From an uncultured Planctomycetaceae bacterium (GTDB taxonomy: Bacteria > Planctomycetota > Planctomycetia > Planctomycetales > Planctomycetaceae): DNA of 64,000 nt. A program made the position numbers and the translations under genes. The stretch's first letter is position 1, and the number at the start of each line of letters is the position of its first letter. Below the pieces are notes generated by a model that was not told where the DNA came from, did no database searches, and saw nothing but the letters and a program-made list of their open reading frames with translations. Location: NCBI GenBank assembly GCA_963815195.1, contig CAWFGE010000013.1:320001-384000 (forward strand), given 5' to 3'. Positions 1 to 64,000 of the stretch are shown here, one piece after another.

Positions 1-3000
1 TCATCACCACGGGCATCATCGGGCGTTCTTTGTAGCGGTGCTGGACGAGGAAAATGTCGTGCACCGGATCGAGCCGCACTTCGCTGATCAGCCGACGGCC
101 GGGTTCCTGTTCGATGATCGAATCCACCATCGGAAACGCCTCCGGCCCGAAGGCATCGGCCGAATTGTGGGCCGCCGGTGAAGACAACAGGTTCGAGGTG
201 TTGGCGTATTTTTCCCGGCAGTAACCGAGTTCGGTAATCGCGATTTCCCGTTCCGGCAGGCCCGCGGCGATTTCATTGAGCAGATGCTCGCAGCCTTCGC
301 GGGCGGGCATGAAGGTGATGTTGTGCAACTTGGCGATGTGCTTCGATTCCGGCCGCACCGCCATCCCCACATCGTCCCACGCGTGCCAGTGGAACGTGGT
401 CACCGGGCAATCGGGCCGTTGCTTCTTATACCACGCCCCGAGCTTGGCGAGCATTTCGTTGGCGAGGCAGTAATCGGTTTGCCCCACGCCGCCGAACCGC
501 CCGCTGACCGAGCCGAACGTCACAAAAAACCCTAGCGGGTCGTTGATCGTCAAGGCCATCAGGTTCGCGGCCCCGTCGACTTTGGCCCGGATCGTGGCAT
601 CGACGAGTTCGAGCTTTTTCTTCTCGAAGCTGGCGGCCCGCTCGAAGCCCGCCCCGTGCACGATCCCGGTGATCGGGCCGCTGGTCTGGCGAATCTCCGC
701 GAGCAGTTGTTCGAGCGTCTCGCGGTCCGCAATGTCTGCGGAATGATAGCTCACATCCAGCCCCGCCTCGGCGAAGGCTTGGAGGTTCCGGTCGATCTCG
801 ACCGCCTTTTCAAATCTGGCCCAGACATCGATCGGCTTTTGACCGGCGGCGAGGGCTTCTTTCATCACGGCGGCTTTGTAGTCCTTTAAGTCGGCTGTGC
901 TAAATTGATGATACCCCGCCGGCACCAGAGGCTCTGGGCTGGAGCCGATCAAGTGCAGTTTCGCCCCGGTCCTTGAGCCGAGTTCGCGGGCGACTTCCGC
1001 CGTCACGCCCCGCGCTCCGCCCGTGACAACGAACACGCCGCCCTGCGGCAACTCGGCGGACTCGGTTTTAAGCGAAACCGCTTCCGGCCGGACCACAAAC
1101 CGCCGGCTTCCCAGGTAGCCAACTTCCAGTTCCGCATCGTTCGACAGCCATTCCCGAAGCGCGGCGTCGGCGAGTTCTTGCGGAGACATCGAAGCCGGGG
1201 CGTCGACGATTTTCGCGCGGAACGATTGCACATGCCGGGCGAGGCGGAGTTCCATCGCCACGCCTTTGACCAGGCCGGCGAGCGCACCGCTTTCCACGTT
1301 TTGCACATCGCCCGAAAACCCGAAGTCCCCGCCCAATTGCGTCAAGGCCAACAGCGAACCCTGGGCGAAGCGGTCGTCCGCGAGCATCAGTTGATACCAC
1401 TTCTGGCACACTTGATAAGGCAGCATCACCCCGCGCTGCCGGCGCTGATCCCACGCCGGCTCATCGAGATTCGTCACCGCTTCTGCAGCGCAGGTGGTCG
1501 CCAGGATCAAATGCGGCGACGGCGTGGTTTGCCAAACGGACTCCAATTTCGCCAGCAGGTTTTCGATGGATTCCTTCGCCGACAAATCCGTCACCAGAAC
1601 ATTGCACGATTGCAGTTTTTCCCGAATCGCCGCCGAGACGGGATTCTCGCCCACGATCACCACGCCGCCGGCGATTGGAGCGGTCTCGTTTTCCGGAAGC
1701 GGTTCGGTTTCGACCATCCGCATCGCGAATCGCTGGCAGACCGTTTTCTGATGGCGCTCTTCCGCTTGCCTGTAGGATTCGAGTAGTTCCTCGCGGGAAA
1801 TCGTGCTTGCGAAACTCGGCGAGGGATTTTCATTTGAAGGACCTTTTGATTCCGCGGACGAATGGGCCTGGAGTTCCGGCAGGAGTTCGCTGAGCTTCAA
1901 TTCGCAGAACTCATTTTGATGCCCGTTGGACTTGGGGCCGGCGGTGACCCACAGGTTGCCTCGGCCCGGCTCGAAAACGATGCTGATCTGGTTGTCCACT
2001 CGGCGGAGCGTGTTGATATTGGACGCGGGAACCTCGCGGCCCCGGCTGGGATCGAAGCGGTCCCGCAGGACTTGCTGTGCTCGTTCCGAAGTGATATTGC
2101 GGGGTGGATCGCCGCCCAGGAGATCGCGGAGCCGGTTCAAGCGGTGCTGCGAAGCGGCGGGGATTTCGCTGGCGAATGTCCGCATCAGCCGGTGGTTCGC
2201 GGAGATCACCGCCGGGGCGGTGGGCAGGACCTTGAGTTCGTGTCCATCGAACTCCACGTAACACACCCGGTCCGCGGCGTGATGGCTCAAGCACAAACTG
2301 AAAGCCCCGGCCTTGGGCAGTTGGCGGATGATCGCCACCGCGGTTTCGATGTCCTCCGCCTGCTCGAGCGCGGCTTTGACCATCACAATCGGCAGGCGGC
2401 CGACGGGGGACAATTCATCCTTGGGAATATCCAAGAGGGCCGCGGTGCTGATCGCCAGCCCGCGGGCGTTGATGCCGTTCAAACTGCCCACCTGCCCGGC
2501 GACGCCGAAGGTGATGCTCGCGAGCCCGTCCGCGGGTTTTCGGACTTGGATGACGCGGTCCAGACAATCCTGGACCCCCAAACCGAGCCTGAGTTCTTCA
2601 TTGGCCGCGTGGAGCAAGCCGTGATTTTGATTGAGCCGGGCCGTGACCGCGAAGTGCAACCCCCCGGCCCCGGCATCGAGATACAAGCGAAGGTTATGGG
2701 AAATCACGCTGCCCCATGTCACGTCCGCCCCCTTGGCGATGCCCCGCATTTCCTCCATGTCCCGAGGACCAAAGAAGGCGTCCGCCTGGGCCACGAGCGT
2801 TTCCATGTCCCGCATGCGGTCCCAACGGCTGCCGGCGAGGTCGGCGTACCGTCTGAGGATCGCGCGGATCTCCGCCTTGCGAGCCTGCCCGTGTTGATAG
2901 CCCATTTCATAAGGCGAGCCGGACAGCCTGAGCACATGGAGCCCGTGATGCTCTTCCACCACCGGCGATGCGTCGGCGACGGCAGATTCCACGGCCGGTT

Positions 3001-6000
3001 GTACGGAAGATGGTTCGGTGGCCCGAGCGATCCGCAGCCCGGAGGTTTGACGATCGGGATCGAGCGCCCCGGTGACTTCCACGCAGGCGCGGGCGGCGAA
3101 GAGTTGTTGGAGGCCGCTGCGCTTGGGATGATCGCAGCCGACGGTCACGAGTTCGCCATTGGGAAAGATGCGGTTGTGGAGTCCCGTGAGCACCTGCCGG
3201 GGACCGACTTCGATGATGATGTTGACCCCCTCCGCCACGAGCCGTTCTGCGAGGGCAACGTATTCCACGGGTTTCGTCATTTGGAGGACGAGGTTTTCGC
3301 GGATGTCTAACGGGTCGGCCACATAGCGGTTGGTGACGCTGCTCAACACCGGAACCTTGGGCGGCGTGATGGCGATTTGCTCGAGGGCCGCTGCGAAGGG
3401 CTTCTTGACCGGTTCCATCAGCCAGGTGTGAAACGCGGCGGGCACATCGAGAATTTTCGCTTGAAAGCCCTGTTGGATCACGGCCTCGGCCAATCGCGAG
3501 ACCGCTTCTTCCGTTCCACCCGCGACGGTCTGGTCGGGGGCGTTCTGGTGGGAGATGGCCAGGTCGGAAATCTGCCGGCAGTGGGTTTCGATCACGTCGG
3601 CGGGTGCGGAGGTGGAGACCAGGACACCGGGATTTTGGGCACAGTTGTCGATGGACTCGCAGCGGGCGCGGGTGGCGAGCACGGCTTCTTCAAAACTCCA
3701 AGCCCCGGCCGCGACCAAGGCCGCCAGTTCGCCGAAACTGTGCCCGAACACGCAATCGGGTTTGAGCCCCAGTTCGCTCACCGCCGCATACGCCAGCGTA
3801 TTCGCGACCAGCAGCGACAGCTGCGTCCGCCAGACATCGGACTCCAGCGGGTTCTCTTCCTGCCACGCGAGCTTGGCGAAGCTCGGGAGATCGAGTTTGG
3901 CGAGGACTTCGTCGAGCTTTCGGCACGTTTCCCGCGCGGGGGCGAAATCTTCCACCAAGGATTTGAGCATCCCCGTGTACTGCGATCCCTGTCCTGGAAA
4001 TGCAAACGCAATCCGCGGCGGCTCGCTGAGGACTTCATTCCAGAAGATGCCTTTGCCTTCCAGAATCGATTTCGCCGCCGGCTCCCGGCCCTGCTTGAGG
4101 AACAGATCGAGCTTCGCCGCCAGGTCGTCCGCGGACTCCGTGACGATCGCCAATCGATTGCGGTGCGACGCTTGGAAAGCCGATTGATCGGCTGCGGCAT
4201 AAAGTTTCCCGGCCTGCTCGATCGCGTCCGCGGCGGCATCCCAAAGCTCGGTTTCGTTCGCGGCCCCAATCCGCACGGTCCGCCAGGTTCCAATGGAATC
4301 TTGATCGGATTTCGCACTATCAATCGGCTTCGCGGCGTCACGGCTGGGTTTCGTGCGCGGGGCGGGAGCTTTGGGCACCTTCAATGCGCCTTCGATGATG
4401 AGGTGATACGCCACCTGGCATTGGGAGAAAGAATTGATGCCGGCGTACATTCGGCCGTCTTCGTTGAGGCCCGGCAGCTTCGCCGCGGTTCGGGAAAGAG
4501 CGAGCGTTTGCTCGTGGGATGAGATTTCCGGCCGGAGCGAATCGCCGACGACGTTGGGCGGCATCTCGGCGTGATTGAGTTCCGACATCGCCTTGAGCAA
4601 TTCGAGTGCCCCCGACACGCCGCCCGTGTGCCCGAACTGCCCGGCGACCGCGCCGATTTGAAGCTGAGCATCCCGCGGTTCGGAGCCGAAGGTCTTGACG
4701 ATGGCCGCGAGTTCGGCCTGGTCCTTTTGCGGAATGCCCGTGGCAGCCGTCTCCACGATGGAAATTTGCGACTGCGACAGCCCGGCATTCGCGTAACTGC
4801 GGTTCGGCGGCGAGCTTCAGGCCTTCTTCGAGAGATTCGCTTCGGGCCACGCCGATGCCGCGGATGATGGCATGAACGCGGTTGCCGTCGCGCTCGGCGT
4901 CGGAAAGCCGTTTGAGCAACAAGACCCCCACGCCTTCGCCGGGCACGCAGCCGTCGGCGTGTTGGTCGAAGGGACCCTTTGGCGACGTGAAGGTGAGCAG
5001 TCCATTGCGGGCCATGAGTTCATACGATCCAAAGCCCATCGCCCTATGCCCGGCGGCGCAGATCATCATGTCGCAGTCGCCCGTTTCGAGCAAATCCATG
5101 CAGGCGTTGAGAGCCGCCAACGACGAGGCATCGCCGGAGTCCACCGCCGTCGCCCCGCCCATCAGGTCGAAGGTTTTGGTGATCCGCGAGGACATGGTGC
5201 TCGCGGTGAAGCTGCCGGTCTCGTCGACCAACGCCGGCATCCGCTTGAGCAGGATTTTCTGGTACTCGTCGGCGATGCGGCCGATGGCCTTTTCCGGGAC
5301 GCCTCGTTTTCGCAGGCTGTTCGCGAGGTGCTTTTGGAACTTGGGCAGGCCCAGCCCCATTTGCAATTGCTCGCCGAAGTCGCCGCCGCAGAAAATCGTG
5401 CCCACGACCACGCCGGTCCGCAGGCGGTCGAAAGGTTTCTCCTTGCTGTATCCCGCATCCTGGAGCGCCTGGTCCGCGGCGTCGAGGAGCATGAACTGCA
5501 GCGGGTCGGCGGTGGCGATTTGCTTGGGCGGGACTTTGTGCTTTTTCCAATCGTATTCGAAATCGGTGATAAAGCCGCCGACGTTCACGGGCACTTTCCA
5601 GATCTCGTTCGATCCCGGCTCGTAGCCGAGGGACGCATCCCAGCGATTTAGCGGCACGGGGCGTTTTTGATCCTGCCCCGAAGCGAGAACGTCCCACAGA
5701 GCGTCCGCCGTCCGTGCCCCGGGAAACACGGCGCCGACGCCAATGATCGCAATCGGCTCGCAGCGCTTGCGGCTGAGAACGCGCGGTGCGCTGGTTGTCT
5801 TTTTCGATGGACCGATGAGTTGCCTGGCGGTGTCGGGGCGGCCTTCTTCCAAGACGACGTGCACATTGAGGCCGCCGATACCGAAAGCGTTGACGGCCGC
5901 TCGGCGGGGCCCGCCCGCGGCTGGTTCCGGCCAAGGCAGAGACTGTTGCGGGACGAAGAACGGCACCTGGTCCCATTGGATCGCTGGGTTTTGATGGTGG

Positions 6001-7250
6001 ATGTTGATTTGCGGCGGGATCAGGCCGTTTTTCATCGAGAGCACGGCTTTGACGAGGCTCGCCAGACCCGCCGATTCCAGCGTGTGGCCCACATTCGCTT
6101 TGACGCTGCCCACGGGAATTTTCTGGCCGGGCCGGAAGTGCTCGCCGAGGACTTTGGTGAGGGCCGCGATTTCGGTGGCGTCGCCGACCTGCGTGGAGGT
6201 GGCGTGCATTTCGACGTATTGGAGATCCTCGATCTTGAGTTCATCGTGATAAGCCCGGCGGATCGCTTCGATCTGCCCTTCCTGCCGGGGTGCCCAGAGG
6301 CTCTTGCCCTTGCCGTCGGAGGAAATCCCGATCCCGCGAATCACGGCCTGAATCTCATCGCCCGCGGCGAGCGCGGCTTCCAAAGTTTTGAGGCAGAGCA
6401 CGATGTAGCCGTCCGAAGCCACGAGGCCGTCGGCGTCGGCATCGAAGGGCCGGCTGCCCGTCGGGCTGACCGATTGGGCCTGAGAGAACAGCACCAGGCA
6501 ATCGGAATGCACATAAGACGCCCCGCCCACGATCGCCATGTCGATCTGGCCGAGTTGGAGCGCTCGAGCCGCGTGGCCCAAGGCCCGCAATGACGAAGCA
6601 CACGCGGCATCGAACGCCATGGACGGACCGTTCAAGTTGAGGCCCTGCGTAATCAAAGCCGCCGCGTGATACGCATTGGAGCACATGCGAAGCTGCGGAT
6701 GGTCGGGATGGAAGGGGCCGCGAAATTGGGCGATGATTTCGCGGATCACATCGTCCGCCTGCTCCGGCGTGAGTTGCTTGAAGTCGGCGATCTCGCGGAG
6801 ATACTGGGCCGCATGTTCCAGTTGCCGGGCATAAACCACCGCCCCGGCGAGCGCGCTGGGCGGGGTATGGCCGATGTAAACCCCCACGTTGTCGGTCGGC
6901 AATTTGAACGGATCGAGCCCCGCATGCCGGCACGCCGCAACCGCGACTTCATAGAGCCTTAAATGCACTTTGTGGGATTGGTTGATGAGCGACTGCGGCA
7001 GCGGGCTGGTTTTGGGATCGAACGGCCGCTCGGCCACCATCCCGCCCATCTTGGTGTAGGACTTGGTCTTGTGGCCTTTGTCGGGATGGTAATAGAGGGC
7101 GGGATCGAAACGTTCCGGCGGAAGCTCGCCCAGGTTGCTCAGGCCCTCGGCGAGCAAGCTCCAAAACTCGTCGAGATTGTCGGCTCCGGGCAGCCGGCAA
7201 GCCATCCCGGTGATGGCCAGGGGAATTTCCGCGTCAATGGATTTTGACAT
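1..7250 (-). CDS. Type I PKS, PUFA-synthase/Hgl-like: KS - CLF-like KS - AT - C45 Ntn-hydrolase-like - KR - DH; partial at window edge, one frameshift near 4805
   Basis: KS1 has DAACASS, EMHATST and GHTLE. KS2 has DSGDASS. After a frame change near 4805, spot translation in one frame gives FPGQGSQ and GHSFGE (AT, ~4020-3150), LRLSGSPYEMGYQHG and GSLNGINARG (C45-like, ~2950-1880), TGGARGV and GQTDYCLAN (KR) and HRYKERPMMP (DH, window edge). Confidence 0.9.
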
Positions 7251-7411
7251 TTTGGAAAAGTCAACGTGATGCAAGGCGAGGCGGGCGATATTGCATCGTG
7301 CAAAGGAACCGGCGCGAGTTCAGTTTGCGCCACATCAGGCGGGGCAGGGTGGAGTGGGCCTTCCGAACTCCGGCCGTGGGAGTTCGGAAGGCGAAGCGGA
7401 GGTTTTCGCGG

Positions 7412-8815
7412 TCAGCCCGCGGCTTTTCCCGGCGCGGCCAAGAATTCGCAGACGTGCCGCAATGTGGGGAAATCGTCGAGGGACAAATTCTCGTCGGTCA
7501 CATCGACCGAAATCGCAAATTGTTCGGCCAGTTCGCCCATCATTTGGGCTTTCTTGATGCTGTCGATGCCGAGGTCCGCTTCGAGGTCGGCATCCAACTC
7601 CACCATCTCCGGCGGGTAGCCGGTCTGCTCCACCACGAAGTTCACAAGGAACTCTTCGAGTTCATGCTGCCCCAAAGCGGACGGCGCGTCTGCCTGGGTT
7701 TCTATCTTGGTCTCGGGTTGGGCGGACGGATGAGTGCCATTCGCCGAGGGACCGGGCGGCGCGGCGGTTGTCGTGACAGGTGTCGCCGGAGCTGGAGAAA
7801 TGCTCTCGGCCACGGGGGTGGGCGTTTTCGTTTGAGGCTTCGCCGCGGTGGATCCCGAACTTGCCGATTGCAAAAACTCCATCACGTGCCGGAGCGTGGG
7901 AAAATCGTCCAGCGAGAGATTTTCATCGGCGACATCGACCGAGATGGAAAACTGCTCCGCAAGCTCGCCGAAGAGTTGAGCCTTTTTGATGCTGTCGATG
8001 CCCAGGTCGGCTTCGAGGTCGGCGTCCATTTCCACCATCTCCGGCGGGTAGCCGGTTTGCTCGACGACGAAATCGACGAGAAACGATTCCAAATCCACAT
8101 TACCCAGCGGATTCGCCGCGGGAGCCGAATCCTCTGCGGCCGGACGCGCGGAATAATGAACCGCCCCGTTCCCGTTGGCGTGCGGATTCACCGAACCATT
8201 GCTGCCCGGCTTTTCCGGCTCTCGGCTCCGGGCTCTCGGCTCTGGGCTCTGGGCCGGCTCTGGGCTCGCCGCTTTTCGCGCTCCGCTTTCCAGGAACTGC
8301 ATTACGTGGGCGAGGGTCGGAAAGTCGTCCAGCGACAAACTTTCATCGGCGACATCGACCGCGATTTCAAATTGCTCAGCGAGTTCCCCGAAGAGTTGAG
8401 CCTTCTTGATGCTGTCGATGCCCAGGTCGGCTTCGAGGTCGGCGTCCATTTCCACCATTTCGGGCGGGTAGCCGGTTTGCTCGACGACGAAATCGATCAA
8501 GAAGTTTTCCAAGTCCGCCCCGCTGAGTTGCCTGAGCGACGGGGCGGTCTTGGCGGGTTCGGGCGGATTGATGTTGAAAGCATCCAAAGTCGCCGCCGGC
8601 TCTTTTGGTTTTTCCGCTGGCTTCGGCGCAGGTTCCGGCACGGATTTCGGGGCCGGCGTTTGTTGTTGCGGTTCCGTTGCGGGCGAATCCTGCGACTTTT
8701 GGCGCATTTTCTCCTTGCGCCGCTGGGTCGCATCGAAATGGATGATTCCCGCCTCACAATCTTCAGTCAGCGCCTCGTGACCCAACATGTCGGACGCATG
8801 GATGAGTGAACTCAC
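7412..8815 (-). CDS. Stand-alone protein with three tandem acyl carrier (ACP) domains
   Basis: Three near-identical EQTGYPPEMV..DADLEADLGIDSIKKAQ units (DS phosphopantetheine site) joined by Pro/Ala-rich linkers. Confidence 0.92.
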   Translation of the reverse strand: MSSLIHASDMLGHEALTEDCEAGIIHFDATQRRKEKMRQKSQDSPATEPQQQTPAPKSVPEPAPKPAEKPKEPAATLDAFNINPPEPAKTAPSLRQLSGADLENFLIDFVVEQTGYPPEMVEMDADLEADLGIDSIKKAQLFGELAEQFEIAVDVADESLSLDDFPTLAHVMQFLESGARKAASPEPAQSPEPRARSREPEKPGSNGSVNPHANGNGAVHYSARPAAEDSAPAANPLGNVDLESFLVDFVVEQTGYPPEMVEMDADLEADLGIDSIKKAQLFGELAEQFSISVDVADENLSLDDFPTLRHVMEFLQSASSGSTAAKPQTKTPTPVAESISPAPATPVTTTAAPPGPSANGTHPSAQPETKIETQADAPSALGQHELEEFLVNFVVEQTGYPPEMVELDADLEADLGIDSIKKAQMMGELAEQFAISVDVTDENLSLDDFPTLRHVCEFLAAPGKAAG

Positions 8816-8936
8816 TTCCCACTCCGCTTATTCTAAACAATCGAAAGATCTCCCTCGCCCCTGTCCAACCAGGAGCGACCCAGCCCACTCGCGGGATCGC
8901 ACGGGTCCATCGTGCTGTCCCGCAAATGGAGACGTT

Positions 8937-10478
8937 TTATTCCCCCGGCGAGAGGTTTGGACTCTTGCCGGCGGCGATTGCCAAATTCTGCAAGGCGTCG
9001 GCGAGGTCTTCTAAGGGAACCCCGTTGCCTTCGATCACGACGCGGCCAGTCCCAATGGCCTCTCCGGCATTTGTGCGGGATTCCGCCAATTGCGCGAATG
9101 TCGTGGTGTTGAGATAGTATGTCGCCGTGCATCGTGCGCTCAAGCCCGGACGCGTGGAAATCAATTTCCCCTGTTCCAATGTTAACTCCCATTCGCCGCC
9201 GCCAGGACCGTTGATCTGCAGCCCCAAATGGATCGGCGAGGAACTTTCAACATTTTTCGCGGCGGAATCCGAAACCAGCAGCCGGCCGGGCATCGGCTTC
9301 ATGCGGGCATGCACATCAAAAGCCGGGGCCGGCGGAATCATTCGCGGCCAGCCGAAATTGTTTTCGATGGCATACCGGCACATGCGGCGGATCACCGCGT
9401 GATTCATTTCCGGGCACGGCAAATGCGGCAGGGCGTGCTCGAGGTTTCGCCGGTCGAACGTCGGATCATCCTTCCAATACGCCTGGTAAACGGTCATCCC
9501 ATCCAGAAACGACTTGCGAAACAAGTCCCAATCGATGGATTCGGGCGTCAATTCGCTTTCGTAATCCATCTTGTCCAAGAAAACCTCCTCCATCACGTCC
9601 TGAATCATCCGCACCGACGTTTTTTGCGCCGGCGTGAGATGATAGGTCTTCTGGTGAAACTTGGGGGACTGGAAAATCTCGGAAATCACGCGAGAACACC
9701 AATCCACCGGCACCAGATTTTTGCACTCGTGGCCTTCGAGCTTTAAAATCTCCCGCAGACGCTCGGAAACCATTTTGATGACTTCCGTCATGCCTTCGCG
9801 GGACGCCCCCGGCATCGCCGCCCGCGAAAGCAGCGTGGAAACCAACTTCAGCGGCACGTAAAACCCGTGAAAGGTTGTGGAATAGCCCGTTTGCGAATCG
9901 CCCAGAATGATCGCGGGCCGATAAACCGTGACCGAATCCAAAAAGTCGGCCCCGCGGACGAGCAACTCCGCCTGAAACTTGCTGATTTCATAATCGTTGC
10001 CGTGTTTTTGGCCGACGTCGAGTTCATCTTCCCTCACGATGTCCTGCCGGAGTCCGCAGACATAAGCCGTGGAGACATGATGGAACTCGCGAATCCGCGC
10101 CTGCCGGGCGAACTCGAGGAGATATTGGGTCCCGTGCAAATTCGACCGCCAAGGCTCGCCGTCCGGCGAGTCGGCGTGGAACGTCAAACTGGCGGCATTG
10201 TGCAGAATCGCCCGGCAGTTTTCGGCGGCCCATTTCGCCTCGGCCTCTGTCAGTCCCAAACCGGGCTGGCACAGATTTCCTTCAAGCACGACGGGGCGGG
10301 GCAGCGCATGGCCCGCGGCTTTTTCCCAGCGGGCGACCAGATTTTCCACGCGGTGCACCGCCGATTCAAATCGGGTGCCACGAACCAAAACCGCCAATTT
10401 CACATCGGCGCGAAGCAGATCGCGAATCAAATAGGACCCTAAAAGCCCCGTGCCGCCGGTGAGGAAAACATAACTCAT
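8937..10478 (-). CDS. Thioester/fatty-acyl reductase (extended SDR, NAD_binding_4-like) with C-terminal SCP2-like lipid-binding domain
   Basis: TGGTGLLG, HVSTAYVCG and YEISK motifs. The C-terminus GLQINGPGGGEWELTL...AIGTGRVVIEG resembles SCP2. Confidence 0.85.
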   Translation of the reverse strand: MSYVFLTGGTGLLGSYLIRDLLRADVKLAVLVRGTRFESAVHRVENLVARWEKAAGHALPRPVVLEGNLCQPGLGLTEAEAKWAAENCRAILHNAASLTFHADSPDGEPWRSNLHGTQYLLEFARQARIREFHHVSTAYVCGLRQDIVREDELDVGQKHGNDYEISKFQAELLVRGADFLDSVTVYRPAIILGDSQTGYSTTFHGFYVPLKLVSTLLSRAAMPGASREGMTEVIKMVSERLREILKLEGHECKNLVPVDWCSRVISEIFQSPKFHQKTYHLTPAQKTSVRMIQDVMEEVFLDKMDYESELTPESIDWDLFRKSFLDGMTVYQAYWKDDPTFDRRNLEHALPHLPCPEMNHAVIRRMCRYAIENNFGWPRMIPPAPAFDVHARMKPMPGRLLVSDSAAKNVESSSPIHLGLQINGPGGGEWELTLEQGKLISTRPGLSARCTATYYLNTTTFAQLAESRTNAGEAIGTGRVVIEGNGVPLEDLADALQNLAIAAGKSPNLSPGE

Positions 10479-10810
10479 CGCGTCAAACTCTTGGAGTCGG
10501 ATCCCTCCCCTCCGTTTGTATGAGATTCTCTCTAAAAGAACATCAAAAGATCGGCTGATCTTGCGTTTACGTACCCTGGCCCTCGGATGTTACGTCTTAC
10601 GAATATAATGTTGGTGCAACCCCGAATCAAGAACCAGCCTGGGTAAACTTCCTATCTTGACAAGTTGACTTCAATTCCTCTCCCTTATTACTCTGGATTC
10701 CGGTTTAGGGAGGTTTCGACGGCGGTGCGGGCCTCTTTTCCACAGATTCCTTAAGAATTCCTCCCGAAATGCGGCCGGCGATCGGCCGGTCGCCAACCCG
10801 AAAGACCTCC

Positions 10811-11502
10811 ATGACCTCCGTGATCGAAAATCCCTCCTCCCGCTCCAGCGACTCGGTCCCCTCCCCGGTTTCGAGCCACCGGCTGGGAGGTCGGACAACG
10901 AGTTCTATCGAAAGCTGCTGCACATGCTGCCGGGGCTCTTGCCGTTCGGGTTGGCGTTTCTGCCTCACGGCGACCCGCCGGATTGGATCGCCCTGGGGTG
11001 CGTGATCGGGATTTCCGCCCTGTTGACGGGAATGTATCTCGTCCTGCACCGCCGGGTCAGCCGGCCGGAGGAAGCGAACTTCTTGAGCACGGCCCTCAGT
11101 TACCCCGCCACCGTTTTGGGCACGCTGCTTGTGTTTCGCGCCCACGCCGAATTTGCGATGGTCGTGGTGATCCTGATCGCCTTCGGCGACGGCTTCGCCT
11201 ACATTTGCGGGAAGAATTTCGGGCGGCGGCGTTTGCCCTGGAACCCGGAAAAAACCTGGGCGGGCAGCATCGGGTTCATGGTGTTCTCGGCGCCGGTGGC
11301 CACGCTCGCGTTTTGGCTGGAGGCTAAGAATCCGGACGTATCGTGGCTCGTGGCGGGGGCTTGCTGCGCCACGGCTTCGCTGTTTGCCGCGGTCGCCGAA
11401 TCCTGGCCGACCCAACTCACCGACAACCTCCGCGTCGGCCTGACCGCCGCCATAACGGTTTCCGGCAGTTACTTTCTGCTCGCCGCGTGCGGCCTGCATT
11501 AA
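10811..11502 (+). CDS. Phytol/dolichol kinase-like (CTP-dependent polyprenol kinase family) membrane protein; probable frameshift near 10890
   Basis: EFYRKLLH, FGDGFAYICGKNFG, PWNPEKTWAGS and DNL motifs with several TM segments. The RKLLH frame has no upstream start codon; ATG 10811 is in another frame. Confidence 0.8.
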
Positions 11503-11713
11503 GATTCCATGTATGCTCCTGCGTCTTGCGGATCGAATTCCATGAGCCCGAATCGCCAGCGGGGGAAAATGTCGCCCGGCGGCCTGTTCCGAGTGGACTC
11601 ACTCTTTGCGAGCGGGTAGAGTCTCCCATTGGAGAAAATTGATCTATCCGTTTCTCCTCGCGTTTCGGCGTCCCGCGTTCTGCGTATTCCCCATGAAGGG
11701 AGGTCGGCTGTCG

Positions 11714-12475
11714 ATGGTCGAAGAGGCGATTCGTATTCTGGTGGTGGACGATGAGCCGGGCATGCGGAAGTCCCTCGCGGACATCCTGCTCGATGAGGGT
11801 TACGTGGTCGAGGTCGCGGAGGACGGCCTCCAAGCGGTCGAGCTTTGCTCCCAAAGCGCCTTCGACGTGGTCATTATGGATGTGCGGATGCCGGGCTTGG
11901 ATGGGGTGGAGGCCTTTCGGCGAATCCGCACCCACCGCAGCGGGACCCGCGTCATCTTGATGAGCGCCTTCGGCGTGGACGAATTGAAATACGAGGCCCT
12001 CGACGAAGGAGCGATCGCGTTTTTGGAAAAGCCCTTGGACATCGACGCCGTGGTGGATCTAATTGAAAACGCCTCCGACACCGCCGTGCTGGTTGTCGAG
12101 CCCGAAGTGGTGCTGCAAACGCAACTTCACGATTCCCTCAAGGCCCACCGCTACCGCGTCACGACGGCCGCCTCCCCGCATGATGCCTTGAAGCTTTTGG
12201 AGCAGATCCGTTTCGACATCATTTTGATCGACATCGACTTGCCCGCGATGAGCGGGCTGGATCTGTATCTGGCCATCAAACGCCTGACCCCGGCTTCGCT
12301 CGCGATCATGATTTCCGGGGCCGAGGAAGAATTTCTGGAACTCGCCCAAAAAGCCGTCGATCAAACGGCCTACACCTTCGTGCAAAAGCCGTTGGACATC
12401 GAGCACTTGCTGCACGTGTTGGAACGCATCCACCAGCAGCAACTCTCCAAAGCCCTGAAGAAACCGCAAAACTGA
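11714..12475 (+). CDS. Response regulator with two receiver domains and no output domain
   Basis: LVVDDE..IMDVRMP..EKP followed by VLVVEPE..LIDIDLP..QKP. Confidence 0.9.
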   Translation: MVEEAIRILVVDDEPGMRKSLADILLDEGYVVEVAEDGLQAVELCSQSAFDVVIMDVRMPGLDGVEAFRRIRTHRSGTRVILMSAFGVDELKYEALDEGAIAFLEKPLDIDAVVDLIENASDTAVLVVEPEVVLQTQLHDSLKAHRYRVTTAASPHDALKLLEQIRFDIILIDIDLPAMSGLDLYLAIKRLTPASLAIMISGAEEEFLELAQKAVDQTAYTFVQKPLDIEHLLHVLERIHQQQLSKALKKPQN

Positions 12476-12486
12476 CGGGGCTTCCG

Positions 12487-13401
12487 CTACGAAGCCGACG
12501 GAGACAGGCCCGCGTTTTGCAGTTCTCGCTCCAGCTCCGCCAAGATCTCGAGCGGCGGGGGAAGCATCGGGGCGCGGGGGTGCGTGCCGTCGTAGCCCAG
12601 CCAGTTCATCGCGGCTTTGACGCCGCCGGCTCCATATTTCAGCATCACGGCGTCGATGCGTTGAATCTTCTCCTGAAGTGGCCGGGCCTCGTCGTGGCGT
12701 TGGCTCATGCCCATTTGCAGGAGTTCATAAAGAGCCGCGGGCCAGACGTTCGCAAAGGCGGTGGTCGTGCCGTTACAGCCGATCAACGTGCCGTGCAGGA
12801 TCAGGCTGCCGTTGCAAATCCAAAACCGCTTGTCGGAGGCGACGTGCCGGCGGACGTTCGCTTCGAACCGCACATCGTGATCGGTGACGTAGCCGAACAC
12901 GTTGTCCCGGTTGACGATCTCGCCGATGACTTCCGCAGTCGCCGCCGGCACGCCGACCGAACCGAACCGCTCCGGATTCGACTGGTGCATCACCAACACC
13001 GGCAGCGGACACCGCGGCACGACCTGCTCGAAATACCGGAGCGCCGCCGATTCATATCGGGGAATCCGCACGCGGACCATTTCCGCTCCGACATCGGCAA
13101 AGGCCTCGGCCCGCCGCAGCGTTTCGGTGACCGACGGGCAATCGATCCCGCCCATCAAAAACCGCTTCTCATCGAGGCTTTGGGCAATCGTGCAGGCGAT
13201 GGCGAGCTTTTCCTGTTCGCTCAGAAACCATTCCTCGCCCGTGGCCGTGCCCACGGTCAATCCCGCGGCCGGCGTTTTCAGCCACCGGGCGACATTCCGG
13301 CCGAGCGCCTCGTGGTCCACGCGGTCCTTATCGTCAAACGGCGTGGAAACGGGAATCGCGACAATGGGATCCGTTGCGGGAATCGGCATGATGTTTTCCA
13401 T
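12487..13401 (-). CDS. Dihydrodipicolinate synthase / class I aldolase-fold protein with atypical active site
   Basis: TPFDDKDRVD, GTATGE, GGVKAAM and PRAP motifs. Confidence 0.8.
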   Translation of the reverse strand: MENIMPIPATDPIVAIPVSTPFDDKDRVDHEALGRNVARWLKTPAAGLTVGTATGEEWFLSEQEKLAIACTIAQSLDEKRFLMGGIDCPSVTETLRRAEAFADVGAEMVRVRIPRYESAALRYFEQVVPRCPLPVLVMHQSNPERFGSVGVPAATAEVIGEIVNRDNVFGYVTDHDVRFEANVRRHVASDKRFWICNGSLILHGTLIGCNGTTTAFANVWPAALYELLQMGMSQRHDEARPLQEKIQRIDAVMLKYGAGGVKAAMNWLGYDGTHPRAPMLPPPLEILAELERELQNAGLSPSAS

Positions 13402-13552
13402 CCAAGCTGGCGAGCGGTTGGCAGTTGTCCCCAGTGTAGCCAGGACCGATCCGCTCCGAAATCGTAATTGGAGTTGGATTTTGTTATCATCCGGTCGTCC
13501 TTGAGAGAACCATGTCACCCGCGAACCCGCCGCATTCCCAAGGGAGCGACAC

Positions 13553-13783
13553 ATGACGATGACCGTAGCCGAACTTTGCCTGAAACATCAACTCACCATC
13601 GCGCAATTGGCGGAGCAATCGGGCCTGGCGGAAGACCGCGTGACCGCCATCGCGTTGGGCCGCTGGACCCCGAGCCCTGCGGAGCGAACCCAAATCGCCC
13701 AGGTGTTCGGCGTCGAGAAGGAAGAGATCTCCTGGGGCCACACAACGCCGATCCAGCACATCTACGGCCACGGCCCAGGCTAA
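13553..13783 (+). CDS. Small XRE-type helix-turn-helix protein
   Basis: LTIAQLAEQSGL..IALGRWTPS pattern; GGGAG upstream. Confidence 0.8.
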   Translation: MTMTVAELCLKHQLTIAQLAEQSGLAEDRVTAIALGRWTPSPAERTQIAQVFGVEKEEISWGHTTPIQHIYGHGPG

Positions 13784-13787
13784 TCAA

Positions 13788-13813
13788 GGCGAGCGGCCGG
13801 CGTAAGCCGGCCG
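13788..13813. repeat. REP-like palindrome, family B variant (GGCGAGCGGCCGGCGTAAGCCGGCCG)
   Basis: Same GGCGAGCG-stem-CGTAAG-stem layout as copies at 32912, 47091 and 48832. Confidence 0.7.
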
Positions 13814-13851
13814 ATGGCGCACAACAAAGAACCGTTTCCTATTCAAGAGAA

Positions 13852-14925
13852 TCACGGCGCTGACGTCGCCCGGTCGCGCGATTCGATCGAAACCATCTCC
13901 TGCGTCTTCGCGGATTGGAGCAACGCCAGCACCGCTTGGACGCCGGCTCGACCGTCTGCGGGCGTGCCCTCGCCGCCCGGTGGGCCCTGGATGGAGTTGA
14001 CGAAGGCCTGCATCTGATCGCAGTAGGCCTGCATGCGGTTCATCGCGAAGGCGGAGTGGGAATCCTCGTGGCCCACGGGCGGCTGCTCGTAAACGGTTTC
14101 GATCTCTCCGTCTTTCCCCAACTGCAAGAGGCCGTAGGGGTCGAGATCGATCACGCCCTCGTCGCCCATCATGCGAAAGCGGAACGCCTCGCCGGCAAAT
14201 CCCGGAGCCGGCAGCACGCTCGACGACCAGAACGTCGCCATGGTTTGGTTGGAAAATGACAAAAGCGCCATCGTCGTGTTTTCGTTGGGGTTTTCTTCGC
14301 GGAAGGTTCCCGACTGGGCGGCGACCGTTTGAAGCTCGCTGCCCAGCCACCACCGGCAGAGATCGATGTTATGCGGTCCGCTGTTGATCAGGTGGGCCAG
14401 GCTCCGCGGATCGCGCCACCAGCCCCAATCGCCCCCGAAGCCGGCGTCGTGCCGCATCGAAGTGATGTCGAACAGGGCTGACATCTGAATGCACCGCACG
14501 GCTCCGATGGCTCCCGACTGAATCAACTCCCGCGCCCGACGGTTCGATTCACGAAACCGCTGATGATAACCCACCGACAATACCAGGCCGCGTTTTTGAA
14601 ACTCGGCCGTCATCCGGTCGCAGTCTTCCACGGACGTCGCCATCGGCTTTTCCACCAAAACGTGCTTCCCCGCGTTCGCGGCAGCCAGCGCTTGTTCGCA
14701 GTGCACATGATGCGGGGTGGCGATCACGACGGCGTCCACATCCTCGCGGCCCACGAGTGCCCGCACGTCCGGTTCCACGTCCAAACCGTAATCCTCCGCC
14801 AGTTGTTGCGCCCGGCGGCCGCCTGTGACGGCGGCGGGGGTCGTCGAACCCAATTTGCTCGCCGCATCCACGTGCGTGCGGCCCATGAAACCCGATCCGA
14901 TGAAACCCAATCTGATGCTGGACAT
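13852..14925 (-). CDS. Gfo/Idh/MocA family oxidoreductase
   Basis: GSGFMG, ATPHHVH and VEKPMA motifs. Confidence 0.92.
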   Translation of the reverse strand: MSSIRLGFIGSGFMGRTHVDAASKLGSTTPAAVTGGRRAQQLAEDYGLDVEPDVRALVGREDVDAVVIATPHHVHCEQALAAANAGKHVLVEKPMATSVEDCDRMTAEFQKRGLVLSVGYHQRFRESNRRARELIQSGAIGAVRCIQMSALFDITSMRHDAGFGGDWGWWRDPRSLAHLINSGPHNIDLCRWWLGSELQTVAAQSGTFREENPNENTTMALLSFSNQTMATFWSSSVLPAPGFAGEAFRFRMMGDEGVIDLDPYGLLQLGKDGEIETVYEQPPVGHEDSHSAFAMNRMQAYCDQMQAFVNSIQGPPGGEGTPADGRAGVQAVLALLQSAKTQEMVSIESRDRATSAP

Positions 14926-15052
14926 GGTGGCGCGATTCCGGTTGGACAGGAAGGTTTTTGACGGCAGGCTTTTTTCTCGGCCTCATTCTGCGCAAAATCG
15001 GACGGGAACGCCAACCTTGCCAATCCGTTTGTTCGCGAGAAAGCTGCCCGGC

Positions 15053-16786
15053 ATGAAACGGCTTTTGATTTTGGTCTTGATGATCGTCCTGTGGAGTGCG
15101 GCTCCTTGCGGAGCGGCCGAGTCCGCGGGGAAGGCGGAGGCCTCGAAGCCCGCGGGCCTCGCGCCCATCGATTGGGCGATCATCGCGACGTATGCCGCCG
15201 CGACCATCGGCTTAGGCTGGTACTACGGCCGAAAGCAGGAATCCACGCAGGAGTACTTCACCGGCACCGGGCATATGAATGCGGTGCTCATCGGCGTTTC
15301 GCTGTTCGCGACGCTCTTGAGCACGATTTCGTATCTGTCGATGCCCGGCGAATCGCTGGGCAAGGGCCCGGGCTACATGGCCAGTTATCTCGCTCTGCCC
15401 TTTGTGTTCGTCGTCGTGGCTTACGGGTTGTTGCCCGTTTATATGCGGGAGCGCGTCACCAGTGCTTACGAATTGCTGGAAGCCCGGCTCGGCTTGAGCA
15501 TCCGCCTGTTGGGGGCCGGGATGTTCATCGTGCTGCGGTTGGTGTGGATGTCGCTGTTGATTTACCTGACCGCGAAGGCCTTGGCGATCATGATCGGCGT
15601 GTCGAAAGAGGCCATCCCCTGGATCGCCTGCGCGACGGGGCTGGTGGCGGTGATTTACACTTCCATGGGCGGACTGCGAGCCGTGGTCATCACCGACTTG
15701 ATGCAAACGATCCTGCTTTATGGCGGTGCCCTGTTGGTGCTCGGGACCATCAGCTACGACCTCGGGGGCTTCGGCTGGATTCCCACGCGGTGGAACCCCA
15801 AATGGGACACGCAGCCGCTTTTCAGTACCGACCCCGCGACGCGGGTGACCTTGGTCGGGGCGTGGCTCAGCTTTTTCGTGTGGAACGTCTGCACGTCCGG
15901 AGGCGATCAGACCTCCGTGCAGCGGTTCATGGCCACTGCGGATGTCCACTCCGCCCGGCGGGCCGTCGCCACGCAATTTCTGATCACATTGATCGTGGCG
16001 ATGACGTTGGCCTTGGTGGGGTTTGCGATGTTGGCCTACTTCGAAGCCCATCCGGAGCGGCTGCCCGAATACTTGTCGCTCAAAGCCAATGCCGACCAGA
16101 TTTTCCCGCACTTCATCGCTTACGAACTGCCCGTTGGCATTTCGGGGTTGGTGGTGGCGGCGATGTTCGCCGCGGCGATGTCCAGCATCGACTCGGGCGT
16201 CAACTCCATCACGGCGGTCGTGGTGACCGACCTGTTCGACCGCTTCGGCCGCGCTCCGAAAACCGAACGCGGCCACGTGCGGATCGCCCGCTGGATGGCG
16301 TTCGGCATCGGGGCGTTCGTCGTCCTGTGCAGTTCCTTGATGGAGCACGTGCCCGGCAACATCACGGCGGTCACGCAAAAGACCTCGAACCTGCTGACCA
16401 CGCCGATCTTCGGGTTGTTCTTCTTCGCTTTGTTCGTCCCGTTCGCCAGCCCCAAGGGCGTCTGGACCGGAGCGGTCTGCGGGACATTGACGGCGGCGGG
16501 GATTGCCTTTTCCGGTCCGCTGGTCGTGTTGTTGGCTACGCGGTTCGGCGTGGACCCTGCCCAGTTCGGCGTGGAACTGATGACCAAAATCGACCCGGCG
16601 ACCCAGGCCGAAACCCTGGTGAGCGCCATTCGCGAATTGAACCCGCAAACCGGACGGCTCGAACTCGTTGAGCGCGACCCCATCAGCTTCCAGTGGATCG
16701 CCCCGGCCGCGATTTCGGTCAACATCATTACCGGCACCTTGGGCAGCGTGCTCTTCCCGCGCAAAACCCCGGATGCGGAGATATGA
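15053..16786 (+). CDS. Sodium:solute symporter (SSS family)
   Basis: SLFATLLSTISY, GGLRAVVITD, DQTSVQRF and AAAMSSIDSGVNS motifs; many TM helices. Confidence 0.92.
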   Translation: MKRLLILVLMIVLWSAAPCGAAESAGKAEASKPAGLAPIDWAIIATYAAATIGLGWYYGRKQESTQEYFTGTGHMNAVLIGVSLFATLLSTISYLSMPGESLGKGPGYMASYLALPFVFVVVAYGLLPVYMRERVTSAYELLEARLGLSIRLLGAGMFIVLRLVWMSLLIYLTAKALAIMIGVSKEAIPWIACATGLVAVIYTSMGGLRAVVITDLMQTILLYGGALLVLGTISYDLGGFGWIPTRWNPKWDTQPLFSTDPATRVTLVGAWLSFFVWNVCTSGGDQTSVQRFMATADVHSARRAVATQFLITLIVAMTLALVGFAMLAYFEAHPERLPEYLSLKANADQIFPHFIAYELPVGISGLVVAAMFAAAMSSIDSGVNSITAVVVTDLFDRFGRAPKTERGHVRIARWMAFGIGAFVVLCSSLMEHVPGNITAVTQKTSNLLTTPIFGLFFFALFVPFASPKGVWTGAVCGTLTAAGIAFSGPLVVLLATRFGVDPAQFGVELMTKIDPATQAETLVSAIRELNPQTGRLELVERDPISFQWIAPAAISVNIITGTLGSVLFPRKTPDAEI

Positions 16787-16827
16787 TAGAGACCACCGAC
16801 ACAAAATTTATGCGGGAATGCTAAACC

Positions 16828-19118
16828 ATGCTCGAACGGCGAGAGTTCTTAAGCGGATTGACCTCGATGGGCCTGGGATTCAGCCTCTTCCCGCTGCGGC
16901 CATCGATCGGAGCCGCCCCGAAGCCGGCCCGGTTGGCACCGGCGATGCCCGGCGAGGGTGTCTTTGCGTACCTCCGCCGGACCGGGCGAGGCCGCGATCA
17001 AGATTTGTACAGATGGATTCTGGGAGCCGCCAACGAATTCAAGGAAGGCGATCAGATTGTCGGGATCGCCGCTTTGAATGAGGGCGAGCGCCGCGAAGCC
17101 CGCCGGTTGTTGGCGGCGACGCGGATTGCCGACCTCAATAAGCGTCCGGTGTTTGGGGATCGATTCTACGACTTCATCACGAAGGATCCTGGCGCCAACG
17201 CGGTGCAAAGCCCGGCCGAAATGACGTTGGGCGATCTGAAGGCGTTTCTGCTGCATCGAGAGGAGCCGGACGTCAAATCTCTGGCGGCCGGCCTGTCCAG
17301 CGATGTGATCGGCTGCGTCGTCAAGCTCATGTCGAATGAGGAGTTGATCGCCGTCGGCGCGAAGGTTTTTCATCCTCTGCCCGGAAGCCAAATCGGGGCC
17401 AAAGGGTATCTCGGCGCACGAATCCAGCCCAACTCGCCGACCGATCACGTGGAGGACATTCGCTGGCAGGTTTTGGACGGCTGGGCCTATGCGGTGGGGG
17501 ACGTGGTGCTGGGGACCAATCCCGTGTCCAGCGACCCCAAGTCCGTGGCCGCGGTGGAAGAGACACTCAAAGATTTGCTCAAGACCTTCGGCCTCGAAGA
17601 CGTTCTCCCGCACTGCGTGCTTTCGCACATCGACGTGCAGGCGAAAGTCGAGGAGCAGCATCCCGGCAGCACGGCGATCTGGTTTCAGAGCATCGCCGGC
17701 TGCGACACCGCAAACGCGACCTTCGACATCAATCTCAAAAAAATGCTCGATTACACCCGCCGGCGGAAAGGGCGATACGGATTATACTTTGAAACCGGCC
17801 AAGGCGCGGATTTCACCAACGGCCACGCCCACGGATTCGACATGGTGCTTCACGAATCGCGGAAGTACGGATGGGCGAGATCCCTCAAACGCGTGCTCGC
17901 CGAGACCTTGAAAGAAGCCCGCGCCCCTTTGAGCCCTGGCTGCATCTGAACGATGTCGCGGGCTTTATCGGCCCGGAGGTGTTCCGCACCCGCGAACAGT
18001 TGGTCCGCTGCTGCCTGGAAGACATCGTGATGGGCAAGCTGCACGGCTTGTGCATCGGGCTGGATGTGTGCTCGACCTTGCACATGGACATTTCCTTGAG
18101 CGACCTGGATTGGTGCCTCGATCAAATCCTGCCGGCGAACCCGGCGTATCTGATGGCCCTTCCCACAAAAATCGATCCGATGCTGGGTTATTTGACGACC
18201 GGATTTCAAGACCACGTGCGGCTGCGGGAGAAGTTCGGCTACAAAGTCAACGACCGCATGGCCCGGTTCTTTCAGGAGTTGGGCGTGATCGATTCCCAAG
18301 GGCGGCCGACGCCGCACTTCGGCGATCCCCTGTGGGTGTTTTTGCAATACCGCCGGCGAAAAGGTGATGCCCGCAGCGATCAGGAACTCCTCGCCGAAGG
18401 AGCGGCGGAGATGGACGCCGTGCGCGGGCGGGGGCTGTTTCTCGCCCAAGGGCACGGCCCAAATCCCTGGGATATGAATCCCTCGCTGGAAAAGCAAATC
18501 CAGCGGATTTATGCGGACGCCAAAAAGTGCATCTGGACCGAATGGAATCCGAAATTCGTCGCTCAGATTCCCGAGGAGTTGCCGCTTTCCACCCGCTCCG
18601 CCGACCGCACCGATTACATTCTGCATCCCGAAACCGGCGAGCGACTTTCGCCAGAGTCCCAGGACAAACTGGCCCGGCTGCGAAAACAACATGCTGGACG
18701 GTACAACGTCCAGATTGTGATTTCAGACGGCCTCAATGCGCTCGCCCTTATGGATCCGGGACAACTCGCACCGTTTCTCGCGAAGCTGCGGGAGGAACTG
18801 GACGATGCCGATTACAAGACGGCCCCCGAACCCATCGTGCTCACGTCGGGGCGCGTGCGGGCCGGTTACCGGATCGGCGAGGCGCTGTTTGGATCGCTCC
18901 CAAATCCGCGGGCGGTCTTGCACATCATCGGCGAGCGTCCCGGCTCTGGGCACCATACGTTTTCCATCCACATCACCTCCACCACCGGTCAAACCTGGGG
19001 CCAACCTGGGAAGGTTGATCACAACATCACCAAAGTGGTGTCCGGCGTCGCGGTCACGGCCCTTTCGCCCGCCGCCGCCGCGGTGGAAACAGTCCGCCTG
19101 CTCAAAACGTTGATGTGA
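16828..19118 (+). CDS. eutBC: Ethanolamine ammonia-lyase, fused EutB-EutC, with Tat-like leader; frameshift near 17925
   Basis: EutB motifs RIQPNSPTD, YFETGQG, NDVAGFIGPE and LEDIVMGKL; EutC motifs VISDGL, GRVRAG and IIGERPG. Confidence 0.88.
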
Positions 19119-19164
19119 TATTCACGTCGTGTAATCGGCGTTCAGTTCGCCCGCTCGCGAATTC

Positions 19165-19539
19165 TCAAATCGCGTTTTGGTCGAAGAAACGCTGGATCGC
19201 ATTCAGTTTTTGTTCAAACTGTTCCAGTCTGACGTCAAGTTCCAACTGTTTTCCAGGTCTGGCCTCCTGAGCGTGTTGAATCCATTGGGACGACTTGCGG
19301 ACTAATGTACCGTATACAGGAATAAACGATCGAAACATGTCGAGATTATTTGTAAATCGATTCTTCAAGTATCTTCGCTCTTCGTCAGACTTTACACTCT
19401 TTGCACCGCTGTCATGATACAAATCCAGGACTTTGATGGTATCTAGCCGCAACCTTTCAATCTCGTCCGAATATTCCTTGATCAATTTGCATGCGGTCTC
19501 TGCAAATTCGTCTGAGACGGATTCAATATCAGTCGCCAT
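19165..19539 (-). CDS. Hypothetical alpha-helical protein
   Basis: 124-aa ORF in AT-rich islet, overlapping the stop of the upstream GTPase gene by 11 nt. Confidence 0.7.
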   Translation of the reverse strand: MATDIESVSDEFAETACKLIKEYSDEIERLRLDTIKVLDLYHDSGAKSVKSDEERRYLKNRFTNNLDMFRSFIPVYGTLVRKSSQWIQHAQEARPGKQLELDVRLEQFEQKLNAIQRFFDQNAI

Positions 19540-20374
19540 GTTTCTTCTCCCAATCCATCAATCCTTCGAGTTTATGTAGCAGGCTTTCCATGGACTTTTG
19601 TTGGTCGGACTGATCGTAACCCGCGACGGTTGGCTTTAACGTTTCGTCACGGCCTGTGACTAGATTTCTGATAACCAACGAGACAAAAGCGATTTCGTGC
19701 CGAAATTCGTGCGGTTGCTTTGAGCCCGCACACTTGGTGACGATATTTCGATATTTCCCAACGGAATAGTGATTTTCCGCCACGTCCCGTTCATTCCACC
19801 ACAAGTCTTGCTTGGTTACCAACGTCAGCAACCAAATCGTTTGATGGCACTTTTGGATCGCGTTGCAAAGCTTTTCAAAAACTTTTTCCTCAGCCTTCAG
19901 ACAGGCAGCAATATACTTATTGAGAAATTCTTCGAGGCCCTCGTCTTCCGAATAAAGCTTGTGGTTTTTGTAGCTGAAATCCCCAATCGTGTGATGTCCA
20001 TACGCCAGGACGAGTACAATTCCTCTGAAGTCGCCGTTTTTGACTTCCTCCAGAATCTGCGGCCAAGTTGAATCCATTCTTTTGGCTTGCCCGGGTGGAA
20101 CGACAATTTGGACTTTGGGATTGTCGCGGACTTCGTAAGATTCAACTTTTATGCTTTCGATATACTCCGTTAATCGAACGGCATCGTCTGATGCCGGCGG
20201 GCCGGCCAAAAAATGGCCAAGTGTCGTCTTGCCGACGCCACCAGGACCTATCACGAGGATTTTTCTTGGATCGTCTTCCTTTGTGAACCACGATGAGATT
20301 TTAGACCAGATTTGCCCTTTGTTTTTCCACAATTCTTTGATCGCTTCTTTCGTAAACCACTCTTCCAGCGCCAT
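19529..20374 (-). CDS. P-loop GTPase-like protein (small-GTPase-type motifs)
   Basis: G1 GPGGVGKT, G3-like VPPGQ, G4 TKQD; GAAGAGGA upstream of ATG. Confidence 0.75.
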   Translation of the reverse strand: MALEEWFTKEAIKELWKNKGQIWSKISSWFTKEDDPRKILVIGPGGVGKTTLGHFLAGPPASDDAVRLTEYIESIKVESYEVRDNPKVQIVVPPGQAKRMDSTWPQILEEVKNGDFRGIVLVLAYGHHTIGDFSYKNHKLYSEDEGLEEFLNKYIAACLKAEEKVFEKLCNAIQKCHQTIWLLTLVTKQDLWWNERDVAENHYSVGKYRNIVTKCAGSKQPHEFRHEIAFVSLVIRNLVTGRDETLKPTVAGYDQSDQQKSMESLLHKLEGLMDWEKKHGD

Positions 20375-20534
20375 TGTCGTCCTCTTCGGTTTTAGATTGA
20401 AAACAATCCTTGCTCTCAGGAGAACCAACAAGTAACACGAAATGCTTTTTTCGCTGAAGCGAACCGTTTCGATTCCAATCGACATCTTTAATTCAGTGTA
20501 TCAGACAAATGATTCGTCGTCATGGGAATTCTTC

Positions 20535-21794
20535 TCACGTCGTATAGTCCGCGTTCAAACGCACGTATTCCGCGGTGAGGTCGCTCGTCCAGAACCGCAC
20601 GCCCGCGTTGCCTTGGGAGAGGATGAGCTCGATGCTCGTTTCGCGGGTTTTTTTCAGGGACTGAGAAACGGCGGCGGCATCGAACGGCGTGGGTCGGCCA
20701 CTTTCGTAGAGCAGGGTGCCGTTTAGGCGGAGGGTGATCTCGGCTTCTTGAATCTCGACGCCGCTGTAGCCCACGGCGGAAACAATCCGGCCCCAGTTCG
20801 GATCGCCGCCGGCGATGGCGGTTTTGATCAGCGGCCCCTCGGCCACGGTTTTCGCAATGCGGTGCGCCTCTCCGCGGTTTCGGGCGCCCTGGACATCGAT
20901 CGTAATAAAATGCCCCGCGCCCTCGGCATCGCGAATGATCGCCTGGGCCAGTTCGGCGGAGAGAGAGTTGAGTGCAAGTTGAAACGGCGAGCCGACCAAC
21001 CTCCGGTCGGTGCCCGCGTAAGCCCCCTGGTTATTTCCACTGAAGGAACCGCTCTCTTTATTTTCATGACCAGGGGGCTTACGCCCCCCGCTCGCCAGGA
21101 GGATTACGGTGTCGCTGGTGCTCGTGTGGCCTTCGACGCTGATACAGTTGAAACTCTGATTCACCGCTTCCCGCAGCATGGCATCGGCCTCGGCGGGCGT
21201 GAGCGCTGCATCGGTCATAATCACCGAAAGCATCGTGGCCATGTTGGGGCCGATCATCGCTGCCCCCTTGGCCGCCCCGCTGATCCGCACGGTTGTTCCA
21301 GCGAGTTCCGCTTCCCGCACGGCTTGTTTGGAGACCGTGTCGGTCGTCATCATCGCCCGGGCCGCGTTGTGAAATGCCTCTGGAGTATCGGCCAGATGGG
21401 AAACCGCCAACGGAATGCCCGCCCCCAATTTCTCCAGCGGCAGAAACCGCCCGATGACGCCCGTCGAGCACACCAGGACATCTTCCGCGTCGCAGCCGAT
21501 TTGCTTGGCGAGTTCCGCGGTCATCCAGCGGGCGTCGTCTTCGCCCTTTTCGCCGGTGCAGGCGTTGGCATTGCCGGAGTTGATGATGACTGCCCGGGCC
21601 GAGCCTCGGGGAACCCGCGTCCGCGAGACCTTCACCGGGGCCCCGACGACTTTGTTCTGCGTGAACACCCCCGCCGCCGTGCAAGGCCCATCGGAGACGA
21701 AAATGGCCAGATCGAGCAACCCGGGATCAGGCTTCACCCCGCAATAGACCCCCGCGACGCGAAACCCTTGGGGCAATGGAAATGTCCCAGACAT
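20535..21794 (-). CDS. argJ: Bifunctional ornithine acetyltransferase / N-acetylglutamate synthase
   Basis: AGVFTQN, NSGNANACTG, KGAAMIGPNMATML and DPNWGR motifs; contains an in-frame repeat insertion. Confidence 0.95.
   Translation of the reverse strand: MSGTFPLPQGFRVAGVYCGVKPDPGLLDLAIFVSDGPCTAAGVFTQNKVVGAPVKVSRTRVPRGSARAVIINSGNANACTGEKGEDDARWMTAELAKQIGCDAEDVLVCSTGVIGRFLPLEKLGAGIPLAVSHLADTPEAFHNAARAMMTTDTVSKQAVREAELAGTTVRISGAAKGAAMIGPNMATMLSVIMTDAALTPAEADAMLREAVNQSFNCISVEGHTSTSDTVILLASGGRKPPGHENKESGSFSGNNQGAYAGTDRRLVGSPFQLALNSLSAELAQAIIRDAEGAGHFITIDVQGARNRGEAHRIAKTVAEGPLIKTAIAGGDPNWGRIVSAVGYSGVEIQEAEITLRLNGTLLYESGRPTPFDAAAVSQSLKKTRETSIELILSQGNAGVRFWTSDLTAEYVRLNADYTT
20986..21096. repeat. 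Family B REP doublet inside argJ, one arm interrupted by element C
   Basis: GGCGAGC-[CGACCAACCTCCGGTCGGTGCCC]-GCGTAAGCCCCCTGG ... CCAGGGGGCTTACGCCCCCCGCTCGCC. Confidence 0.85.
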
Positions 21795-21816
21795 CAGCAC
21801 GATCCAAGAAAAAGGC

Positions 21817-21880
21817 CCCAAGCCGACGACTTGTCGTCGGATCTCGTCAGATTCGACCGACGACAAGTCGTCGGCTTGGG
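21817..21880. repeat. Family A REP doublet (CCCAAGCCGACGACTTGTCGTCGG and inverted copy)
   Basis: Two perfect inverted 24-mers, 16-nt spacer, between argC and argJ. Confidence 0.92.
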
Positions 21881-21903
21881 TAGAAATCAATGATAGACAC
21901 GTT

Positions 21904-22914
21904 TCACATCAAAGCCGTCGTTTCCGGCAGGCCGAGCATCAGGTTGAAATTCTGCACCGCCACGCCCGCCGCGCCTTTGATGAGATTATCCGTCGCCGAG
22001 AACACAATCAACTGCCCCCGCGAGAACCTGAGGCCGATGTCGCAGAAATTCGTGTGGGCCACGTGCTTCGTCGCCGGGATGTGATCGACCACGCGGATGA
22101 ACGGCTTGTCCTGATAAAACTCGCGGTAAAGTTCGAGCAGCTCCGCTTCCGTTGCTTCGCGTTTGAGCCGGGGATACATCGTGCACAAAATGCCCCGGTC
22201 CATTGGGATCAAATGCGGCGTAAAGATCACGTGCACTTCTTTGCCGCTGGCTTGGGAGAGGACCTGCTCGATCTCCGGCGTGTGCCGGTGGTTGCCGACG
22301 CTGTAGGCGGTCAGGCTTTCGTTGCATTCGGGAAACAGCGTGGTGAGTTTGGGTTTCCGCCCGGCTCCGCTGACGCCGCTCTTGGCGTCGATGATAATGC
22401 CCGCCGGTTCGATCCAATCTTCGCACAACAGCGGCGCGAGTCCCAAAATTGACGTGCTGGTATAACAGCCGGGGTTGGCGACGAGGTCGGATTGGGGAAT
22501 GCGGTCGGCGAACAACTCCGGCAGCCCGTAAACCGTGCTGCCCAGCCGGGTGGGATCGGTGTGGACGAGGCCGTACCATTCCTCGTAAACGCCGGGATCG
22601 CTCAAGCGGTAGTCGGCGGAAAGATCGATCACCTTCGCCCCGCCCGCCAAGAGTTCGGGAATCGCTTCCATGCTCGCCCCGTGAGGCAGACAGCAAAACA
22701 CAAACTTCGCGCGGGCCGCGGTCTCGGCGGGGCTGAGATTCTCCAACCGCAAATCCAACAGCCCCGTCAACTGCGGATGCACTTCGCGAACGTGGGGCGA
22801 ATCCTCCTGGCGCGTGGTGAGGGCGGTGACCCGGGCCCCCGGATGCCGGACCAGAATTTTCAACAGTTCCAGCGCGGTGTAACCCGTCGCTCCCAAAATC
22901 GCAACGTCAGGCAT
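21904..22914 (-). CDS. argC: N-acetyl-gamma-glutamyl-phosphate reductase
   Basis: [28 protein letters not shown] and DNLIKGAAG motifs. Confidence 0.96.
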
Positions 22915-23348
22915 GGTTTTTAAGAAATCCCAATGACCAGGCACCAATGACCAACTCAAAGTGCAAACGGTTGGGTGGCTGGGGCGCAAATCCCCCTTTG
23001 AATCAGGCTTAGGTTGCAAATACTGGGGCTATGGACGAGCTAGAAAAAAATCACATGGCCCCAGACCTCTGAACCCTGTTGTCCTCGGGATTTTCTTTTG
23101 CGCCCCAGCCACCCTTCAGCTTCCATTTGCAGTCTGAGCAACCAACAAGACCGACGCCATTTTCGTGCGCGGGTTCGCGGATCGCAAGCGGCAATCGGAA
23201 CATTTGGGTTTGGCGCTTTTCAAAGCGGACCGAAAAGGTCAGAATACCATTCTCCACCATAGCCCTATTCGCCCATTTCCTTTCGATTTGGGATGATTGT
23301 CTCACGGTCTCAAAACTGACACACACCATTTGAACGAGGACTTCTCTC

Positions 23349-24581
23349 ATGGCCGGCATTGCTCAATTGGCTTCCAGCGCGCTCACCGAAGGCGGCGGGA
23401 TTTTTCGTTTGGCCCCGACTTGGGTTCCCCGCTCGTTTCTGCAACCGGGCCGGCGTTTGAAACTGCACCCCGCCGACTATTACGCCCTGGGCATGCATCG
23501 CGGCGGGATCGATGAACGCTGGTTCGGTTCCACCACCGCCGCCGCCAACGAAGGCGCGCCGCCCGATGAAGGTTTGAGCTACTGCGTCTTCGGCGGTCAA
23601 AAATTCACGCTGCGAGACGCCGTCGCCGAGCTCAAGTCCGAGGTCATCGGCGACCCCATCTGGAACACCTACCAGCGCTGGCCGGTGTATTCCAAGTTCT
23701 TCGACAACATGGGCCCGATCCCGCACCACATGCACCAAAACGCCGAGCAGGCGAAGCTCGTCGGCCAGGAAGGCAAACCGGAGTCGTATTACTTCCCGCC
23801 GCAGATGAACGCCATCGGCAATAACTTTCCCTACACGTTCTTGGGCCTGGAGCCGGGCACGACGAAGCAGGACGTGATCGACTGCCTGGCCCGCTGGAAC
23901 GACGGCGACAACGGCATTTTGGATCTCTCCAAAGCCTACCGCCTGAAACCGGGCACCGGCTGGCTCGATGCCGCCTTGCGTGCTGCACGCCCCGGGCAGC
24001 CTGGTGACGTATGAGCCGCAATGGGGCAGCGACGTGTTCGGCATGTATCAGTCGATGGTCGAAGGCCGCGCCGTGCCGCGGTCGCTGCTGACGAAGGACT
24101 TCCCCGAAGGACAAGCACGACAATCTGGAATACCTCGTCGATGCCCTCGACTGGGAAGGCAACGTGAACCCCAGCTTCAAGGACAGCCATTACCTGGAGC
24201 CGATCCCCGTTCAGCGATACCGCGTCCGAAGGCTGGGTGGACCGCTGGATCGTGTACGGCAAAGTGGCGGGGCAGCAGCTCTTCACCGCGAAGGAACTGA
24301 CCGTGAACCCCGGCGCAAAGTGCACGATCAAAGACGGCGGAGCCTACGGCTGGATCACCGTGCAAGGCGAAGGCAAGATCGGCAACCTCAAGCTGCAAAC
24401 GCCGGCGATGATCCGCTTCGGCGAGATGACCGAAGACGAAGTCTTCGTCACCGCCAAAGCCGCCGCCCAAGGTGTGACCGTCGAAAACACCGGCACCGAA
24501 CCCTTGGTCAGCCTCCGCTACTTCGGCCCGGACGCGCAACCGGGCGCGCCGAATGTGGGCGACCACAAGAAGTCAAAATGA
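23349..24581 (+). CDS. Cupin-fold, phosphomannose-isomerase-like protein; frameshifts near 23968, 24112 and 24212
   Basis: IDERWF, PHHMHQ, GKPESYY and PPCVLHAPGSLVTYEPQ pieces lie in consecutive frames. Confidence 0.65.
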
Positions 24582-24597
24582 CTCACGAGAGAGATAA

Positions 24598-24661
24598 CCC
24601 AAGCCGACGACTTGTCGTCGGTTTAATCTTCAACGCTCCGACGACAAGTCGTCGGCTTGGG
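24598..24661. repeat. Family A REP doublet left of RAYT
   Basis: Inverted CCCAAGCCGACGACTTGTCGTCGG pair, 16-nt spacer. Confidence 0.92.
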
Positions 24662-24672
24662 AGATTGAAGTC

Positions 24673-25197
24673 ATGGCAAAGTGGTGGCTGGTAACCTGGA
24701 CGACTTATGCCACATGGCTTCCCGGTGACCCCCGCGGTTTTCAAACCTGGAGGAATCGTGAATACGTTCCACCTCCGAAGCGTTATGCTCACGCAGACGA
24801 ACCTGTTTATGAGGCCGCAACTTATCAAGAAAGGCACGAACAGGCTGCCGAAAAATCGGATCCTCCGATCATTTTTACATTGGAACAGCAGCAAGTTGTC
24901 TTGGAGGCTTTGGTTAGCGAGATCGCAGAATTGTCGCTGCAATCATCCGTCCTATCTGTCGGCCCCACCCACGTCCATTGGCTCGCACGATTTGGAGAAC
25001 TTTTGATTCGTCCAACTGTGGGCCGTATCAAGGCCGCGGCGACGACCGCATTGCGAGCGAATGGCTTTCTCGGAAAACGGCCATGGACGAAAGGATGTCA
25101 CATGAAATCGAAAACCACGGACGAGGAATTCTCAAATGCCCGAGAATACATCAAATGGCATGTGGACGAGGGCTGTTTAGTTTACGATTGGGATTAA
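24673..25197 (+). mobile_element. REP-associated HUH/Y1 tyrosine transposase (RAYT-like)
   Basis: LVTWTTYATWLPGDPRG, HVH (HUH), PW and EYI motifs; family A palindromes on both sides; AT-richer than neighbours. Confidence 0.82.
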
Positions 25198-25258
25198 ACC
25201 ACCACTTGTCACCGGTTCAAGTTGTGGATTGATTCCGACGACAAGTCGTCGGCTTGGG
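25198..25258. repeat. Family A REP (intact 25235-25258) with degenerate partner arm
   Basis: CCGACGACAAGTCGTCGGCTTGGG preceded by decayed ACCACCACTTGTCACCGG. Confidence 0.8.
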
Positions 25259-25288
25259 GAAAATAAACAAAGTTTTTGGAGACAATCA

Positions 25289-26345
<1,057 letters not shown>

Positions 26346-26363
26346 ATAAGATTCACCCAACTC

Positions 26364-26412
26364 CCCAAGCCGACGACTTGTCGTCGGTCCGACGGCAAGC
26401 CGTCGGCTTGGG
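26364..26412. repeat. Family A REP doublet, almost no spacer
   Basis: CCCAAGCCGACGACTTGTCGTCGG-T-CCGACGGCAAGCCGTCGGCTTGGG; the second arm has compensatory stem changes. Confidence 0.9.
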
Positions 26413-26475
26413 TTCTGTTTTGATACACCATCTTGTGTTTCACCCCGCGAACTGGCAACAAGGAGTTTTCGATCC

Positions 26476-27618
26476 ATGTCAAACGCAAAACCCCTCAATA
26501 TCGGCCTCATCGGTTATGGCTTTATGGGCCGGACGCATACGAATGCGTATCGGCAGGCGCCCAAGTTTTTTGATTTGGAATACGAACCCGTCCTCAAGGC
26601 GTGTTGTGCGCGGAATGAGGACAAGATCAAAGACTTCGCGGACAATTGGGGGTATGAATCCTACGAGACGGATTGGAAGAAGCTCATCGCGCGGGATGAT
26701 ATTGATGCCGTCGATATCTGCACGCCGAACAATCTGCACAAGGAAATCGCGCTCGCCGCCGCCAAGGCCGGCAAGATGATTCTCTGCGAAAAGCCGCTGG
26801 CGATGAACACGGCCGAGGGCGAGGAGATGTGTAAAGCCGTGGAAGAGGCGGGGGTGGCGAACATCGTGTGGTACAACTACCGCCGGGTGCCCGCGGTGAC
26901 GTTGGCGAAGCAACTGATCGATGAAGGCCGGCTGGGGCGGATTTTCCATTACCGGGCGGTGTTTTTGCAGGACTGGACGATCTCGGCCGATGTCCCGCAG
27001 GGCGGAGCGGCCACCTGGCGGTTGGACGTGAACGCCGCGGGCAGCGGGGTGACCGGGGACCTGTTGGCCCATTGCATCGACACGGCGATCTGGCTCAACG
27101 GCGGGATTTCCACCGTCAACGCGATGACGGAAACCTTCGTCAAAGAGCGCGTCCACGCCGAGACGGGCCAGAAGCAGAAAGTCGGCATCGACGACGCCTG
27201 CGCCTTCCTGGCGAAGTTCAAAAACGGTTCACTGGCGACGTTCGAATCGACCCGCTACGCCCGCGGGCACAAGGCGCTTTATACGTTCGAAATCAACGGC
27301 GAAAATGCTTCGATTGCCTGGGATTTGCACGATTTGCACCGCTTGAGCTATTTCGATCACCGGGACGATTCCCTCGTCCGCGGCTGGCGGAGCGTGCACG
27401 TCACCGATACCGACATGCCTTACATGGGCCACTGGTGGGTGCCGGGCCTGCAGATCGGCTATGAACACACCTTCATCCATCAAGTGGCCGACTTCTGCGA
27501 AGGCCTCGCCACCGGAAAGCCCGCCGGCCCCACGTTCCGCGACGCCCTGGAAACCCAAAAAATCTGCGACGGCGTGCTCCAAAGTGCGAAAGACGGAAAG
27601 TGGGTCGAGATCGCCTGA
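26476..27618 (+). CDS. Gfo/Idh/MocA family oxidoreductase
   Basis: GYGFMG, CTPNNLH, CEKPLA and GDLLAH motifs; AAGGAG RBS. Confidence 0.93.
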
Positions 27619-27636
27619 TCGCTTGGCAGAAGATAG

Positions 27637-27724
27637 GGAGAAGGGGAGATCGGGAGAGGGGGAGAAGCAGATTTCTGCATTTTCTCCCCCTCTCCCGATC
27701 TCCTTGTCTCCCCCTCTTGTCTCC
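27637..27724. repeat. Purine/pyrimidine-rich inverted repeat, possible terminator
   Basis: GGAGATCGGGAGAGGGGGAGAA ... TTCTCCCCCTCTCCCGATCTCC just after the oxidoreductase stop. Confidence 0.65.
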
Positions 27725-27931
27725 ACGCGGGTCGAGGGGCCTTTTCACTTTTTGCCGCTGACTCCTTGAAGAATAGCCCATCTAGCCGCTAGGATTGAGT
27801 GTATTGCGGACAACATTTCCGATGGTCGAATGCTTCCCGGCGGGAGCATCGGCCATCGCCTTTTTGTTGGCCGCCTTTTTTCGTGTTTGGAACGAAACGA
27901 ATTTTTCACCTCCTTCACACAGGAGACCGCG

Positions 27932-28414
27932 ATGGATCGGCAACCGATTTCCCGCAAGGGTTACGACAAGATCAAAGCCGAGATCGACAAGCTGGAAGAC
28001 GAGTTGACCAAGGTGGCCGAGCAGATCAAACTGGCCCGCGAGGAAGGCGACCTCAGCGAAAACGCCGAGTACCACGGCCAACGCGAGACGCAGGGCATGC
28101 TCCAGGCCAAGGTCAACCAGCTCAAATCCAAGCTGGCCGACTGTTATATTGTGGATGCGTCCACGATGCCCAAGGACGTGGTGAACTTCGGCTCCATCGT
28201 CACCGTGAAAGACGTCTCGGACGGACTGGAAGAGCAATACATGCTCGTCGGTCCCGGCGAAGAGGACTACAACAGCGAACCCATGAAAATCCTCACCAAC
28301 AGCCCGATCGCCCAAGGCCTGTTGGGCAAAAAAGTCGGCGACCAGACCGAAGTCGAAATCCCCGCCGGCAAAGTCACGTTTGAAATCGTGGCGATTGAGT
28401 TCGAAAACGAGTAA
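27932..28414 (+). CDS. greA: Transcription elongation factor GreA
   Basis: [13 protein letters not shown] and [10 protein letters not shown] motifs; AGGAG RBS. Confidence 0.95.
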
Positions 28415-28516
28415 GGGCACCGCGAAACACGAAGGAAGAGAGAGAGTCTTTCGCGGATTCAAGCAGTCGTGGTCACGGGCCTGTCCCCATTTTTATCAAG
28501 CCAGGAGTAATGCATC

Positions 28517-29767
28517 GTGCGATTGATGTTCGATTTTTCGTTGGCTTTATTGTTATTCGCATCGACTCTTCACGCCGAGAACTGGCCGCAGTTTCGGGGG
28601 CCGGATGGGCAGGGGCATTCCTCGGCCGCGAATCTGCCGACCGAATGGAGCAATACCAAAAACGCCCTGTGGCAGACGCCGATTCCCGGCGAGGGCTGGT
28701 CGTCGCCGGTGGTCTGGGGCGATCGGATTTTCCTGACGACGGCGGTGCCTTCGGAAGAGGTCAAGAACCAATACTCGCTCAGGACGTTGTGCCTCGCAGG
28801 AGATACGGGAAAGGTTCTGTGGAATGTGGAAGTCTTCCAGGAGTCGCCGAAGTCGTCGCAGCGGATCCACAACAAAAACAGCCACGCCAGCCCCACGCCC
28901 GTCACCGACGGCAAACACCTGTTCGTCCATTTCGGAGCCCACGGCACGGCTTGTTTGACTTTTGACGGCAAGATCGTCTGGCGAAATGGCGAACTCGCGT
29001 ATCCCATGAACCACGGCACCGGCGGCTCGCCCGTGTTGGTGGACGGCCTTTTATTTTTCAGCTGCGACGGTTCGAAGAATCCCTTCGTGGTCGCGCTCGA
29101 TCAGGCCACCGGCAAAGTTCGCTGGAAGAAAGACCGGCCCAAGGTCACCAATTCCAAAACGTTCTCGTTCAGCACGCCCTTGGTCATCGAAGTGGACGGC
29201 GAGCAGCAAATTGTCAGCCCCGCCACCAATCAGGTCGTGGCCTACCGGCCGAAAGACGGCAAGGTTATCTGGTCGGCGGGATATGACGGGTACTCCGTGA
29301 TCCCGCGGCCGGTGTATGCCGAGGGCCTGGTGTTTCTTTCCACGAGTTACAACAATGCCGTCGCGATGGCGATTTCTCCGGAAGGCGAAGGCGACGTGAC
29401 CTCGACCAATGTCGCCTGGGAAAACAAGCGGGCCGCCCCGCATACGCCGTCGATGCTCGTCGTCGGCAAGGAAATCTACATGGTCAGCGACCGGGGCATC
29501 GCGACCTGTGCGGACGCCCAATCCGGCAAGGTGCACTGGCAAGAGCGGTTGGGCGGGAATTTCTCGGCCTCCCCTCTTTACGGCGACGGGAAAATCTATT
29601 TCCAAAGTGAGGAGGGCGTGGGGATTGTGATCAAGCCCGGGACGACGTACGAGGAACTGGCCCGCAATCCGATGAGCGCGCGCACGCTGGCGTCCTCTGG
29701 GGTGATCGATTCCGACCTCTTAATCCGCACCGATGCCGCGCTGTTTCGGATTCATCAGCCGCAATGA
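28517..29767 (+). CDS. Secreted PQQ-like beta-propeller repeat protein
   Basis: Signal peptide, ENWPQFRGP, WSSPVVWGDRIF and repeated GKVxW. The start is uncertain (RBS plus ATG at 28510 is in another frame). Confidence 0.88.
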   Translation: MRLMFDFSLALLLFASTLHAENWPQFRGPDGQGHSSAANLPTEWSNTKNALWQTPIPGEGWSSPVVWGDRIFLTTAVPSEEVKNQYSLRTLCLAGDTGKVLWNVEVFQESPKSSQRIHNKNSHASPTPVTDGKHLFVHFGAHGTACLTFDGKIVWRNGELAYPMNHGTGGSPVLVDGLLFFSCDGSKNPFVVALDQATGKVRWKKDRPKVTNSKTFSFSTPLVIEVDGEQQIVSPATNQVVAYRPKDGKVIWSAGYDGYSVIPRPVYAEGLVFLSTSYNNAVAMAISPEGEGDVTSTNVAWENKRAAPHTPSMLVVGKEIYMVSDRGIATCADAQSGKVHWQERLGGNFSASPLYGDGKIYFQSEEGVGIVIKPGTTYEELARNPMSARTLASSGVIDSDLLIRTDAALFRIHQPQ

Positions 29768-29849
29768 ACGACTCGAAATTCATCGGCGACCGGCTAGAAT
29801 AATCATTGGGAGAACGAGGACGGATTTCATTCCCGGGGAAAGGGAGCGT

Positions 29850-32800
29850 GTGAGTCAGCAGACGGATTTGGATTTGCCTGAGGCCGTGGAGGCCGAGACC
29901 CAGCGGATCGGCCGCAAACTTTGGCAGTCGATGGAGCGCCGCTCGGCTTCGATTTTTGAACGGCGGTGGTGGGACGACCGCATCTTGTCCTGGGCCATGT
30001 CGGACGAATCGGTCAAGGTGCAGATGTTTCGCTTCGTCGATGTGCTGCCCATGCTGCACACCCACGAATCCGTCACCCGCCATCTGCAGGAATACTTCGA
30101 GGAAGTCCGCAAGGCTCTGCCTTGGGCGGCCCGATTGGGACTGAACGTCTCGCAGCCGAACACCGTCATGGGCCGATTGGTGGCGGTGAATGCCCGCAAC
30201 AACGCCCGCAACATGGCCCGCCGCTTCATCGCGGGATCGAATGTCGAAGAGGTGTTGCAATCCGTGGCGAAGCTTCGCCGGCAGGGGTTTGCCTTCACGC
30301 TCGATCTCTTGGGCGAAGCCGTGATGAGCGAGCGCGAAGCCACCCTCTACCAGCAGCAGTATCTCGATCTGATCGAAGGCCTCGCCCCGCAGGTCAACGA
30401 ATGGGCCGAGAACATGCAGATCGACTGCGATCAGTTCGGCCCGATTCCCCGCGTCAACGTTTCGCTGAAGCTCTCGGCCCTCTACAGCCAGTTCCGGCCG
30501 ATCGATCCCGCGGGAACGGCGGAAGGCGTGAAATCGCGACTGCGGCCGCTGCTCCGGGCCGCGCGCGAACGCGACGCCTACGTGCATGTGGACATGGAGC
30601 ATTACGCGTATAAAAACCTCACGATCGAGATCTTCAAGCAGGTGTTGATGGAGGAGGAGTTCCGCGATTTTCCCGATGTGGGGATCGTGATTCAAACTTA
30701 TCTTCCCGATGCGGAGGACGACCTGGCGGGGCTGTTGGAATGGGTCCGAAAACGCGGGACGCCGGTGTGGGTCCGGTTGGTCAAGGGGGCGTATTGGGAT
30801 TTTGAAACCGTCCACGCGAAGGCCGAGAGCTGGCCGGTTCCCGTCTATCTGCAGAAGTGGCAGTCGGACGAAAACTTCGAGCGGCAGACGCGGTTCGTGA
30901 TGCAGCATCACGATTGGCTCCGGCCGCAGATCGCCAGCCATAACCTGCGGAGCCTCTGCCACGCCGTCGCCTGGGCGAAGGAACTCGGCATCCCGCCGGC
31001 CGCGTTTGAACTGCAGATGCTCTACGGCATGGGGGCGGAACTCGCCCAACTGCTCGCGGAGATGGGACACCGCGTCCGCATCTACACTCCGTTTGGAGAA
31101 TTGATTCCCGGCATGGCGTATCTCGTCCGCCGGCTTTTGGAGAACACATCGAACGATTCGTTCCTGCGGCAGAGTTTCCGCGAGAACGTGTCCTTGGAGG
31201 ATTTGTTGATGAACCCGACCGCGAAGGGCAAGAAGACCCCGCCGCCCGAAAAAGAGCCCGCCCCGGAGTTCCAGAACGAGCCGCATTCCGACTTCAGCAA
31301 GGCCAAGGTCCGCGAGGCGATGCGGGCGGCGGTTGAGGATGTCGAATCGCAGTTGGGCGAGGAATATTCGCTGGTCATCGGCGGCCGGGCGGTGGACGGC
31401 AAGACCACGATGCTCTCCCGCAATCCCTCCGACAAATTGCAACTCGTGGGGACCGTCGCCTCGGCCAGTGCCGACCAGGCGGTCGAAGCCATCGAAGCGG
31501 CCCGGCGGGCCTTTCCGCGCTGGTCGCGGGAGAAAGTCGATTACCGCTGCGAGTACTTGGAACTCGTCGCCGCGGAGCTTCGGAATCGGCGGTTCGAGAT
31601 CGCCGCGTGGGAAGTTTTCGAGTGCGGCAAGCCCTGGGCGGAAGCCGACGCCGACGTCGCCGAGGCCATCGACTTCTGCATGTATTATGCCCACCAGATG
31701 CGCGAGTTGGCGCGACCTCAGCAACACGACCTGCCCGGCGAGGAGAACACCTACAGCTACCGGGCGCGAGGCGTCGCGGTCGTGATCGCCCCCTGGAATT
31801 TCCCGCTGGCGATTTTGACGGGCATGACCGTGGCCGCCTTGGTGACGGGGAACGCCGTCATTATGAAGCCCGCCGAGCAATCCCCGATCGTGGCGGCGAA
31901 GCTCATGGAAATCTTCCAGAACGCGGGCATTCCCGACGGCGTGGTGAATTTCCTGCCGGGCGTCGGCGAAGAAGTCGGCCCGGAACTCGTGGGCAATCCC
32001 GATGTGGATTTGATCGCGTTTACCGGTTCGCGGACCGTGGGCCTTGGCATCTATCAACAAGCCGCGACCACCGACCCCCGGCAGACTTCGGTCAAACAGG
32101 TCATCGCCGAGATGGGCGGGAAGAACGCGATCATCGTCGATGATGACGCCGACCTCGACGAAGCCGTCGCCGGGGTGGTGGCGAGTGCGTTCAATTATGC
32201 CGGGCAAAAGTGCTCGGCCTGCTCGCGGGTCATCGTGCTGGCCAATGCGCACGATGCGTTCTTGGATCGCTTGATCGAAGCCACGCGGAGCCTGAAAGTC
32301 GGCAACGCGGTCGATCCCGGCACCACCGTTGGCCCGGTGATCGACGAGGAAGCCTACGAACGCATCTTGGAATACATCGAAATCGGCAAGGAAGAAGCCA
32401 CGCTCGCGCTCCCCGCGAGCGGACCAACCTCCGGTCGGTGCCCGCCTCAGCCCCATGATGATTCCCACGTCGGCGAGGCCGGCTACTTCATCCCGCCGCA
32501 CATCTTCACCGACGTCGATCCCCATTCGCGGATCGCCCAGGAGGAAATCTTCGGCCCCGTGCTGGCGGTCATCAAAGCCGACGACTTGGACGAAGCCTTG
32601 GACATCGCCAACGGCACCGATTACGCCCTCACCGGCGGCATCTTCAGCCGCAGCCCCAAACACCTCCAGAAAGCCCGCGAGGAATTCGTCGTGGGGAACC
32701 TGTACCTCAACCGCGGCATCACCGGGGCCTTGGTCGAACGCCAACCGTTCGGCGGCTTCAAAATGTCCGGCATCGGCACCAAAGCCGGCGGACCCGATTA

Positions 32801-32885
32801 CCTTCGGCAGTTTTTGATCCCGGTCAACGTCACCGAAAACACAATGCGCCGAGGCTTCGCCCCGCCGCCGGATGACGAGAAATAG
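29850..32885 (+). CDS. putA: Bifunctional proline dehydrogenase / P5C dehydrogenase
   Basis: FRFVDVLP, VRLVKGAYW, YLVRRLLEN, EMGGKN, GQKCSACS and QPFGG motifs. Confidence 0.96.
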   Translation: MSQQTDLDLPEAVEAETQRIGRKLWQSMERRSASIFERRWWDDRILSWAMSDESVKVQMFRFVDVLPMLHTHESVTRHLQEYFEEVRKALPWAARLGLNVSQPNTVMGRLVAVNARNNARNMARRFIAGSNVEEVLQSVAKLRRQGFAFTLDLLGEAVMSEREATLYQQQYLDLIEGLAPQVNEWAENMQIDCDQFGPIPRVNVSLKLSALYSQFRPIDPAGTAEGVKSRLRPLLRAARERDAYVHVDMEHYAYKNLTIEIFKQVLMEEEFRDFPDVGIVIQTYLPDAEDDLAGLLEWVRKRGTPVWVRLVKGAYWDFETVHAKAESWPVPVYLQKWQSDENFERQTRFVMQHHDWLRPQIASHNLRSLCHAVAWAKELGIPPAAFELQMLYGMGAELAQLLAEMGHRVRIYTPFGELIPGMAYLVRRLLENTSNDSFLRQSFRENVSLEDLLMNPTAKGKKTPPPEKEPAPEFQNEPHSDFSKAKVREAMRAAVEDVESQLGEEYSLVIGGRAVDGKTTMLSRNPSDKLQLVGTVASASADQAVEAIEAARRAFPRWSREKVDYRCEYLELVAAELRNRRFEIAAWEVFECGKPWAEADADVAEAIDFCMYYAHQMRELARPQQHDLPGEENTYSYRARGVAVVIAPWNFPLAILTGMTVAALVTGNAVIMKPAEQSPIVAAKLMEIFQNAGIPDGVVNFLPGVGEEVGPELVGNPDVDLIAFTGSRTVGLGIYQQAATTDPRQTSVKQVIAEMGGKNAIIVDDDADLDEAVAGVVASAFNYAGQKCSACSRVIVLANAHDAFLDRLIEATRSLKVGNAVDPGTTVGPVIDEEAYERILEYIEIGKEEATLALPASGPTSGRCPPQPHDDSHVGEAGYFIPPHIFTDVDPHSRIAQEEIFGPVLAVIKADDLDEALDIANGTDYALTGGIFSRSPKHLQKAREEFVVGNLYLNRGITGALVERQPFGGFKMSGIGTKAGGPDYLRQFLIPVNVTENTMRRGFAPPPDDEK
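32415..32454. repeat. Degenerate family B REP with nested element C inside putA
   Basis: GCGAGCG-GACCAACCTCCGGTCGGTGCCC-GCCTCAGCCCC; 22-nt core identical to the argJ copy. Confidence 0.8.
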
Positions 32886-32911
32886 ATCTTCGCCAAGAGA
32901 AAAACAGCAAA

Positions 32912-32938
32912 GGCGAGCGGAGGGCGTAAGCCCTCCGG
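32912..32938. repeat. Family B REP
   Basis: GGCGAGCGGAGGGCGTAAGCCCTCCGG. Confidence 0.8.
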
Positions 32939-32980
32939 TTTCTTTTGCGACCATTCCGCTGCCGCACTAATCGATTCTCC

Positions 32981-33668
32981 CCTCGTTCCCAAGCTCTGCC
33001 TGGCAACGCGCGAGACGTCGAGCGACTTACATCCAATCGGTGACGACTTCAATTAACCCCGGTTGTCCCGCGTAATTGCGGGCACTTGAGTAGCACCAAT
33101 GAACCGGATCGTCGATGTAGCCGCGATTCACTGGATTGAAATGCACGTACTCAAGCTTCTGCCACATCACATCATCGGTTCGGATCTGCTTGGGTTTCGA
33201 TCCCTCCTGCCAGAACTGGTAAGCGGAGTCCTTCTTGTGTTGCAATTTCAGCCGGGCAAACTGATCCAGCACAGTCCGCGCTCCTTCACTCGCCAGATAG
33301 GCAAGAATGCGCCGTGCAGTGTACGATTTGAAACTCTGCATGGCCCGCGAGAGTTGCGGTGAGCGTGTGATCGGGTGCAGGTGGTTCTCGAGGATCACGT
33401 AGGCCAGCAATTGAAATTCATTGTGTTCCCGCAAGTGTTTCCAGGAGTCAAGGAGAATCTGGACGGTCTGCGGCCGCGTGAACACTGGCAGCCATCCAAC
33501 GACCGTGCAGGTCAAGAAATAGGGGAACTCTTGCTCGTTTTCGAAGATGCGGTATCGCGTGCGCGCCATCGGTCCGTCTCCCGGGAGTTACCGTCGATTG
33601 TACAAAAGGCGCGTTGCGAAGCGGAGTTTCGCGAGAGTGCGTTCCCAAGCTGGAGCTTGGGAACGAGG
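32981..33668 (-). mobile_element. Second RAYT transposase (CDS 33027-33569) bracketed by inverted family D palindromes
   Basis: YFLTCTVVGWLPVF, ENHLH, FWQEG, YVHFNPV and YSSA motifs. Flanks are CCTCGTTCCCAAGCTCTGCCTGGCAACGC (32981) and GCGTTCCCAAGCTGGAGCTTGGGAACGAGG (33639). Confidence 0.9.
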
Positions 33669-33728
33669 GGGAGCCTATCCCGCTGGAGCTTCTATTCTCC
33701 CCTTCGGCGGTTTCGCTATACTTTCGCG

Positions 33729-35396
33729 ATGCCTCACGAACCGCCGCCTTCTTCGTCGCTTGCGACCGGACCGCCTGCCGCCGGCGAATCGGGACACTCC
33801 GCGGTCGATTCCGCCGCCGAGGCGAGCGTGTTTTCGGGACTCCGGATTGTCAGTCTGTGCACGCTTCTCAGCCGAGTGCTGGGACTGGTGCGGGACATGG
33901 GCATGGCGGCGCTGTTCGGCAACGGGGCGGTGATGGACGCCTTCACCGTGGCCTTCCGCATTCCCAACCTGGCCCGGCGGTTTTTCGGCGAAGGGGCGCT
34001 CACGGCCGCGTTTCTGCCCGTGTTCGTCGGCGAGATGGAACAGAACGGCCGGATGTCGGCGTGGAAAGTCGGGAGCGCCGTGTTGATGCTCCTGAGCCTG
34101 TCGCTATGCGTCTTCGTGCTGCTCGCGGAAGCGGTTTTGTGGGGCCTCTCGGCTTGGGCGGATGTCAGCGCGGAAGCGAAATTGCTGATCGATCTCACCG
34201 CGATCATGCTGCCCTATTTGATCCTGATCTGCCTCTCGGCCCAGGTTTCGGCGATGCTCCACGCCCTGGGGCATTTCACCTGGCCGGCGTTGGTGCCGGT
34301 GCTGTTGAATCTCGTATGGATCGCGGGAATTTGGTGGATCGCCCCGCGGTTTGAGACGCCGGCCGAAAAGGTCACCGCCATCAGCGTGTGCATCGTGATC
34401 GCGGGCGTCCTGCAGATGGCCGCCCCTTGGCCGGCGCTCAAGCGGTTGGGCTTTCATTTCGATCCTAACTGGCGGGAGGCGAAGGCCCGGGTTCTGGAAA
34501 TCATCGCCGGGATGCTGCCGGTGCTCTTCGGCTTGTCGATCACGCAACTCAATGCGCTCACCGACAGTCTGATCGCCTGGAGCTTCTCCGCCCCCGAATC
34601 CGCGACCGCGGAACAGCTCGCGCGGTTTCCGCTCGAATCGGGCACGGCGTCGGCACTCTACCTGGGACAGCGGATGTATCAGTTCCCGCTGGGCGTGTTC
34701 GGCGTGGCCCTCGGGACGGTGATGTTTCCGCTTTTTTCCCGGCACGCGCAGCGGGGCGACTTTGCCGGGCTCCGCCGGGATTTTCTGTTGGGGCTCGAGC
34801 TGGTGGTTGGCATCGGCGTGCCCGCGAGCGTGGGGTTGTTTCTGCTCGCCGATCCTTTGACCGACCTCTTGTTTCGGCACGGCAACTTCGACGCCCGCGA
34901 TGCCCTGCAAACTTCGCAGATGATCCGCTGGTACGGCATCGGCGTCTGGGCGTATTCGGCTCTCCTCATCGTGCACCGCGGTTTTTACGCCGTTGGCGAC
35001 CGCCAAACGCCGCTCCGCGTGGGCATTCTGGCCATGGTCTCGAACGTCGTTTTAAGCTTCACGTTCATCTGGCCCTTCGGCGGATGGGGCCTCGCGCTCT
35101 CGACCGCGCTCTCGGCCATGCTGCAGGTGTCGCTGGTGACTTGGGCCTTTCAAGGACAAGTCGGCCGCCTCGATTGGCCGAGGCTCGTTCGCACGACATG
35201 CCGCGCGGGCGTGGCGTCTCTCGCGATGGCGCTGAGCTGCTGGGGCACGTTGGCTCTTTTACAGGCCGCCGCGATTTCCTCGCGCACTTTGAACGTCGTT
35301 GCCCCCGTGGGTGTTTCGATCCTGGTCTATTTCGCCGCCGCGAAATTGCTCAACATGCAAGAACTCGCCGTGCTGCTCCAACGCGGCAAACGCTGA
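33729..35396 (+). CDS. murJ: Lipid II flippase MurJ (MviN)
   Basis: SRVLGLVRD, AFRIPNLARRFFGEGAL and QFPLGVFG motifs. Confidence 0.93.
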   Translation: MPHEPPPSSSLATGPPAAGESGHSAVDSAAEASVFSGLRIVSLCTLLSRVLGLVRDMGMAALFGNGAVMDAFTVAFRIPNLARRFFGEGALTAAFLPVFVGEMEQNGRMSAWKVGSAVLMLLSLSLCVFVLLAEAVLWGLSAWADVSAEAKLLIDLTAIMLPYLILICLSAQVSAMLHALGHFTWPALVPVLLNLVWIAGIWWIAPRFETPAEKVTAISVCIVIAGVLQMAAPWPALKRLGFHFDPNWREAKARVLEIIAGMLPVLFGLSITQLNALTDSLIAWSFSAPESATAEQLARFPLESGTASALYLGQRMYQFPLGVFGVALGTVMFPLFSRHAQRGDFAGLRRDFLLGLELVVGIGVPASVGLFLLADPLTDLLFRHGNFDARDALQTSQMIRWYGIGVWAYSALLIVHRGFYAVGDRQTPLRVGILAMVSNVVLSFTFIWPFGGWGLALSTALSAMLQVSLVTWAFQGQVGRLDWPRLVRTTCRAGVASLAMALSCWGTLALLQAAAISSRTLNVVAPVGVSILVYFAAAKLLNMQELAVLLQRGKR

Positions 35397-35401
35397 CTTC
35401 A

Positions 35402-36310
35402 TCACGCCGCGTCGCGCCAAGTGCTCCACCAGGCTTCAAAGCGGCGGGTGAGGTGCTTGGATTTCTCGGCAAACAGCCGCTCGCCCACATCAAACGCCTC
35501 CGCACGGATCGTTTTCTGCGATTTGCGGAGCACCTCGCGAAAGGCGTCCACCTCGGCAAGATCGGGGAAGTCGGTCGCGTGTTCCGCGAGCAACAAATCC
35601 AGCATCGACAAATCGTGATCGTCACCCAGCAAGTCCGCGAGATGCTTCGCTTCCTCGCAACGGGCTTTCATCAGCGGCTTGTAAAGATTCACCAACAGCC
35701 GGCAATGATACCAGTGGTATTTCACCCGCTTCCGCCATTCGTGGAAGTCCTCCATCGCGGCTTTCTTGCGCGAGGCATTCTTCATCGCCTTTTGCGCCCG
35801 GCGGTAGGTCTTTTCGAAACCGCCGGCGATCGCCTCGAAACCGCCGTCGTCGAGTTTCCAGTCCTTCACGCGGTCTTCGGCTTCCTGGATGTCTTGGGCG
35901 AGTTGATCCAGCTTGCCGGGCAGATCGGTCAGGTCCCCGGCGATCCGCTGCCGGCGTTCCACAAGATGCACGCGGATCCCGGCGAACTTTGGAGGATGAT
36001 CGCTGTCGGCCGCGGCCGGCACGAGCCGATCGCAGGCTTCGATCAATGATTGGGCGTCCCGCACGGCGGAGATTTCGCGGCCCGCATCGCGGAACAAAGC
36101 GTTCTCACGCTGGTAGGTTTTTTCAAACCCCGGCCGCACGAGCCGGATGATCCCGCGAATCTTCTTAAACCGCTTGCGCACCTGATGCACCGCCTCGTGG
36201 CGGTCCAGTTCCGTGCTTTGAATCTCCGCGACGGCCTTTTCCAACTGCTCGCGGGCAATCCGTTTGACCCCGTCAACGACCGACTCGCCCCGCTTCAATC
36301 GGAAACCCAT
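35402..36310 (-). CDS. CHAD-domain (polyphosphate-binding) protein
   Basis: VHQVRKRFKKIR, HEWRKRVKYHWY and LGDDHD motifs. Confidence 0.9.
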   Translation of the reverse strand: MGFRLKRGESVVDGVKRIAREQLEKAVAEIQSTELDRHEAVHQVRKRFKKIRGIIRLVRPGFEKTYQRENALFRDAGREISAVRDAQSLIEACDRLVPAAADSDHPPKFAGIRVHLVERRQRIAGDLTDLPGKLDQLAQDIQEAEDRVKDWKLDDGGFEAIAGGFEKTYRRAQKAMKNASRKKAAMEDFHEWRKRVKYHWYHCRLLVNLYKPLMKARCEEAKHLADLLGDDHDLSMLDLLLAEHATDFPDLAEVDAFREVLRKSQKTIRAEAFDVGERLFAEKSKHLTRRFEAWWSTWRDAA

Positions 36311-36411
36311 AAAAGCCCCTTATCTTACCCCGTTTAACACAATCTTCACGATTCCATGATGCCAATTCCCGAAAACCCAGGCAACTGAAGGAGAGCATTC
36401 TTAACAATTGA

Positions 36412-36493
36412 GGGTGGCATGTCCCTGAGCGCAGCGAAGGGCGTGGTCTGTGCGATCGCCACGCCCTTCGCTGCGCTCAGGGACGTGCCACCC
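36412..36493. repeat. 35-bp inverted repeat (REP doublet-like, family E)
   Basis: GGGTGGCATGTCCCTGAGCGCAGCGAAGGGCGTGG and its reverse complement, one mismatch, 12-nt loop. Confidence 0.88.
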
Positions 36494-36566
36494 GGGCCGG
36501 TTTATCGGAACGACCGGACGCCAGCACGTTCCGGCTGATCGGCGTTGCCGTCGCGAACCGCGACGT

Positions 36567-38507
36567 TCAATCGGTCATCTCCAGGTACGGATCGAGGCCC
36601 ATTTTTTGGTAATGCTTCCGGCGGTCCTCTTCCTGCTTGAGGAGTTGCTTCCGCGTTTTTTTGTGCATCCGCTCCAGGCGGCGCTGCGTTTGGCGGAAGA
36701 ACCCGACCCAGCTTCGCGAAAGTTCGCCGCGAAGATTCGGCCGGGCGTTTTTGCGGACGGCGGCGAGCTTTTCGGGGCTCAAACAGCGGAGCAATTCATC
36801 CTCGAGCGAGAGGAAAAACTGATACGAACCCGGTTCCCCTTGCCGGGCCGTGCGGCCGATCAATTGCCGATCGATGCGGGCCGACGTGTGCATTTCGGTG
36901 GCGATGACGTGCAGGCCCCCGGTCTCCACGACCGCGCGTTCGAGTTGGATGTCGGTCCCGCGGCCCGCCATGTTCGTGGCCACGGTAACTTTGCCCGGTT
37001 CTCCGGCCCGGCGGATGATCGCAGCCTCTTCTTTGTGGAATCGGCAGTTCAGAATCTGATGCGGAATCTGATGCGATCGGAGCACCTCGCCCAACGCTTC
37101 GGAGGATTCCACCGAAGGCGTCCCCACCAGAATCGCCCGCCCGCTTTCCAAGAGCCGGACGATCTCCGCCGCAACCGCCTGCAGCTTGGCGTGCCGGGTG
37201 GCGAACACGCGGGGCGGTTTGGATTGCCGCCGGCAGGGGCGGTGCGTGGGGATCGTGGTGACGCGGAGGCGGTAAGTTTTTTTGAACTCCCGGGCGGCCG
37301 GCGCCCCTGTCCCGGTCAGTCCCGCGAGATGCGTATATTGATTGAAGAAGCTCTGCACCGTCATTCGCGCCGCCGGCCGGGTGGCCTGTGTGATCGGCAC
37401 GCGTTCCTTGGCTTCAATCGCCTGATGCAGGCCGTCTTGCCATTTGCGGCCGTCCATCAACCGCCCGGTCGATTCATCGACGATCGCGAGCTTGTCGTCC
37501 TCATCGACGACATAATCGCGGTCGCGCTGGAAGGCGAACTCCGCGGTCAAGGCCCGCTCCACCTGGCGATAGACCCGCTCGGAATCCACGCGGGCCATCG
37601 AAGCCGACTTGGGCAAGGCCAAGGTCCGCCGGCAGCCGGTGTCGGTCAAAAAGGCCGATCGCCGCCGCGGGTCGAAGTGGTAATCGACGCCGAACTGCAA
37701 TTGATCCACCGCCCGCGCGCACCAGCGGAAGAGGCCCACGGCCTCGGCATCATTGTCTTCACCCAAGGCGATCAACAGCGGCGTCTTGGCTTCATCGATC
37801 AGAATGCTGTCCGCTTCATCGATCAAAGCAAAGTGCAGTCCCCGCTGCACGAGGCGGTCGGTCTGATCGTCCGCGATGCCCGTGAACTGCCGACTTCGCT
37901 CGTGGCCCGTCTGCCCGTATTTTTTCAGCCGATCCCGGAGAAAATCGAAGCCCATTTCCTTGGCGGTGCCGTAGGTGATGTCGGCCGCGTATTCCGGCCC
38001 GCGCTCGTCCGGTTTGATCTCGCCCTGGATGCAGCCCACGGTCATTCCCAGCCGATTGAAGATGTCCGCGCCCAAGGCCGCGTCCCGCTCGGCCAGGTAT
38101 TCGTTCGCGGTAATCACATGAGCGCCCTTCCCGGCGAGGGCGTGCAGAAACGCGGGCAAAAGTGCGGTGAGGGTTTTGCCTTCCCCGGTCTGCATCTCGG
38201 CGATGCCGCCTTCAAAGAGCGCAATGCCGCCCATCATCTGCACGGGGTAATGCGTTAATCCCGTCGCCCTGCGGGTCGCTTCGCGAACCAAAGCATACGC
38301 CGCGGGCATCAGCCGCTTGAGCGACTCGCCCGACAGGCACCGCCAATGCAGCTCGCGCGCGGTGCGTTCCAACTCGGCGTCGGAAAATCGTTCGAGTTTT
38401 TGAGATCGCCGGATGATCGACCGCGCCAGCCACCGCCACCGCGAAAGCCGCGCTCTCGCGGGATGTCCGCCGGCGATGGTCCAATGAAACAAGTTCCCGA
38501 TCAACAT
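36567..38507 (-). CDS. Short SecA paralogue (DEAD motor and PPXD; lacks most of the wing/C-terminal region)
   Basis: EMQTGEGKT, IDEADSIL, ATNMAGRGTDI and GRTARQGEPG motifs; only 646 aa. Confidence 0.9.
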   Translation of the reverse strand: MLIGNLFHWTIAGGHPARARLSRWRWLARSIIRRSQKLERFSDAELERTARELHWRCLSGESLKRLMPAAYALVREATRRATGLTHYPVQMMGGIALFEGGIAEMQTGEGKTLTALLPAFLHALAGKGAHVITANEYLAERDAALGADIFNRLGMTVGCIQGEIKPDERGPEYAADITYGTAKEMGFDFLRDRLKKYGQTGHERSRQFTGIADDQTDRLVQRGLHFALIDEADSILIDEAKTPLLIALGEDNDAEAVGLFRWCARAVDQLQFGVDYHFDPRRRSAFLTDTGCRRTLALPKSASMARVDSERVYRQVERALTAEFAFQRDRDYVVDEDDKLAIVDESTGRLMDGRKWQDGLHQAIEAKERVPITQATRPAARMTVQSFFNQYTHLAGLTGTGAPAAREFKKTYRLRVTTIPTHRPCRRQSKPPRVFATRHAKLQAVAAEIVRLLESGRAILVGTPSVESSEALGEVLRSHQIPHQILNCRFHKEEAAIIRRAGEPGKVTVATNMAGRGTDIQLERAVVETGGLHVIATEMHTSARIDRQLIGRTARQGEPGSYQFFLSLEDELLRCLSPEKLAAVRKNARPNLRGELSRSWVGFFRQTQRRLERMHKKTRKQLLKQEEDRRKHYQKMGLDPYLEMTD

Positions 38508-38555
38508 TTCATTGCCTTGAAGAAATCCGAAATCCCAGACAAATCCCATTTCAAA

Positions 38556-38735
38556 AAGAGCCGCGCACGAAGTAAGCGGTCTTTCTAGATGTAGAGATCG
38601 CAATACCGCTTACTTCGTGCGCGGCTCTCTTCAAACGATGCCGGGCAATACCGCTTACTTCGTGCGCGGCTCTCTTCAAACGAAGCCGGGCAATACCGCT
38701 TGCTTCGTGCGCGGCTCTCTTCAAACGATGCAGCG
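38556..38735. repeat. Three tandem 45-bp units of a REP-like palindrome plus one inverted copy (family F)
   Basis: AATACCGCTTACTTCGTGCGCGGCTCTCTTCAAACGATGCCGGGC at 38602, 38647 and 38692; inverted AAGAGCCGCGCACGAAGTAAGCGGT at 38556. Confidence 0.9.
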
Positions 38736-38891
38736 CATTTGGTCTTTGATCACCTGCCAATATGTTTGCTCGACGAAGAGCAGCGGGAGGCCGAGGAGGT
38801 CGGCGATTTCTTGGAGTTTGAGGTTTTCGCAATACCGGAGGATCAGAATCAGCCGTTCGATGCGGCCCAGGCCCTGACTCAAGTTCGACAT
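38721..38891 (-). CDS. 56-aa stand-alone sigma-70 region 4-like HTH protein (not in ORF track)
   Basis: Manual translation: MSNLSQGLGRIERLILILRYCENLKLQEIADLLGLPLLFVEQTYWQVIKDQMRCIV. Confidence 0.65.
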   Translation of the reverse strand: MSNLSQGLGRIERLILILRYCENLKLQEIADLLGLPLLFVEQTYWQVIKDQMRCIV

Positions 38892-38935
38892 GTCCCGTCT
38901 TTCTAATGCCTGAAAAGCGAGCCTATGGAAGGGTG

Positions 38936-41158
38936 TTACATGCGGAAGTGGAAGGTGCGTTTGAGGTGCCGCCAGACCCAGCCGCCGGCCGTGCGGGTGT
39001 CCATGGGAAATCGGGCCTCGCCGCGAACGCCGGGCATGAGGGTTCCCGGAATCGCCGCCAACGGCACAATCGCTTGATAGGCGGAACCGTCGAGCCGTTC
39101 ATTGCCGCGGACGTCGGTCGTGGTGGCGAGGTCGCCGCCGAACTTGTTGGACAAGGGGGCCGGGGCGCTTTCCAAATGCCGGTCCGAAATCTCGCGAATC
39201 TGCCCGACCCGCACGCCGGCGGGTTTGGAACCCAGCTTGAGCGAAATGTCTTCGTTCACGCGAAAGTCGTCGCGCTCGTTTTGATCGATCACCAAGACGG
39301 CTTGATATTCCGCAGCGGGGGCCACGCTCAACAGATGCGACTGCGTGGCGAGCCAACAGCCGAGATTCCTCGCCTCCAAAGGCGTCCCGTCCCAGCGGGC
39401 CAGCGATTCGCTTGGCAGATTGGCCGGCTGCGGCGAGACCTGCGGCGGGGCGACGACCACGCCGTCGCAGGGCGCGACGAACGTCAGCGTCCTGAGCTTC
39501 TCCCCAGTTTGGGCCAAGCGTTTTTCGAGGGACGCCAGCATCGTGCGGGCGTATTCCTCGCCGGGCTTGTTGTCGAGCCTTTTTTGCGTCTCGACTTCGA
39601 GCTGCTGAATCCGCACCGCCACGCGGAGTTTTTCGTATTCGTCGCGGAGGGGATAATTCTCCAGCCGGGCGAGCACGTCGCCTTTCCGCACGCGCTGTCC
39701 GGGCGCCGCGTTCAGTTCCACCAACCGTCCCGGCGTGCTCACGAGCACATGCTCGATGCCCCGCGGCTCCACGGTGAACGGAGCCTCGACGTAAAGCGGC
39801 AAAGGCACCGTCAGCGCGGCAAAGCCGGCGGCGGTCAGGCAAAGGGCGGTCAGCGCGGCGCGAAGGTAACTCATGGGCCGGATCCTGGGGGCTTTCAAAA
39901 CGCGATACAAGGTGACAACGAGACTGCCCGCGATCATGAGCGCCGACCCGATTCCCATCCCCAGCCCCAGATTCTGGAGGCCGTAGGGTTTGAGGAATTC
40001 GTAAAGCACGAAGATGATCGTGAACGTCAAAAACCAGCGGTACGCGGCCGAGGCGAGCGCGAACAGGGCAAACCAGATCCGCCCGCGGTCCGGCATGAAG
40101 GGATCCGGCGGATTGATGATGCCCAGGCAGACCCGGCTGAACACATCGCGAAACATGCGGTCGGCTTTGGTCCGCAGGTTGGGGATTTCCAGGAGATCGC
40201 TGAGGATGTAATACCCATCGTACCGGAGCAGCGGATTCGCGTTGAAGATTACCGTGGTGATCGTCGTCACAAAAAAAATGTTGAGGCACAGATGATGCAA
40301 AAGCCCCGGTTGCGTGTGCCACCACGCGAGGGCCGCGAGCGCGGACAGGAAGACTTCAATCATCATCCCCGCGCAGGCGATGAGGATCCGCTTCCATTTG
40401 CTGGCCAAAACCCATGAGTCGGAGACATCGCAATACAGGCAAGGGCTGAAGACCAGAAGGGCCATTCCGATTTCGTGGCATTCGCCGCCATAGTGTTTGC
40501 AGGACAAGCCGTGGGCCAGTTCGTGGATAAACTTGGCCACGCCCATCGTCAGCCATAGCAGAAACAGATTCGGCCAGCTAAAAAACTGCTGGAACGTCGG
40601 GATGTGGCGTTCGATCTCGCCGAAGTTGACGCCCACGAGAATCCACATCACCGCCACAAACAGTCCGCACAAGCCGATCACCGAAGGCCGAAACGCCCAC
40701 CGCACCCACGGGTAGAGAAAACAGAGAAGCCGTTCCGGATCCCAGCCGGGCAGCTTGATGTAGAGCACATTGCGGATCGCGTTCCAAACGGCCTTCAGGC
40801 GTTTGTCACGGGCCTGCTCGATGAGGTTCTGGGCCTGCCCCGCCCGCTCGCTGTAAACGAGTCCCTTCTGATGCAGGTCCATCGCGAGGTTTCGGAGGTC
40901 CGAAAGTCCCGGCCGCTCGGTGGGAAATTCCTCTTGGAATGCGTCGCGGATGTCTTCGAGGCTCCGCTTTCCGTCGAGCAGTTGGAGGATGTGATATTGC
41001 TCGCTTTGGAGCCGATAGTATCCGAGCGCAACCGGATCCTTGATGACCCAATACCTGAGGCCTTGATAGACGATCGGCTCCACGGTCAGATCCCGGCGGG
41101 CCACCAGGGGCACGGGCCGCTTCGTGGAGGGAATCAGGGATGATGGGGTTTGGCCCAT
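38936..41158 (-). CDS. M50 (site-2) metalloprotease fused to HlyD-like membrane-fusion domain
   Basis: HELAH and NANPLLRYDG motifs, TM block, then PGQRVRKGDVL, coiled coil and APCDGVV. Confidence 0.88.
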   Translation of the reverse strand: MGQTPSSLIPSTKRPVPLVARRDLTVEPIVYQGLRYWVIKDPVALGYYRLQSEQYHILQLLDGKRSLEDIRDAFQEEFPTERPGLSDLRNLAMDLHQKGLVYSERAGQAQNLIEQARDKRLKAVWNAIRNVLYIKLPGWDPERLLCFLYPWVRWAFRPSVIGLCGLFVAVMWILVGVNFGEIERHIPTFQQFFSWPNLFLLWLTMGVAKFIHELAHGLSCKHYGGECHEIGMALLVFSPCLYCDVSDSWVLASKWKRILIACAGMMIEVFLSALAALAWWHTQPGLLHHLCLNIFFVTTITTVIFNANPLLRYDGYYILSDLLEIPNLRTKADRMFRDVFSRVCLGIINPPDPFMPDRGRIWFALFALASAAYRWFLTFTIIFVLYEFLKPYGLQNLGLGMGIGSALMIAGSLVVTLYRVLKAPRIRPMSYLRAALTALCLTAAGFAALTVPLPLYVEAPFTVEPRGIEHVLVSTPGRLVELNAAPGQRVRKGDVLARLENYPLRDEYEKLRVAVRIQQLEVETQKRLDNKPGEEYARTMLASLEKRLAQTGEKLRTLTFVAPCDGVVVAPPQVSPQPANLPSESLARWDGTPLEARNLGCWLATQSHLLSVAPAAEYQAVLVIDQNERDDFRVNEDISLKLGSKPAGVRVGQIREISDRHLESAPAPLSNKFGGDLATTTDVRGNERLDGSAYQAIVPLAAIPGTLMPGVRGEARFPMDTRTAGGWVWRHLKRTFHFRM

Positions 41159-41379
41159 AATCGGCCCGTGGAAATCCAGCGGAAGGCGGTGGGAGAATGG
41201 TTCAAAACGGCGCGGGGGATACCATTTCACGCGGTCTCTGTAAAGATGGGTTCGCCGGTGACGCTTGGGATTGCTACAATACGACTGTTTTCCGTAGGGA
41301 ATTATCATAGACACTCCGGCACGAAGTTTTTACATTTTCCAGCGTGCCGCCCCATGTCTTTGCGTAGAGGAATTTTCCC

Positions 41380-41946
41380 ATGGCCATGGACCAAGATGAA
41401 ATCCTGATGGACACCGAAGAACGGATGGAGAAAGCCGTCGATGTGCTGCACGGTCAGCTTCAGGGCTTACGGACTGGGCGGGCGACGCCGGGGCTGGTGG
41501 ATTCGATTCGCGTGGACTACTACGGCTCGCCGACGCCGCTCAAACAAATGGCGAACATCAGCGTGCCGGAACCGCAGCAGATCGTGATCCGCCCCTTCGA
41601 CGCGTCGGCCCTCAGCAACATCGCCAAGGCCATTCAAGCCAGCGACCTGGGGCTCTCGCCGAACTCGGACGGCCGGCTGATTCGGCTGAACATCCCGCCG
41701 CTCTCGACCGAGCGCCGGAAGCAATTGGTCTCGCGGGTGAAGGAGTTGGCGGAAGAGGCCCGGGTCGCCATCCGCAACATCCGCCGGGACGCCAACAAAC
41801 ACGCGGACCAGGCGGAGAAGGAAAAACTCTTCAGCGAAGACATCCGCGACGACACGAAGGATCAGGTCCAGGATCTGACCAAGAAATACGAAGGCAAAGT
41901 CAACGACATAGCCTCCACGAAGGAGACGGAGGTCATGGAGGATTAG
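41380..41946 (+). CDS. frr: Ribosome recycling factor
   Basis: LRTGRA, YYGSPTPL, PPLSTERRK and IRNIRRDAN motifs. Confidence 0.97.
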   Translation: MAMDQDEILMDTEERMEKAVDVLHGQLQGLRTGRATPGLVDSIRVDYYGSPTPLKQMANISVPEPQQIVIRPFDASALSNIAKAIQASDLGLSPNSDGRLIRLNIPPLSTERRKQLVSRVKELAEEARVAIRNIRRDANKHADQAEKEKLFSEDIRDDTKDQVQDLTKKYEGKVNDIASTKETEVMED

Positions 41947-42061
41947 CCTGCGTTCGGGAACGTCGGGCAGAGATGGGGCTGAGGTTCGAGGTTCGATTTT
42001 TTCTGACGGGCTACCTCTAACTTCCAACCTCACTGTCTTTCGCTTTCCTCCCGCCTCACTT

Positions 42062-42889
42062 CTACGCAGCGCGGCGAACGGGTGCGGGAGCGGCGGCGGT
42101 TTCCATCTCCCAGACCTCCTCGGCGAGGCCGCCGTAGTCCTGGGCGCCGGGGCAACTGGGGCAGTAATCGAAGATCGACTGCCCGAAGCTGGGGGCTTCC
42201 GCGAGCTTGATGTTCCGGCGGATTTTGTTGCGGAAGATTCTCGCTTCCGTCCACGGAGCATCCTGGGGGCTGTTTTCCAGGAAGGATTGGAGGTCGTCCT
42301 TCACGTCGGACGCCAACCGCGTGCCGCTTTCGTAAAGGCACATCACGATCCCGGTCACGCGAAGCTGCGGATTGAGCCGCTGCCGGACCAAGGCTGTTGT
42401 CTCAAACAATTTCGACAATCCCTGCAGCGCAAAAAAGTGGGGCTGCAGCGGAATGAAGACTTCATCGGTTGCGGTGAGCGCGTTGACCGTGAGCACCCCT
42501 AAGGAGGGCGGGCAGTCCATGATGATGTAATCGAACAACTCGCTGACGGCCTGGGTTTTGATCGCATTTCGCAGCAGCGATTCCCGGCCGGGCACATCCG
42601 CCAATTCCATCTCCGCCGCCGCCAGGTCCAGATTGGAAGGCACGACCCACAGGGAGGAGTTGACCATCTTGCGGATGTCGGCGAAGGTTTTTTCGCCGGT
42701 GAAAATCTCGTAAACGGTGGGGCTGTCCTCGAATGCTTCGACGCCCAGATGCAGCGACGCGTGCCCCTGCGGATCCAAATCGACCACGCAGACCCGCTTC
42801 CCCAGGTTGGCAAGTCCCGCCGCCAGGTTCACGCTGGTGGTGGTTTTGCCCACGCCGCCTTTTTGATTCATCACTGTAATCGTGCGCAT
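42062..42889 (-). CDS. ParA/Soj family ATPase
   Basis: [23 protein letters not shown] and LAEAPSFG motifs; no adjacent parB. Confidence 0.93.
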
Positions 42890-43012
42890 CGGGAATCCTT
42901 CCCCCGTTTCAAGTCAAGATCGAGCCTCGGCGGGAGTATAATCGGGAGCCAATTTCACAGAAAGGGCAATTCGCCGCTGTTCATTTGACGCCAAGGAACG
43001 GCGAAACCCCGC

Positions 43013-44041
43013 TCACGCGCCGGGGCGAATGTCGATCTCTGTCGTCAGGTCATCGATGTCGATGCACGTGATTTCCACGTCGAGAAACTTGCGGATGACC
43101 TCGGCATTGGTCGTGGTGTGCAGCGTGATCGGCGATCCGGTTCGATAGCGACCGCCCTGTCCCAAGGCCAACGGGATCAAGAGTTGATCCGCCAGATGCG
43201 GGCCGACCGGCGCAGTCGTTTTCAGATAGGCTTTGCACTCGCGGACCAAACCCGCGGCCACCTTCTCGGCCGGGACGCCTTTTTCTCCCAAGGCGGAAAA
43301 TAACTCCGTCACCGACCCGGCGTCGATCGCGACCATCACAATATTGCCCGGCCCCCGCGCGGTCGTGTCCGTTTCGATTTCCCGCTGCCAGTTCCCGAAA
43401 GGCAATCGCCGGGAGAGAACATCCAACTCCCGCTCGGCGATGTGTTCGGGCAATTGCGAGACAATCGCCTTCGCCGAGCACTTGGGTTTTTGATGGCGTT
43501 CGAGCAGCGTCAACGATCCTAATCGTTCCACGGGTTGAATCGTCGCTTCGACCAGGCCGCCGCCGACCGGATAGAAACCCCGGCGGAGCAATTTCAAGGA
43601 CACCTTTGGTCCCAGCTTTTCCAACAGCGGCAGAAAAGTCGATTGCAAAAAATCGAACGGCGGGGCCATCGTGTTGTGGGTGCCGCCTTCCAAGGTGAGA
43701 TGCGAAGGCTCGGCGGCGGTCATCAGCACCGGCAGGACTGTTTGCAGAACGAGCATCGTGCTGCCCGCGGTGCCGATGTCGAAGCGGTAATGCCCCGGCG
43801 AAACGGGACCGGGCTCGAACGTGACTTCCCGCGATTCCAGTTGATCGCCCGTGGCCTCTGCCCCGCTGATTTCCGCCGCCGCCCGCACACAGGTCAGGTG
43901 CTGCCGTTTGAGTCCGGGCTTTTTGCGGTTGGCCCGGAGATTGAACATCCGAAACGGCTTTCCGGTCGCCATCGAAAGCGCGAGCGACGTGCGGAGCATC
44001 TGCCCGCCGCCTTCGCCGTGGGAACCGTCGATTTCAATCAT
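43013..44041 (-). CDS. rtcA: RNA 3'-terminal phosphate cyclase
   Basis: GEGGGQMLR, PGLKRQH, RGFYPVGGG and HLADQL motifs. Confidence 0.95.
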   Translation of the reverse strand: MIEIDGSHGEGGGQMLRTSLALSMATGKPFRMFNLRANRKKPGLKRQHLTCVRAAAEISGAEATGDQLESREVTFEPGPVSPGHYRFDIGTAGSTMLVLQTVLPVLMTAAEPSHLTLEGGTHNTMAPPFDFLQSTFLPLLEKLGPKVSLKLLRRGFYPVGGGLVEATIQPVERLGSLTLLERHQKPKCSAKAIVSQLPEHIAERELDVLSRRLPFGNWQREIETDTTARGPGNIVMVAIDAGSVTELFSALGEKGVPAEKVAAGLVRECKAYLKTTAPVGPHLADQLLIPLALGQGGRYRTGSPITLHTTTNAEVIRKFLDVEITCIDIDDLTTEIDIRPGA

Positions 44042-44823
44042 GAAGGAACTTCCGGTTCGTTTTCGGAGGGATTCTGATAGAGGCTTTCTTCGAGGGCTTC
44101 CATGACTTCGCCGAGCGGGGCGTTGATCACCAGATCGGCGACGGCGTCGAGCGGGGTTTCGTCCCGGTTGATGATCACGAGCTTCGCCCCGTTCCTCGCG
44201 GCGATCTCGGGAAGCTGGGCCGCGGGATACACGACCAGCGAAGAGCCGAGCGTCAAAAACACGTCGGCTTCCATCGCCCACGTCGCCGCCGTTCGCAGGA
44301 CATCCGCCGGCAACGCCTGGCCGAAGGAGACGGTGGCGTGCTTCAACAGCCCCTGGCATTCCGGACATTCGGGAACGGTCTGGGTTTTCAAAAACTCCCG
44401 CACCAACGGGTCGGCCGGGGTGCGGTAGCTGCAATCGAGACAGGCGATTTCCATCGCGGTGCCGTGGAGTTCCAACACGGCCCGGCTGCCGGCCCGCTGG
44501 TGCAGGCCGTCGATGTTTTGCGTAATCACGCCGCGGAGCAAACCTAATTCTTCCCAGCGGGCCAAGGCGCGGTGCGTGATGTTGGGCTCGGCTGTAAACA
44601 TGGATTCGTGGGACTCGGACTTCTGCCGCCAGTATTCCTGCCGGGCGTCGGCAAACCGCACGAAATCGTCAAAATACACCGGCTGCGACTTGGCCCACAC
44701 GCCGCCGGGACTGCGAAAATCGGGAATCCCGCTCTCCGTGGAAATCCCCGCGCCCGTAAAAGCCACCGCGGAACGGGCCGTCATTAGCCAGGCAATCAAC
44801 TGCTCTTTCATCTTTTCTTGCAT
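44038..44823 (-). CDS. Sir2/CobB family NAD-dependent deacylase
   Basis: GAGISTESGIPDFR, TQNIDGLH, ELHG, two CxxC pairs and GSSLVVYPAA. Confidence 0.95.
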   Translation of the reverse strand: MQEKMKEQLIAWLMTARSAVAFTGAGISTESGIPDFRSPGGVWAKSQPVYFDDFVRFADARQEYWRQKSESHESMFTAEPNITHRALARWEELGLLRGVITQNIDGLHQRAGSRAVLELHGTAMEIACLDCSYRTPADPLVREFLKTQTVPECPECQGLLKHATVSFGQALPADVLRTAATWAMEADVFLTLGSSLVVYPAAQLPEIAARNGAKLVIINRDETPLDAVADLVINAPLGEVMEALEESLYQNPSENEPEVPS

Positions 44824-44862
44824 GGACCGTTCCTCTCGGATTGGCTCTCGCACGGGTGCCAC

Positions 44863-46044
44863 CTAATCCGCCCTCCGCCCAGTTGATAACTGCTCTTCCA
44901 AGGCGGGGCGGAGTTCGTGGAGCCGTTTCCACATTCGCGAGCCGTCCTCGGCCCGGCGTTTGACGACGGAATCCCAATAACCCAGCAGCCGAGCCCGGTC
45001 CTGAGCTTCATCCTTGAGCACCACGCCCAACAGCAGTCCCGGCACCAAGGACAACGGGTCGCCCGGCCCCGGAAAATACGCCGCCTGCCGGCCGATGGAC
45101 GTCGCGATGGCGACGGCCTCCGCGGTGCTCATCACGGTGCTGGGCTTTTCGACCGACCAGCCTTCCGAAGTCCGGCCTTCGCGGAGATCGCGAAACGCCG
45201 TCACCAGCACATCGAGAACGCCTTCGTCCACGCTGAACTCCACGCCCCCGCGGGCCAAAAGCGCGATGGCCTGACTTTTCACCAGATTGACTTCGCGGTC
45301 GTGGTCGGAGATGGGCGGGATGACCTCGAAGTTGAACCGCCGTTTGAGCGCGGCCGACATCTCGGACACGCCCCGGTCCCGCAGGTTCGCGGTGGCGATC
45401 AAGTTGAATCCTTGGGAAGCGAACACGCTGCCCGTTTCGCCGGAGAGTTCGGGGATCATCAGCCGGCGTTCCGACAATAGCGAAATGAGCGCATCCTGAA
45501 CTTCCGGGAGGCAACGGGTGACTTCTTCCACGCGGACGAGTTGGCCGTCCCGCATGCCGGTCATAATCGGCGAAGGCACCAAGGCCTGTTCGCTCGGGCC
45601 TTGGGCGAGCAGCAAGGCGTAATTCCACGAATAGCGGAAATGGTCTTCGGTGGCCCCGGCGGTGCCTTGGATGGTGAGGGAACTCGTGCCGCTGATCGCC
45701 GCCGCCAACAGTTCCGAGAGCATCGACTTCGCAGTGCCGGGTTCGCCGACCAAGAGCAACCCGCGTTCGCCCGCGAGCGTGACTACGCAGCGTTCGACGA
45801 CCGCGCGTTCGCCGATGAACTTTTCCGAAATCTCCAACGACTTGGGCACGCCCTTGGCGGCTTTGGCTCCCTTGGGAAGTTTCAATTTCTCCCCGCCCGA
45901 GCCGCAAATAAACTCCACAACCCGCGCGGGCGAAAGCTGCCAGCCCTCCGGCTTCGGGCCCTCATCGATCGCCGCCAGAAACGCCAGCTCCTCGGCAAAC
46001 CGCTCCTCCGCCGGCGGAGCTTGATGTTTTGAATGGTCGCTCAT
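44863..46044 (-). CDS. MoxR-family (YehL-like) AAA+ ATPase
   Basis: GEPGTAKS, WNYALLLA, EEVTRC and EMSAALKRRF motifs. Confidence 0.85.
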   Translation of the reverse strand: MSDHSKHQAPPAEERFAEELAFLAAIDEGPKPEGWQLSPARVVEFICGSGGEKLKLPKGAKAAKGVPKSLEISEKFIGERAVVERCVVTLAGERGLLLVGEPGTAKSMLSELLAAAISGTSSLTIQGTAGATEDHFRYSWNYALLLAQGPSEQALVPSPIMTGMRDGQLVRVEEVTRCLPEVQDALISLLSERRLMIPELSGETGSVFASQGFNLIATANLRDRGVSEMSAALKRRFNFEVIPPISDHDREVNLVKSQAIALLARGGVEFSVDEGVLDVLVTAFRDLREGRTSEGWSVEKPSTVMSTAEAVAIATSIGRQAAYFPGPGDPLSLVPGLLLGVVLKDEAQDRARLLGYWDSVVKRRAEDGSRMWKRLHELRPALEEQLSTGRRAD

Positions 46045-46135
46045 GGTCTCAGGTGGGGTTGGACGTGTTGGGGGACGCCGTCAGGTGAAAGAACGATCAT
46101 CCAAAGATTTCCCGCCGTTGGCAACTGATTTTCTC

Positions 46136-46873
46136 TCAGGTCGTCGCCGACCCCAACAGCACGTTCATCAGCAGGCCCAAGGCAATGCCGATCAACGCGA
46201 CGTAAACCAGTTTTTGAAACCGCCCCGGGGAAATGCGGCGGCTCAAGAAATGCCCGGTGCCAAATGCGAGCGCGGTCAGCGGCAGGCACATCATGTAATG
46301 CCAAAGCACGGCTTTCGTCCAAAACCCCGCGAGCGCATGCGAAGCCAGCACCATCGATCCCGCGAGCAAAAAGTATCCCTGCAGCGTCGCCCGGAATTGC
46401 TGGATCGACCATTGGCGAAGGAAACCGAAGATCACCAAAGGCGGCCCGTGGGTGTTGTAGGCTCCGCCCAGAACGCCCGCGACCCAGCCGAACAGCACCG
46501 CCCAGCGGTCGCTTTTCAAATGAAACCGGCGGGGATGAGCCAGGTTGAAGACCGCGAAACTCAAAATCACGCCGGCCAAGACGCCTTTGACAATTCGCTC
46601 GTCCAGGCTCGTCAAAAGCCAAATCCCGAGGGGAATGCCGAACACCGCGCCGATCACCAGCCGGGCGGTGGCGCCGAACTCCATGTGCCGCCAATCCGCC
46701 GCGACGATCGCCACGGTCACGGTCATCGACACCATCGCCACCAAAGGCGTGGCAAAGGACAAAGGCACCAGAAACGCCAACAAAGGCATCGCCAAGAGCG
46801 CATTGCCGAACCCAAACGTGCATTGCACCAAGGTGGCCAGAAACATCACGCTCAAAATCCAAGGAGTCGGCAT
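46136..46873 (-). CDS. TSUP/TauE-SafE family transporter
   Basis: FGFGNALLAMP and GGAYNTHGPP motifs; about 8 TM segments. Confidence 0.85.
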   Translation of the reverse strand: MPTPWILSVMFLATLVQCTFGFGNALLAMPLLAFLVPLSFATPLVAMVSMTVTVAIVAADWRHMEFGATARLVIGAVFGIPLGIWLLTSLDERIVKGVLAGVILSFAVFNLAHPRRFHLKSDRWAVLFGWVAGVLGGAYNTHGPPLVIFGFLRQWSIQQFRATLQGYFLLAGSMVLASHALAGFWTKAVLWHYMMCLPLTALAFGTGHFLSRRISPGRFQKLVYVALIGIALGLLMNVLLGSATT

Positions 46874-47090
46874 CGCCCAAAGGTATTGGGCCGCCCTTCC
46901 GCTTTCAAGCGAGCGTCTCCGTCTCCCATTCGCCGCATCTCCCGGCAGGCTGACCGCTTGCATCTCGGCGAAAGAGTTTCTACTATTTGGACAGCGAAAA
47001 ATGTGAAAATCTGCGGATTCATCCAAACCCAAAACACCCAAAGGATCGCCAAGAAAATAATTTAAACTTTTGAGAGACTCAACATGACCA

Positions 47091-47114
47091 GGGGGCTTAC
47101 GCCCCCCGCTCGCC
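47091..47114. repeat. Family B REP
   Basis: GGGGGCTTACGCCCCCCGCTCGCC, identical to the argJ copy including upstream CATGACCA. Confidence 0.88.
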
Positions 47115-47214
47115 TTTTGTCACTATGTTGAAGTTATTTTCTTGACATTCCAAAGCCGATTTCGCCGTCCCGCCGACTTGATCCAAAAACCCCCGAGAGT
47201 GCAACAACCGTGTG

Positions 47215-47745
47215 ATGGCTGACGACCTCATCTTTATGATGGGAAAGTACGAAGCCCGGATCCCGACCGACCGCTGGTACGCTCCCAACCATTTGTGGCT
47301 CCAATCCTGCCAGGGCGATGGCCAATCGCCTTACCGGGTGGGGTTCACCGCGTACTCGGTGCGGATGCTCCAGGACGTGTATTTCCTGGAGTGGACCATC
47401 GACCCGGAGACCCAAGTCAAAGAACGGCAAGAGATTGGGGAAATCGAAAGCTCGAAGGCCCTTTCCAGTCTGTATTCGCCTTATGCCGGGAAGTTGTTGA
47501 GTTTTAACGAGGCGCTCTTGGACGATCCCTCCGCGATCAATGCCGACAACTACGGCGGCGGCTGGCTGTTCGAACTGGACACCGCCGCCAAACTGTTGTC
47601 CCCGGAAGAGTACGTCGAGCGATTGGAAGCAGGTTGGGAAAAAGATCAGCGGCTGATCAAGGGGCAGATTCAGTACGCGCAATCGTCATTTTTGATTATT
47701 GAGAATAGAGCACCGACATGGCCGGCAAAAAAATCACCGTGGTGA
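47215..47745 (+). CDS. GcvH-like lipoyl-domain carrier protein (true stop possibly near 47675)
   Basis: [12 protein letters not shown] (lipoyl-Lys context), LYSP and [11 protein letters not shown]. The tail after LIKGQIQ overlaps the next gene and may be readthrough caused by an indel. Confidence 0.85.
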
Positions 47746-48794
47746 TTTCCCAGCACCAGGGAAAAAACCCCGTCAAACGCAACCTCGAAGAAGAAATCGC
47801 GGCGGACCTCATCATGGCGTCCGATGTGGATGTGTCCATCGTGCCGCACATTTACGACATGAGCGCGGACCACACCGGGATGCTGTTTCTCCGCTCGGTG
47901 CCGGGAAACGTGGTGATTCTGTCCTGGCTCTATCCGCGGGCGGCCCGGTGGATTCTCGACCGCCAGGGCGTGCGCGGGCACGAAGGGATCACGCTCCTCA
48001 AGTCGGAAGAGGAAGAAGACATCGACGAGGAAAACGTCCCGGAGCCTCAGGGCATCGGCTCGGTGAACATCCCCAATCGCAAAATTTACGTGCTGGATTT
48101 GCGGAGCAGCACCGACCCCAAAACGTATCTGAATGAAATCCGCCGCATCGCCCAGGAATCCAGCGTCCAAACCGTGCAACTTTTGGACTGGATCGAAGGC
48201 AGTCCGAAAAAAGAGCAACTCGACCGCTACCTCGCCCCCCAATCGGCCCCGAATGACAACGGCAACGGAAACGGCCAAGCCGCCGCCAACGGCAACGGGC
48301 ATTCCCATAAACAAACCGGCAACGGGCACGTGATCGAGGAAGCGACCAAACGCCGCTGGTATCCGGTGATCGATTACACCCGCTGCACGAATTGCATGGA
48401 GTGCATCGACTTTTGTTTGTTCGGCGTGTACGGCGTGGATCAGCTCGACCGCATCCTCGTCGAGGAGCAGGACAACTGCAAAAAAGGCTGCCCCGCGTGC
48501 AGCCGGGTTTGCCCGGAAAACGCAATCATCTTCCCCGGCCATAAAGATTCCGCGATCGCCGGGGCCAACGGCGAAGTGGGCAATTTGAAGATCGACCTCT
48601 CCAAGCTCTTCGGAGCGACGGACAAATCGCCCTTGGAAATGGCCGTCGCCGAGCGGGATGCCGAGCTCGTCGCCGACGGCCGGGACGCGGTGGGCATGTC
48701 CGTGGGCGTCCCCAACCACAACACCAACCTCGACCAGGCCGAGGAAGACGAGCTGGACGATCTGATGGACGGCTTGGATGACCTCGACCTGTAG
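47718..48794 (+). CDS. 2x[4Fe-4S] ferredoxin-domain protein with uncharacterised N-terminal domain and acidic tail
   Basis: [11 protein letters not shown] and [13 protein letters not shown] motifs. Confidence 0.88.
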
Positions 48795-48831
48795 AAGTCC
48801 CAAGGACCAAGCACCAATGACCAATAGAAAA

Positions 48832-48858
48832 GGCGAGCGGGGGGCGTAAGCCCCCTGG
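48832..48858. repeat. Family B REP
   Basis: GGCGAGCGGGGGGCGTAAGCCCCCTGG. Confidence 0.85.
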
Positions 48859-48904
48859 TCCTTCAAATAGAGCATAGGCGCAAAAACTCAGACGGGTTGC
48901 AAAA

Positions 48905-50909
48905 TTGTTCAATTCCAGGCTCACGCAATGCTATGACGCGGCGCGGTCGGCACTGCTGGCCGAGCGCACGACGGACGGGCATTGGGTGGGGGAACTTTCC
49001 ACGTCCGCCCTCTCCACCGCGACGGCGGTGATGGCCCTGGAAATGGTCCAGCGCGACGGCGGCGGCGAGTTTTCGGAATGGATCGCAGGCGGTCTTAAGT
49101 GGCTTGCGAAGCACCAAAACCCCGACGGCGGTTGGGGCGATACCACCAAAAGCCTGAGCAATATCTCCACCACGATGCTCGCCCGCGCGGTGTTTCATGC
49201 GACAGGAACCGAGGCCCAATATCACCTCGTCGTTCGCAAAGCGATGGTTTGGATCAATCGAGAAGGCGGCGTGCCCGCGATCGTTGCCCGCTACGGCAAG
49301 GACAAAACGTTTTCGATCCCGATCCTCACCCACTGCGCCCTCGCGGGGTTGGTCAATTGGAAAGAAGTCCAGGCGTTGCCTTTCGAGTCTGGCTTGCGTG
49401 CCGGCCCGGTTTTATAAGACCGTCAAGCTGCCCGTGGTGAGTTATGCCCTCCCCGCTTTGATCGCGATCGGCCAGGTTCGGCATCATCACAAGAAAACCT
49501 GGAACCCAATCACACGCTTCCTGCGCTGGTGGGCCAAGAACCCGAGTCTCCGGGTTTTGGAAAGAATCCAACCCGATAACGGCGGATTTCTGGAAGCCGC
49601 GCCGCTGACGAGCTTTGTCACGATGAGTCTCGCCGGGATGGGATTATCAAAGCATCCCGTGGCGAAAAAGGGCGTGGAGTTTTTGCTCCAGTCCGTCCGC
49701 GAAGACGGCAGTTGGCCGATCGACACCAACCTCGCGACTTGGACGACGACGCTCGTGGTCAATGCCCTGGGTGATGATTTGCCTGAAGAAGATCGGCCCG
49801 CGATTCGAGATTGGCTCATCAATCAGCAATATAAAACGCTGCACCCCTACACCAACGCCGACCCCGGCGGCTGGGCGTGGACCAACCTCCCCGGCGGCGT
49901 GCCCGATGCCGATGACACGCCGGGGGCGATCTTGGCACTCGTGCAGTTGAGGACGAACGAAAGGGAACACAATTCCCCAAGCCGACGACTTGTCGTCGGT
50001 CCCCCTCACCCGAGCCCTCTCCCCCAAGGGGAGGAGGGACAAAGCCCTCGGGATTCCGAAGTTTCAGAAGCGATTGGCAATGGCATCGATTGGCTGGTGG
50101 GCCTGCAAAACCGCGATGGCGGGTTTCCCACGTTTTGCCGGGGTTGGGGGACGCTGCCCTTCGACCGCAGTGCCCCGGACCTCACCGCCCATTGCTTGAG
50201 AGCAATGATTGTCTTTCGTAATCGGCAGCGATGGCTCGATCTCCACACGCCCATTGAACGGCGTGATGATCTCGATGATTTCGTCAACGACGTCTGTGAG
50301 TATCAGCAAGCGATTGCCTACGGCGGAATCGTCCATCCGCTCGATTCCGCTTCAGTCGATGCGACGACGAAGGCATTTAAGTTCTTGGCGAGTTCCCAGC
50401 AGCCCAACGGTTCCTGGCTGCCTTTGTGGTTTGGCAATCAACATGCGCCCGACGACATCAACCCCACCTACGGCACTGCTCGCGTATTGGCGGCGTATCG
50501 GGACGCGCGAGATCAAACGAACCCAATCGCCCTTCGCGGGGTTGAATGGTTAAAGAACAACCAGAACGCCGATGGCGGTTGGGGCGGCGTTTTGGGGACG
50601 CCTTCGAGCGTGGAAGAGACGGCCCTCGCGACGGAGATTCTCTTGTCCTGGGAACCGCACGGGGAACACGCCCGGCGGGGATTGGAATGGCTGATGGACC
50701 GCGTCGAGGACGGCCGCTACCGCGAGACGACGCCCATCGGTTTCTATTTCGCCAAATTATGGTATTTTGAGAGCCTGTATCCGCTCATTTTTACCGTCGC
50801 CACTTTAAGACGTGCCGTACAGACGTTCCGAAAGCCCCCGGCAAAAGCCGCCAGACACCAACCGCAGCGAAAAACCCCCGCCGCTGTTTCCCCGACGCCC
50901 GATGAATGA
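48905..50909 (+). CDS. Squalene-hopene-cyclase-like class II terpene cyclase; frameshift near 49389
   Basis: DGHWVGELS, several QW repeats ([30 protein letters not shown]) and catalytic PDADDT. Confidence 0.88.
49976..50038. repeat. Family A REP plus CCCTCTCCCC..GGGGAGGAGGG palindrome inside the cyclase CDS
   Basis: Exact CCCAAGCCGACGACTTGTCGTCGG then CCCCTCACCCGAGCCCTCTCCCCCAAGGGGAGGAGGG. Confidence 0.88.
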
Positions 50910-50973
50910 ACTTTGAGACCCACGGCAAGCGGCCGCCGGCGGCTTGACCGTTCGACCTTTTGAGGAGAAGCCT

Positions 50974-52860
50974 GTGTCCATTGCTCCGACTTCGCAACAC
51001 GATTCGCTCGACATCACGACTTCTTCGGTTTCCCCCTCCGCCGCGTCCAAAGCAGCCGCGCCCCCGGCCGATGATCCCGCGCCCGTCAAGCGCAAACGCC
51101 GCCGGGCCAGCACGAGCCATCTCAAAGACGTGCCGGGCACCTTAGCCCTCCGCGAAGAGATCAAAGCCGCCGCCGAAAAGTTCGCAGAGCCGTTGGACAA
51201 ATCCCGCCCGTTCAACAAAGGCGAACTCGAAGCCCACGGCCGGGAACTTTTGGAGCAAATTGGGCTGCCCGAAAAATACCTGGGCTTCGCGATGGTGCTC
51301 GTCGGGAATTTCTTCTGGAAGCGGCAGTTCCTCGCCACGCCGTTTGAACGGCGGATGCTGTTGTTGCCGCATTGCCTCAAACACGCCGAGGGCTGCCCGG
51401 CCGATTACGACGAGTTCGGCCTGGACTGCGAACGCTGCGGGGCCTGCTCGATTGCCGATTATAAAGTCAAAGCGGAGCAACTTGGCTATAAAGTCTTGGT
51501 CGCGGAAGGCTCGCCGATTGTTTTGAAGATCATCGTCTCCGGCTACATCGACGGCATCTTGGGCGTGGCGTGTTTGAACGTCTTGGAGAAGGCGATCGAT
51601 AAAGTTTTGATCGCCGGCGTGCCGAGCTATGCGATCCCGCTGCACTCCGGGGACTGCAAAAATACGACGCTGGACGAAGCCTGGGTCTGGGACGTGCTCG
51701 AACAATACGAACCGCTTCCGGAACCGCAAACTTCCAGTTATGTCCCCTTGATGCGGGCCGCGAACCGCTTGTTCGACGACCGCTTCGAAACGCTGCTGCC
51801 CCGCATCCGCACCAAAACCCCCGCAGCCGCGAACAGTCCTTTGGGGAAAACCGAACAGATTTCCTACGATTGGCTGGCGAACGGCGGCAAGCGGTTTCGG
51901 CCATTTATGACGCTCGCCGCTTATGACGCCCTCACCGGAGCCAAGGGCCTGACCGCGGGTCCCGGCGGCGAGGAATCGCTCGAATATTCCGCCGGCGTCG
52001 GCCGGGTGGCGATGGCGATCGAAGCCTTCCACAAAGCCTCGCTGGTGCATGACGACATCGAAGATGACGACCAGTACCGCTACGGCCAGGAAACGCTGCA
52101 CCGCAAATACGACCTGGGCACGGCGATCAACGTGGGCGACTATCTGATCGGCCTCGGTTATCGGCTGGTAAGTTCCGCCCGGACGGACATCGGAGCCGAG
52201 GCCGCCGCCGACATTCTCGACCGCATGGCCGCGGCCCACGTCAAACTCTGCGACGGCCAGGGCGCGGAGATGGCTTGGCAGTCCGCCCCGAACGCCGAAC
52301 TCACGCCGCTGGATGCCCTGCAAATCTACGCTCTCAAAACCTCGCCCGCTTTCGAAGCGGCGCTTGTATGCGGGTCTGCGGATGGCCGGACCCGTGGCGG
52401 AATACGAAGAGTTCCTGCCGCAGTTCGCCCGGCAGGTCGGCGTGGGCTTTCAGATCCTAAACGACCTCAAAGACTGGCGGGGCGACGACAACAACAAACT
52501 CGTCGCCGGCCAGGATGCGCTCTCGCTTCGCCCCACCGTGCTGTTGGCATCGCGTATCAATCCGCGAATGAAGAAGACCGCCGGAGTTTGCATCGCCTGT
52601 TGGAAAGCAAAAACCCGCAGGCCCAGCGGATCGAGCAGCTTCGAAAACTCTTCGAGAAGCACAAGGTCTTCGACAAGGCGGAAGTCCTCATCGAAAAATC
52701 CCGCACCCGCGCGGAAGCCTTGGTGGAAGACATCGAGTCCGAGGAACTCCGGCAACTGTTCCACTTCCTGATCGACACCGTCCTCGCCCCCGAAGACATC
52801 CCGCAGCCCGATGTGCCGCCGGACCCCGTGATGGTGCCATTGCAGATCAGCGGAACCTAA
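50974..52860 (+). CDS. DUF116-like Cys-rich domain fused to trans-polyprenyl diphosphate synthase; compensating frameshifts near 52366 and 52549
   Basis: [20 protein letters not shown], then [16 protein letters not shown] and, in the shifted frame, [18 protein letters not shown] before GTG. Confidence 0.85.
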
Positions 52861-52961
52861 TCGGCTTGCTTGTGTCCTCTGCTGTATGATCCGGGATTGA
52901 GGATGGGATTCCATTATTGGGATTCCTGACCAACCATTGCTTTCTAAAGGGGCAATTCGGC

Positions 52962-54502
52962 ATGACGGACCCCAATCATTCCATTCTGTGCCCAGTCCAA
53001 CAGCAAGCGTTTGACCTACTTATTCAGTCCGCCGAGATTGGCAACATCCTGCATTGCTGGTCAAAAACCGGACGCGGCCAAAGCACGGTTCTGACACATT
53101 TGCACCGCCGTTTCGGGGGTGTGTTTCTGGGGATCAAGGATTTCGTGGAGGGCACGAACGGCAGCCACCCCTTGGCGTTGGAAGATGCTCTGTACCAGAT
53201 TGTGCTGGATGCCCTTCAGAAAAACGACTGCGTGATCGTCGATGACATTCACGTAGCCACCGCCGCGATGAGCGAGTGCCATTTTTATCCTCGCGCGGGA
53301 TACCTGGATTCGCCCATGACCGTACTCGCCGCCTATGCGGTGGAATCGGGCAAGACTATGATCCTCGGCAGTAACGGGAAGTTGCCAGCTCCGCTCCGCG
53401 AGCGCAGTTTCGGGATTGGGATTCGGAGCTTCGCTCCAGAAGATTACTCCCACCTCTGCCGGCAATTTCTAGAAGTTGATGATCTCCATCTTGAGATTTC
53501 CAAAGTTCATCGGTTTGCGCCGAAACTCAATGCCCATCAATTGAAATTGGCCTGTGCGTGGTGCCGGCAAAATAAGACGCTGAATACGGAGGGAATTCAT
53601 TAAGTATCTCCGCTCGCAGCAACTTACCAGCAACGTGGCGCTGGGCGAAGTGGCGGAGGTTGATCTGACGGAACTCAAGGGTGTGGACGATGTGCTAAAA
53701 AGCCTGGATGCCAACATTGTCCTTCCGCTTGAGAACGATGAATTGGCCAACGAATTAAACCTCAAGCCCAAACGCGGCGTATTACTGGTCGGTCCTCCAG
53801 GAACCGGAAAAACGACCGTGGGCCGCGCTTGGCCCATCGCCTGCGTGGAAAATTCTTTCTGGTGGATGGCACCTTCATCTCTGGAACCAACGACTTTTAC
53901 AATTTGGTGCACCAGGTTTTTCAGGCGGCGAAGGACAACGCGCCTCGGTGATTTTTATCGACGACAGCGACGTAATTTTCGAGAGCGGCCAGGAACACGG
54001 CCTGTACCGTTATTTGCTGACCATGCTGGATGGCTTGGAAAGTGAAAGCGCCGGCGGCGTGTGCGTGATGATGACTGCGATGGACGTGGGCAATCTCCCT
54101 CCCGCCTTGGTTCGTTCTGGGCGGATTGAACTGTGGTTGGAAATGCGGTTGCCTAATCGGCTGGCCCGTTTGGCGATTCTCGAACAGCACCTTGCCGCTG
54201 CACCGAAACCGCTCAACGAGGCCGACGCGAAACAGATTGTCCAGGCAACCGATGGGTTTACCGGTGCCGATCTGAAACGCACCCTGGAAGATGGGAAAGC
54301 GCTTTACGCCTATGACCGAGTTGCCGGCGACGGAATCCAACCCGTAACGGAATACTATCTCGCCTCCCGCGCAAACTGTTCGTGCCAACAAGGAAAAATA
54401 TGCCCAGGCCGAGGCACAAGCCAACGCCAGCCGACCTTCGCCCCGGTGTGGTTCAATCCTTATTCCGACTATGATTTTCATGATGACGAGGTCGAGGATT
54501 GA
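52962..54502 (+). CDS. Tandem AAA+ ATPase (degenerate first domain, canonical second), broken by at least four indels; possible pseudogene
   Basis: GPPGTGKT, IFIDDSD, LPPALVRSGRIE and GFTGADL in successive frames; shifts near 53597, 53830, 53945 and 54370. Confidence 0.7.
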
Positions 54503-54505
54503 CCC

Positions 54506-54694
54506 ATGTGGCAAGACCCGATCGTTGAAGAGATGCGACAGTTGCGCAAACAATACGCCTCCCAATTCAATTATGATTTGTCGGCCATCTGCCACGATTT
54601 GCGCGAAAGACAAAAGAAATCTGGCCGTAAGGTTGTCATCTTGCCGCCCCGCCGTCCAGCGGATGTCAAAACCGATAGCCAGCCCGCAGCATAA
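54506..54694 (+). CDS. Small hypothetical protein (antitoxin-like)
   Basis: [11 protein letters not shown]....F.YDL.AI pattern recalled from small genes beside PIN toxins; not verified. Confidence 0.6.
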
Positions 54695-54709
54695 GAAGGA
54701 CGAAGCAAA

Positions 54710-55179
54710 ATGAGCTACACCGAATTGATCGAAGACTACCTCGCCGGCCCCGGGTTGTTGCGGGAGGCGATTGGCGGATGAGTGCGGCGGAGTTGGACGC
54801 GGCTCCGGTGGCGGGGAAATGGTCCACTCGGCAGGTGGTGTGCCACATTGCGGACTTCGAGCCGGTGTATGCCGACCGCATGAAGCGGGTCATCGCCGAG
54901 GACCAGCCGCCGCTCCGGGGCGGGGATCCGGACGTGTTCGCCGCCAAGCTGGCGTATGACGAGCGGAACATCGAAGACGAACTTCTGCTTATTGAAGCCG
55001 TGCGCCGGCATGTGGCGGCGATTCTCAAAACCCTGCCGGGCGAGGCGTTTGAGCGGACGGGCCTGCATTCGGTGGATGGGCCGCTGAGCTTGGAAACCTT
55101 GCTCCGGCGGATCACGGGGCACATTCCGCATCACATCCGCTTCATCGAGGAAAAACGCGAAATGCTCCGCGGCAAATGA
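54710..55179 (+). CDS. DinB family protein; frameshift near 54775
   Basis: [16 protein letters not shown] and GHIPHH motifs; N-terminal [14 protein letters not shown] in another frame. Confidence 0.85.
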
Positions 55180-55181
55180 GC

Positions 55182-55243
55182 GTAGGGTGGGCATCGCCCA
55201 CCGAAATGCAAAGATCGCTTTGGGAATGGTGGGCGATGCCCAC
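55182..55243. repeat. GTAG-type REP doublet (family G); the right arm is the IS target
   Basis: GTAGGGTGGGCATCGCCCACC ... GGTGGGCGATGCCCAC; the remainder CCTAC follows the IS at 56723-56727. Confidence 0.85.
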
Positions 55244-56712
55244 CCACCCCTTTCAACATGTCACTTACCCCTGGATTTGGCCAGAGTTCGCGCGGTGGAG
55301 ATATGGTGATTCCGTTTGCCGCTCTTTTTTCGAGGCTGTGGTTTTTTCGGCCCGCGTTTCTTTTTGGGGTAACGCGTCAAGTCGATGCGTGTAGCAAGTC
55401 GCACCAACTCGCTCGCAAGTTTTCCAGCAGACATGATTTGATAGTGTTGCCAGGCTTCGGCGTCCACGGCAATGTTCATGCCCACCGTCGTGGCTGTCAC
55501 GTCCTGCGTCAGATGATAGTCCGACAGTTGTTCTTCGATCGTTTCTGCACTGTGAACGGACCGCAGGGCCGCTTTCACGACGGCATAAGTGTTATAGGCC
55601 AATACCGCCGTGGCGAACGCGAACGGCGCAGCCTTGGGGTAGCCCAGCGTCTCCACTTCGCAACGCAACACCTCGGTCAGAGTTTGGAAGGCTTCTTCAA
55701 TCGTCCAGCGCTTGCGATACAGAAAAGCCACTTTTGCGCATTGGCGACTTTGACAGGCAAGTTGGTCAGGATGTGAATCTCAGTGTCACCATTCTCTGTG
55801 GGCGTATCCAATTGGATGGTGATCCGCCGGACTCGCAACGTCTCTTCACCCTGGGACAGCTCGGCCGACTGCTCGAAAACAACACCCGTTTCGATGCGTC
55901 CGATGCGTTTCCGGCGACCGACGAGTTTCCAGGTGAGTGTCGAAGCGTGTTGGCGAATGACAAAGTAGGCCGACTGCTTGACAATTCCAAACAGAAACTT
56001 GGTCGTGCAGAAGTTCCGGTCGGCGATTGTCACCGTCTCGGCCCGGATCCATTCCAGAAGCTCCGGCAGAAGCGAACGTTCCTGAGCATGCCCGTCTTCA
56101 CACGGGAGCAGTTCCGAAATCAGATCCCGCTGCGCATCCAGAAGCGCCAAGGTCTGGCCGGGCAAAGGGCCTTCCCGCGTGACGCGCAATTCCGCCAGCC
56201 GATGCTCAGTCGCCGCCAAATGATTCCCGTCCAAATACTGCACGTGATAGCCCGGCAAAAGTTCGCGGCATGCTCCCGGCATGGCATCGATGACTTGAGC
56301 CGCGTCCTGGCTCGTTTCCCGGATCATCGTCGCCGAAAGACCGGGTTCAAGACGGTTCAACTTGCCATAAAGCGCGGCCGGCGAAACCGCCAGTCGATCC
56401 TTGGCGGCCAAGTATCCGGCATGGACCGACGTGTGCGTCCGCGTCGCCACGCCCATCATCAGGGCCACCACTTGCGAAAACAGCAATTCTTTCTCGTATT
56501 GTCTCTGCGAAGCGTCGGCGAAAATCTCATCCAGTCGATCCGACGACACAAGATTCTCGAGCGTTGCTCGAACCATCACTGCCGCTGGACATTCTTCCAC
56601 AAAACGATCAAGCACAGCGTCGGGCCACATCCTTGCCGCCTCCATAAGGTTTGATACAACAATCCCTGTAGAAGCGACTTATAGCAAAAAACTAACATGT
56701 TGAAAGGGGTGG
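55244..56712 (-). mobile_element. IS4-family insertion sequence (transposase ~55261-56645, frameshift near 55729)
   Basis: Perfect 18-bp TIRs CCACCCCTTTCAACATGT; direct repeat CGATGCCCAC on both flanks; DDE motifs LDGNH, IADRNF and YRKRWTIE. Confidence 0.93.
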
Positions 56713-56723
56713 CGATGCCCACC

Positions 56724-57170
56724 CTACTTTTGCCGGCAGCCCATTGTGAGGAGGATGTTCGCCCATAGGGATTGGTCGGCGGTTTGGATGGTGAGGACGT
56801 GGTCGTCCGAAGCGACCGCTTCGTAGAAGTTCCATTTCTGGATGGGTTCCAGCTTCAAGTTGAGGTTCGCGGCTTGGAGGACTTCGCGGTATTCGGCCCA
56901 CACCGGCGGCTCGCCTTCCTGGGCGTAGGGATCATCCGGTGGAATGCCCATCGTGTTGACTGCGTCCAAGGGCACCGCCGAGACCACCGCTTCCAACGCT
57001 TGCCGGCACGTCACCACGCCGGGCGAGAGGTTCAAGCACACGAGTTGGGCATTCGGGCCGCGCTTGGTGGAAGCGGGATAATTGCCGTCGGCGATCAGAA
57101 TCTTCGCATGATGCCCCGCCCGGCCGAGGACCGCGTTGATATCGGGGTGAATCAAAGTGTGCTTCAGCAT
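56724..57170 (-). CDS. RbsD/FucU family sugar mutarotase
   Basis: GHHAKILIADGNYP, FYE and ANILL motifs. Confidence 0.88.
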   Translation of the reverse strand: MLKHTLIHPDINAVLGRAGHHAKILIADGNYPASTKRGPNAQLVCLNLSPGVVTCRQALEAVVSAVPLDAVNTMGIPPDDPYAQEGEPPVWAEYREVLQAANLNLKLEPIQKWNFYEAVASDDHVLTIQTADQSLWANILLTMGCRQK

Positions 57171-58792
57171 TAAGCGGCACCGTTGTTGTTGTCGGCGGGC
57201 GGAGCCGGTTTCTTGGCGGGCGGTGCGGATTCGGATTCCGTCTTCTCGGGTTCATCGACGAGCACAAACAGGATGTGCACCCGTTTGGCGGTCTTCTCTT
57301 CGGCCGCGGGATTTGTGCCGGTGCCGTCGGCCTCGGATTGTTTTTTCGCTTCGGTCCCCGCGCGTTTCTTTTGGAGTTCGTCCAGCACGTTTGCGGGCAG
57401 GGTCAATTGCCGCTGTCTGGACGGAGCCGTCTGATGGAAGTTCCCGCTGCCGCCTCCGAATCCCCTCTGAAATGCACCGAACTTGGGTGCGTCCCGCTTT
57501 TCGTCGGCGGGCGTTTTCTGTTGGCCGTTGGACGCTGTCGCCGCTCGCGGAGTACCGAACCTGGCCGCGGTTTTTTTCTCCCCGGCCGGCGGTTGGGATT
57601 GGGCGGCTGGTGCGGTCTGGGCTTCGGCCTTAAAGGGGGCGGGGGTCTTGTCGCGTCCAGGCTCCGCGGCGGGGGCCGGTTGCGGCGTGCGGGCGGCTTT
57701 CATTTTGATCTGCGCGGGATTGATCGATTGCAGCCCCGGCACGTCCGCCCCTGCCGCGCCGAACGGCTGCACGCGGTTCCGCCGCTGGGCGTCGTCCATC
57801 GGCTCCGGCGAGGTGATCAGCGGATCGAGCCCGGCGACCGTGATCGGGGCGTCGATCGTCAACTGCCGGAAGGCCGCTTCCTTTTGCAGTTCCCGCATCG
57901 CGGCGGCCAATTGGTTGTCGCTGGTTTCCACATACACCGCCAGGAGCGAAGAGTTCTGCGATGGGCTGCGAGCATTCGCTCCCGTTTCACCGAGCTTCGG
58001 CGTGTCGGCGGAGACGATCTGGTGCTTTTTCAAGAGGACCTGAAGATCGCGCAGCCCTTGCTGGCGATCGACGACGGTGAGTTTCACCACGGCGATCTTG
58101 TCGCCTTGCTGGTCCAAGGCTTCGACGACCTGGCCGATGGGCACATCTTTCAGGTTGTGGCCGAAGACCAACTGCGATTCCCGATCCGCCGCCGAAAGTC
58201 CCTTTCGCTGGAAAGAATCGGCCACGATACCCGCGCCGGCCGTTTTTTGCGGGGCGGCCGGTTCCCGGATCGGGGATTCTGGGGGAAGGGCCAGGTTCCT
58301 CGCGTCCGCCAATTCATTCCCGGGAGCCATGGGCTGGGGCGGCTGGCTGCGTAGGGTGCTGTCTCCCGACGGCGATTCCGTGGACGAGCGATGGTCCGGC
58401 GATGTTTGGGCCAGTTCGGAATTCTCTTGCCCCGCATGGGGGAACGCAAACCACACGATCACCAGCGCCGCCGCCGCGGAAACCGCCAGGGCCGCGAGAC
58501 GCATCCACGAACGACCGGCCTGGACTTTGGAAGGTGTCTTGACGTCCGATGCGGTCGCGGCGGAGCCGCGCGGTCGACTTTCGCACTCGGCCAAAATCCC
58601 GGACGCGAACGTCTTCGGCAGGCTTTCCCGCGGGAGTTGCCGGAGGAGTTCGCGGACTTGCTCCAATTCGCCAAGTTCCTGCCGGGCTTCCGGGGATTCG
58701 CTCAACAGACGTTCCACCTCATCCCGCTCGCCGGGCGAAAGCTCGCCATCGAGATAGGCCGACAACAAATGATGAGCGGAAACAGGCTTCAT
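57170..58792 (-). CDS. Membrane-anchored anti-sigma-factor-like protein
   Basis: LLSAYLDGELSPGER..VE N-terminus, one TM helix, long low-complexity extracytoplasmic part. Confidence 0.78.
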   Translation of the reverse strand: MKPVSAHHLLSAYLDGELSPGERDEVERLLSESPEARQELGELEQVRELLRQLPRESLPKTFASGILAECESRPRGSAATASDVKTPSKVQAGRSWMRLAALAVSAAAALVIVWFAFPHAGQENSELAQTSPDHRSSTESPSGDSTLRSQPPQPMAPGNELADARNLALPPESPIREPAAPQKTAGAGIVADSFQRKGLSAADRESQLVFGHNLKDVPIGQVVEALDQQGDKIAVVKLTVVDRQQGLRDLQVLLKKHQIVSADTPKLGETGANARSPSQNSSLLAVYVETSDNQLAAAMRELQKEAAFRQLTIDAPITVAGLDPLITSPEPMDDAQRRNRVQPFGAAGADVPGLQSINPAQIKMKAARTPQPAPAAEPGRDKTPAPFKAEAQTAPAAQSQPPAGEKKTAARFGTPRAATASNGQQKTPADEKRDAPKFGAFQRGFGGGSGNFHQTAPSRQRQLTLPANVLDELQKKRAGTEAKKQSEADGTGTNPAAEEKTAKRVHILFVLVDEPEKTESESAPPAKKPAPPADNNNGAA

Positions 58793-59096
58793 GACAATTC
58801 TCTTTGGGGGAGGGCGAAAGTGTAGCCCGCCCCGTCCAATCGGCAAAGGTCAGTTGATTTTTTGAAGGCAGGCTTTTCTCTCTCCTGGAACTTAGATAGC
58901 TTTGAGCCGAAAATCGTTCCCGGAATTCCGGAAAGAACCGCGGCAAAACCTACGATTCCCGATTTTGACGGCTAAAATGGTAAGAGCAGCAATTTTGGGA
59001 CCGGAAAAACCACTCTCATCCATGAATTCCGATGCCTTATCATGACCGGATTGCCCTGGTTTATCAAATCGGAACACTTAGCTGAATGATGTAGGA

Positions 59097-60026
59097 ATGG
59101 CCAACCACGATTATTACGAGACGCTGGGGGTTTCGCGGACCGCCACGCAGGAGGAAATCCGCAAAGCCTACAAAAAGCTCGCCCGCGAATACCACCCGGA
59201 CAATCGGCCGGACGACCCGGAGGCTGAGAAAAAATTCAAAGAGATCCAGGAAGCCAACTCGGTGCTCAGCGATCCGGAAAAGCGGGCCCAATACGACCGG
59301 TTCGGCTCGGCGTTTCAAAATGCCGGGGCTGGCGGCGGGCCGCAGTTTCACTGGACCTCGTCGGGGCCGGGCGGAGCGGTCGATTTGGAGGACATCCTCG
59401 GCGGCGGGATTGATTTGGGCAGCTTGTTCGGCGGCATGGGCGGCGGACGCCGACGCCAGCCGCAGCCGCGCCCCCAAGCCGGTCAGGATGTGGAAACGGA
59501 CATCGAAATCCCGTTCCACGTCGCGGTCGAAGGCGGCGAGCATAGCCTGCCCCTCCGCCGGGAAAACGGGCACGTCGAACGGCTGACGGTCAAGATCCCC
59601 TCGGGCGTCGACACGGGCAGCGTGATTCGGTTGTCCGGCCAGGGGCATCCCGGCAGTCACGGCGGGCCGGCGGGCGATGTGCGATTGACCGTCAAAGTCG
59701 CCCCGCATCCTTATTACCGCCGCGAGGGGAACAACATCTTGATCGATGTGCCCATCACGCCGCCCGAAGCCGCGCTCGGAACGAAGGTCGAAGTCCCCAC
59801 GGTCAAAGAAGGCAACGTGACGGTGACCATTCCGTCCGGCACGTCCAGCGGAGCCAAGCTCCGGCTCGCCGGTTTGGGCGCCCCCGATCCCAAAACAAAA
59901 AACCGCGGCGACCAGTTGGTGGTCGTGAAAATCGTCGTGCCGAAAAAACTCGACGAGGCCCAGCGAGCGCTCTACGAACAACTCGCCGACCAGTCCACCT
60001 TCGCCCCCCGCGAAAACTTGTGGTAA
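59097..60026 (+). CDS. DnaJ class B / CbpA-like co-chaperone
   Basis: J domain with HPD, G/F-rich linker, C-terminal domains, no zinc finger. Confidence 0.93.
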   Translation: MANHDYYETLGVSRTATQEEIRKAYKKLAREYHPDNRPDDPEAEKKFKEIQEANSVLSDPEKRAQYDRFGSAFQNAGAGGGPQFHWTSSGPGGAVDLEDILGGGIDLGSLFGGMGGGRRRQPQPRPQAGQDVETDIEIPFHVAVEGGEHSLPLRRENGHVERLTVKIPSGVDTGSVIRLSGQGHPGSHGGPAGDVRLTVKVAPHPYYRREGNNILIDVPITPPEAALGTKVEVPTVKEGNVTVTIPSGTSSGAKLRLAGLGAPDPKTKNRGDQLVVVKIVVPKKLDEAQRALYEQLADQSTFAPRENLW

Positions 60027-60115
60027 GAACGTGTTTCAAAACCTGAGCGGTACGCAATAGCGGCCGCGCAGGTTTGTTGAGGAAAAAATGAGACGCCGGG
60101 TTCACTCGCTTTCGA

Positions 60116-61876
60116 CTACAGCCGCTTCGACAACCTCTGTGCCAGGCGTTTGAGGGCGGGGCTGATGTCCTTGGGATCGAGATGGATGTTCAAGAGGCTG
60201 AAGGTGTCCTTGTTCGCGAAGGCGGCGCTTAACGCCTTTTCCAGATCGCCTTCGGTGCGGACTTCAAACCCCCAGCCGCGGCCGAGCAGATCGGGCAGCC
60301 GGTGGTAATGCCAGTTGGGGATGTCGTTGAACGGCCCATCCTGCAGGAACCGCTCGGTGGTGTAGCCTTTGTTGTTGAGGACCATCACGATCGGATTGAA
60401 GCCGTGCCGGGCCGCGGTGGAGAGTTCCAGGCACGTCATTTGGAACGCCCCGTCCCCGACAAACACCAGCGGGCGGAGATCGGGGTTCGCGACTTGAATC
60501 CCCACCGCCGCGGGAATGGAAAAGCCCATCGACGTGTAATACGCGGGGCTGATGAACTCGGTGTGGCGGTAGATCGTCAAATCGGAAGCCGCGAACAGCG
60601 AATCCCCCACGTCGGCGACGACGACGGTGCGCTCATCGAGCATCTCGTTCATGCGGGCGAACAGCCGCTTGACGGTTAATGGCGCATTCGGCTTGAGCGT
60701 GAACTTCTCTTCGTTCCGCTCGATCTTGGGCACCGGGCGTTTGACGACGTCGAAATGCGCCTTCGCGAGGCCTTTGACGAAATCCGGGAGGAGCACGTCA
60801 TGGAAATGGTGATGGCGGATGCGGAGCTTTTCGCTGGTGGCGTAAATGCATTTCCCGGGATCGAGATTGGCGGTGAAGATGCCAAGGTTGATGTCGGTCA
60901 TAAATGTGCCCAACAGGATCACGCAATCGCTGTCCTCGACGTATTGCCGGACCGACTCGCGGCCCATCGCGCCTTCGTAGAGTCCGAGATACAGCGGATG
61001 CTTTTCGCTGACGACCGACTTGCCCAAGAGCGTCGCGCACATGGGGAGCTTGTTTTTCTCGGCGAGCTTGAGCACTTCTTCCCGCAGCCCGAAGCGGTGC
61101 ACCTCCACGCCCGCGATCACCACGGGCTTTTCGCATTGATCGATGAGCTGCTTCGCTTCTTCGAGGGCCTCGCGGAGGGCGTCTTTGTCGCTTTGCAGGT
61201 TTTCCGCAACGGGTTCGTGCGGGAACAGGCCTTCGGACTGCACGCGGTCGCGGGGCAGTTCCAAATACACGGGCCGTTTGAACCTGACCGCGGCTTCGAG
61301 GCAGCGGTCGATTTCCCGGAACGCGGTCAGCGGGTCGTCGAGCGAAGCCGTGGCGACCGTGATCTTTTCAAACACTTCCCGCTGCGTGTTGAAGTCCCGC
61401 ACGCGGTGATGCAGCAGCGGGTCGGCCCGGCGTTCTTCCACGCCCGGCGCGCCGCTGATGACCACCACCGGCGATTTCTCGGCATAGGCCCCCGCGATCG
61501 CGTTGCACAGGCTCAATCCGCCCACGCAATACGTCACGCACACCGCGCCCAGGCCGTTGATGCGGGCGTAGCTGTCGGCCGCGTAGCCGGCGTTGTCTTC
61601 GCGGGTCATCCCGACCACGCGGATCGGGCTGTCTTCGAGCATTCCGTAGAATTGGAGCACAAAGTCGCCCGGAATGCCGAACATGTCCTTGAGGCCGTAA
61701 TCCTGCAAACGCTGGATCAAATACTGTCCGATGGATTGCGAACGCCCGTTCGCGGAGGCTTTTGCGCGGCCGGAAACCGCCTTCCCCGCAGTTCTGCGGG
61801 TCTTTTCGGTTTTGATTTTTGTGGGGGTTTTCGGTTTCGAAGGAGCCGGTTTCGCGGTGCTTTTTCGGGGGGCCAT
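60116..61876 (-). CDS. TPP-dependent 2-oxoacid (indolepyruvate/pyruvate-type) decarboxylase
   Basis: [21 protein letters not shown] and GDGAFQMT...NN motifs. Confidence 0.92.
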
Positions 61877-61981
61877 TAAATAAAACTCCTGATAGGACGC
61901 CGCGGTTTTGCAATGTGGAAATGCGTAAAAACCAAGCGTCCGATGGACGGCTGAGGACCATTCGAGAAAAGTTTGTCCCAT

Positions 61982-62125
61982 CATCAGCCGGAAGGGCGAG
62001 CGTCCGGTTGTCATGAACCGGGGCGAGCGCCCTGGGGCTAATCAATGCGAGAAAATCTGTCCCATTATCAGAAACGCGCTAGCGTCCGGTTTTTTTGAAC
62101 CGGGGCGAGCGCCCAGCAGATAATG
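61982..62125. repeat. Two degenerate tandem REP-doublet-like units (family H)
   Basis: Repeated ATCAG..AGCGTCCGGTT..GAACCGGGGCGAGCGCCC blocks about 83 bp apart. Confidence 0.7.
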
Positions 62126-62228
62126 ATCGCGACAACTCTTCCTTGAACGATCGTCAATTGGTAAGGGAACACCTTAATTGTTCGTTGAAAACGGCCAAGG
62201 GTCAAGAAGCGGCCACGCGATGGATTCT

Positions 62229-63925
62229 TCAACCGTGGGCCGGAGAATCCTCCGAATCGGCATTTTCCGCCGAGGCGTTTCGGTAGACTCCGAAGCCCAA
62301 AAAGACCCCGGTAAAGAGCAGATACCCAATCGCAATCCCCGTGGCGCGGAAGGCGAAGGCGTTTTCGCGGGCCGGCGAAAAACGGAACAGAAAATCGATT
62401 ATGTTTCCGGAGAGCTGGTAGCTGTGCATCAAGCCGATGCCCGTGAACGCCGCGGCGATCAGCGACCACGCCGCCGCCCGGTAAAACTGGCGATCGATCA
62501 AAAAAGCCGAGATCGCCGCCCAGAACATGCAGGTGAAGATGTAGCCTCGCTCCATCAAGATCATGCCGTGGATCAAAAACCCGTTGACGGGATACGAGAG
62601 ATCGCTCGCCAACACGTCCTGCATGGTTTTCACGCCGGCCGGCTCTTGCCCGAGCGCCAAAAACGTCCCGTGCACGACGGTGGCGCCCCACGCGGCGATC
62701 GCGGGAAATAACCCCACCGCGACCGCCGGGGCGTGGTCGTGCGGCGTGACTTGGAATGCCTGCGCCGTGATGACCACGCCGATCCATAAGACAATCGCAA
62801 TCCCGGCTTCCATCGGCACGACTTGGGAAATCACGCCCACCGTGCCGGTGAGGCAGATGGCGGTGATGGCGAGGCCGTTCAACGTGGAATAACCCGCCCG
62901 CGCCCCGAGGCCTTTCCAACCGGGATGGCCGATGTAGATCGTCGTCGGAAAACAACTGCCGAAGAGGGCCGCCGCGATCGTGCCGAGTCCGTTGGCCGCG
63001 AGCGACGAGCGGGTGTCGAAGCCGTCGCCGGAGGCCTCGGCGGATTCGATGTTCTGCAGACTCCCGATGACGTTGAACAGACCCATCGGCACAATCACCG
63101 AGAGATAGCCGATCCAGTCTTTCGTGCCGCCCGAAAGCACCTCGGCAATCGCGGGCCCGGCGAACGTCGGCAGGTAAAGACCGCGAGTTTCCCAGGCCTT
63201 GGTAATCTCGCCGGCGTCCATCGGCGGGCCGGTGATATGTGCTGGGAGCAAGAGCGGACCCACCCACGCCACGATCGTCCCCAGCACCACCGCCACGAAT
63301 CCGCCGGGCAATCCCAGCGGAAACCGCACCCGCGAAAAGTACGTCACCAGAATGATCGCGAGCCCGAGCATGGCCACCAGCGGCCGCTGGAAAATCTCGA
63401 GCGCAAACTTCATCGAGATAAACCCGATGGCGATCCCCGCCAGCGTCGAAAGCAGCGCGGCCCGGGGCGTCCGCCTGCGAATGCCCGCCGCCACAAACGA
63501 GCCCAGAAACTCGATCAGCCCGCTCCCCAAACACGCCAAAAGCCCCATCTGCCAGGCGACATAGGCGGCCTGTTCGCCGCTCTGGTTATTTTGAACCGCG
63601 AGATCGTACGCGGGCTTCATCACGAAGAACACATACACCAAGAGCGAAGGCGTATTGATCCCGTAAGGCAGCGCGGTCACATCATCGCGGTTCTCGCGGC
63701 GGGCGAGCCGGCGGGCTTGCCAGGCGTAAAACAGATTGCCCAGCAAAATACTGAGCGCCGCCCCCGGCAGAATCGCGCCCAAGAGCAGCGGCGAGTCGGC
63801 CCCAATCCCGCACAGCCCGCACAACGAGACGATCAGCAAAAGCTGAACGAGGTTGTCGATGAACAGCCCAAAAAAGCCGTCCAAATCCCGTTTGACGAAC
63901 AGCGGGTAGTGGTGTGGGAATTCAT
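62229..63925 (-). CDS. NCS2-like (xanthine/uracil/vitamin C type) permease; start uncertain
   Basis: [33 protein letters not shown] and [11 protein letters not shown] motifs; many TMs. ATG 63925 needs a frameshift to join the ORF. Confidence 0.82.
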
Positions 63926-64000
63926 CCGGGCAGACTACCCCGCGCCGCCAATCCGCGTCAAGCGGGGAATGGCGAGCGTGGGGCGTCAGCCCGGGCGTCA

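Follow-up and report, generated by a model that had tools for sequence, protein, structure and literature searches.

The window analysed here, a 64,000-nucleotide stretch of contig C13 in genome G000 of an uncultured Planctomycetaceae bacterium, carries a PKS cluster on its minus strand. The PKS has the domain order KS1-KS2-AT-C45-KR-DH and runs from position 7274 to C13:319261, beyond the left end of the window. Profile matches and motif reading placed KS1, with intact Cys-His-His motifs, at 5829-7229; KS2, which has an Asp at the catalytic Cys position and is split by a frameshift, at 4382-5765; the AT, with an intact GHSFG serine motif, at 3047-4006; and the KR, also with intact motifs, at 197-1741 (structural part 1741-1082, catalytic part 1051-197). 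The DH starts within positions 1-136 and ends at C13:319261. A free-standing tri-ACP protein with three GIDS serine motifs is encoded at 7412-8815 (minus), and a thioester-reductase-like (TR) protein of the NAD_binding_4 type, with a weak C-terminal SCP2 match, at 8937-10478 (minus). The latter gene is the only copy in the genome; its product matched PF07993 with 152.9 bits and TIGR01746 with 133.8 bits, under the cut-off of 213, and its motifs are intact. Outside the window, the PKS is followed by genes for a PPTase, a Rieske oxygenase and a FabL-like SDR (252 bits against a cut-off of 328). The cluster genes from TR to PRS include this SDR, and none of them is annotated as PfaD.

Relative to three same-genus genomes, one extra base at 4801-4802 (minus) splits the PKS into two ORFs. 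It is probably an assembly error, since the same-genus genomes are each frameshifted elsewhere and G018 has a single ORF of 2659 codons. Catalytic motifs were present wherever they were sought in the cluster, the KS2 Cys excepted. KS2 appears to be chain-length-factor-like, an Asp in place of the Cys being what a chain-length factor would show.

The window cluster has tandem ACPs, a CLF-like KS, a KR, a DH and a PPTase in common with PfaA-type and Hgl synthases, and its KS and AT score best against the PKS_plus_SDR and PfaA models, below the cut-off. It differs from both in having a FabL-like SDR as ER and in carrying KS, KS', AT, KR and DH in one chain, and from the PfaA type in that its ACPs lie on a separate gene and a second KS and the C45 domain are inserted. 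With TIGR02813 (PfaA) the two pieces of the PKS reached 333 and 383 bits against a cut-off of 1010, scores that the frameshift lowers. PfaA-type and Hgl synthases are not known to carry a C45 domain. A thioester reductase belongs to the Hgl gene set (figure legend of PMC11804610), and a TR linked to ACPs and a PKS was indeed found in the window cluster. The main text of the survey PMC3098273 contains neither 'C45' nor 'aminopenicillanic'.

Elsewhere in the window, argC and argJ (20535-23019, minus) share the strand of the cluster and are found 10 kb upstream of it, and two overlapping ORFs at 16828-19118 (plus), named by eye, resemble one ethanolamine-ammonia-lyase-like gene split near 17900, probably by another assembly frameshift. 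The genome has further type I PKS genes at C13:398749-410029 and C10:312452-320932, in which a PF03417 search of the genome gave no C45 match.

A C45-type domain between AT and KR

The C45 domain consists of 357 codons (2950-1880, minus) in frame with the PKS, inside the ORF at 2-4756 whose stop lies at C13:319261. This ORF runs off the left end of the window, and the stretch is therefore absent from the closed-ORF track. All the motifs that the original prediction had quoted for 1880-2950 were found in the minus-strand PKS frame, and its call of a C45/Ntn-hydrolase domain between AT and KR was borne out by two profiles and by a structural model. The domain matched PF03417 (Pfam) with 47.6 bits (cut-off 23.2; E 2.2e-12) and NF040521 (NCBIfam) with 140.5 bits (cut-off 85), and phmmer matched it to IAT (2x1c) with an E of 4e-10. 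The AlphaFold2 model (pLDDT 92.8, pTM 0.92) had 2x1c as its top Foldseek match (E 4.7e-20). Alignment of the two with VIA-align gave a Z of 35.1 and an rmsd of 3.0 over 322 residues, and revealed an Ntn fold with its N-terminal alpha part.

IAT (PenDE; peptidase C45; 2x1c, 2x1d and 2x1e) thus shares the fold, and the positions of its Asn119, Asp121, Asn246 and Arg268 are kept in the window domain. The latter differs in having Gly for Cys103, in its ~22% identity, and in lying inside a megasynthase, whereas IAT stands alone. Acid ceramidase and NAAA (precursors 5u81 and 6dxw), which are lipid-acting Cys-Ntn hydrolases, also share the two-part fold of the precursor (Z 30.2 and 29.2), but at 12-14% identity, and both self-cleave and are stand-alone proteins. 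On these comparisons the window domain would be classed as a homologue of the peptidase C45 family and not filed as an active member. A model of C45 and KR together (pTM 0.63) gave two confident units in no fixed orientation, with residues 367-378 of the linker below 50; a rigid packing of C45 against KR was absent from it. The second C45 domain that had been proposed to lie downstream was not found, as the PKS ends with one DH and only then come the PPTase, Rieske and FabL-like genes.

Glycine at the nucleophile position

The catalytic set of IAT is Cys103, Asn119, Asp121, Asn246 and Arg268 (accessible text of PMC13044924, citing Bokhove 2010). In the window domain it reads Gly97, Asn117, Glu119, Asn252 (2195-2197, minus) and Arg270 (2141-2143, minus), with Asn117-Glu118-Glu119 (2594-2602, minus) aligned to IAT Asn119-x-Asp121, a conservative change of Asp to Glu in the third residue. 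At the place of the Gly-Cys cleavage site the Cys nucleophile is replaced by Gly97, and the loss of the nucleophile that the original prediction had read from the DNA was confirmed: codon 2662-2660 (minus) is GGG. Sequence-only alignments to IAT are shifted by three columns here, and the assignment of Gly97 was therefore made from the structural alignment and from an alignment to the paralogue. In the former, model residue 97 is the first one aligned to the mature beta chains of acid ceramidase (5u7z_B, from 143), NAAA (6dxx_B, from 126) and cephalosporin acylase (1ghd_B, from 1); in the latter, it pairs, with no gaps, with the Cys of the intact paralogue of the same genome. Since position 97 holds no Cys, Ser or Thr, Ntn chemistry predicts that the domain should neither self-cleave nor form an acyl-enzyme.

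Could the glycine be a sequencing error, or the mark of a recently broken gene? The probable indel at 4801-4802 and those of the relatives would fit such an origin, but Gly-Gly is present, with other codons, in three same-genus genomes, and in 40 proteins, four codons being used. The homologues thus refute an error, to which we assign a negligible probability. The C6 run at 2660-2665, for which the original prediction had suggested a check of the reads, is no indel error either, as the frame is open on both sides of it and the same-genus genomes read Gly-Gly as well. Among the assembled contigs of four DNA runs, those of X1, which may be the source sample, have a depth of ~5 in the bin with codon 2660-2662 and no other letters; the frameshift at 4801-4802 is spanned by none of the four runs.

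The C45 family and the glycine clade

Homologues were collected by a protein search restricted to 1007-3205 residues, which gave 69 matches from 8000 scored candidates, and by a profile search, which gave 164 clusters at E ≤1e-30, 150 of them among the matches listed. The C45-synthase domain occurs in 54 of 398 genomes of the planctomycete family and in 5 of 401 drawn from the phylum; named records also came from Pirellulales, Polyangia, Ca. Sulfotelmatobacter and Thermomicrobiaceae. A plasmid search gave 23 records, all with <60% identity (of the 10 listed, 8 carry a C45 annotation), and the ESM Atlas gave C45 clusters only. Most members are multidomain synthases in which C45 stands just before the KR and often follows directly on one to four ACPs; fused relatives have their ACPs immediately ahead of the C45 domain, in agreement with the earlier remark that it sits where ACPs normally lie. 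In some loci and proteins (L087, L088, L167, P0048, P0049, P0065, P0100 and P0105) C45 is directly before a DH, with no KR, or there is no AT between KS2 and C45. The domain thus appears in these variants as a module that moves. Automatic NCBI names already label some of these proteins as C45-family. A literature search, with supplements and most subscription papers outside its scope so that a mention in a BGC table could be missed, returned no description of a C45 domain in a PKS, and the architecture is apparently undescribed.

The nucleophile column was covered in 180 of 205 proteins, with Cys in 121, Gly in 43, a gap in one and another residue in 15 (Ser 6, Ala 4, Thr 3, Leu 1, Glu 1). The scoring of homologues for Cys versus Gly, a check suggested with the original prediction, thus separated a majority with Cys from 40 homologues that make up one Gly clade. 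These 40 of the 43 Gly copies group with a support of 0.999 in a tree of 169 rows, from which the motif columns were left out and 11 gappy rows dropped, and with 100/100 in a careful tree of 61 chosen rows. All clade members lack an internal ACP, and the clade falls on the side of the tree where the Cys copies lack one too. In the 61-row tree, five eroded copies fall on the other side from the Gly clade. The bootstrap values suggest two independent losses of the nucleophile, which the AU test does not secure, as a single origin of the Gly and eroded copies was not rejected (p 0.25).

Within the clade (n = 40), Gly97, Asn252 and Arg270 are present in 40/40, Asn117 in 39/40, and an acid at position 119 in 40/40. 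In the 19 other non-Cys copies, Asn117 is kept in 2, the acid at 119 in 9, Asn252 in 5 and Arg270 in 9, and the fold residues Gly152, Gly159 and Asn161 in all 19. Eroded copies hence keep the fold glycines and lose Asn117, Asn252 and Arg270, which are therefore not needed for the fold generally. On the tree of the Gly clade (length 20.3, median 11 changes per site), no changes were counted at Gly97, Asn252, Arg270, Arg317 and Asp319, and only 21 of the 357 sites are unchanged. Gly97 is written with all four codons across 29 loci. Arg88 (2687-2689, minus) is almost confined to the clade (39/40 vs 13/121 Cys copies), and Trp43, Thr188 and Asn342 are also clade-specific. The position that relaxes is 119, with Glu in 9/40 vs 2/121 Cys copies; in acid ceramidase the equivalent residue pairs with the free N-terminal amine (accessible text of PMC13044924). 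Of seven Gly pairs compared, six had a dN/dS of 0.05-0.12 for the domain, and the remaining one, a close pair (dS 0.09), had 0.20. These values fall among those of the AT, KR and DH domains, as well as among those of Cys pairs (0.03-0.28). Measured against KS, KR and DH, the drift of the domain is 1.26 in the Gly clade vs 1.10-1.11 in Cys synthases. The pocket of the Gly clade is under selection. Since the rest of the active site is fixed across the clade, the domain probably has a working, non-catalytic role and is not debris. The original wording, an inactive or acceptor-binding domain, is still the best reading, yet the conserved residues and dN/dS values indicate a domain that is not decaying.

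A different account of this conservation is that the domain is a structural relic, an undeletable spacer in the middle of a megasynthase whose old catalytic residues are kept to hold the uncleaved linker. The slightly faster drift than in Cys copies would agree with it, as would the heavy erosion tolerated in other lineages, the truncated C45 domain at the Gly locus L191, and the long-branch members P0139 and P0135, which are beginning to lose motifs. It is harder to reconcile with the loss of Asn117, Asn252 and Arg270 from eroded copies that keep the fold glycines, and with the finding that Gly97 never becomes Ala or Ser among the 40 sequences; moreover, the C45-KR model, having no fixed orientation, does not suggest a rigid brace. 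We consider a relic unlikely, at odds of roughly one to three.

Neighbouring genes and chain release

From 105 loci, 82 of them distinct, 36 PKS loci with enough flank were retained. All 11 full Gly loci carry TR and none carries GH3, a count biased towards 11/11 by the 'full flank' rule, under which an observed TR could stand in for the upstream flank; in these loci the ACPs are on a separate gene. The 21 full Cys loci have GH3 in 11 cases, TR in four and neither in six, and TR is present in three of four full loci with another residue. TR and GH3 were never found together (0/36). Two partial Gly loci with long flanks, L167 and L087, lack TR; L167 is a second copy in a genome that also has a TR cluster. 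On the tree, three changes of the nucleophile and two of TR were counted, and the TR/Gly pattern rests on 2-4 changes. An independent-pairs test of nucleophile loss against TR gave no support, because the independent events are too few, and the TR/Gly link is not statistically independent of kinship.

TR homologues are encoded in 355 of 398 family genomes, those with Cys synthases included, and are mostly unlinked; the presence of TR per genome was accordingly dropped as a marker. The TR(-SCP2) gene looks like a near-universal planctomycete acyl reductase that usually stands alone; of the 20 TR loci read, only 2 belong to a PKS cluster. The hallmark of the Gly cluster is a TR beside the PKS, which in G000 is the sole TR of the genome. 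High-scoring TR genes of genus g331 were considered as flanking a PKS with a deleted C45, which proved wrong, as these genes stand alone. Among the 50 typed genomes (of 54), a Cys PKS alone occurs in 27, a Gly PKS alone in 12, a Gly PKS with a stand-alone Cys copy in eight and neither type in three; the two PKS types never share a genome (0/50). In the g45-like Cys cluster L064 (15895-20153), GH3 is followed by a SAM-methyltransferase-like gene, named by eye (no NCBIfam match at 1e-25), and a Rieske oxygenase.

The ACP protein of the window opens with an FDAT plus basic-helix motif (8702-8746, minus), a candidate docking element. An FDATxxR plus basic-helix motif was found in 35 of the 36 full PKS loci, after the AT in fused synthases and at the start of the free ACP protein in 11/11 full Gly loci. 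Since it stays where C45 is eroded, it may dock the ACPs onto KS/AT.

An intact C45 copy is encoded on contig C17 of the same genome (C17:357196-358632). The protein, of 478 residues, combines an ACP-like domain without the Asp-Ser motif and a Gly-Cys C45 domain, and a GH3 gene follows directly (pair C17:357196-360349; L037 11197-14350). The same pair occurs in three same-genus genomes. In G001, the stand-alone copy is preceded by a Rieske gene, and GH3 by a transposase-like gene (named by eye). In G307 and G632, GH3 is ~5 kb further on, behind argB, argD and argF. In genus g44 (L104 2542-7636, L174 11887-16954) the order is argB-argD-argF and then GH3, the families having been scanned in L104 only; this neighbourhood in g44 hints at ornithine as the amino acid. 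Five Gly genomes without a stand-alone copy each have a GH3 gene of 40-43% identity, like the second GH3 of G000, and these are uninformative.

The GH3 beside the stand-alone copy belongs to the GH3 family but reached only 122 bits with NF052613 (OlsH; cut-off 620). OlsH, the lyso-ornithine lipid synthetase, is a planctomycete GH3 of the OlsH/OlsI ornithine-lipid pathway of Singulisphaera, in which it is paired with an acyltransferase; it joins a fatty acid to ornithine using ATP, giving N-acyl ornithine (accessible text of PMC12493201 and PMC12971839); the main text of PMC12493201 does not contain 'PKS', 'polyketide' or 'C45'. A GH3 gene comes after 11 of the 21 Cys clusters and after the stand-alone copy of the window genome. 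The use of a fatty acid plus ATP by OlsH fits a Cys C45 domain that frees the acid.

The stand-alone copies are 41% identical to the Gly domain, and in the tree they nest among GH3-bearing Cys synthases; they look like remnants of a Cys synthase plus GH3 cluster. Their ACP-like domain lacks the Asp-Ser motif in 10/10 read, so that they need an acyl donor from elsewhere. The original prediction had offered a partner role with an active C45 copy, and C17 does carry an intact Cys copy in trans. If the partner were obligatory, the Gly domain would dock it or hand it the chain. The need for an outside donor, the nesting among Cys synthases, and the distribution of the copies, in eight Gly-PKS genomes of three genera and 0/27 Cys-PKS genomes, would suit this role. 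However, 12 of the 20 typed Gly-PKS genomes, several of them >90% complete, lack a copy, with five candidates scored per genome, and the acyl donor may be ordinary fatty-acid synthesis. With a copy in only eight of the 20, we regard an obligatory partnership as very improbable.

Taken together, the data favour, at about one chance in two, an uncleavable, acyl-carrier-binding pseudo-enzyme in a synthase whose chain is released by the linked TR. The cluster, the domains, motifs and order of which were observed directly, would be an iterative Pfa/Hgl-like fatty-acyl synthase with a tri-ACP, a PPTase, a FabL-like enoyl reductase, a Rieske oxygenase and TR. In the Cys relatives, by analogy with IAT, the Gly-Cys C45 would split the megasynthase into two pieces and unload the finished chain from the ACP, and the free acid would pass to the GH3 amide ligase where one is encoded. 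The Gly copy would remain permanently uncleaved, bind the acyl-phosphopantetheine or the ACP, and hold or gauge the chain, which the linked TR would free as an aldehyde or alcohol. The TR at 8937-10478, a candidate release enzyme, was absent from the earlier prediction. In the genus of the window, the stand-alone Cys copy beside GH3 may in addition draw chains from the same ACP, yielding an N-acyl amino acid. Counted against the pseudo-enzyme reading are the few events behind the TR/Gly link, the AU test, the two partial Gly loci without TR, the mostly unlinked TR homologues, the four Cys clusters with both Cys and TR, the somewhat faster drift of the domain in the Gly clade, the truncated domain at L191, the frameshift of the window PKS as assembled, and the possibility that the kept residues simply stabilise the uncleaved linker. 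A complex prediction of the Gly domain with TR scored 0.00 in both runs, with controls not folded, and so weighs on neither side.

Catalysis without a nucleophile would use the same residues differently. The Asn/Arg pocket would activate the acyl-ACP thioester for water, an amine or a TR-made alcohol (a wax-ester-type step), and Gly97 would leave room for the phosphopantetheine arm. The invariance of Gly97, Asn252 and Arg270, the clade-specific Trp43, Arg88, Thr188 and Asn342, and purifying selection equal to that on catalytic domains point in this direction, and the coexistence of TR with an intact C45 in four Cys clusters indicates that the two need not be redundant. In IAT-type enzymes, however, the uncleaved linker would block the active site. 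IAT and its relatives gain their activity only with the self-cleavage that exposes the N-terminal Cys (accessible text of PMC13044924), and literature searches found no precedent for such catalysis. We therefore hold this mode of action to be doubtful. Just as doubtful is its boldest form, in which a family of lipid megasynthases cuts itself in two by means of C45, an in-line release domain so far undescribed, and the Gly clade has made of it an uncleaved Ntn catalyst that transfers the chain without a protein nucleophile, e.g., onto a reductase-made alcohol.

A cysteine-less C45 domain in a synthase is real and reproducible across genomes. Many Pfa-like synthases have no thioesterase, and how they release the chain is an open question; here an Ntn domain beside ACPs has an intact, a glycine-substituted but conserved, and an eroded state in nature. 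A PKS specialist would find the architecture surprising, the window copy being its nucleophile-less form. From the intact form one would predict a megasynthase that cleaves itself and a new chemistry of release, and the glycine form lends itself to a clean test of a pseudo-enzyme. The products to be expected from the cluster are planctomycete lipids of an unknown kind, alcohols or N-acyl amino acids.

Follow-up and report, generated by a model that had tools for sequence, protein, structure and literature searches.

Partner genes, distribution and probable role of a planctomycete class II terpene cyclase locus in making a cyclised head-to-tail polyprenoid

Four adjacent genes in a 64,000-nucleotide stretch of planctomycete DNA (the window) are, on balance, probably the linked part of a conserved set of seven genes that makes a ring-containing lipid without squalene, from a regular head-to-tail polyprenyl chain that probably has around 30 carbons. 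The cyclase–synthase pair itself is already in print, and the preliminary description of the locus went too far in calling the system undescribed: the cyclase clade with a polyprenyl synthase alongside was flagged in 2020 (PMC7306690, which proposes a non-squalene precursor) and the DUF116 fusion in 2015. The full gene set was not described anywhere in the literature found by our search, outside which most subscription journals lay.

Locus organisation and assembly

As first described, the four genes are co-oriented on the forward strand and carry the motifs assigned to them. The unit, its repeats and the partner genes on other contigs of the genome are as follows.

47215–~47675, + strand: GcvH-like lipoyl-domain gene (153 aa; PF01597, E 4e-19)
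47718–48794, + strand: Fe-S protein gene (Fer4 matches; 2x[4Fe-4S] motifs at residues 216–270)
48905–50909, + strand: class II terpene cyclase, 'SHC-like' type (SQHop_cyclase_N/C; DADDT at 49905–49919)
50944–52860, + strand: fusion of DUF116 with a trans-prenyl diphosphate synthase (PF01976, E 6.6e-37; PF00348; DDIED at 52051, NDLKD at 52460–52474)
48795–48870, unstranded: dispersed repeat in the Fe-S/cyclase spacer, with a similar copy at 47080–47125 upstream of the unit (125 and 127 places in the genome)
49985–50045, unstranded: dispersed genomic repeat, in frame within a cyclase loop (21 places in the genome)
Contig C4, 104594–105526: prenyltransferase-like barrel (PF00432)
Contig C22, 71259–70067: radical SAM enzyme of type A (rSAM-A)
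Contig C20, 157737–156634: CobW GTPase

As assembled, the cyclase comprises two open reading frames, with a +1 slip near 49387; the stretch that holds the NDLKD motif is out of frame, flanked by a +1 slip near 52363 on one side and a −1 slip near 52547 on the other; and the GcvH-like frame reads on to 47745 because one base of its stop codon is missing at 47675. This stop is restored in a contig from run X1 (depth 3.5) and in a sister genome, and the other three slip places were bridged by none of the X1 pieces listed. The three slips in the cyclase and synthase genes are absent from three sister genomes, which slip at other places, and the DUF116-synthase gene is intact in sister genome L021. 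The rSAM-A gene also carries a slip, and unrelated neighbouring genes are likewise split. Single-base slips in the unit are likely assembly errors. Sister-genome alignments are gapped or broken across the in-frame repeat, and promoter and terminator scans gave chance-level results only.

A very improbable reading takes the slips in the cyclase, synthase and rSAM-A genes at face value, as a unit decaying in this organism, or holds the GcvH-like and Fe-S genes to be passengers with a separate job; CobW, which also occurs in seven genomes without the cyclase, fits it. It is opposed by the split neighbours, the different slips of the sister genomes and the correction in run X1, and by genome G148, in which the Fe-S and GcvH-like genes vanish with the cyclase; the Fe-S gene was also without a match in G022 and G334.

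Of 50 named loci that extend at least 6 kb upstream, 20 have the order GcvH-like–ferredoxin–cyclase–synthase (it is broken in 30), as do 10 of 20 relative loci, a recurrence far beyond chance, the loci of kin not being independent. The GcvH-like and ferredoxin genes are thus conserved with the cyclase elsewhere, and the initial worry that they might not be syntenic with it does not hold. In other lineages (e.g. L024 and L217), the full operon adds the barrel, a radical SAM enzyme and CobW; a desulfurase and a small Cys protein also occur in other lineages, the latter not being found in this genome. Ranges beyond Planctomycetota rest on papers, Atlas taxa and metagenome loci.

Identity of the cyclase

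The DxDDT motif is present in 89 of 92 cyclase homologues. Against TIGR01507 (cut-off 431 bits), the two window pieces scored 34 and 60 bits and the intact L024 orthologue 111 bits; the genome's true SHC, outside the window on contig C17, scored 665 bits. The cyclase is thus probably no plain SHC, since it falls far below a cut-off that another gene passes. Squalene synthase and hpn genes are, as stated at the outset, absent from the window: HpnC/D-like genes lie on C13 at ~1.00 Mb and HpnH on C18. The low SHC score and the conserved synteny support the non-hopanoid pathway from a linear polyprenyl chain that had been put forward.

A PVC-group host, retained catalytic residues, a polyprenyl synthase nearby and a length of 550–700 aa are all found, and by these features the cyclase would belong to the 'SHC-like' clade, published as one of unknown function. 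PMC12324236 places this clade beside head-to-tail polyprenyl cyclases, and two papers on cyclase evolution name its substrate as an open question.

Co-occurrence of partner genes

Among 201 Planctomycetota genomes, the cyclase was found in 48, the barrel in 47 and rSAM-A in 37, the last two exclusively within the cyclase set. A second enzyme, rSAM-B, is present in 10 of the 11 cyclase genomes without rSAM-A and in 0 of 11 others, so 47 of 48 cyclase genomes hold either the one radical SAM enzyme or the other, never both. These counts overstate the association because the genomes are kin. The GcvH-like gene occurs in 32 of the 48, each time with rSAM-A and CobW; no match was found in the other 16, five of which have rSAM-A. 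The four genes had been taken for the system, but the barrel and the radical SAM enzymes follow the cyclase more tightly (47/48 each) than does the carrier (32/48). The GcvH-like protein is an accessory member tied to type A and CobW, an add-on rather than a scaffold, because it is confined to those 32 cyclase genomes and always accompanies type A.

Its Lys81, in ESSKA at 47455, is invariant in 24 of 24 aligned sequences and aligns with solved H proteins, and the protein scores below the NCBIfam GcvH cut-offs (85.8 against 117 bits and 70.6 against 115.85 bits). No gcvP or gcvT is nearby, as had been noted; the genome's gcvT/H/P cluster sits outside the window on C20. Fusions of DUF116 with lipoate ligases, proposed earlier as a check, were not found, a weak null.

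The preliminary description placed the chemistry possibly on or with this carrier. In such a carrier-bound pathway, the lysine would bear a lipoyl or sulfur group, and the prenyl chain or its head would be built or modified there before cyclisation, giving a sulfur-containing terpenoid. That cannot be general with 16 of 48 cyclase genomes devoid of a match, and we consider it quite unlikely. The lysine is invariant, the gene is nested in the rSAM-A set and, in this lineage, has stayed beside those for the Fe-S protein and the cyclase, and the DNA fetched for 11 of 38 metagenome loci includes a desulfurase, all of which favour it; against it, a desulfurase occurs in 0 of 50 Planctomycetia-type named loci and the barrel is devoid of the zinc-thiolate ligands needed for S-prenylation. 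It may hold for the type A branch alone.

The barrel consists of alpha-alpha toroid repeats (E 1e-16 to Rab GGTase beta). We take the zinc ligands of protein prenyltransferase beta subunits to be Asp, Cys and His; in the barrel, PDLLST aligns with PDVCYS and a Tyr occupies the His position, so the zinc Cys and His are absent, and acidic and tyrosine residues are kept. Its homologue search, with 7864 of 8000 candidates scored, shows abundance only, and a predicted synthase–barrel complex scored 0.00 without folded controls, which carries no weight either way. The C22 rSAM-A is not among the TIGR03470 matches, and the genome's HpnH is the C18 gene. For rSAM-A, the small Cys protein and a chorismate-lyase-like gene, PDB sequence searches turned up nothing closely related. 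The lyase-like gene, which 6 of 20 relative loci have close to the synthase, was rejected as a core member, its presence profile not matching that of the cyclase, and a HemN-like neighbour was considered and set aside.

The Fe-S protein combines an N-terminal flavodoxin/receiver-like domain without cysteines and a C-terminal 2x[4Fe-4S] ferredoxin whose eight cluster cysteines are invariant in 25 of 25 sequences; it is a predicted electron donor. Among the folds listed, the N-domain model matches only generic flavodoxin/receiver-like structures (for a receiver domain, which is a common fold, Z 8.6 and rmsd 2.8 over 95 aligned residues), and the ferredoxin part is poorly predicted. Profile comparison links the Fe-S protein weakly to the small Cys-rich protein that the full operon encodes (probability 25%, E 8e-4). 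The N-domain and the small Cys protein may resemble an HdrA-N/MvhD-like Fe-S domain; PDB sequence searches gave no match to a solved HdrA/MvhD domain.

The DUF116-prenyl synthase

The first DDxxD, KR, GQ and KT motifs of trans-prenyl diphosphate synthases are all present, with the stretches ASLVH-DDxxD, RYG and NDxxD. RYG replaces the usual RRG in 154 of 156 synthases, and the second Asp motif is NDxxD in 87 of 88 Planctomycetia-type sequences and DDxxD in 68 of 68 others; to judge by motifs, these variants could mean altered chemistry. Ala-Ser precedes the first Asp motif in all 156 of 156 matched sequences, the long-pocket pattern of prenyl synthases. The flavodoxin-like DUF116 domain has seven conserved cysteines, kept in 157–159 of 160 sequences. 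The structure model (pLDDT 90.5) has a best fold match of Z 7.6, and its DUF116 fold matches only generic flavodoxin-like proteins. Long DUF116 'fusions' of 700–1130 aa were discarded as spurious open-frame extensions.

Seven of 10 genomes that keep the DUF116-synthase yielded no IspB-like gene when searched (three positive controls), these ten being a non-random set of suspects or their kin, with G024 78% complete and G286, G229, G218 and G032 covered in part. The labels 'IspB-like' and 'IspA-like' derive from motifs and scores, and IspA-like rows lay outside the tree (motif filter). Since the seven genomes keep the synthase, a quinone-length, likely C30, product is suggested. The quinone of the IspB-less genera would be MK-6. 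Three strains of Gemmata have MK-6 as their quinone (PMC10817699).

Genome G148 (99% complete) has no match for the cyclase, barrel, rSAM-A, GcvH-like, CobW or Fe-S gene and keeps the synthase motifs. Its DUF116 domain retains three of the seven cysteines (four lost), all seven being kept by 86 of 89 others, and its identity is 0.42 versus 0.82 among others; the synthase domain stands at 0.65 versus 0.64. The complete genome G179 carries a second copy without the DUF116 cysteines, sister to the G148 gene at 100/99 in the tree. This decay of cysteines upon loss of the cyclase set, with the synthase domain kept, is a first functional clue to DUF116, and it comes from one genus.

Two further routes bear on the synthase. 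Were the fusion and the radical SAM enzyme a squalene-synthase replacement, joining two prenyl diphosphates head to head reductively, the cyclase would fold a squalene-like hydrocarbon into a new triterpene; two-electron coupling suits reducing Fe-S proteins, the RYG and ND motifs are altered, and a figure legend on a Bipolaricaulota cluster lists DUF116 with SHC, HpnH and polyprenyl synthetase. This is decidedly unlikely. An ordinary chain is the likely product of the synthase domain, given its apparent role as a substitute for IspB; the genome has HpnC/D-like genes; and the published sister group uses head-to-tail chains (PMC12324236). The idea of DUF116 as partner of an anaerobic squalene synthase was retained only as this minor rival, the stand-alone copies examined mostly adjoining def/fmt/rsmB.

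Alternatively, a hexaprenyl chain could first be joined to an aromatic head group, which may derive from 4-hydroxybenzoate or be the quinone itself, and cyclisation would start at the far end afterwards, as with MstE and the route proposed for sponge merotriterpenoids. In PMC5618424, an SHC-like enzyme from bacteria is proposed to cyclise hexaprenyl hydroquinones. The lyase-like neighbour and the apparent sharing of a product with quinone synthesis speak for this, but among the 48 cyclase genomes only 25 have that gene, 9 genomes without the cyclase have it, G148 keeps it and none of the 38 metagenome loci shows it, and no UbiA-type gene recurs in the neighbourhoods examined. We rate this route as unlikely.

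Proposed pathway

In the preferred head-to-tail pathway, the synthase domain would extend FPP with IPP to an all-trans diphosphate of menaquinone length. The barrel, to judge from residue patterns only, would remove or replace the diphosphate head, and the radical SAM enzyme would perform an oxygen-independent radical step on head or chain, with electrons from the 2x[4Fe-4S] protein and the Cys-rich DUF116 domain. The DxDD cyclase would then protonate the far-end alkene and close three or four rings, leaving a tail; steps after chain synthesis could run in another order. The GcvH-like protein and CobW, elsewhere with the desulfurase and small Cys protein, would likely service the type A enzyme through sulfur, reducing power or cluster upkeep, and the former likely does not carry the prenyl chain. 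The product is thus envisaged as likely a cyclised head-to-tail polyprenoid.

A bolder and doubtful extension is that these bacteria make membrane lipids of the tri- or tetracyclic hexaprenoid type independently of oxygen: the Fe-S-bearing synthase, the barrel (metal-dependent in this reading) and a radical SAM enzyme of exchangeable type would ready a head-to-tail C30 chain for cyclisation by the DxDD enzyme, and the route would be a living source of cheilanthane-type rock biomarkers. A 2026 preprint lists these among biomarkers without a characterised pathway. A cyclised regular hexaprenoid would bear on orphan biomarkers and sponge merotriterpenoids. A gene set for reconstitution (synthase, barrel, Fe-S protein, one radical SAM enzyme and cyclase), a predicted substrate length and natural loss mutants for lipid comparison are now at hand, which would give a testable answer on the product of a long-orphaned cyclase family.

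Comparison with known systems

The hopanoid pathway (Shc, HpnCDE, HpnH) likewise pairs a two-barrel DxDD cyclase with a radical SAM partner, whereas here a dedicated prenyl synthase replaces squalene synthase, and the genome's Shc, HpnC/D-like and HpnH are other genes. With the glycine cleavage H protein and stand-alone lipoyl carriers, the GcvH-like protein shares the lipoyl-domain fold and conserved lysine, but it is only 29% identical to the genome's own GcvH, which adjoins gcvT/P on another contig.

The sporulenol pathway of Bacillus (HepS/T, YtpB, SqhC) draws off a prenyl synthase product of quinone length, converts its head and has the far end folded by a DxDD cyclase. Here, in different phyla, no YtpB-type enzyme recurs, and the barrel with radical SAM and Fe-S proteins takes its place. 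SqhC of that pathway is named in PMC7306690.

Nothing contradicts membership of the 'SHC-like' clade (PMC7306690; PMC12324236), with which the cyclase shares the PVC host, intact DxDD, ~600 aa, an adjoining polyprenyl synthase and the status of a second cyclase beside a true SHC; the available portions of both papers leave the barrel, radical SAM, Fe-S, GcvH-like and CobW partners and the chain length unmentioned. The phenalinolactone, atolypene and longestin epoxy-polyprenyl systems (PMC11317874, PMC11600129) represent the published sister clade. They employ a UbiA transferase and a flavin epoxidase, neither of which recurs in the ORF clusters of the loci fetched here, where a soluble barrel and Fe-S plus radical SAM proteins are found instead; their cyclase motif is xxx(E/D)(T/S)xE (PMC11600129), as opposed to the canonical DxDDT here. 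What these epoxy-polyprenyl systems share with the pathway proposed here is a polyprenyl synthase, a head-group transferase and a class II cyclase acting on a head-to-tail chain.

Integrity and surroundings of the four genes

Sequence and domain analysis recovered the GcvH-like, Fe-S protein, class II cyclase and DUF116-prenyl synthase genes, with the motifs assigned to them in the preliminary description, at window 47215..52860 (+). As assembled, the cyclase consisted of two ORFs, the NDLKD motif of the synthase fell in a shifted frame, and the stop codon of the GcvH-like gene was one base short. The three coding slips (near 49387, 52363 and 52547) were absent from three sister genomes, which carry slips at other sites, and the base at 47675 was restored in a contig of sequencing run X1, whose contigs left the remaining slip sites unbridged. 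The slips were read as assembly errors, of which that at 47675 alone was checked. The interrupted frames were weighed against the sister genomes and the restored base, and a unit in decay, or genes that are mere passengers, was judged highly improbable. The closest named relatives were Planctomycetaceae genomes.

Repeats and neighbouring genes of the cluster
43013-47041 (-): divergently upstream, TauE-type exporter, MoxR-like AAA ATPase, Sir2 deacylase and a further ORF, presumably RNA cyclase-like
47080-47125 and 48795-48870: dispersed repeats flanking the first two genes, about 125 copies each
49985-50045: dispersed repeat, in frame within the cyclase and translated as a proline-rich loop, 21 places in the genome
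52917-54502 (+): AAA+ ATPase gene directly downstream, in three pieces, probably through more assembly slips
55261-56645 (-): two overlapping ORFs, which we take to be a split insertion-sequence transposase

None of the upstream divergent genes recurred beside the cluster in relatives, and the downstream AAA+ ATPase was not kept there.

Relation to the ordinary pathways of the genome

The gcvT/H/P genes were located on contig C20, where GcvH is 29% identical to the GcvH-like protein of the window. A true squalene-hopene cyclase was found on contig C17 (665 bits; cut-off, 431), and the genome also encodes HpnC/D-like genes and HpnH. Scored with the same profile, an intact orthologue of the window's cyclase reached 111 bits. 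As the ordinary enzymes are present elsewhere, the window's cyclase is a second, divergent enzyme, in agreement with the earlier proposal of a non-hopanoid product. Head-to-head coupling of prenyl units, weighed here beside the HpnC/D-like genes, was considered very unlikely. Identification of the type A radical SAM enzyme (see below) as HpnH was ruled out, the genome's HpnH being another gene.

Gene order and co-occurrence

The order GcvH-like, Fe-S protein, cyclase, synthase was kept in 10/20 relative loci and in 20 of the 50 named loci with enough flank, among which the cyclase adjoined the synthase in 46; the supposed synteny of the first two genes with the cyclase thus extends beyond the window. 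The four genes did not hold up as a complete system, since other lineages carry a larger operon, of which the barrel, radical SAM and CobW members lie on other contigs here. In the single operon of the L024 type, a GcvH-like protein, CobW GTPase, small Cys protein, Fe-S protein, radical SAM enzyme, DUF116-synthase, prenyltransferase-like barrel and cyclase are encoded together, often joined by a desulfurase. Locus L217 (GcvH-like, CobW, Fe-S, radical SAM, cyclase, synthase, barrel) follows the gene order of the window and includes the members absent from it. In the window's genome, the genes for the barrel, the radical SAM enzyme and CobW show 55-76% identity to planctomycete orthologues. Apart from the terpenoid set, a CobW-type GTPase adjoins aquaporin-like (MIP) genes in L232 and L239.

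A common set of 201 Planctomycetota genomes, each at least 90% complete, was profiled with thresholds chosen by the analyst to pick orthologues; the Fe-S gene was profiled over five genomes and in loci. Because these genomes are kin and not independent, the counts are descriptions, not statistics. The cyclase was detected in 48/201 genomes, and the barrel (47) and radical SAM type A (37) exclusively within those 48, while 35 of the 42 genomes with CobW had the cyclase. In 11 metagenome loci, the position of type A is taken by another radical SAM gene, which is B12-family-like and was found in 10/11 cyclase genomes without type A and in 0/11 others. Taken together, the core comprises synthase, barrel, radical SAM enzyme and cyclase, to which synteny adds the Fe-S protein.

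The possible carrier role first considered for the GcvH-like protein was not sustained as a general scheme: the gene occurred in 32/201 genomes, that is, 32 of the 48 with cyclase, always with type A and CobW, and is a branch-specific add-on. A carrier-bound sulfur terpenoid, set between the desulfurase of other lineages and this restricted distribution, was deemed quite unlikely. A HemN-like radical SAM gene is repeatedly paired with a chorismate-lyase-like gene (G000:C10:260032-262400; L032, L225, L226), and this pair often adjoins the terpenoid cluster, yet its distribution does not match; over the 201 genomes, the chorismate-lyase-like neighbour did not track the cyclase (34 genomes, 25 with cyclase). 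With adjacency and distribution at odds, an aromatic meroterpenoid route was regarded as unlikely.

The DUF116-prenyl synthase

Most of 42 scanned genomes hold IspB-like and IspA-like prenyl synthases, so labelled by the analyst from motifs and scores, and, where present, this DUF116-synthase. The IspB-like gene was not found in 7/10 searched genomes (G148, G179, G286, G032, G218, G229 and G024; positive controls, G022, G063 and G164), the ten having been chosen as suspects, four searched with some bases left out and one 78% complete. On the simplest reading, this domain of the DUF116-synthase is able to provide the side chain of menaquinone. To our knowledge, MK-6 is the quinone across Planctomycetia. 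It is reported for three Gemmata strains in PMC10817699. Small residues precede the first aspartate motif, in agreement with a predicted product longer than C20. From these three points, we infer a product of about C30.

In genome G148 (99% complete), no match was found for the cyclase, barrel, type A, GcvH-like, CobW or Fe-S gene, all of which are present in G179 of the same genus. The G148 synthase keeps its catalytic motifs and has lost four of seven DUF116 cysteines, all seven being kept in 86/89 other sequences. Its DUF116 identity to the others is 42% (82% among the others), and that of its synthase domain 65% (64%). This joint loss, with the synthase motifs retained, indicates that the cysteines likely serve the cyclase pathway and not chain elongation. 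A second synthase copy in the single-contig G179 has no DUF116 cysteine and is sister to the G148 gene (tree support 100/99), in a tree from which the analyst's motif filter excluded IspA-like rows.

Copies of the DUF116-synthase whose cysteines have decayed, from genomes that gave no IspB-like match
L250:5506-7470 (G179)
L244:7622-9469 (G148)

DUF116 was also present in 23/23 genomes of one family. It stands alone after fmt in L207-L211, L213, L215, L216, L220 and L224, lying between fmt and rsmB in the L207/L208 type. Another link between DUF116 and radical SAM was seen at L222:5941-10258 (G196), where a distant type A relative and a glycyl-radical-activase-like gene enclose two stand-alone DUF116 genes and a prenyl synthase is absent.

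Comparison with known systems

In the parts of the sources consulted, PMC7306690 defined an SHC-like group, noted its polyprenyl synthase neighbour and predicted a non-squalene precursor; PMC12324236 placed the SHC-like clade, of undemonstrated function, as sister to epoxy-polyprenyl cyclases; and PMC5898192 noted the DUF116-synthase fusion and predicted a flavodoxin-like fold for DUF116. UbiA/epoxidase systems are described in PMC11317874 and PMC11600129, and cheilanthanes are listed without a pathway in bioRxiv 2026.01.29.702649, hopanoid breakdown being able to yield the same molecules. Further related literature comprises bioRxiv 2025.11.21.689855, bioRxiv 2025.07.29.667474, PMC5618424 and PMC13459092. 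In the literature passages covered, the full gene set or its product was nowhere described. The comparative evidence argues for a real, conserved, uncharacterised pathway around this published orphan cyclase clade. We hold with moderate confidence that its product is a cyclised head-to-tail polyprenoid of ~C30, made by a route in which a radical SAM step is obligatory and the lipoyl-type carrier accessory.

DUF116 and the Fe-S protein's N-domain were modelled as generic flavodoxin-like folds, and a structure-database sequence search returned no close solved relative of type A. The barrel, with invariant Asp, Glu and Tyr, matched Rab geranylgeranyltransferase beta (E 1e-16) and may perform diphosphate removal or head transfer. 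At the positions expected for the zinc Cys and His, the barrel has Leu and Tyr, which makes zinc-thiolate protein prenylation unlikely.
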